A stretch of DNA of 31,132 nt from a virus (lineage: Duplodnaviria; Caudoviricetes), in the IMG/VR virus record IMGVR_UViG_3300033415_000013, positions 1 through 31,132 of that record, one strand, 5' to 3'. Position 1 is the stretch's first letter. Every line of letters starts with the position of its first letter. The notes below the pieces were generated by a model. That model worked only from the letters and a program-made list of their open reading frames with translations. It did not search any database and was not told where the DNA came from. Of this stretch, positions 1 through 31,132 are shown piece by piece. The translations under genes and the position numbers were made by a program.

Positions 1-1050
1 CTAAGCCAAGACATCGTTGACGTTATCACTAGGCTTACGGCAGTTCAGACTGAAGTAGACGCTGAAGCCTTAGCTGGGAGAACCAACGAGACAGCAGAGC
101 ACACTAGCACCCGAGCAACGGTTGAGTCAGTAGGCGAGGAGCTTGAGCTAAACGAGACAGCCGAGCACACCAGCACAAGACTGACCATCACCACCAAGAG
201 CAACGAGGAACAGGCAAAGCTCGACATTCTTGAAGCCAGTCTAGCCAGCATGGAGCTGGACCTTGAAGCCATCAACACCAATATCACGACCGAGGGCGAC
301 CAGATACAGGCCAAGTTGGACACCATCGAGGCCAGTCTAACCGCCATCGAAGCCAACGATGACGCAAACACGACCGACATTAGGAACACAGTCGAGTCCG
401 TAGGCGAGGAGATAGAGCTGAACCTTCTTGCCATTGAGTCAGATGTCGAAGCCAACACCACCCAACTGGTCGCTGTCAACTCAGAGCTTGACGCACAGAC
501 AGCACTCCTGACCACGATTGACGCAGACACGGGAAGCATTGACACCAAGCTGACCACGACCAACTCCAGCCTTTCAACGATCAACTCAACCATCAGCTCA
601 GACGGGGCACTGACTCGGACCCAGATTGACTTGGTTAGGACAACCCTCGACTCCAAGATCACCTCAGATGGGACGCTTACCCGTACCCAGATCGACCTTG
701 TAACGACTCAACTTGTGGCAGTCAACGCTGAACTGGACACACAGACAGCACTCCTTCAAGGGATCTCAGCTTCAGCAGCAACGGCTACGACTACTGCCCC
801 TGCACTGAACGCAACGACCTCAACTACCATCAAGGCAGCGTCAACGAACTTTATCGGGTTGTCCATCAGCAACGGGTCTACAGAGTCGGTATGGATTAAA
901 TTTCAGACAGCAAGTGTTGACAACCTGAAGCAAGGGATTTACCTGAAGCCTAACGCATTTTATGAGATGCCTCTTGGTCAGAAATACACAGGCGAGATCT
1001 CAGCCATCGCCAACGCTGGAACTCCTACAATAAATGTGGTGGTCTACTAA
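1..1050 (+). CDS. 5'-truncated coiled-coil fibre/spike-like virion protein with small C-terminal beta domain
   Basis: Frame is open from base 1 (LSQDIVDVITRLTAVQ...), so the track start at 250 is internal. T/A/E/L-rich heptad-like sequence with internal repeats; C-terminal beta-rich domain (FIGLSISNGSTESVWIKF...YTGEISAI). TAATG overlap with next gene. Function is inferred. Confidence 0.7.
   Translation, partial: LSQDIVDVITRLTAVQTEVDAEALAGRTNETAEHTSTRATVESVGEELELNETAEHTSTRLTITTKSNEEQAKLDILEASLASMELDLEAINTNITTEGDQIQAKLDTIEASLTAIEANDDANTTDIRNTVESVGEEIELNLLAIESDVEANTTQLVAVNSELDAQTALLTTIDADTGSIDTKLTTTNSSLSTINSTISSDGALTRTQIDLVRTTLDSKITSDGTLTRTQIDLVTTQLVAVNAELDTQTALLQGISASAATATTTAPALNATTSTTIKAASTNFIGLSISNGSTESVWIKFQTASVDNLKQGIYLKPNAFYEMPLGQKYTGEISAIANAGTPTINVVVY
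85..756 (+). repeat. Five pairs of interleaved intragenic repeats
   Basis: NETAEHTSTR at 85-114 and 151-180; TVESVGEExELN at 118-153 and 388-423; QAKLDxxEASL at 211-243 and 307-339; TTQLVAVNxELDxQTALL at 457-510 and 703-756; SDGxLTRTQIDLV at 598-636 and 664-702. Confidence 0.9.
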
Positions 1051-2414
1051 TGCCGATCTGGAACCAATACGGTGATGAGGATGTTGAAGCCATTGCGCTA
1101 AAGCTCGACCAGACAACACCTCAGGCAGTCATCAATGGCTCACCTATTATGGAGGGGGTGCAGTTTGACATCACGCCTTCAACTACTGCTGTGTCTGAGG
1201 GCCTGCTTCGATGGAACAGCACAGACAGAACGCTTGACCTGAGCATGGGCGACTCCGGCGTTGTCACTCAACAGGTAGGTCAAGAGATGTTCATTATGGG
1301 TGTCAACAAGACAGGCTCAACATTGACAGAAGGATCGGTTGTTAAATTTGATGGGAGGCAAGGAGTACGACCAAAGTTTGCACTGGCTCAAGGAGACACA
1401 GAGGCCAACTCTCATGTTGCGGGAGTAATGACTCAAAATACGCTCGACAACGCTGAAGGATTTGTTACGACTTTTGGTTATGTGAGAGGCATCAAAACCA
1501 ACTACTCTGGATCTGGAGTTTGGGGGACAACATGGGTCGAGGGAGATATGCTATGGGTTTCAAAAACCACAGCCGGGCAACTTACGAATATCGAGCCTAG
1601 CGCCCCTCATCACGCTGATGTGATTGGCGATGTCGGAGTCATCCATGGGACTCAAGGAAGCATTTTCGTCCATGTCAGCAAGCACAAAACGCTTGAAGAA
1701 CTTTCCGATGTCAACGGAACCGCACTTACTTTAGACGGGCAGTTTCCGATCTGGGACAACACCAACAAGTATTTCGACTTCGACAATAATTTTCTGGCGT
1801 GGTACGATGGAACGAATGGAAATATCAAGACATCACAGAACGCACCAAGCGACCTTCTGATCCAGTGCGGAACAGATAAGACGCTTGTCTTGAATGAGTC
1901 GGCATGGGTTGACTTGGACTTCCCAATCATCATTCGAACAACAGGCGCAAACATCCCGACCCTGACAACTCTACAAGGAAACATCACTGCTCCACTTTGG
2001 CAAGTCAATGACTTCAATGTTTGCGAAGGTCAAGAGCTTATCCACAAGTGGAAAGAGGGGACTCCACTCTATTGGCATGTTCACCTAATAACCGGGGCTC
2101 TTGACGCTTCGAATCGGTACGTTAGGTTTGAGGTAGAGTACTGCTGGTGCAATGTCAGTGGTGTTTTGAGTGCTGCCACCACGATTGACTCAGGAGATTT
2201 GCTCATTCCAGCAAACACCACGGCAAAAACAATGATGATTATGAGCTTAGGAAACTTCACTCCGACAGGTGGGAAAATAGGTGGTCACGTATTCGCAAGG
2301 CTGCGAAGGATAGCGTCTACTGGATCTGCACCAGGAAGCAACCCATGGATAACCATGCTTCAGGCCCACATGGAAGTGGACACGATTGGCAGTAGGCAGA
2401 TAGGAACTAAGTAG
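1050..2414 (+). CDS. Putative fibre / virion structural protein (454 aa)
   Basis: G/T/V-rich beta-type protein with a segment typical of phage fibre domains (VNKTGSTLTEGSVV...GFVTTFGYVRGI...WVEGDMLWVS..TAGQLTN..P); coupled to both neighbours. Confidence 0.6.
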   Translation: MPIWNQYGDEDVEAIALKLDQTTPQAVINGSPIMEGVQFDITPSTTAVSEGLLRWNSTDRTLDLSMGDSGVVTQQVGQEMFIMGVNKTGSTLTEGSVVKFDGRQGVRPKFALAQGDTEANSHVAGVMTQNTLDNAEGFVTTFGYVRGIKTNYSGSGVWGTTWVEGDMLWVSKTTAGQLTNIEPSAPHHADVIGDVGVIHGTQGSIFVHVSKHKTLEELSDVNGTALTLDGQFPIWDNTNKYFDFDNNFLAWYDGTNGNIKTSQNAPSDLLIQCGTDKTLVLNESAWVDLDFPIIIRTTGANIPTLTTLQGNITAPLWQVNDFNVCEGQELIHKWKEGTPLYWHVHLITGALDASNRYVRFEVEYCWCNVSGVLSAATTIDSGDLLIPANTTAKTMMIMSLGNFTPTGGKIGGHVFARLRRIASTGSAPGSNPWITMLQAHMEVDTIGSRQIGTK

Positions 2415-4286
2415 ATGGCAACTAACGCTCCAATTTGGATGCCCAACCCCGGCCCTCAGACCGACGCATTTCTATGTGAATGTGATGAGGTGATGTTTGG
2501 GGGAGGCCGGGGTTGCGTCCACCCTGACACCTTGCTTGACACACCTCATGGTCAGGTCAAGATAAAAGACTGGAAGGGTGGCATGATCTATTCCTACAAA
2601 AACGGAGAGGTTATCACAGCCAGAGCAACAGCATCCTTGGAGTTCTCAGAAGAGGACATGTATGAGGTTGAGCTTTTAAACGGGTTCAAGGTGACATGCA
2701 CAGATGAACATAAGTTCTTGGTGAGCAAGGACATGTTCAACCCGGCTACATCAGACGGGTGGTTGATGCTTAAAGAGCTACGACAAGGGCATTATGTCAT
2801 GGTCAAAGGGCAGGGAGAGTACCCGTATTACATGCCAATCAAAAGCATCCGTAAGGTCAACAGCCTCAACTACTGGGATCTCCATGTTCTTAGCACAAAC
2901 TGCTACTTCGCTCAGGGGATCCTGCACCACAACTCAGGTAAGTCCTCGCTCCTCTTCGGTAAGGTTCTTCAGCACATCGAGAAGAACCGGGGCAGATCGA
3001 AGATGATATTCTTCAGGGAGAACTTTGATGACCTAGCTGACCTTGTGAGCAAGGGCAAGGATATTCTTGAGCCACACGGGTTAGCTACTTACATCTCGGG
3101 TCAGACAAGGGAGTTCAGATTCCAAGGTCCGTTCGAGGGTGCGTGGCTCAAGATGAGACAGATCGAGCATATTGACGACCTTAAAGCCTACAAGGGACAT
3201 GAGTACACCTACATTGGGTTTGACGAAATCTGTGATAATAAGCTGCCCTTCCATCTGATTCAAGATACCTTCTTGGCCACACTGCGTAACCCGCACGGGA
3301 TTAAGAGTCAGATCATGTACACCGGAAACCCCGGAGGTTACAACCACTCAGCCGTCAAGAAGTATTTCATCGACCCTTGGCCATCTGGTAGCCGTATTAT
3401 CGAGAACGAGTTCGGCATGACCCGTTGTTTCTTCCAGTCTACGGTTAAGGACAACCCCAAGCTGGCCTCGGACCCCACCTACATGAGACAACTCCAGAGG
3501 ATCAACGACCCATTGATCCGAAAGGCTTGGCTTGAGGGTGACTGGTCTGTGGCCCTCGGTGCAATGTTCTCTGATGTGTGGTCGCCTAAGAAGCATGTCG
3601 TCAACTCCATCAGGCCACAAGACATCCCGCAGCATTTTGACCGCTACCGTTGCTTCGACTGGGGTAGCTCTGCACCGTTTGCTTACCTGAGAGCCTTCAT
3701 CAGTACAGGCGAGGATCTTTACAACGGGATGAACTTTCCAGCAGGGGCCTTGGTGTTCTACTACGAGTTCTACGGCTGGGAGAAAGGCAACAAGGTCAAT
3801 GAGGGCTTGAAGTGGTCCTCGTCTGAAGTAGCCAAGGAGATCAAAAGACGGGAGCTTGAAGACGGGGATTATCAGTTTATTAAACCGGGGCCAGCCGATA
3901 ACCAGATCTATCAAGTTTTGGATGGGACACCAATTTACGCAGCCTTCTACAGGGAGGGAGTAGAGTTCGTTGAGTCTATCAAGTCAGCAGGGTCTAATAC
4001 GGTTGGGTGTGAAGTCATCAGAAACAGACTCATAGGGAATGATGACAGACCTCAAGTTTATTTCACACGAGACTGTGTTCACACGATTAGGACTTTACCT
4101 ACGCTGGTTCGGGATAAGATACATCAAGAGAGACTTGCAGAACATCAGGAGTCACATACGTTCGACTGCGTGAAATATCTTTGCTTATCCCTAAATGCAC
4201 TTTACAAACCTATGACGCTCGCCCAAGAGCGAAGAGAAATGACAGCCAGAGACAAATTCTTGCAGGAGTTGCATGATGAAGAATAG
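2415..4286 (+). CDS. terL: Terminase large subunit, intein-containing (623 aa precursor, 483 aa after splicing)
   Basis: N-terminal PNPGPQ motif, Walker A GGGRG|SGKS split by an intein, Walker B YIGFDE, TGNPGG coupling motif, nuclease motifs FDWG and HTFDCVKY; directly upstream of portal. Confidence 0.95.
   Translation: MATNAPIWMPNPGPQTDAFLCECDEVMFGGGRGCVHPDTLLDTPHGQVKIKDWKGGMIYSYKNGEVITARATASLEFSEEDMYEVELLNGFKVTCTDEHKFLVSKDMFNPATSDGWLMLKELRQGHYVMVKGQGEYPYYMPIKSIRKVNSLNYWDLHVLSTNCYFAQGILHHNSGKSSLLFGKVLQHIEKNRGRSKMIFFRENFDDLADLVSKGKDILEPHGLATYISGQTREFRFQGPFEGAWLKMRQIEHIDDLKAYKGHEYTYIGFDEICDNKLPFHLIQDTFLATLRNPHGIKSQIMYTGNPGGYNHSAVKKYFIDPWPSGSRIIENEFGMTRCFFQSTVKDNPKLASDPTYMRQLQRINDPLIRKAWLEGDWSVALGAMFSDVWSPKKHVVNSIRPQDIPQHFDRYRCFDWGSSAPFAYLRAFISTGEDLYNGMNFPAGALVFYYEFYGWEKGNKVNEGLKWSSSEVAKEIKRRELEDGDYQFIKPGPADNQIYQVLDGTPIYAAFYREGVEFVESIKSAGSNTVGCEVIRNRLIGNDDRPQVYFTRDCVHTIRTLPTLVRDKIHQERLAEHQESHTFDCVKYLCLSLNALYKPMTLAQERREMTARDKFLQELHDEE
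2514..2933 (+). mobile_element. Mini-intein (140 aa) in TerL Walker A
   Basis: Begins CVHPDTLLDTPHG (block A), has TCTDEHKFLV (block B TxxH), ends YWDLHV...YFAQGILHHN followed by Ser+1. Removal restores GGGRGSGKS. No room for an endonuclease domain. Confidence 0.95.
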
Positions 4287-6417
4287 TAAACGCACCTTGC
4301 CGATGAATGTCAGGCCCGTCAAAGCTGACAAGAAGTATGCTACGAGGGTTGAATCTAAGCTCTACACGAAGCTCACCGACCTGCTCATGGAGTGGCAGGA
4401 CCACCGCAAAATAACCGTTGAGGACATCTGGACCAAGGCTTATGAGAATTTCAAAGGTGACTTCGACGATGTTGAGTTTAAGGGATCAAAGGCAGCAAAC
4501 GCTTGGAGATCCAAGGCTTTCTACCCACTCACAGAACAAAAAGTTACCGCAGCCCAAGCCCAGCTTCAAGACGTACTTTTCAAAGGCGGTCGCTTCCCTT
4601 ACGATGTAAAGACCAGCCCTATTCCTGACGACCCTGCTATGCAGGTTGTCATTGAGCGAGCAGCTAATGGTGCCGTGGCTCCAGGGGTTGACCTAGCCAA
4701 GAAATCCATGGATCGAGAGGAGCTTGACCAGCGGATCAAGAACATGAAGAAGCGACTCGATGACCAGTTCGCTGAGTGTGACGCTGCCAGTGTTGGACTC
4801 ATCTCGATCTTTGATGGTGCCCTCTATGGCACAGCTTTCCTTGAGAGCCCTCGTGTGGTACGCAAGCGCAGGTACAGGTGGACTAAGACAGCCAAGGGCT
4901 ACAGCAAGAAGGAGGTCTTTGAGGATGTTCCCACGGTTGTGAACCTCGACCCATGGGACTGCTGGGCAGACCCTGAGTGTGGTGGAATGGTTGCTAGCGG
5001 GATCGGGTTCTTTCACCGTGAAAGGATGTCCGTTCCGGGGCTCTATGAACTTTTCGCCTTGGTGTTCCCAGATGGCATCGAGATGAGCAACAGTGCCGAG
5101 TCTGAGGAGTACGAGTACGAGTACAACCGCAAGGAGTTTGAAGACCTTCTCGCAAATGTGAGCGAGGAGTCAGGCTCAGAGCCAGATGAGTCCTACGGAC
5201 CCAACGCTGCTATTGAGTCTGGCCATGCCAATAGGCTCTACGAGGTTTTCACCTTTGCTGGCTCAGTCCAGAATAAGTGCCTCAAGGATTACATGAAAGT
5301 CACAGGCCCAGACAACCACTTCAGTGAAGTGATCGTGGTCTTCTGTGACGGGTTCATCATCAAGTGCGTCAAGAACCCCTTCCCCGGTGAGCGCAGGCCC
5401 TTTCACATGGTGCCTTGGACCAAACTACCAGGACAGGCTTACGGGCGTGGAGTCTCGGAGAAGATCTTCGACCCACAGAAGAACGTCAACCGCTTGATGC
5501 GGATGTACATTGACAACAAGCGACTGTCAGGAAACCTGATGACAGCTATCGATAAGAGCAAGCTCAAGCGAAATGCTGACATGACACTCTACCCCGGTAA
5601 GAACTGGGAGTTCGAGGGTGCATTTCAAGACGCTGATGTTCGCAAGCTGGTGATGCCAGTGTTCTTCCCAGATGTGACAGCCGGGGTGCTTGAAGCCATT
5701 GGCACTATGGTGGCGTGGGCTGACCAAAGCTCAGGGATTCCACGGATTCTTGAAGGCCAACCGGGGCAGGATGCCAGTACAGCCTACGCTGAAAACCAGC
5801 GGATCTCTGCTGCCAGCAAGCAACTTGGCTTGGTGCTCAAGAACTACGACATGCACGCATGGGTGCCTATCGTTGAGTCATTCTACGACTGGAACATGGA
5901 GTTCCTCAAAGACACAGCCATTAAGGGAGACTTCTCCATCATAGCTACAGGCTTTGCCACCTTCGAGAACAGGCACCTCCGTAAACTTGACTTGGAGAGG
6001 TTACTGCTGATGAGCCAACAGATGCCTGCCCTCCAGATGAAGGTCAAACCTGACCCCGTTATCGAGGACTGGGCTATAGCAGGGAACATTGACCCCGAGC
6101 GATACCTGCTGACCCCAGAAGAAGTGGCTCAGAAAATGAAGACTGCTCAAGAAGAGCAGATGAACAACTTCGCTGCACAGATGCAGATGGAGCAGCAGAA
6201 ACAGGCCATGGAGCATGGCTTCGAGATGCAGAAAGAGAAGCTCACCCAAGAGCTCAGCGGTCAGGTCAGGATGGCACTGGCTGAAATCGCAGCTCAGACC
6301 AAGGCTGCAAGTGAAGAAACCAAACGGCTTATTAAGCTAGCCGATATTGAATCAAAGGAGAAATTGAATGCCAAAGGAAATGGAAGCGGAAGGGGACAGC
6401 CCCCTAACCGACGATGA
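4273..6417 (+). CDS. Portal protein (714 aa)
   Basis: Position after TerL, size, motifs (YGTAFL, DPWDCWADP, RPFH..PW...PGQAYGRGV, LYPGKNW) and a Q/M/E-rich C-terminal helix like the P22-type portal barrel; AGGAG upstream. Confidence 0.9.
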   Translation: MMKNSKRTLPMNVRPVKADKKYATRVESKLYTKLTDLLMEWQDHRKITVEDIWTKAYENFKGDFDDVEFKGSKAANAWRSKAFYPLTEQKVTAAQAQLQDVLFKGGRFPYDVKTSPIPDDPAMQVVIERAANGAVAPGVDLAKKSMDREELDQRIKNMKKRLDDQFAECDAASVGLISIFDGALYGTAFLESPRVVRKRRYRWTKTAKGYSKKEVFEDVPTVVNLDPWDCWADPECGGMVASGIGFFHRERMSVPGLYELFALVFPDGIEMSNSAESEEYEYEYNRKEFEDLLANVSEESGSEPDESYGPNAAIESGHANRLYEVFTFAGSVQNKCLKDYMKVTGPDNHFSEVIVVFCDGFIIKCVKNPFPGERRPFHMVPWTKLPGQAYGRGVSEKIFDPQKNVNRLMRMYIDNKRLSGNLMTAIDKSKLKRNADMTLYPGKNWEFEGAFQDADVRKLVMPVFFPDVTAGVLEAIGTMVAWADQSSGIPRILEGQPGQDASTAYAENQRISAASKQLGLVLKNYDMHAWVPIVESFYDWNMEFLKDTAIKGDFSIIATGFATFENRHLRKLDLERLLLMSQQMPALQMKVKPDPVIEDWAIAGNIDPERYLLTPEEVAQKMKTAQEEQMNNFAAQMQMEQQKQAMEHGFEMQKEKLTQELSGQVRMALAEIAAQTKAASEETKRLIKLADIESKEKLNAKGNGSGRGQPPNRR

Positions 6418-6595
6418 CATCAAAAGCATCGTAAGGTCTAAGGCTGGTAAACATCTGGTTGCGGAATTAAGCAGGATGCTTAGTATGGCAAGGGTGGAAG
6501 TAGAGTCGGTGACACCCGAAGGACTCCCACGGCTTCAAGGTAGAATCGCTACCTTGAAGGAAATCATCTTGATATTTGGAGACATAAATGAGTAA
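6368..6595 (+). CDS. Small helical protein between portal and scaffold (75 aa)
   Basis: AAGGAG upstream of ATG; overlaps portal end and scaffold start; LQGRIATLKEI-type helix common in small genes at this position. Confidence 0.7.
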   Translation: MPKEMEAEGDSPLTDDDIKSIVRSKAGKHLVAELSRMLSMARVEVESVTPEGLPRLQGRIATLKEIILIFGDINE

Positions 6596-7613
6596 TTCTA
6601 TTGGAGCACAAAATGGAAACACCACACACACAGGAGGAGCCACAACTCCTTCAGCAGCCGACATCTTCGCAGCCGAAGTCCAAGCGATCAAGGCCGAAGA
6701 AGAAGCAGGAGGAGATCCCTTTGCAGCAAGTGGCAGTAGTGGATCAGGGAGTGATGAGGGTAGTGGACCGAGCTTATCATCCGTCGGACCCAGAGATGCA
6801 GAAGCTGGTGGAGATCCCGCTGAAGGTGACGCAGGGACTCAAGACCCCGCTGCCAACGCTGAAGGGGCAGACGCATCTGGGGAGACCGGGGAAACTGAGG
6901 GCGATGATGAGGGCGAGGATTCTGTAAAGAAGCGCAACAACTGGAAGAAGGAAGCTCTTGAGCGCAAGCAGGAGCTTGAAGCTCTTAAAACAGAGATGGC
7001 TGAGATTAAGAAGATGTTCAGCCAAAAGGCAACCGACCTCTCTAAGATTGAGCTCCCCAAGTTTGACAAGAACGATCCAAATTTGTCTCAGGAGCTGAAA
7101 GATCTTCTTGAATATACTCCGGGGCTTGATACAATGTTGTTGTCATTGGTAGCCAACGCTACAAATGCGATCCTTGAAAAGAAAGAAACAGAGAAAGTTG
7201 TAATGACTCAGCAGCAAGCTGAAGCTCAGAAACAGCAGGATACCGACACGAAGTATTGGAAAGATATGGAAGGTTGGGTTTCTGGTCAGTACCCTGAATT
7301 GACCCTCTCTGACATCCGAAATTCCCCAGACTTCAAGGACTGGCTGAATCTTCGGAAGACTTGGGTAGATACCCAACTCAGTAGTGCAAGCTACGACGAC
7401 ATATCAGGAGCGCAGAAGGTTTTTGAAAGGTACATCAAAGAGAATGGTCTCGGTGGTGCCCCTGCTCAAGAACAAGAAGGCAGGAGAAACTTGGCAGCAG
7501 CTAGGACACCCCCTGCAAACCGAAGGACAACCGCACCAGTTCAAGGCCAAAAAAGCCTGTTCAGTGAGGAAGCCCAACGGCTCTCCCAATCTCGTCGCAA
7601 CTACACCATTTAG
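6588..7613 (+). CDS. Putative capsid scaffolding protein (341 aa)
   Basis: Acidic disordered N-terminus, central coiled coil, basic C-terminus; directly upstream of capsid gene; GGAG SD. Confidence 0.75.
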   Translation: MSNSIGAQNGNTTHTGGATTPSAADIFAAEVQAIKAEEEAGGDPFAASGSSGSGSDEGSGPSLSSVGPRDAEAGGDPAEGDAGTQDPAANAEGADASGETGETEGDDEGEDSVKKRNNWKKEALERKQELEALKTEMAEIKKMFSQKATDLSKIELPKFDKNDPNLSQELKDLLEYTPGLDTMLLSLVANATNAILEKKETEKVVMTQQQAEAQKQQDTDTKYWKDMEGWVSGQYPELTLSDIRNSPDFKDWLNLRKTWVDTQLSSASYDDISGAQKVFERYIKENGLGGAPAQEQEGRRNLAAARTPPANRRTTAPVQGQKSLFSEEAQRLSQSRRNYTI

Positions 7614-7625
7614 AGGAAAACACAA

Positions 7626-8699
7626 ATGGCCATTGTAAATCACAGTCAAGGTGCCACGGGGGTCATCGACTTCCGTACAGCAAACTCGGAGGCACTGGGC
7701 GTAAAGCTCTCTGCCAGAATCATCTATGATTCTCAAAAGAAAATGATGCTCACCAAATGGGGAGCACAAGAGGATCTGTCCAAGAACTCTGGACAAACCA
7801 TCCAGTTCGTTCGTTACCACAATGTTGACACTGGTCTCAACCCCATCTTCGGCAACACCAGCCCTAGCTCGGTTAAGCTCACCAGCACAACTTTCACGAC
7901 CTCCTTGTACCGCTACGGTGGAGTCATTGACATCCCCGAGAGCATGGAGCTCCTCCACGAAGACAACCTCAAGAAGATCGGTTTTGACCGATTGGCTTAC
8001 GACTTCGCCCGTAAGATTGAGACTCTCACCTACAACGTCGTCAAAGCTGGCTCCAATGTGATCTATGCTGACGGTGCTTCTGAGAGGGCTACTGTTGTCA
8101 ACGTGGTTACGGAAACCGACTTCGAGGCTGCCATCGCAACTCTGGAAGAGAACAACGCTGAGGAAATCACTGATTTCGTCAAGAGTTCTCCCGCCTACGA
8201 GACCTTGCCTGTTCAGCCTACCTACGTCGCTTACTGCCACACGACTGTGTTGCCTGTAATCCGTCGGATGTCCAGCTTCATCTCTATCGAGCACTACGCT
8301 GGTCAGACTGCCATCCTCCCCGGTGAAGCAGGAACCGTTGCTGGCAAGATCCGTGTGGTCGCATCCAACATCGCTCAGCCTTGGGAAGCTGCTGGTGGCA
8401 ATCCTGCTACCAACGCTGTCCGTGGACTCGGTGCCAATGCCCACGTCTTCCCCATCCTGATTTTCGCCAAAGACGCTTTTGCTTGCTCCAAGCTGCAAGG
8501 CGAAGGTGGCATGAAAGTCATGGTCAAAGCTCCCTCCCCTAACGGAGATAGCTACGACAAGCTGGGTTTGAATGGCCACATCGGTTACAAGACTTGGTAT
8601 GCCTGCACCATCCTGAACAACGACAACTTGGTTAGGATTGAAACCGCAGTTCCCGCATTCAGCACTGCTGCTCAGAATGCTGCTGGCCCCTCTTTCTAA
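7626..8699 (+). CDS. Major capsid protein, N4-gp56-like family (357 aa)
   Basis: Motifs GQTIQFVRY, YGG, AGSNVIYA, YVAYCH, GEAG, FPILIF.KDAF, DKLGLNGHIGYKTWY..ILN; SD GAGGA; strong codon bias. Confidence 0.92.
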   Translation: MAIVNHSQGATGVIDFRTANSEALGVKLSARIIYDSQKKMMLTKWGAQEDLSKNSGQTIQFVRYHNVDTGLNPIFGNTSPSSVKLTSTTFTTSLYRYGGVIDIPESMELLHEDNLKKIGFDRLAYDFARKIETLTYNVVKAGSNVIYADGASERATVVNVVTETDFEAAIATLEENNAEEITDFVKSSPAYETLPVQPTYVAYCHTTVLPVIRRMSSFISIEHYAGQTAILPGEAGTVAGKIRVVASNIAQPWEAAGGNPATNAVRGLGANAHVFPILIFAKDAFACSKLQGEGGMKVMVKAPSPNGDSYDKLGLNGHIGYKTWYACTILNNDNLVRIETAVPAFSTAAQNAAGPSF

Positions 8700-8722
8700 T
8701 CTGAACACGGAGAAATAGAAAC

Positions 8723-9088
8723 ATGCAAAAGCAAATGACTATGACCATCTCGGCAGCCGTAGCAGCTAATAGCAACGCTGCTCCTCTTGTCGTTGAAGTC
8801 GGGTTCGTACCCAATCGAATCTACATCATCAACCGAACTCAGCTCACTCAGTATGAGTGGAATGAGAATTTGACCTCTGGCCATTTTTACCAGCGGGTAG
8901 CAGCTGGTGACTTGACCAAGCCCACATCTGGTGGACCCACCCTGATTGATGGTTCCAACAAGAACCCTCTCTCTGGTGAGACTACCATGAGGAGCTTCGG
9001 TTTCACGATTCCGGGGAACCTTGCTCTGTTCACTGACACCGAGAACGATGTTCTTGACATCACCGTGTTCAGGGACGACGCTGTATAA
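8723..9088 (+). CDS. Hypothetical virion protein, possibly capsid decoration (121 aa)
   Basis: GGAG SD; follows the capsid gene before the terminator; beta-rich (VEVGFVPNRIYIIN). Confidence 0.65.
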   Translation: MQKQMTMTISAAVAANSNAAPLVVEVGFVPNRIYIINRTQLTQYEWNENLTSGHFYQRVAAGDLTKPTSGGPTLIDGSNKNPLSGETTMRSFGFTIPGNLALFTDTENDVLDITVFRDDAV

Positions 9089-9107
9089 GCGTTCAGCAAG
9101 TTGAATC

Positions 9108-9143
9108 AAAGGGGTGTCAGGGCTTGCCTCGGCACCCCTTTTT
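9108..9143 (+). terminator. Rho-independent terminator
   Basis: GGGGTGTC...GGCACCCC stem (one G-U pair) followed by TTTTT, 20 nt after the stop at 9088. Confidence 0.85.
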
Positions 9144-9180
9144 ATATTATATCCATCTACTTTCTATTAAGGTTATCACC

Positions 9181-9681
9181 ATGAGTATCAAATCAAAGTC
9201 AACAGGCCCCAAAGGGGATCTCGATTCACGAAGGTGGGTCATCATCATCATTCGCAACATGGGGGCAGCAGAAGCTCAGTTCCCTCTTCCCGTCACCGTA
9301 AACACCCAGAGGATCTCCTTTGACCGTGACGAGCCCGTAGTAGCCCCGGCTTACTACATCAGCACCCTCTACAATACGATCCTGCCCAAGTACGAAGAAA
9401 TGAAGAACCCTGACCCTAACGGGGATCAGGCTCGCTTGGTTGAGATGCGTTACCCTGTGGAGATCATCGAGATCCCAGAGAAGTACCAAGGCATCGAGAC
9501 CATCATTGATTTCGTGAAGGCTGTGAACTCTAAGGAGTGCCCAATGGAGTTCTCGGATTTCCAAGGCAAACTTCGCCTTGGACAAATGAGCTTCAACAAG
9601 CATAATTACGACTGGGCTAAGGTAGTCCAAGACAAGAACAAACCAAAGAAGGCTCAAGGTGCCACAACTAACGCAGGCTGA
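9181..9681 (+). CDS. Hypothetical protein (166 aa)
   Basis: ATG at 9181 with AAGG upstream is preferred, because the track start at 9124 lies inside the terminator; phage-like codon usage. Confidence 0.7.
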   Translation: MSIKSKSTGPKGDLDSRRWVIIIIRNMGAAEAQFPLPVTVNTQRISFDRDEPVVAPAYYISTLYNTILPKYEEMKNPDPNGDQARLVEMRYPVEIIEIPEKYQGIETIIDFVKAVNSKECPMEFSDFQGKLRLGQMSFNKHNYDWAKVVQDKNKPKKAQGATTNAG

Positions 9682-11566
9682 GTTCAAAGGGATTGCCCCC
9701 AACAGGTCGGCATTCAGGGGGCAAGCTGCCCTCGCTGAGAATGTCGATCTGTCTGGAGGCGGTCTCAAGCCTGTTAAAGCCCCGAGCTTTGTTGAGGTAG
9801 GTCACAGTAAGGACTTCACCTTTCACAAGGGGAGGTGGTTCTCTGGAGACACCAACTACATCGATACCACCATTGAGGGTTTCCCGGCTCTCATCTGCAA
9901 GAGCGAGAACAACGAGTGGAGCGTTCGTGTAAACGGTGGTCCAATCAGAGACCTGTGGATCGACCAGCCTACAGGGTTCACCGTTGAGAGCTCCCAGATC
10001 CTACCGCCTTACACCCCGAAGATCTCTGTTGTCTCAGCAGGTTCAGTACCAGCAGGCACCTACGAATACTTCATCACCTTTGCTCAGATTGAAAACGATG
10101 TGGTGGTCAGGGAGTCTGTTGCTTGTGGAGCAGTGGAGCTAACTGTCACTGACCCGTCCAGAGTAAAGGTTGAAAGGCCAGCTCTTAGGTCAGCAGAGAT
10201 CCCAGACTTGGTGTGGAGGCTTTACCGAAGGCTGAAGGGAGGAACCTACGCAGCACTGGTTACTTCTGCCCCGGCTCTACAAGCAGCCCTCTACGATGAG
10301 AAGGCAGACTACGACCTCGGTGATGTGATCTACCCTGAGCAAAGAGCCACGGAGGTTGTCAAGTACAAGTACGTCATCGTGTGGGTTCGCAACATCAGCG
10401 GATGGATCTCAGAGAGCGTACCTTCTGACCTTCTCAGTGCCGATCAGGTAGCCGAAGGGGTGTCCATCAAGGTGCCTGAAGATGTGATCTTCCCAGATGA
10501 TGTCACTCACTGGAGGATCTACCGGATCTCGCTGGGGTTTGACCCTACCACTACCTTCCAGTTGGTAGCAGAGTTGGACCGAGGCACACGGGAGTACATC
10601 GACTACAGAGACAATGTGGAGCTAGGAGTAGCACTTCAATCCAGCTACCGTGCAGACAACGGAGCCTTGGTCTCGGCTGGGATTCCTGACGCAGCCTTTG
10701 AAGGAATGGCAGGCCCGTTCAATGGGTTCTATGTGGGGTGGATCGGGCGTTACCTCTACCTCAGCCAGCCCGGAAACCCCTCGTGGTGGCCGGGTGCCTT
10801 CGTCGTTGAGGCCAACTTCCCAATCGTAGCCGTGACTCAGACAGGTGGGAACATCGCTGTGCTTACCACTGGTGGGGTTCAGTTCGGCTACGGGGTTAGC
10901 CCTACAGCGTTTGCCTTAAGTCAAGCCATCTTCGGTCAGGGTGGGTCCAACCCCAAGGGAGCATCGAGCAACTTCTATCTGGGCTACGACGGGATTTACA
11001 CGGTCACGGAGGGCGGGGCTCAGCTTCTGTCTCAGGGATTCAACCGTGAATACTTCGACAGCATCAACGCCACCACGGGCACGATCATTCAGGAGAAGGA
11101 AAAGCTGTTCCTGTTCCATGGTGCCGGGGCTTTGGTGCTGGACTTCAGGACAAACGAGTGGACCACCTTATCTGAGCGAGAGCACAGCTTCACCTCTGTG
11201 ACAGTCATCGGAGGTGAGATCTATGGGCTCAAGAGTAACGGGGTCATCGTCAAGTTATTTGACAGTGGCGAAGACACCACGATGGACTACGAGGGGACAA
11301 CCGACTTTGGGGAGAGCTACATCAAGAAGATCGAATCGCTGAGGCTCTACGGGTCAGGTGATGTCAGGGTTGAGCTTCGAGCTATCGAGGACGAGGCTAC
11401 GATATTGACTGATGGCGAGGTTGACCTGAGTTCCACCTACGAGCAAGACCGAACCGTCTACGCCCCTGCGTGGCTCAATACTGAGGCACTCCGATTTAGA
11501 ATCACTGGCAAAGGTCAGGTTCGGAGTATAATGTTCGAGGTGGAAAAAGGGAGCACAGAGCGATAA
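9659..11566 (+). CDS. Tail nozzle / packaged-DNA stabilisation-type protein (635 aa)
   Basis: GTG start; N-terminal FKGIAP...ALAENVDLSGGGLKP, beta-propeller-like LYLSQPGNPSWWP and YLGYDGIY; lies before the ejection genes. Confidence 0.7.
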   Translation: MPQLTQAEFKGIAPNRSAFRGQAALAENVDLSGGGLKPVKAPSFVEVGHSKDFTFHKGRWFSGDTNYIDTTIEGFPALICKSENNEWSVRVNGGPIRDLWIDQPTGFTVESSQILPPYTPKISVVSAGSVPAGTYEYFITFAQIENDVVVRESVACGAVELTVTDPSRVKVERPALRSAEIPDLVWRLYRRLKGGTYAALVTSAPALQAALYDEKADYDLGDVIYPEQRATEVVKYKYVIVWVRNISGWISESVPSDLLSADQVAEGVSIKVPEDVIFPDDVTHWRIYRISLGFDPTTTFQLVAELDRGTREYIDYRDNVELGVALQSSYRADNGALVSAGIPDAAFEGMAGPFNGFYVGWIGRYLYLSQPGNPSWWPGAFVVEANFPIVAVTQTGGNIAVLTTGGVQFGYGVSPTAFALSQAIFGQGGSNPKGASSNFYLGYDGIYTVTEGGAQLLSQGFNREYFDSINATTGTIIQEKEKLFLFHGAGALVLDFRTNEWTTLSEREHSFTSVTVIGGEIYGLKSNGVIVKLFDSGEDTTMDYEGTTDFGESYIKKIESLRLYGSGDVRVELRAIEDEATILTDGEVDLSSTYEQDRTVYAPAWLNTEALRFRITGKGQVRSIMFEVEKGSTER

Positions 11567-12984
11567 TGGCATTCCCATTGGCAGCAGCATTAGGGATCGG
11601 GACAGCCGTAGGTGGCTTGGTCCAAGGTGTCATGGGCTCCAAGGATGCTAAGAGGCAGACGCAAGCCCAACAGCAGATGTACGATCAGCAGTATGCTCTC
11701 ATGCGAGAGCAGATGGACAACTTCAAGAAGTTGACTGCTGAGTACCCTAAACAGACGCAGGATTTCTTAGGGAAGATTGCTGCCACTTATGAGCAGTTGA
11801 ACTCGATGATTACCGAGGCTAAGGCCCAAGGTGACGAGCAGGCAGCAGCTATCTTCCAAGCTCAACGAGACTTGGTTGACACTCACCTTGACGCAGAGCT
11901 TGAAGCCATCGGAGCCAACAAGGAGCAGATCCTCAAGGCGATGAATGGCATGGCTGATGAAGCCGTGAAGATCGTTATGCAAGACGAAGATAGGCGAGAC
12001 GGTCTTCGTGCTGAGTACAAGAAGGAAGCAGACCTTGCAGTCGGGAACCTCCGCAAGATGGCCGAGGCTTCAGGTTCACGGATTGACACCATCCTCAAGA
12101 CCGGCATGGCTCCAGATGCAGCAGCCAAGCTATCACAGATCCGTCAAGGCGTGGCAGATCTTACCCGCAAGACGGCTGAGGTAGAAGCTGCAAGAGGTAA
12201 AGGTGGAGCAGCTTCCCGTACCACAGCCACAGAGCTTGAAGGCTTGAAGGTTCTGGGCGAGGCTACTGCTAACCTGCGAGCTCAAGCCGCAGGTGAGCTG
12301 GCTCAAGCTGGCAACCAACAAGCTCAGCTCCAAGGCGCAGCAAACCAGCGGATGCTGGGCCTTCAGCCTACCCGTGGAGCAGCGGAGTTAGCTGCAAGGG
12401 CACCGTACCAACAGCTCGCAGCAGCTCAGACGATTCAAGCAGGGGAGCAGGGCTTAACTGCCATGGGCAATGCTGCTGCAAGGACCAGATCTCTTACTGG
12501 TGCCGAAGGTGAGTCTTCGATGGCACGGGAACAGCAATACTCCAGAGACAGGATGAGTTTGGTATCTGGTCAAAACGCTGCTGAGATGGGTGCCAAGGAG
12601 CGTGAGCAAGATATGATCTCCGCTGCCACTGCACAGACAGCAACTCAAGCTCGTTCGATGGCAGACATCATGGGCGTACAGGCACAGAACTACGCTAATA
12701 TGGCCAAGGAATCTTCCGCTGCTGCGATGCAAGGCTTCAGCCTAGCTGCCCGTACCGGGGCTGGAATGGCAGCAGGCTACGGTCAGACTGGTACTTGGGC
12801 TGGTGCAGGGCAAGGTGGTATCTACGGTGGCTTCGGGATAGGATCGTTGCCTAACGCACCTAAGGCCACAGGAAACCCTAACGCTTTCATGCAACAAGAA
12901 GGCTACCCTTCACCTTTTGTCAACCAAACGGCAGCGGGTGCTAGTGGGTACGGACCTCAGCTTTACGGGCCAATGAAACCATGA
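11566..12984 (+). CDS. Putative ejection (internal virion / DNA transfer) protein (472 aa)
   Basis: Hydrophobic Gly/Ala N-terminus (MAFPLAAALGIGTAVGGLVQGVMGS), A/Q/M-rich helical body, Gly-rich tail; position after nozzle. Confidence 0.7.
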   Translation: MAFPLAAALGIGTAVGGLVQGVMGSKDAKRQTQAQQQMYDQQYALMREQMDNFKKLTAEYPKQTQDFLGKIAATYEQLNSMITEAKAQGDEQAAAIFQAQRDLVDTHLDAELEAIGANKEQILKAMNGMADEAVKIVMQDEDRRDGLRAEYKKEADLAVGNLRKMAEASGSRIDTILKTGMAPDAAAKLSQIRQGVADLTRKTAEVEAARGKGGAASRTTATELEGLKVLGEATANLRAQAAGELAQAGNQQAQLQGAANQRMLGLQPTRGAAELAARAPYQQLAAAQTIQAGEQGLTAMGNAAARTRSLTGAEGESSMAREQQYSRDRMSLVSGQNAAEMGAKEREQDMISAATAQTATQARSMADIMGVQAQNYANMAKESSAAAMQGFSLAARTGAGMAAGYGQTGTWAGAGQGGIYGGFGIGSLPNAPKATGNPNAFMQQEGYPSPFVNQTAAGASGYGPQLYGPMKP

Positions 12985-14507
12985 GTTCACTTTTCTTAGA
13001 CGCAATGGGCGGGCTCACACAGGGCCTTACGCAATTCGGTGAGCTGCAACGGGCTGACACTGACCGTAAGGAAAAGGCTCGTCAGCAAGCGGTAGCCGAG
13101 GCTGCTGATGCGGAGAAGCTCAACCTTGAGAAACGCAGGACTAGGACTGCTGAGGATATTGCCGGGGAGAATATCTTAGCGAGTCAGCAAAACCGTACTC
13201 AGAGTGGTGAGAAGTTTGGGCAAGAGAAAAAAGGTTGGACGCTTCAAGACATACAGCAAGAGGTGCTGATTAAGGAGCTAGAGATCAGAAAGATGAGTGT
13301 GGAGCAACAGCAAGAGTTCTACAAGACCCCAGAAGGTCAGGCTCATCTGAAACAGATACGAGGCAATGAAGTTAAATCTGCTAAAGTTACGGGCTTAAAA
13401 CTCGATGCAGAGGATACGCAGATCACAGAGACCGCAGAGGTTGCTAAGCTCACAAAAGACAATCGGGTGAAGGCTATGGTAGTTAACGCAGCGGATGCTG
13501 CTGGGATTTGGGAGGGTTTTGTGGTTAGAGTAGGTGAGAATTCAGATCTGGTAAAACAGTACAAGAAAGACGGCTTTGATGTTTACCTTAAAAACTTGGA
13601 GGCAGCCACTAAGATGATGCCTGCTCTCGTCGGGGCTGCTGGAGGTACACGACGCACATCTTCTAGTCTCACAGGAACTGAACAGTCTTCAACATACGGG
13701 CCTTCAGAATCAGAAGTGAATAAGCGACTTGACATTCTTGATAAGATGGGCAAAACAGCAAAAGATACAGTCGCAACATTGCAGGAGGCTGCGGAGAAAA
13801 ACCCCGAGCTGTTAAAAACTCCAGCTTTTAAAACTGCATATGATAACGCTGTTTTTACATTGAAGGCATATGGAGAAAAGTCTTTGGAATTTATCAACAA
13901 AGGGGACTTCACTGCTGCCAAGAGCACAGCAGATGAGGGTGAAGCTAAAGTATCCACCAGCTTAGCTCTGCTCAATCAGATGCACAAGAGCCATGTGGCA
14001 ACTCAAGCTGGGTATGCCAGTGATGATGCTGTGGTTGTAGAATCTTTCGGACCTCATAAGCCAACAAACTTAGGAGGAGGTTTGGACTATGACGGTAAGC
14101 CTGTTCAAGAATCTAAAATCACAGCACCTTCTACCACAAACCCTACCCCAATTCCTAAACCTCTTGATGCTGAGGTTGCACCTAAACCTCAACAAACCTA
14201 CGGTAAAGATTTTGGGTATGGGTCAAAAGGAAAAACCAACAGGGAGCTGAAGTTAGAAGATTACCGAAAAGAGCAAAAGAGGAACAGTGATTCCTTGGCT
14301 GTACAAAATAAGCAGCAAGAAAACCAGAAGGTAAGTGATTCGGTGGAGATGGAGCTAGACGACCTAAATGTCACCGATGACATGGTTAGGTCAAGGATCA
14401 TAAAGACTATCGCAGAGGAAATCAAAGGAGGTCTCCTTAAACCAGATGAGAAATCTATAGCTAAAAGATCTAAAGAACTTTCGCAAAGGATTAACCTTTC
14501 TAGGTAG
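12981..14507 (+). CDS. Putative second ejection protein (508 aa)
   Basis: ATGA overlap; N-terminal AMGGLTQGLTQF then charged coiled coil; lies between first ejection gene and giant gene. Confidence 0.6.
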   Translation: MSSLFLDAMGGLTQGLTQFGELQRADTDRKEKARQQAVAEAADAEKLNLEKRRTRTAEDIAGENILASQQNRTQSGEKFGQEKKGWTLQDIQQEVLIKELEIRKMSVEQQQEFYKTPEGQAHLKQIRGNEVKSAKVTGLKLDAEDTQITETAEVAKLTKDNRVKAMVVNAADAAGIWEGFVVRVGENSDLVKQYKKDGFDVYLKNLEAATKMMPALVGAAGGTRRTSSSLTGTEQSSTYGPSESEVNKRLDILDKMGKTAKDTVATLQEAAEKNPELLKTPAFKTAYDNAVFTLKAYGEKSLEFINKGDFTAAKSTADEGEAKVSTSLALLNQMHKSHVATQAGYASDDAVVVESFGPHKPTNLGGGLDYDGKPVQESKITAPSTTNPTPIPKPLDAEVAPKPQQTYGKDFGYGSKGKTNRELKLEDYRKEQKRNSDSLAVQNKQQENQKVSDSVEMELDDLNVTDDMVRSRIIKTIAEEIKGGLLKPDEKSIAKRSKELSQRINLSR

Positions 14508-14534
14508 TGACAAATCCAACCTACCGTGTATTAT
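14507..14534 (+). promoter_or_regulatory. Possible sigma70-like promoter
   Basis: GTGACA (14507-14512), 16-nt spacer, TATTAT (14529-14534); each box is 5/6 consensus; lies in a 53-nt gap before the giant gene. Confidence 0.35.
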
Positions 14535-14560
14535 CCTCTCCGGTGAGGAATTAAAAGACA

Positions 14561-17500
14561 ATGGCAAATTTCACAGACGCACTCATTTACGCTCAGCAAA
14601 AGGGCGTACCCCACTTGGCGAAGGATTTTTACCAACGTCGTCAGTTTGCAGAGGCACAAGAGAGTGGGATGCTCCTTGATGAGATCTCGCCTATTGTAAG
14701 CAACATACTGGCAACCCATATATCACAGCCGGGGGACTTCTCTAAAAGCGTGAAGATGTTCACCAAGGATATTTTTTCTTTAGGTGCTGGGGATGGGGGT
14801 GCTACAGAGCAACTCAGGGCTTCAACCAACTTCGACATAAAGCAGCTCATGAAGACCTCTACCGGGGTGAGCCAACTTGAAGCTGTCATGAAACCCTCGG
14901 ATGCCTTGGCTGGAGGGGTTAATGAAGAAGAACAAGACGGCTTCATCTGGGGTAACATCAAGCGAGGCTTCGAGAACAACCTTGGCATGGCAAAGCTCAT
15001 GTCAGGGATGCTTGCCAGTGGGGTAGGTGTTGACAGCTTAGGTGAGGCTCTCGAGGCTTCAGCTCAAAACAACTTCGCTCAGGCTGAGAAGTTTGCCAAG
15101 TCTGAGAGCTTCGATGAAGACCCGCTATCGTGGGCAGGGCAGGTTATCCTTGAAGGTGTACCTGACATCGCTATGACTCTGCTCAGTGCTGGTACTGCTG
15201 GCCTTGCTGTAGGTGGTGCCAAGATGCTTGGCGGTAACGCTGCCAAGAAAGCCGTAAGAGAGGGCCTTGAGGCTTCTCTCAAGAAGGGCCTTGTTGGTGA
15301 GGGCGCAGAAGCGGTCGCCAAGGCTACGGTCAAAGATGAAGTCGTGGATGCAGTCACGAGCGTAGGTCTCAAAGATGCGTTCATGGCCAAGGGGCGTAAA
15401 GCCTATGTTGACAACGTGCTCAAGGTAGCCAAGAAATCAGGTGCAGAGTTTGACGAAGACATGCTCAAGGACTTCGTGCTCAAGGGTGCAAGGTCTAGGG
15501 CCTTGACATCTTCCAGCACTGCTGCCATGGCAGGAGGTTTTACTTGGGGAGCTCTTACCACAGACGGAGACATCGCAAAGGATCTCTACGACGAGGCAGC
15601 TAATCTCAGGCAGGCCCGAGTAGAGCAACTGCTTCAGAGCATTCCAGCCGAGCGTAGAACCGAGGCTCAGTTAGCCAAGGCCAACGAGCAGGCCAAGAAA
15701 GAGATCTCCGACCCTACCCTAGGTGACATGGGGGTAGCAGCACTGGTTGCGCCTCTTACTGACTCCATCGTGCCCTACATGGTAGGCAAGCAGCTTGGTA
15801 TCTTCAAAGGGAGCAAGGTGTCTACCGTGCTTCGTGAGATGGGCAAGACTGATGCTGGGAAGAAGATGCTCAGGAGCTTACCTGCTGCCGTTGCCCGAGG
15901 TGCCATACCTGAAGGTTTTACTGAGATGGCTCAAGGTGCCATGGCAGAGTCTGCCAAGTACGACTTCATCAAGCAGTATGAGACTCAGGGTTTGACCAAA
16001 GAACAGGCAATGAGCTGGGCTTACTACATGCTACGGCCTGAAGCTAAGGCTAGGTATCTGACAGAGTTTGCCGGTGGTGCCCTTATGGGTGGCGTACTCG
16101 GTGGGATTGCCAGTAAGTTTGAGAAGGCACCTGCTGCTGAAGGTGAGCCTGAAGCTCCTGCGGTAGTCACACCTGAAGAAGCAGCCTTCCTTGCCGACCC
16201 GAACAACTGGATCGACAACATCAACCAGATCTTCGGTGAAGGTGAAAAGCCTGCGTGGTCAGAGAAAGCTCAGGAAATGGCAACCAAAGGCGCAGCCATT
16301 AAGACCGAGCGTGACGAGCAGATGAAGCCAACCGAAGCCCAGCAAGGGGCAATCGCTGCCCTTGAAGCAGACAGGAAGAAGATCGAGACCAAGAAAGGAA
16401 AGAAGTACACCGAGGAAAAACGGGCTGAGGATCTGGCTGCAATAGACCAGAAGATCGAGAGCGAGAAGACCAAGATCGCTGGTGCCAATGACAAGCTACT
16501 TCAACTGCAAGCAGCCGAGATTGACCTTGAAGCTCAAGTTGCAGAAGAAACCCTCCCAGAAGCTAAGAAGATTCTCCAAACAAAACTTGACGCTACCAAG
16601 AATGCAATAGCTATCGAGAAGATCAAGCGTATTGAGCTCGACAGAACAGAAGGTTATTTCGAGCCACTCAAACCTTTGATGGAGAAGATCAAGAAGACAA
16701 AGGAAAGAACTGATCTCACCGAAGAAGAGAAGACTGGACTTGTAAACGCTTACACAGGCGAGTTAAAGACAAAGATCGCAGGTCTTGACACTGAGATGGC
16801 TATGAAGGAGACAGCTAAGAAAGAGGCTGACAGGGTAGATGATCTGAACAACAGAAAAGATTTCTTGGAGCCAGAAGAGTCTGTAGAGTTGCAGTTCTAC
16901 AATTTCAAATCTAAGCCGGGGATTACACCTAGCACCGCTGCACTACTGGCATTTGAAAGCTCCCCAGAGAACACACCTGAGTTTATCTTCAAGCAAATTA
17001 GCGAAGCAGATCTGACCGCTGCCACGAAGGAAGGTGGTAAAATCACACCAGAAAAGGTTCAGGCAATCCGTGAGAAGTTCGCCCCTCCTGCTGAAACTGA
17101 GACTCTGACACAAGAAGAAAAAGACCGAATGCTTATAGATAAAGCTATGGGTCCGGGGGCATACGACAAGATGATCCCTGAAGCAAGAGCTGAAAAACTT
17201 GCTGAGATTAGGGCCAACATACAAGGTTCTATAGATGCCACTAAGACTGCACCTGAAGCACCCAAGGCTACGACTGATGCTTACACTGACTACCTCACCT
17301 TAACTGATGATGGGATGTCTGAGTCTGAGGCTGCATCTCAGGTCTTCGCACAGTACGGAGAAGACACGCCCCAAGATGTCATCGACACCATGAGTGACGA
17401 TGACTTAAACAAGGTTGCGAAGGAGTACCCTGAGACCTTTGATGCAGTCAGTAAGGTTAGACGAGCACGGGTAGCCAAGACTAGGTTTACACCGAAGACG

Positions 17501-20500
17501 AAGGTTGGAGGTGCAGGCGTAGCTACGCCAGAGGCACCCAAGCGGAACACGAAATCCCCACAGGAGATCTGGAACAGTGGTGGGCTCATTACCAAGGACG
17601 GCAAAGAGATAAAGAATGTCTCCGTGTCAAGGGCAGAGCTTAGGAAACTGGCAAAAGAATCAGGAGGTGACGGTCAAGGTCACGCTGGTGAATACCTCGC
17701 CAAGTTCGGTGAGGACTGGGAGAACGCACCTGAAATCTGGGCACAGTACCAGAGTGACCTAAAAGCCCTAGAAGACTTCGAGGCTGGCAGGAAGGTTGTT
17801 GAGCTACCGAAAGCTGAGAGAGCTACAGCTACTGAGACTCAGATAACGCAGGAAGAACCTGATGAGGTTGCAAGCGACCGAGGTACAGCAGAGGCTAAGC
17901 GACGAGCACAGAAGGCAGCGGATGAAAGAGCTACTGCTGAGGCTGAGGAGGTAGTAAAACTCCTAGATACTCTCATGGTGGCGAGTAGCAGCACCATGTA
18001 CACCCCAGACGAAACCATGAAGGCTAAGGAGAACTTCATCAATGCACTGAAGAAACTTGGCTTCAGGAATCGCATTGCTACCAACCTTCAACCTAACGAG
18101 ATTCTGCAAGCACTCGTAGAGAAAGATGTGCTAGAAGTCAGCAACGCTCAGATCAGCTTCTTGGCAAATATGATTGAGAATCAAGAGGGCGAAGGTGCTC
18201 AATTTGCTCGACCCGTAGGCGACCAGCAGGTATCAAAGGGTACGACTATCGAGGCCCTGAAGACTTGGCTCGATGGCAATAAACCTGCCTTCCTAGCCAA
18301 TGCTAAGGTTGAGGTAGTCACGACAGATAAGTTCCCTGACGGTGGCAAGGATTGGCAAGGGGCGTACAGCAACGGGACAATCTACATCAACGCTGACACC
18401 ATGACTGAAGCCGAGATGAAGAAGATTCTTTTCCACGAATCTCTTGGTCACGCTGTAGCCCGAACCATTCTTGGTAAGGACTACGACGGAGCCATGAAGA
18501 CTATCATCAGCGAGATGAAGAAAGTGCTGGTTGGTGGTAAGGATGTGATGATTGGTGACACGAGCCTGAAGGCCCTGCTCAAGACCTACGAAGACAAGCT
18601 CTACAAGAACGGTGAGATCGACCCACTGGTAGCCGAGGAAGTCTGGGCTAAGTACATCGAGGCCCATGTAGAAGGCAAGCTCAAGAACAGGAACTTGTTC
18701 TTCAGAATCCTTGAGAAGCTCCGTGAAATGTTCCGACAGTTCAGAGGGAATGAGGTAAGCAGGCTCAGTACCGTTGAGGCATTGGCAGCCCGTGCGGTTA
18801 GACTGGCTGAGCTGAATGCACTGGACATGACCAGCATTATGAGCCCAGAAGTAAGAGCTGCCAATTTCCAGAAGTGGTTTGATGGGAGTAAGGTTGTAGG
18901 AGAAGACGGTAAGCCTTTGGTTATGTACCATGGAACGGTTTCAAACTTTACAGAAACTGACGGTACAGCTATGTGGGGAACACCAAGCATTGAACACGCA
19001 GAAATGTACTCTGGGGGTAACGCTACCTCGTATGGGAGCATAGGAGAAAACATTATGCCGATATATCTGAGCATAAAGAAACCCTTCGATGCAGACTCAC
19101 TGCCCAAGCAAACAACTGTGAGTGAGTTTGCAAACGAATTGGCTAAACAGGGCTCCACTGACTTAGACAAAAAGAAGATGCTCGCAAACATTCGCAAGCT
19201 GAGGTCGATGGACTTGAATAAGAAGGATAATCCTAAGCATGGTATCCTAGACTTTTGGTACAAGACAGAGCAGTTCTTTGGCCCTGAAGGTTGGGATGTA
19301 ATCAAAGAGATGATTAAGGACGCAGGCTTTGATGGTATAAAACTCACTGAGCTGAAGAACACCACCTACGCTGCTCTTGACTCTAACCAAGTGAAATCTG
19401 CCACAGGTAACAACGGAGAGTTTGACCCAGCCAACCCAGACATCAGGTACGCCCGTAAGGTAAACCCAGAAGACCCTAAACTAACGAAGCAAAGAGGAGA
19501 ACGCATCTACAACAAGGATGTCCAAGACGGGGTACGGCTATTCACGATAGCGGTTCCGAAGATGCTGGAAACCCAGGTCGCTTATATGAAGGACGCTTTC
19601 AAGCGGGATGACCTGAATATCGTAGACAGGTTCCTGCAAGCGAAGCAATGGGCCTACGAGAAGGCGGAGCAACTAGGGATACCTGAGCTCAAGCAGATGT
19701 TCAAGGTGGCTGTGGACGCATCGGACCGCAGGAGGGAGATCAACAACACCCTGAGCGTTATGGCTAGGCCATTCATTACAGCCAGCAGGGAAGACCAAAA
19801 CGCTGTAGGTAAAGTCATCACCCAAGGTGACATCGAAGGCAAGACCTACACTAATGCTGCCGAAGCTAAGCTAACAGAGCAACAGTTCAAGCAGTACCAA
19901 GCCATCCGCAAGACCCTTGACGAGTCCAGAAACATTCAGGTTGAAGGGATTCAGAAGGTGGTGGACCTGCTCAAGTCAAAGATCGCCAACCAAGAAGCTG
20001 CCAACCCCAACATCACCAAGCAGATCAAAGAGCTTACGGCTACCATTGGTGCCCTTAAATCCATCAAGGGATTCTTCCCACGGGTAAGGCCCGAGGGGGC
20101 AGAGTACCAAGTCACCTACATCGAGAACGGTAAGTTGCACTCGGTACTGGTAGAGGGTAAAGGAGAAGCAGGAAGGGCAGCAGCCAAACGATTGATGAAC
20201 GAGCTTGAAGCCCGTGGCATCAAGGATGTGGGTGAAGGCAAGAAGGAAGGCGACCTCACTGACAAGACCTACCTGACCCGTGGCGTAGACCTGAAGTTCT
20301 GGGAAGCCGACGACATGACCACAAGGGACATCGCAGACATCTCCTCGATCCTTGGTTCTGTGCTCAGGGGCGAAGACGGCAAGCTGCCACCCGGATACGA
20401 CGAGATGATTAAGAGCTTGTTCTTCTCCAAAGGATTCCAGAAGCACTATCTAAGACGGACTAAGGTTAGCTTAGGTGACGCTGCTAGGGGTAGCTCACTG

Positions 20501-22258
20501 GAGGCCAGCGTAGTAGGTGGTGTAGTTGACCCCTCTACCTCGGTCATCCACGGCTACAAGACCACAGACCACGCTGATGTCTTGCGTGATTACATTGACA
20601 ACTTGGCAGGGTACATCTCCAAGGCTGAGACAAACGAGAAGTTGTTTGAAATCTTCGAGACGCAGAAGGATGGCAAGAAAGTCTTCGAGCGAACCAACCG
20701 TGAGACGCTGGGTGCCTACAAGGAGGCCCGTGAGCTCATCAAGAACATGAACCAGAAGCACGATACCATCTACCGCACGACGAGGTTCATCAACGCCATG
20801 CAGTTCCACGCTCACATCGGGCTTAGGGTGGGGTCTGCTATCTGGAACAAGACCCACATTCATATTGCTGGTGCTGGCTCCTTGCACACGGAGATGAAGA
20901 AAGCAGGGAAGAAGGACATGCCCAGCATGCTCAACCTCAGCAAGCAGTTCATGGCAAACGACATCTCGGCTATGAAGTTCCAGATTGCCATGTCGAAGAA
21001 ACCCGCTGGTGACACTGAGGCAAAGGTGACGCTCTCAGAGATGGGCTGGGGTCAAGAGAAGGCCAAGCTCCTCGACGCTATGAACGCCTACTTCAGAACA
21101 GCTCAAGGTACTACCCTGAGTGAGCAGATCTGGGGAGATCAGGTGGCCCGTCAAGACGGCATACCTAAATCCATGTGGGGCTGGTACAAGAAAGCCTCTG
21201 GGTTCTTCATGCACCACTCGGAAATCTCGAACAAGTTGGCCAGCTTTATGACCCATTACGATAACATGGGAGGCAACGCCAAGGACGCAGCTTACTTCGT
21301 GAGGTTGCTCAACGGTAGCTACGAAGACTTCAACATGCCGGGGTACTTGACTGGCTCAGGGCTTAGTGGAGCTGCGTTCAAGATAATGCTCAACACCTTT
21401 AGAACCCATGTGGTCAACTACTACGGCCTGCTCGGTAACATGTGGAAGCACGACCCCGCAGCCTTTGCATACACCATGGCAGCAGCTACCTTGATGGCTG
21501 GGGTTCCTGGTAAGGAACTCTTCGAGCAACTGGTGAAGCTGATCTACGGTGTGGCTGGCGAGAACGATCCGTTCAAGGGTAGCATCGACACTTGGATGGA
21601 AGACCAGTTCGGTTCGTCCATGGCCAAGGGTATAAAGGGTGGTATGTTCAACTGGACAGACATCACTGACCCAAGCATGACCATTGGCATCAGTGCTCAC
21701 CCACTCTACGAAGGCTTCAAAGTTCTACTGGGCCAAGGTAGTGAGACAGCACTGGCTGCACCTTTCACTGGGTTCTACAAGGCTGCAACGGGGCAGGTTC
21801 CCTTCTACAAGATCGTACCCATCAGGGGACTGCAAGCAACCTATCAAGCATTCTACGAGAGCGACGCATTTGGTTTCGGTACTCAGGTTGAGGTCGGTGC
21901 AAGGCGAGTCTTTAACTCAGACGGGACACCGATGAAGCTGGCTCCATGGGAGGCTGCGATGGTTGCAGCGGGGGTAGCCCCTGCCCACAGGTCAAGAGTA
22001 GGTAGCTCTATCTACGAGGGCTCACAGGTAAACCAGTTCTGGAACGATTGGAAGACGAGCATCTTGACTGACGCAGAGGAAGCCAAGACAGCGGTTGAAA
22101 GGATGAAGGTGAACGCTCAGATGAGCGAGTTCAACAAAGCCCTCGGTGAAGCCTTGCAGAGCCCAGCCTACAAGGGTGTCATCAGGGCTAAGCCTGTAAG
22201 ATGGGCTGACACCAAACGGTCACGAGGGAAGGTAACAATGAAAGAGGAGCAGGAATGA
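14561..22258 (+). CDS. Giant polyvalent-type ejection protein (2565 aa) with zincin metallopeptidase-like and ADP-ribosyltransferase-like domains
   Basis: GAY.NGTIYINAD...LFHESLGH...AEEVWA (HExxxH zincin, His at 18434); NFQKWFDGSKVVGEDGKPLVMYHGT...IMPIYLSIKKP...GFDGI...NQVKSATGNNGEFDPANPDIRY (ART-PolyVal-like, 18863-19456); SD GAGGA. Confidence 0.85.
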   Translation: MANFTDALIYAQQKGVPHLAKDFYQRRQFAEAQESGMLLDEISPIVSNILATHISQPGDFSKSVKMFTKDIFSLGAGDGGATEQLRASTNFDIKQLMKTSTGVSQLEAVMKPSDALAGGVNEEEQDGFIWGNIKRGFENNLGMAKLMSGMLASGVGVDSLGEALEASAQNNFAQAEKFAKSESFDEDPLSWAGQVILEGVPDIAMTLLSAGTAGLAVGGAKMLGGNAAKKAVREGLEASLKKGLVGEGAEAVAKATVKDEVVDAVTSVGLKDAFMAKGRKAYVDNVLKVAKKSGAEFDEDMLKDFVLKGARSRALTSSSTAAMAGGFTWGALTTDGDIAKDLYDEAANLRQARVEQLLQSIPAERRTEAQLAKANEQAKKEISDPTLGDMGVAALVAPLTDSIVPYMVGKQLGIFKGSKVSTVLREMGKTDAGKKMLRSLPAAVARGAIPEGFTEMAQGAMAESAKYDFIKQYETQGLTKEQAMSWAYYMLRPEAKARYLTEFAGGALMGGVLGGIASKFEKAPAAEGEPEAPAVVTPEEAAFLADPNNWIDNINQIFGEGEKPAWSEKAQEMATKGAAIKTERDEQMKPTEAQQGAIAALEADRKKIETKKGKKYTEEKRAEDLAAIDQKIESEKTKIAGANDKLLQLQAAEIDLEAQVAEETLPEAKKILQTKLDATKNAIAIEKIKRIELDRTEGYFEPLKPLMEKIKKTKERTDLTEEEKTGLVNAYTGELKTKIAGLDTEMAMKETAKKEADRVDDLNNRKDFLEPEESVELQFYNFKSKPGITPSTAALLAFESSPENTPEFIFKQISEADLTAATKEGGKITPEKVQAIREKFAPPAETETLTQEEKDRMLIDKAMGPGAYDKMIPEARAEKLAEIRANIQGSIDATKTAPEAPKATTDAYTDYLTLTDDGMSESEAASQVFAQYGEDTPQDVIDTMSDDDLNKVAKEYPETFDAVSKVRRARVAKTRFTPKTKVGGAGVATPEAPKRNTKSPQEIWNSGGLITKDGKEIKNVSVSRAELRKLAKESGGDGQGHAGEYLAKFGEDWENAPEIWAQYQSDLKALEDFEAGRKVVELPKAERATATETQITQEEPDEVASDRGTAEAKRRAQKAADERATAEAEEVVKLLDTLMVASSSTMYTPDETMKAKENFINALKKLGFRNRIATNLQPNEILQALVEKDVLEVSNAQISFLANMIENQEGEGAQFARPVGDQQVSKGTTIEALKTWLDGNKPAFLANAKVEVVTTDKFPDGGKDWQGAYSNGTIYINADTMTEAEMKKILFHESLGHAVARTILGKDYDGAMKTIISEMKKVLVGGKDVMIGDTSLKALLKTYEDKLYKNGEIDPLVAEEVWAKYIEAHVEGKLKNRNLFFRILEKLREMFRQFRGNEVSRLSTVEALAARAVRLAELNALDMTSIMSPEVRAANFQKWFDGSKVVGEDGKPLVMYHGTVSNFTETDGTAMWGTPSIEHAEMYSGGNATSYGSIGENIMPIYLSIKKPFDADSLPKQTTVSEFANELAKQGSTDLDKKKMLANIRKLRSMDLNKKDNPKHGILDFWYKTEQFFGPEGWDVIKEMIKDAGFDGIKLTELKNTTYAALDSNQVKSATGNNGEFDPANPDIRYARKVNPEDPKLTKQRGERIYNKDVQDGVRLFTIAVPKMLETQVAYMKDAFKRDDLNIVDRFLQAKQWAYEKAEQLGIPELKQMFKVAVDASDRRREINNTLSVMARPFITASREDQNAVGKVITQGDIEGKTYTNAAEAKLTEQQFKQYQAIRKTLDESRNIQVEGIQKVVDLLKSKIANQEAANPNITKQIKELTATIGALKSIKGFFPRVRPEGAEYQVTYIENGKLHSVLVEGKGEAGRAAAKRLMNELEARGIKDVGEGKKEGDLTDKTYLTRGVDLKFWEADDMTTRDIADISSILGSVLRGEDGKLPPGYDEMIKSLFFSKGFQKHYLRRTKVSLGDAARGSSLEASVVGGVVDPSTSVIHGYKTTDHADVLRDYIDNLAGYISKAETNEKLFEIFETQKDGKKVFERTNRETLGAYKEARELIKNMNQKHDTIYRTTRFINAMQFHAHIGLRVGSAIWNKTHIHIAGAGSLHTEMKKAGKKDMPSMLNLSKQFMANDISAMKFQIAMSKKPAGDTEAKVTLSEMGWGQEKAKLLDAMNAYFRTAQGTTLSEQIWGDQVARQDGIPKSMWGWYKKASGFFMHHSEISNKLASFMTHYDNMGGNAKDAAYFVRLLNGSYEDFNMPGYLTGSGLSGAAFKIMLNTFRTHVVNYYGLLGNMWKHDPAAFAYTMAAATLMAGVPGKELFEQLVKLIYGVAGENDPFKGSIDTWMEDQFGSSMAKGIKGGMFNWTDITDPSMTIGISAHPLYEGFKVLLGQGSETALAAPFTGFYKAATGQVPFYKIVPIRGLQATYQAFYESDAFGFGTQVEVGARRVFNSDGTPMKLAPWEAAMVAAGVAPAHRSRVGSSIYEGSQVNQFWNDWKTSILTDAEEAKTAVERMKVNAQMSEFNKALGEALQSPAYKGVIRAKPVRWADTKRSRGKVTMKEEQE

Positions 22259-23409
22259 GCCAAACGAGAGCAGATGTTTTAACGGTGCTGAACGCATTGG
22301 TCAGCGACCCAAGAGACCAGAAGTGGACCCCGGCTCAGAAGAACCACGCCATCAACCAAGCGTTGCAAGATGTGGTCAGCTCAGAGTCCATCCCTTATGT
22401 GAGGACCACCAGCATTTCACTACGGGATCGTGAGTACACCTACGAGTTCCCCGAGGATATGCTTGAGCCGATTGCCATGATGTTTCAAGACATCGAGGGC
22501 CAAGTGATTATGAGCTCAGGGTGGAAGTCCCTGCTTCAGAGTACCGACTTCGGGTTCTTCAACCAGAGTTCAGACTCAAGCGCATTCTGGCAACAGGCAA
22601 GGGATCTATCAGGACATATCACTCTGCGAGACATCGTGAGTGACAACCAGTTTATCTTCGTGCCTTACTACGAGGCAGAGGATCATACCAGTGCCACGGT
22701 AACACGGAGCTCAACCATGCCGACTTCTGCCAGCGAGGGTGAGGTGTGGGTGGATCAGTTCGAGAACGAGAACCTCATCTACGCTTGCAGCGAAACCTAC
22801 CAGACTACGACGGATCAGGCCAGCATTACCATATCCACGGACTACCTACCGGGTACCGTGGATTTGGTGATGACCTACGATGTGGCCGTGGTGAAATATG
22901 TGGAGGTGGTTCTGGTGGATGGAGGAGCCAGTGGTACTTCCTCGGTTGCCATCACAGGCGACGCTGACAGCAGGAGCAACCCGCTGACCTACACCTTCAC
23001 GCTTTACGAGAACAACAACTCGAACGACGACATCATAGCCTTGGCCCCGGCAAACCTTACGATCACTGGGGCTAGTTCTACGAGAGGGGAGATTATACCT
23101 ACGGTCTTCGAGCTTGAAAACCCTGCTGCTGCCAAATGGATTCAGCAAGTTTTGCACCTGCGATATGTAGCTATCTTCCCCAGACTTAACACTGACGAGG
23201 ATACGCTACCGTCTGAACTGCCAGTTCTTATCAGAGAGGGTGACTGCTTGGCTTATATCGCAGCCTACAAACTACTGATCTCAGTTAAGGGAGATGAGAG
23301 GCTTTTGATTATGAGCAGGGAATACCGCAAGGAAGCTCAGGATATTCTCAACAGGTGCCGTAGGCATAGGAGTGGCAACATGCCACCCTTCGACCTCAGT
23401 CCTGCGTGA
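22255..23409 (+). CDS. Head-tail adaptor-like protein with central insertion (384 aa)
   Basis: N-terminal LVSDPRDQKWTPAQKNHAINQALQDV...YEFPEDML and C-terminal LRYVAIFPRL...CLAYIAAYKLL helices resemble podoviral adaptor proteins; ATGA overlap with giant gene. Confidence 0.65.
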   Translation: MSQTRADVLTVLNALVSDPRDQKWTPAQKNHAINQALQDVVSSESIPYVRTTSISLRDREYTYEFPEDMLEPIAMMFQDIEGQVIMSSGWKSLLQSTDFGFFNQSSDSSAFWQQARDLSGHITLRDIVSDNQFIFVPYYEAEDHTSATVTRSSTMPTSASEGEVWVDQFENENLIYACSETYQTTTDQASITISTDYLPGTVDLVMTYDVAVVKYVEVVLVDGGASGTSSVAITGDADSRSNPLTYTFTLYENNNSNDDIIALAPANLTITGASSTRGEIIPTVFELENPAAAKWIQQVLHLRYVAIFPRLNTDEDTLPSELPVLIREGDCLAYIAAYKLLISVKGDERLLIMSREYRKEAQDILNRCRRHRSGNMPPFDLSPA

Positions 23410-23575
23410 TGTGTTCACTCTCCTTGTAGCCACAGTAGCACACACCCCTTGCACCATTAACGGCAAGTAGGTTCTCTGCGTAAATACCGCAGGCTTTACT
23501 TGGTCTTTTTATGCCCCAGCTTCCTTTATCCATTGGATCTGGCTCACCTTTCTTTTTAAGCACAACATTAACCAC
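23396..23575 (-). CDS. Small hypothetical protein with Cys/His motif (59 aa)
   Basis: GTG at 23575 with GGAGAG upstream, overlapping the stop of the upstream gene; C...CYCG....H; 3' end overlaps the convergent adaptor gene by 14 nt. Confidence 0.55.
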   Translation of the reverse strand: MVNVVLKKKGEPDPMDKGSWGIKRPSKACGIYAENLLAVNGARGVCYCGYKESEHITQD

Positions 23576-24023
23576 GAATCTCTCTCCACATAAACATCTT
23601 CTCACCTTCAGATAGCTCTGAGGTACGAGGTGCAAGTTGCCCTCGGGCACCAAAATACCTGGTGATACCCACAACCCAATCTTTCAGGCTTACACCTTTT
23701 GGTGGGGCTCCAGCTCTGTTAATTCTGTGACAGACTTTACTCCTAAACTCAGAGACTAGCATGTCAGCCACAAACTTTGTTTCAACATTAGCTTTGTCAT
23801 AGCCTTTTGTTTCGCTGAAACATCTACACTGTATTTTTAATATATGCTGTTGAGCTAGCGGGTCTGAGACAGACGGAGACAGATATGATAAGTCTATTGC
23901 TGGCTTAGTTAGGCACAGTGGGCATTCGTAGTTTACCTGTGCCGTGTCCGGTGTGAACTTCTTGTACCCAAAATTATGCCTAGCATTAAAAGGTTCTTCG
24001 CCTCTCTTTCGTGGCTCTGTCAT
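23568..24023 (-). CDS. Hypothetical protein with CPLC...CRC motif (about 151 aa)
   Basis: ATG at 24023 just after the upstream stop; start uncertain (track uses 24053). Confidence 0.65.
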   Translation of the reverse strand: MTEPRKRGEEPFNARHNFGYKKFTPDTAQVNYECPLCLTKPAIDLSYLSPSVSDPLAQQHILKIQCRCFSETKGYDKANVETKFVADMLVSEFRSKVCHRINRAGAPPKGVSLKDWVVGITRYFGARGQLAPRTSELSEGEKMFMWREIRG

Positions 24024-24030
24024 AGTGAGG

Positions 24031-24261
24031 CTACAAGCTACGACGGTCTTCAAAATCAGAGAACTTCCAATGCTTGCCTTGGCAGATATGAAGCACAGTC
24101 TCTAGGTTGCCTGTCTTGAAGTTCTTCTGACGCATAGGCTCGCTTAACTGAGGGCACCATTCACCACAGGGGGTACTACCAGTTAAGGGGCAGTGCATAT
24201 CTACCCATCGTTGGCCCCGCTTGATTTCGAGGTTGCCCTCTGCGTTTAGTTTACCTTCCAC
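24031..24261 (-). CDS. Hypothetical Cys-rich protein (76 aa)
   Basis: GTG start with AAGGAG upstream; HCP...CGEWCP...IC. Confidence 0.7.
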   Translation of the reverse strand: MEGKLNAEGNLEIKRGQRWVDMHCPLTGSTPCGEWCPQLSEPMRQKNFKTGNLETVLHICQGKHWKFSDFEDRRSL

Positions 24262-24580
24262 TCGTTTGCTCCTTGAGTTTTAAGATCTCTATGTCACGCT
24301 CTAATAGCTTTTCTTCAAGCTTTCTAATCCAGTTCTCGTAATGAGACATGACATATTCTATAGCCATTGGCTCCCACAGCTTAACACCACCTAAACCCCT
24401 AGCCATCTCTGGATCTGTCACAGACAAGGTTTTGCATCCGTTGTCTCTAGCTACTCTGCGAGATTCTTCTGTACAGTGACACACAAGGTAGCCATCTTTG
24501 AATTTCTTAGTGGCTTCGGCAAGCGTGTATGTAACCCCAGAAGCTCTAGGGTAGCAAGTCAGTGCTCTAAAATTCTTCAT
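24251..24580 (-). CDS. Hypothetical protein (109 aa)
   Basis: ATG 3 nt after polymerase stop with AAGGA upstream; C-terminal coiled coil. Confidence 0.7.
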   Translation of the reverse strand: MKNFRALTCYPRASGVTYTLAEATKKFKDGYLVCHCTEESRRVARDNGCKTLSVTDPEMARGLGGVKLWEPMAIEYVMSHYENWIRKLEEKLLERDIEILKLKEQTSGR

Positions 24581-24583
24581 ACA

Positions 24584-27500
24584 TCAGTCCTTCACAAAGA
24601 AATTACCAATCCAACCAGCACTTTTAACTGGCAAACCTTTTGCCCAAGCTGGAGTCATATTCATTATCTCAGTCATTTTGTCAAATGTCTTCTGAGCATC
24701 TTCTTCCCGAACCAAGCACACGCATTCATCGTGTATCAACATACATGCAGGTATCCCAGCTTCACGCAACCTAAGAGAAATGTCACGCATGATGCAGGCA
24801 GAGAACGCCTGAACACAGTGCCCGAAGATCGCCCCGCCCCATGTCCTAGTCTTATGCCAGCCCTGAGCTTTTTTATCTTCAGCACCGTAGGTCATGTAGG
24901 TGATCTCCTTGCCGTAGTTCCCCGGCTCTAGTCTGGCTCCCCAGTAGGTAAGCACTCGCTCACTTGGTAGCCTGAGCATGAGGTTCTTGCCATCGTGCAG
25001 GAACTTAATCGGGTTGGTAGGGGTGTTGACCAGAGTCACGATGCCCGGAGTTTCAATAGCACCCTTGGCTGCGTCATCTATCAGCTTCCACATTTCCTTG
25101 ACTTCAGGGAACATCTGCTTGTGAAGATCCCAAATACCAGTACCTTCAGCCTCCGTCAACGATCTTCCTTGGGTTGCACACAAAGCTACCAGCGTTTTAA
25201 CCCCAATACCATAGTTGCAGTTATGAACTATCATCGGGCCTAAGCCTGTCATAACCATGAACCTATGTCTTGGGCCTGCGTTTTTTACGTCCAATGTACG
25301 CTTCACTTTCACGAATAATTTCATCTGCTGTAAGACCTCTTCTGTAGCGTGACATGACGAGCCCTGCATGCGGGAACCTCGGAGTGAACATTCTCCAGAA
25401 CTTCTCGACCCGATACGGCTCACCTTGGTATTCGATCCAGTTATTTTTAGTTCTGTACTGTTCAGCAATAATTTCTTCAGAAGACATGCCAGCAACGATT
25501 TTTTTATAAATTGTGGTAGAACAAGCGTACTGCGGTGCGAGCTCCCTGTGAAACTCGGTTGATGTGTACAACCTACCTTTGTATTCGACTTTTTTATTCT
25601 TTTCAATGTTGTTTGCCTGCTGTGTTCTAGTAGCGAGTCTAAGATTTCCAACAGCGTAGTCACCATCATTGTTGATTCTGTCGAGTTCAAGTGACGTATT
25701 TTCGTGGTTGTCAAGCGTTCGTATGTATGACATGAAATCTCTACGGCTCTTGAAACCAACCTTAATACCTCTTCCTCCGTATCTGTGGAACACTGGGTTT
25801 CTAGGGTCGTAGCATCTGCTGTAAATGGCAGCAACCCTGATAACCCAGACACGCCTAAGTCCTCGGTCTGGGAATATGTCGTAGTATTTTGACTGAGTGA
25901 TATGAGATTTTTTACTTCCACATTTGTTGCACCTAGTGGTTCTCCCAGCAACGACATTGCAGAAGTCAACTGTAGTCTCAACTCCGCAAGAGCATCTACA
26001 TTGTAGTTTGTGGACACCACCCTTTGGCCCTTTAACATGGCCAATAACTGTGAGCTCGCCAGTGACAGTGCCGATTGTAAAGTCTTCATGTTTAGGTCTT
26101 TTATTTCTTCCCATATGTTTTCCTCAGTAAGAATTTTATGGTCTGCCGTAAATGGTAGCCAGTAGTCACATGCTACAGGCTTTTTTCCCATGTCAATAGC
26201 ACCTTCACACGGCACAAACTCAACACCATCAAACACCCTATGCTCTGCTGTGATGTCCTCAATCTTCACCCAACCTACGCTGGTAAGAACTGGGGTTCCT
26301 TCTGCGACACACGACAGAAGCCCCTGCTTCCCGGCAAACCTATCCATGCCTAGCTTGTTGGCGAAGATCATGTAAGGCTCTTCACCTCGACCAGCGTCAA
26401 AGTCATGGAACATCTGAAGGTTCCTTGCCATCGCTACCCAGAATGCCCCCCTTGCCTCGATAGCTGCAAGGTCACGCTGAACGAACACCCAACCTTTAGG
26501 TGCTGCAAACATGGTGCGGATGGAGGTACGCAAGGCATCCATCGGTCGCATCCCTGACTTCAGGTACAGCCCGTCAACATCTCTGGCACGGATTAACTCC
26601 CGAAGCTCAGCTATAACCTTGAGCTGTGCCTTCTCACCACGGGGCAGGTTCTGGATCTGCACACCCTGCGAGGTCCAGCGACCTGTCCTAATGGCACCGT
26701 GATGCCTGTAAGATCCACGTAGGTAGCCATCATCATCAGTGAAGTTCACCAGTGCATCGAACTTACTCACAGAGCTTGAGCCTACGCCCATGGCTTTTAT
26801 CTCCAGCAGGTCTTTCACTGGCCCCGGTAAAGCAGGGTCGTCAAGTGCATCTGCTACATGCTCCTTATCTGTGCTGACTAAGGTGTAGCCGAAGTTCTTG
26901 GCAAAGGCTTTGATCTGAGCATGAGATTTCAGGTTGATGTCAGGGTACATCGCCTTAAGCTCAGCACCTACAACCTCGTTCATCTCACGGGCAGACAGCA
27001 CCAGTTCCGTGTCAACAGGAATCCCCGTGATGTTAATTGCCAGCGTCTCTTGGTAGCACCTAAGCTCGTAGGGTGGCAAGGGTCTGAGCTTCTCAAGAGC
27101 CTCAGCCTCGCACTCGATGTCAGCAATGCAGTAGGTACACAAGCGTTCCATTTTCTCGTGATCGTACAAATATGTACCATCTTCTCTTTGCTTTGACATC
27201 TTCACCATGAGGTCGTGGCCTTCCTTGTCTTTGACTACCGTGAAGGCAGCAGCGTTAGAGAGCTTATCAAGGCCAGCAGGTAGCCCACTGTAAAGCCCCT
27301 GAACCTGAATGCAGTACATCTGGCTGGGTCTTAGCTCAACGCCCCAGCACTGGGTGTAGATCAGGTACTCGAACTCTGCGTTGTATGCAAAGACAACCTC
27401 GTCTTCTTTAGGAATAAACGGAGCTTTGTCGCTTGGCTTGTCAAATAACCATAACCTCTTATCAGAGCGATCAACAACAAACCCACGGTCATCAATCCTA

Positions 27501-27670
27501 GCGTAAACATCAGCAACACAAAGGCACATAACTTCAGTACGCAGATCACGAGAATAGCGGGAAGCACCATGAACTTTAAGGTCAACTGGGCTCCTCGTTT
27601 CAAAGTCTGCCAGAATCCCGACTCGCTTAGAATGGACATGGTGCCCTCCAATAATCCTTGCCGTAATCAT
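24584..27670 (-). CDS. polA: Family A DNA polymerase with 3'-5' exonuclease, intein-containing (1028 aa precursor, 664 aa after splicing)
   Basis: Exo I DFETRS, Exo II YNAEFE, Exo III YCIAD; TGRW...QNLPR; motif A DLAAIEAR; motif B RFAGKQGLLS|CNYG; motif C IHDE. ATG at 27670 has GGAG upstream (track start 27694). Confidence 0.95.
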   Translation of the reverse strand: MITARIIGGHHVHSKRVGILADFETRSPVDLKVHGASRYSRDLRTEVMCLCVADVYARIDDRGFVVDRSDKRLWLFDKPSDKAPFIPKEDEVVFAYNAEFEYLIYTQCWGVELRPSQMYCIQVQGLYSGLPAGLDKLSNAAAFTVVKDKEGHDLMVKMSKQREDGTYLYDHEKMERLCTYCIADIECEAEALEKLRPLPPYELRCYQETLAINITGIPVDTELVLSAREMNEVVGAELKAMYPDINLKSHAQIKAFAKNFGYTLVSTDKEHVADALDDPALPGPVKDLLEIKAMGVGSSSVSKFDALVNFTDDDGYLRGSYRHHGAIRTGRWTSQGVQIQNLPRGEKAQLKVIAELRELIRARDVDGLYLKSGMRPMDALRTSIRTMFAAPKGWVFVQRDLAAIEARGAFWVAMARNLQMFHDFDAGRGEEPYMIFANKLGMDRFAGKQGLLSCVAEGTPVLTSVGWVKIEDITAEHRVFDGVEFVPCEGAIDMGKKPVACDYWLPFTADHKILTEENIWEEIKDLNMKTLQSALSLASSQLLAMLKGQRVVSTNYNVDALAELRLQLTSAMSLLGEPLGATNVEVKNLISLSQNTTTYSQTEDLGVSGLSGLLPFTADATTLETQCSTDTEEEVLRLVSRAVEISCHTYERLTTTKIRHLNSTESTMMVTTLLEILDSLLEHSRQTTLKRIKKSNTKVGCTHQPSFTGSSHRSTLVLPQFIKKSLLACLLKKLLLNSTELKITGSNTKVSRIGSRSSGECSLRGSRMQGSSCHATEEVLQQMKLFVKVKRTLDVKNAGPRHRFMVMTGLGPMIVHNCNYGIGVKTLVALCATQGRSLTEAEGTGIWDLHKQMFPEVKEMWKLIDDAAKGAIETPGIVTLVNTPTNPIKFLHDGKNLMLRLPSERVLTYWGARLEPGNYGKEITYMTYGAEDKKAQGWHKTRTWGGAIFGHCVQAFSACIMRDISLRLREAGIPACMLIHDECVCLVREEDAQKTFDKMTEIMNMTPAWAKGLPVKSAGWIGNFFVKD
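25263..26114 (-). CDS. HNH-family (homing) endonuclease-like protein nested out of frame inside the PolA intein (283 aa)
   Basis: GELTVI...CRCSCG...GRTTRCNKC N-domain; RCY......YGGRGIKV; LDRINNDGDYAVGNLRLATRTQQANN beta-beta-alpha-metal-like core; two C-terminal 41-aa repeats; own SD and ATG. Confidence 0.9.
   Translation of the reverse strand: MGRNKRPKHEDFTIGTVTGELTVIGHVKGPKGGVHKLQCRCSCGVETTVDFCNVVAGRTTRCNKCGSKKSHITQSKYYDIFPDRGLRRVWVIRVAAIYSRCYDPRNPVFHRYGGRGIKVGFKSRRDFMSYIRTLDNHENTSLELDRINNDGDYAVGNLRLATRTQQANNIEKNKKVEYKGRLYTSTEFHRELAPQYACSTTIYKKIVAGMSSEEIIAEQYRTKNNWIEYQGEPYRVEKFWRMFTPRFPHAGLVMSRYRRGLTADEIIRESEAYIGRKKRRPKT
26121..26125 (-). promoter_or_regulatory. Shine-Dalgarno site of the nested endonuclease gene
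   Basis: GAGGA-AAACAT-ATG on the - strand, embedded in intein codons T-E-E-N-I-W; resembles the capsid gene initiation region GAGGAAAACACAAATG. Confidence 0.75.
27361..27639 (-). CDS. Candidate nested membrane protein (92 aa) in the +1 frame of polA
   Basis: GGAGG-5 nt-ATG; about 38-residue hydrophobic run; basic tail; 27 of 38 overlapping polA codons end in T. Confidence 0.45.
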   Translation of the reverse strand: MSILSESGFWQTLKRGAQLTLKFMVLPAILVICVLKLCAFVLLMFTLGLMTVGLLLIALIRGYGYLTSQATKLRLFLKKTRLSLHTTQSSST

Positions 27671-28100
27671 ACTCACTCTCCAATACATAAACACAAACAG
27701 CTAACGCATCCCATGCGTGGTTGGTGATGCCTTTGATGACATCATTATTACCTCCAAACCTTTCCTTCAAGACCTTCCTCACTTCGGGCTTGGGTAGGTT
27801 GGACCTGCCAGTGAAGTGTTTGATAACCTCTGGTCTTGTGGGCTCACAGAAGAAAGAGTTGTGAGCTTGCCTCACCCTACCGCACATGTAAGCCGTGCGG
27901 AAAACATCTTCACCTACTGCTCTACCGTAGCTCTGCACCCACTCGTAACCTATTACTTCAGGCTGGAACTTGTTAAGGATCTCAATGACCTCAGCATTCC
28001 AAGCATGGCCGAAGCTAATCTCTTGCAGGCAGTCTTCACCTGCGCTGATACTGCACCATCCAGATTTCTTTTGACCGGGGTCAACTCCGAAGATTCTCAT
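27627..28100 (-). CDS. RuvC-like Holliday junction resolvase (157 aa)
   Basis: IFGVDPG..KSGW, central YE, TGRSNLPKPEV, HAWDALAV; ATG at 28100 with GGGAG SD and ATGA overlap. Confidence 0.85.
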   Translation of the reverse strand: MRIFGVDPGQKKSGWCSISAGEDCLQEISFGHAWNAEVIEILNKFQPEVIGYEWVQSYGRAVGEDVFRTAYMCGRVRQAHNSFFCEPTRPEVIKHFTGRSNLPKPEVRKVLKERFGGNNDVIKGITNHAWDALAVCVYVLESEYDYGKDYWRAPCPF

Positions 28101-28270
28101 AGCATTACTCCCCTGCCGTTGACCCACCTGTAGGTCAACTGGTCTGGTCTTAGCTTCTTCTCTGGTACGAAGTTCGAGACAGGCACTACTCCAGCCTCGC
28201 TGTGGATATACTTACCCCTGGCTTCATTTGCTGGCACGATCCACGGTCCTTTCTCTGGTCTAGGTGTCAT
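28097..28270 (-). CDS. Small hypothetical protein (57 aa), absent from the ORF track
   Basis: MTPRPEKGPWIVPANEARGKYIHSEAGVVPVSNFVPEKKLRPDQLTYRWVNGRGVML; ATGA overlaps at both ends and GGGAG SD; fills the gap exactly. Confidence 0.8.
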   Translation of the reverse strand: MTPRPEKGPWIVPANEARGKYIHSEAGVVPVSNFVPEKKLRPDQLTYRWVNGRGVML

Positions 28271-28575
28271 GCTTGCTTTCTCCCGCCTTTGTTGTATGTA
28301 TCGTGGTCCACTACCTTGAAGACTTCTTTGACGTTGGTATACCGCACTCGCATTAAGGAAAAGAACCTAGCGAACTGGAGCTCCATCAACCAGTCAACTG
28401 GGGGTAATGGATCTTTAGTAGACTCTCTTGGCACATAGTCCGTACTGTAGTAGCACCTGTGGTACGCTCTTTTGTTCTCGGCCCTGCATGGTTTACAGAA
28501 CCCAGACTTACGATTGGTCCACTCATACTGGCTATCACAGGTCTTACACCTGTCAAACTTGGTGGGGACTCTCAT
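28267..28575 (-). CDS. Hypothetical zinc-finger protein (102 aa)
   Basis: CKTC...CKPC; ATGA overlaps on both sides. Confidence 0.75.
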   Translation of the reverse strand: MRVPTKFDRCKTCDSQYEWTNRKSGFCKPCRAENKRAYHRCYYSTDYVPRESTKDPLPPVDWLMELQFARFFSLMRVRYTNVKEVFKVVDHDTYNKGGRKQA

Positions 28576-28979
28576 ATCTTCAACTCAATCTCTGTTTGCA
28601 GGTCGAATTCCTTCACATCATAAGCCACCTTGGCAAGCAGTTCAAGCGATGCTGTCAAAATCTCTGCAAGATGCTCTTCATCTTTCTCTCGCTGGCAGGT
28701 GACGTAGCACTTCCAGCCGTTGTCCTTGGTCGGTAGCTCGACACGGATTGACGATCCCACCTTGGCATCGAGTAGTTCACGGAGTCTGTGGTTCTCGACA
28801 TGCTCTAGCCTTAACTTCTCATCGGTCGATTCAATATCCGTCATGGCATCGCCTAGCGATTTATTAAGCCAAGCAATCTTAGCGTCGAGATTTTCAATGG
28901 TAGTCATTGCGAAATCAAGTCTCTCTGCAAGCGACAGCTTTGTGTCGTTGATGTACAATTTTTGTGCTCGCTCATTCAT
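28572..28979 (-). CDS. Hypothetical coiled-coil protein (135 aa)
   Basis: ATG at 28979 forms ATGA overlap, GGGAG SD. Confidence 0.75.
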   Translation of the reverse strand: MNERAQKLYINDTKLSLAERLDFAMTTIENLDAKIAWLNKSLGDAMTDIESTDEKLRLEHVENHRLRELLDAKVGSSIRVELPTKDNGWKCYVTCQREKDEEHLAEILTASLELLAKVAYDVKEFDLQTEIELKI

Positions 28980-29197
28980 TTTCGTTTCTCCCATGCGTCA
29001 CAAATAGATACAATATCTGTACCATGTTCCATACGCCAACAGAAGTCGGATTCATATTCCTCTGCGGTAATATGCTCACTCTTATAGGGTTTCGGTTTGG
29101 CATTATGTAGACAAGTATAGTCATTGTAGTCAAAACCATCCAATATCTGACAGTGCTTACAGTTTAAGCACGAATCCACAGTTCTTCTATTTTTCAT
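28976..29197 (-). CDS. Hypothetical Cys-rich protein (73 aa)
   Basis: CLNCKHC...C...ICDAW; GAGGTG SD. Confidence 0.75.
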   Translation of the reverse strand: MKNRRTVDSCLNCKHCQILDGFDYNDYTCLHNAKPKPYKSEHITAEEYESDFCWRMEHGTDIVSICDAWEKRK

Positions 29198-29600
29198 CTT
29201 GCCACCTCTTTAAGTGCATCTCAACATGATCCAGTGCATCTGGCCCAACGGTATTGACTGCCGTGGACCCGTCATTGTAGCCATCCCTGTAGGCTTGTTC
29301 GACTTCGATTTTAAGCTCGAAGTTATCTGACTTAGACTCTACCATTTCTTCCAAATGGCTCTCACACTTTTTCTTCAGTGCGTGGTTCTCAACCTGCTCC
29401 AACCGTAGCTTTTCTTCGGCAGCCTCAAGCTGGTCCATGGCTCTGTTATAGGCTTTGCTCCAATTCTTGAGGACCTCACCGTTGCCAGAGTGTGTCAGGT
29501 CGTTGATTGTCGCCTCTGCATTATCGGCTCTAGCTCTTTGCTTACGGCACTCGTCTTCGAGCCTCTCGTACTGCTCGACGGTATAGGAATATGAACTCAT
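29187..29600 (-). CDS. Hypothetical coiled-coil protein (137 aa)
   Basis: ATG at 29600 forms ATGA overlap with upstream stop; AYRDGYNDG motif. Confidence 0.75.
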   Translation of the reverse strand: MSSYSYTVEQYERLEDECRKQRARADNAEATINDLTHSGNGEVLKNWSKAYNRAMDQLEAAEEKLRLEQVENHALKKKCESHLEEMVESKSDNFELKIEVEQAYRDGYNDGSTAVNTVGPDALDHVEMHLKRWQDEK

Positions 29601-29959
29601 GGATGCACCTTCTTCGCAAAAGCTGTCCAGTAGGCTTTCCACTGTTGGTCATCGTGGTGGTCCTTCCACTTTGAAGACTCTGCCTCGATGACCGAGCGCA
29701 AGCGGTCGATCTCATTGGCCTGCTTTGCGCTCATGGCCTTGGCCACGGCAAGCTCTTTCTCAGCTTTATCCAGCCTATCCGCAATGGCTTGCAAAACAAG
29801 GTCAGCATCCCTATCAACCTCGGCTGGTATCCGCATCGTAAACTCGTTGCGAAAACTGCTCGCTGTTCTATCGCCAGTTATCGCCCGAATTAACTCTCCC
29901 ACCCGATCCAATAATTCTTTCGTTGGGACTTCTTCTGATTTCTGATATTTTGTACTCAT
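29597..29959 (-). CDS. Hypothetical protein (120 aa)
   Basis: ATGA overlaps at both ends; FTMRIPAEVDRDADLVL then coiled coil. Confidence 0.75.
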   Translation of the reverse strand: MSTKYQKSEEVPTKELLDRVGELIRAITGDRTASSFRNEFTMRIPAEVDRDADLVLQAIADRLDKAEKELAVAKAMSAKQANEIDRLRSVIEAESSKWKDHHDDQQWKAYWTAFAKKVHP

Positions 29960-30177
29960 TTCCAGTTCCTTTTTCTACCATGTTTTGGTTTCATTCGTTT
30001 CCTCTTGATTTTAATTGCCAAGGCTTTCTGTTGTTGTCGGTTGACTCTGTACTTGTCCCGCCATTTGTTGCGATCCACGCCCTCTATCGTTCGCCTTGTA
30101 AGTGCTTTGACCCATTGATAGAGGTCGATTCGTACAGGATCGTGAGGACCAAACCCGCGATACACAAAGCCAAACAT
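29956..30177 (-). CDS. Small basic hypothetical protein (73 aa)
   Basis: ATG at 30177 one base after the upstream TAG, with GGAGGAGG SD; K/R-rich C-terminus. Confidence 0.7.
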   Translation of the reverse strand: MFGFVYRGFGPHDPVRIDLYQWVKALTRRTIEGVDRNKWRDKYRVNRQQQKALAIKIKRKRMKPKHGRKRNWK

Positions 30178-30178
30178 C

Positions 30179-30571
30179 CTATACCTCCTCCACCCAAAAT
30201 CTCTTGATCTCACTGGTCGGGGTGTCGGAGTAGCCTTTGCACTCCTTAGATAAGAACTCGACACTATAGTTGTGATTCTTTGTCCTCACAATATCTTCAT
30301 CCACCTCGATTACAAGAGAGGTTCTGGTTTCAAAGTGCAGATATTTACCTAGCAATTCCAGTCTAGTGACCAACCTGCGCTTCGGCAAGGTAGGGTCGGT
30401 TAAGGTGTAGTTGTTCCAAGTCCAAAGTTTTCTTTCTGTTACTACTCTGTCATCTGCATAGGCAATGATGGTTTCATCAGACCAAGAATCGTAATCTGTA
30501 TCTCTCACCCACGCCTCGATGCCTTCGGGCGGGATGGGGGTGCCACATGGCAACTGGTGGTAGTTACTCAT
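30179..30571 (-). CDS. Hypothetical protein (130 aa)
   Basis: AAGGAG SD, ATGA overlap. Confidence 0.75.
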   Translation of the reverse strand: MSNYHQLPCGTPIPPEGIEAWVRDTDYDSWSDETIIAYADDRVVTERKLWTWNNYTLTDPTLPKRRLVTRLELLGKYLHFETRTSLVIEVDEDIVRTKNHNYSVEFLSKECKGYSDTPTSEIKRFWVEEV

Positions 30572-30879
30572 TTGCTCTCCTTCAAAATCTCTTGTTTCCT
30601 TTCGTCGCTCAGCTCAAAACGCTGGTCGCAAACTCGGCACCTGTTATAACCCATCACCTTGCCATCTACAACTTTTGCATGGCGCTCCGTCAGGCTGTGC
30701 GGTTCTCCGTTCAGGCATGGGGCCTTGCGTGAGTAGACATCTACGCTGACCTCGACTCGGTACAGGAAAACCTTTCCGCACTCGTCGCATTTCTGCCGCA
30801 TGTCGTCAAAATCATCATCCACCCATTCTGTTGATCTCTGCTGACAGTATGGGCATTTTAGTTCGACTTCGTGAGTCAT
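30568..30879 (-). CDS. Hypothetical zinc-ribbon protein (103 aa)
   Basis: CPYC...CDEC and C....H...CRVC; GAGGAG SD, ATGA overlap. Confidence 0.8.
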   Translation of the reverse strand: MTHEVELKCPYCQQRSTEWVDDDFDDMRQKCDECGKVFLYRVEVSVDVYSRKAPCLNGEPHSLTERHAKVVDGKVMGYNRCRVCDQRFELSDERKQEILKESK

Positions 30880-31097
30880 TTTAGCTCCTCAATCTGAATG
30901 TTTGTGTTGTTGATGATTCCTTTGAACATGGCAATCGTTGATTCTGCTGTGAACCTAGCAACCTTCATGGCAGTTGCTTGTTGGCTCTTGGTGTAGTCAC
31001 CAAGATTCTGCGTATAGCCACCCATGGTGACAAACAAAGACAGTTTACATTTTAGGTCTGGATATTTTGCAGACCTGTCCTGCCAGTAGAGCTTCAT
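30876..31097 (-). CDS. Hypothetical protein (73 aa)
   Basis: AAGGAG SD, ATGA overlaps at both ends. Confidence 0.75.
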   Translation of the reverse strand: MKLYWQDRSAKYPDLKCKLSLFVTMGGYTQNLGDYTKSQQATAMKVARFTAESTIAMFKGIINNTNIQIEELK

Positions 31098-31132
31098 TTT
31101 AGCTCCTTCAAAAGTTGATACCCTAGCACCCA
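31094..31132 (-). CDS. 3' end of a gene entering the window (WVLGYQLLKELK*)
   Basis: Open frame from the window edge ending in TGA that overlaps the ATG at 31097. Confidence 0.45.
   Translation of the reverse strand, partial: WVLGYQLLKELK

Follow-up and report, generated by a model that had tools for sequence, protein, structure and literature searches.

Introduction

Canonical bifunctional inteins carry their homing endonuclease in frame between splicing blocks B and F, and inteins without a recognisable nuclease are usually classed as degenerate. In actinophage inteins, nuclease genes lying in other registers have been described, namely an endonuclease VII-like gene in frame 3 and antisense LAGLIDADG and Vsr-like genes (Gosselin, Arsenault, Gogarten, bioRxiv 10.1101/2025.01.02.630785). 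A cyanobacterial dnaX intein contains a LAGLIDADG ORF in its +2 frame (Phillips, DeSimone, Gogarten, bioRxiv 10.64898/2026.09.14.751524), a report that credits the alternate-frame nuclease to Gorbalenya 1998. In fractured genes, split inteins flank a free-standing endonuclease gene (Dassa et al. 2009, PMC2677866). With respect to phage APSE, one passage of its literature mentions only intein gain or loss.

In this study, we analysed a phage DNA stretch of 31,132 nt (“the window”), in which a DNA polymerase gene is interrupted by an intein whose own frame is contiguous, and in which an intact nuclease ORF occupies another frame of the same strand.

Results

The polA gene and its setting

According to CheckV, the window, a linear virus record, is 45% complete. 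Its PHROG-assigned gene content includes terminase, portal, major head, internal virion protein, RuvC-like and DNA polymerase genes. Microbial mat metagenomes account for the three sequencing runs in which at least 96% of the polA words occur. The family A DNA polymerase gene polA (24584..27694, minus strand) is recognised by its open frame, PF00476 and phrog_17 (4.7e-64). It encodes 1036 aa from the GTG at 27694 or 1028 aa from the ATG at 27670; the extein counted from the latter is 664 aa, in agreement with the spliced product that the first-pass annotation had foreseen. The closest intein-free protein, P0002, is also 664 aa long, with an identity of 97%. Single-protein scans of IMG/VR with the entire PolA and with the intein-free P0007 gave no match.

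Two short polA blocks (26820-26834 and 27413-27467) are densely divergent among co-occurring strains. Elsewhere in the window, the large terminase subunit carries a second intein (2514-2933, plus strand), a mini-intein of 140 aa in the P-loop (GGGRG / C...HHN / SGKS); it matches Pfam Intein_splicing at 1.2e-06, under the cut-off, and its alternative frames are open for at most 65 codons. A 2565-aa protein (14561-22258, plus strand) has phrog_21376, of unknown function, as its sole PHROG match.

The insert in polA is a Hint-fold intein

The intein (25220..26311, minus strand; 364 aa, 1092 nt) corresponds to polA residues 462-825 and lies between ...KQGLLS and CNYG..., a site (K...YG) in motif B of PolA. 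It starts with CVAEGT, ends with MIVHN followed by Cys, and is free of stops. The insertion is in frame and at one exact site, as 22 intein-free relatives align across it without the insert, and the 1092-nt joint was recovered in two sequencing runs, X2 and X3 (see below).

The N-terminal splicing region (26102..26311, minus strand; pLDDT 87-98) contains Cys1 (codon 26311-26309), Thr55-x-x-His58 and a conserved Trp67; the C-terminal one (25220..25312, minus strand; pLDDT 86-97) contains Asp341 and His363-Asn364 (25225-25220), and overlaps the last nuclease codons. In the established intein nomenclature, the Thr-His motif belongs to block B and the Asp341 region to block F. Together with the +1 Cys, these residues (C1, T55, H58, D341, H363, N364) make up the complete class 1 motif set; among 81 aligned relatives, C1, T55, H58, D341 and N364 are invariant and H363 is kept in at least 90%. 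In the structural model, pLDDT is 81-98 over residues 1-100 and 86-97 over residues 331-364. All Foldseek matches listed for the model are Hint domains (best E 2.8e-3, prob 1.00), none of them at E 0.001. No Pfam model matches, and TIGR01445 scores 19.1 bits against a cut-off of 24.5; the family is thus unannotated because its scores fall under the curated Pfam and NCBIfam cut-offs. From sequence and model, the insert is a class 1 intein of the Hint fold, and protein splicing is predicted.

Between the two splicing regions lies a stop-free filler (25313..26101, minus strand), with no predicted folded domain beyond one helix, and with pN/pS above 1 in relatives. The pLDDT of residues 104-321 is mostly below 50, and over the overlap with the nested ORF the intein frame encodes 45 Leu, 35 Ser and 33 Thr in 284 residues, with no Pfam or PHROG match. 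The first-pass annotation had described normal splicing blocks at both ends and an S/T/L-rich middle without a nuclease motif in frame; both descriptions hold, and the filler is not predicted to form a real folded domain.

Removal could in principle take place at the RNA level, with an intron as the insert and the intein motifs being incidental, as phage polymerases classically carry HNH-type genes within introns (PMC2988022). However, no Rfam model matches the window at gathering score, the intein motifs are complete, with pN/pS values of 0.14-0.17 in relatives that point to purifying selection on the polymerase frame, and the insert, bounded by Cys and His-Asn/Cys, has a length exactly divisible by three. 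We consider an intron hardly credible.

A nuclease ORF in the +2 frame of the intein

A 283-aa ORF (25263..26114) lies in the +2 (equivalently −1) frame of the intein; like polA, it is on the minus strand. It starts 197 nt past the beginning of the Cys1 codon and stops 43 nt short of the intein end, just as the first-pass annotation, which had not stated the strand, had placed it. The intein +1 frame contains 39 stops across the intein, and the +2 frame opens at intein nt 188, 9 nt upstream of a GAGG-N7-ATG. The GAGG (26122..26125, minus strand), 7 nt ahead of the nested ATG, is a candidate Shine-Dalgarno-like element. The ATG itself spans two intein codons, taking its A from the end of codon 66 and its TG from the start of the Trp67 codon.

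The invariant Trp67 codon was considered as the source of the start in all +2 members, but this was not supported (a C precedes the Trp codon in 5 of 33 +2 and 5 of 44 +1 inteins). A weak RNA hairpin is predicted over GAGG and ATG (26111..26141, minus strand; centroid −6.2 kcal/mol, region z −1.14) and is taken as a lead only. A conserved hairpin covering the ribosome binding site, as in T4 nucleases, was likewise dismissed as a family trait (mean z −0.31, +0.23 and −0.89 in three groups).

A programmed −1 ribosomal frameshift would fuse the nuclease to the N-extein and the N-terminal half of the intein, leaving it no start of its own. polA and the nuclease do share strand and mRNA, and a minus-strand scan of 25000-28200 revealed no promoter-like site, both of which would suit such a fusion. 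However, the +2 frame opens only immediately before the GAGG-N7-ATG, no canonical slippery heptamer was seen by eye at that opening, and relatives use both the +1 and +2 frames, with ATG or GTG at fixed places in a +1 clade (see below). We therefore regard frameshifting as improbable, and favour independent initiation within the intein.

It had been estimated that about 13 stops would be expected over 284 codons at a uniform stop rate of 3/64 (p about 1e-6 for none), with more in DNA taken to be AT-rich. The GC content is 45%, so the latter premise does not stand. A null in which the nested protein was recoded with phage codon usage and stops were counted in the intein frame came close to the estimate: the mean was 9.8 stops, none of 20000 recodings was stop-free, and the exact P is 6.5e-6. 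In 14 stretches of ordinary genes of this phage, the shifted frames have 4.55 and 7.30 stops per 100 codons, and the longest open run is 111. Among the Leu, Ile and Val codons, all 38 that are at risk end in T or C, compared to 5 of 10 not at risk.

The nested ORF is absent from a collection of 15 billion proteins. Since the window is a metagenomic contig, assembly frameshifts might have displaced an ordinary in-frame HNH intein, and a check for indels had been proposed. X2 and X3 each yielded one contig of 1408 nt over 25070-26477, with 0 differences and 0 gaps; the two runs share year and habitat with a possible source run, and all may belong to one campaign. As these contigs are identical letter for letter, the nested layout is no assembly error. 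In addition, the polymerase frame is continuous, and the nuclease is in frame in none of the 100 nuclease-bearing intact relatives (see below), cultured phages included. Displacement by misassembly is thus refuted by the two runs and, in our judgement, barely conceivable; the intein frame is truly contiguous, and an intact nuclease ORF does lie in another frame.

The nested protein is a likely PacI-like nuclease

The nested ORF best matches phrog_374, “HNH endonuclease” (4.2e-35), followed by phrog_3377 and phrog_2081, and relatives were found in 703 phage records. Pfam gave no match to endonuclease VII-like, LAGLIDADG or Vsr-like types. The model is confident (mean pLDDT 90.4), with core strands at 143-146 and 158-161 and a helix at 163-168. 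Key residues are Cys 41, 43, 62 and 65, R100, Y112, D145-R146, Y153, N157 and N169; the four cysteines, R100, Y112, R146, Y153 and N157 are kept in 96 of 96 nested copies. The catalytic His expected at the end of the first strand is missing, with D145-R146 there instead; both this Arg and Y153, a Tyr 7 residues past the Asp-Arg, occur in 156 of 156 aligned relatives of the nuclease.

In a comparison against 48161 chains, PacI was the sole top match to the nuclease core (residues 71-173), with Z 5.5, rmsd 3.6, 89 aligned residues and 12% identity; this Z lies below the values of 7-8 that best hits typically reach by chance. For the N-terminal barrel, the matches were to Tudor/SH3 folds and Hpy99I. 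Sequence, profile and Foldseek searches of the PDB gave no nuclease relative at E 0.001, and the ESM Atlas gave unnamed viral clusters only, the nearest named ones having NUMOD-type domains (0.90).

PacI, in His-Me finger group 20, lacks the histidine, and a loop tyrosine takes over (Jablonska et al. 2017, PMC5714182). As the Asp-Arg and the invariant Tyr match this swap, and as the Z is not decisive, the nested protein is likely a PacI-like beta-beta-alpha-metal nuclease, with Y153 likened to the PacI Tyr by description. PacI, however, is a 142-aa restriction enzyme, whereas the nested protein adds an N-terminal beta-barrel and C-terminal modules. The previous assignment to the HNH family therefore stands as far as the PHROG families and the predicted beta-beta-alpha-metal core are concerned, but not for the catalytic histidine.

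A family of inteins with out-of-frame nucleases

That the layout is a singular or new event is not supported. It has already been published (see Discussion), and it is the rule in the family of this intein. A tblastn search found 23 phage records with the intein family, and the six that were examined (SFCi1, APSE-1, APSE-4, Javan255, GB2A and Javan113) all have the nuclease in the +1 frame. Further scans added 29, 25 and 79 loci, the last from the best 80 of 399 confirmed. The resulting census of 138 loci plus the window gave 130 delimited inteins, of which 120 were distinct and 116 intact; 10 duplicates, 4 interrupted inteins and 20 without a called end were set aside. Among the latter 20, 11 had an out-of-frame hit, 0 an in-frame hit and 9 no hit.

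In the 116 distinct intact inteins, the nuclease is in +1 in 62, in +2 in 38 (window included) and in frame in 0; a canonical homing endonuclease between blocks B and F occurs in none. The other 16 are mini-inteins of 115-212 aa without a nuclease, and every intact member of at least 251 aa has one. By a crude test, the nested ORF is unbroken in 60 of 62 +1 and 37 of 38 +2 members. As the layout is found in all 100 nuclease-bearing intact relatives, nuclease invasion is old and family-wide. Insertion sites include several PolA places and helicase-like hosts.

The per-frame comparison suggested earlier was done with 13 independent pairs of relatives (8 +1, 5 +2; two of the 13 had zero differences in the overlap), the window intein being without a variant copy. 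pN/pS was 0.21 (+1) and 0.24 (+2) in the nuclease frame, 1.57 and 1.45 in the intein-frame filler, and 0.17 and 0.14 in the N-terminal splicing region; 281 of 472 and 337 of 556 overlap differences fall on nuclease third positions. In these relatives, the overlap evolves as a nuclease gene, with the nuclease frame and not the filler under selection, and the nested ORF is conserved.

In the largest +1 clade, ATG or GTG occurs at one of two fixed positions in all 26 sequences with W-x-x-A-[S/L] (42 listed), and the intein residue at these positions varies (S, N, H, Y, C, R, D). Nuclease trees form three groups, two +1 and one +2, which track the splicing-domain tree; labels change 5 times vs at least 35 times in 300 shuffles, a result that kinship alone can yield. 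The window nuclease falls within the +2 group; its branch is long, and it is at most 38% identical to any relative. The splicing domain of the window (100 columns) also has a long branch, which is placed next to mini- and +1 inteins and away from the other +2 inteins, with no local support. A chimeric origin of splicing domain and nuclease is thus possible from these trees.

Three split inteins (L086 695-1692, L093 136-1154 and L120 from 2462) carry the same nuclease family in +1 between and overlapping their halves, at another PolA site; the C-half of L120 was not located. A fourth, L064 (451-1648), has a different 298-codon +2 ORF, GIY-YIG-like by eye, and the same polymerase has a second, nested +1 intein at 2501. 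A stop divides the intein into two genes in L064, L086 and L093, and the N-half is likewise separate in L120; this is not the case in the window. The three split inteins with the PacI-like nuclease nest among +1 members, so that nested, split and mini forms share one family; the remaining one has another nuclease.

Four polymerases (L024, L065, L075 and L100) hold two family inteins each, with the nuclease in +2 in one and +1 in the other; the second intein of L024 contains a nuclease remnant only, and in L100 a premature stop interrupts the +1 ORF. In APSE-1 (L002 2931-3353, AF157835.1), the GenBank gene P46, labelled with no function, lies within P45 and represents the 3' portion of the nested nuclease ORF; the nested frame runs for 222 codons without a stop and has a GTG at intein nt 202.

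Empty alleles and signs of mobility

An intein-free allele occurs beside the intein-bearing one in both X2 and X3 (depth 3 vs 8.6 and 6.8 vs 15.2). It appears as a joint between 25123 and 26319, where 1195 letters are skipped and 103 others lie between, a difference of exactly 1092. A further run, X4, from another study and another year, contains an intein piece and an empty junction.

Following the site, the extein has a divergent tract, codons +1 to +32 including the +1 Cys (25124..25219, minus strand), which is a candidate co-conversion tract. Compared with P0002, the extein has 28 differences, 15 of them in these codons; the 113 residues that precede the site have none. This description of the tract draws on proteins and the X2/X3 joint, as a JGI scan with P0002 gave no DNA across the empty site of the close allele. 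In X2, the empty-allele contig shows 9 more differences over 159 nt on the upstream side, so divergence is two-sided and far greater downstream. Among the 22 empty relatives, 11 have Thr as the +1 residue, 10 have Ser and 1 has Val; both intein-bearing proteins have Cys. These two, P0001 and P0166, carry an identical intein in different extein backgrounds, and each of the five extein changes in P0166 is to the P0002 residue.

Homing is known to leave co-converted flanks (PMC2988022), and the tract after the site would fit this process. It is no proof of homing, because the region is mosaic among the empty alleles themselves (P0003 has 20% identity to the window after the site, and above 90% in most bins) and because polA has other divergent blocks. 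The intein-free alleles (P0002-P0024) fall into two motif-B types, T-N-Y and S/T-G-Y; in P0003, a block of the other type spans about −45 to +68, and this allele may be cleavage-resistant. The nearest intein relative, P0014 (966 aa; 42% over the whole intein including filler), is at the same site in the other motif-B allele type.

The nested gene in this copy might instead be an inert relic, with the intein kept and spread by ordinary recombination and drift. This would be in keeping with the mosaic polA of the population, the long branch of the window nuclease with its low identity to relatives, and the broken or remnant nucleases of L100 and L024. On the other hand, the ORF is full-length, every invariant residue is kept, the fold is confidently predicted, and the intein is identical across runs in which the exteins vary. 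We consider a relic unlikely; judging from the sequences, the intein unit is probably mobile. The earlier proposal is supported as regards a nuclease gene in its own frame in the intein, a tolerated filler and signs of mobility. Of the outcomes that it had named as refuting, none of those checked here occurred.

Discussion

Very probably, the intein is spliced out together with its filler, and the nuclease is made separately and drives homing into intein-free alleles. Ribosomes would translate the 1028-aa precursor, in which intein residues 1-100 and 334-364 would fold as a Hint domain around some 230 unfolded residues; class 1 splicing through Cys1, His-Asn and the +1 Cys would then release the 664-aa polymerase. 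A second initiation on the same mRNA, at the GAGG-N7-ATG, would give the 283-aa nuclease. In mixed infections, this nuclease may cut or nick polA alleles that lack the intein, close to the insertion site. Tyr153 would probably stand in for the usual His, as the tyrosine does in PacI, and repair would copy the intein with its flanks, bringing along the +1 Cys. The sole constraint on the filler would be to remain stop-free. As direct insertion of a nuclease gene that leaves the intein frame without stops is improbable (6.5e-6), capture probably occurred through rare lucky events or split intermediates.

A broader reading concerns the hundreds of phage polymerase and helicase inteins of this family, APSE-1 among them: the whole old family may never have been fused with a nuclease, and may have captured His-less PacI-like genes at least three times and in both shifted frames, with starts arising within splicing codons, switching between nested, split and mini forms, and the +1 Cys acquired via co-conversion. 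We put this forward tentatively, at somewhat under an even chance. If it is true, the window represents a natural donor/recipient pair, which would allow a first test of a tyrosine-based homing enzyme.

All 100 nuclease-bearing intact members hide a selected, intact nuclease gene that gene callers miss, and such hidden nucleases change how often these inteins count as mobile. The data support invasion as a route by which inteins gain nucleases, and they tie contiguous and split inteins into one series. As an empty allele with 97% identity coexists with the filled one, the target site, nicking vs cleavage and the role of the tyrosine are directly testable. An intein predicted to splice around about 230 unfolded residues might also provide a tolerant scaffold for protein-splicing work.

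The layout has already been published for other nucleases and hosts. Searches of the openly accessible literature turned up no article that deals with out-of-frame HNH-type genes in PolA inteins, and none on the PolA/PacI-like family. Among the known systems, the APSE-1 P45 intein belongs to this intein family, with 42% identity across its first 64 aa, and shares the nested nuclease family; the polymerases of SFCi1, Caulobacter GB2A and Streptococcus Javan113/255 have the same intein and nested nuclease families. All of these differ from the window in using the +1 frame, and those of APSE, SFCi1 and GB2A are also at another PolA site.

The first-pass annotation had pointed to an out-of-frame HNH gene in phage methylases. 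This is the insertion named ShiLan (Arsenault et al. 2025, PMC11855218), which likewise keeps the frame of its host gene, a phage DNA methylase, open; it has no splicing domain and no ribosome binding site, whereas the window has a full intein and a GAGG. The nucleases in the fractured genes of Dassa et al. 2009 also have their own start between intein halves with overlapping frames, and our split relatives L086, L093 and L120 are comparable; the window intein, however, is contiguous without a stop, and the nucleases there are GIY-YIG and Vsr-like. The dnaX intein of Phillips 2026 resembles ours in its +2 frame, upstream Shine-Dalgarno sequence, low dN/dS in the nuclease frame and high dN/dS in the filler, and in having empty and filled alleles coexist in one population, but it involves a cellular gene, one site and a LAGLIDADG enzyme rather than phage PolA, several sites, both the +1 and +2 frames and a PacI-like nuclease. 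The actinophage inteins of Gosselin 2025 share with ours a contiguous phage intein, a third-frame nuclease on the same strand and an unstructured in-frame middle, and invasion by a free-standing nuclease gene is the origin proposed there too. They differ in that HNH cases are in frame, the polymerase host is Pol III alpha, and the nucleases are of other classes. The layout is termed rare there; in the PolA/PacI-like family, it is the rule.
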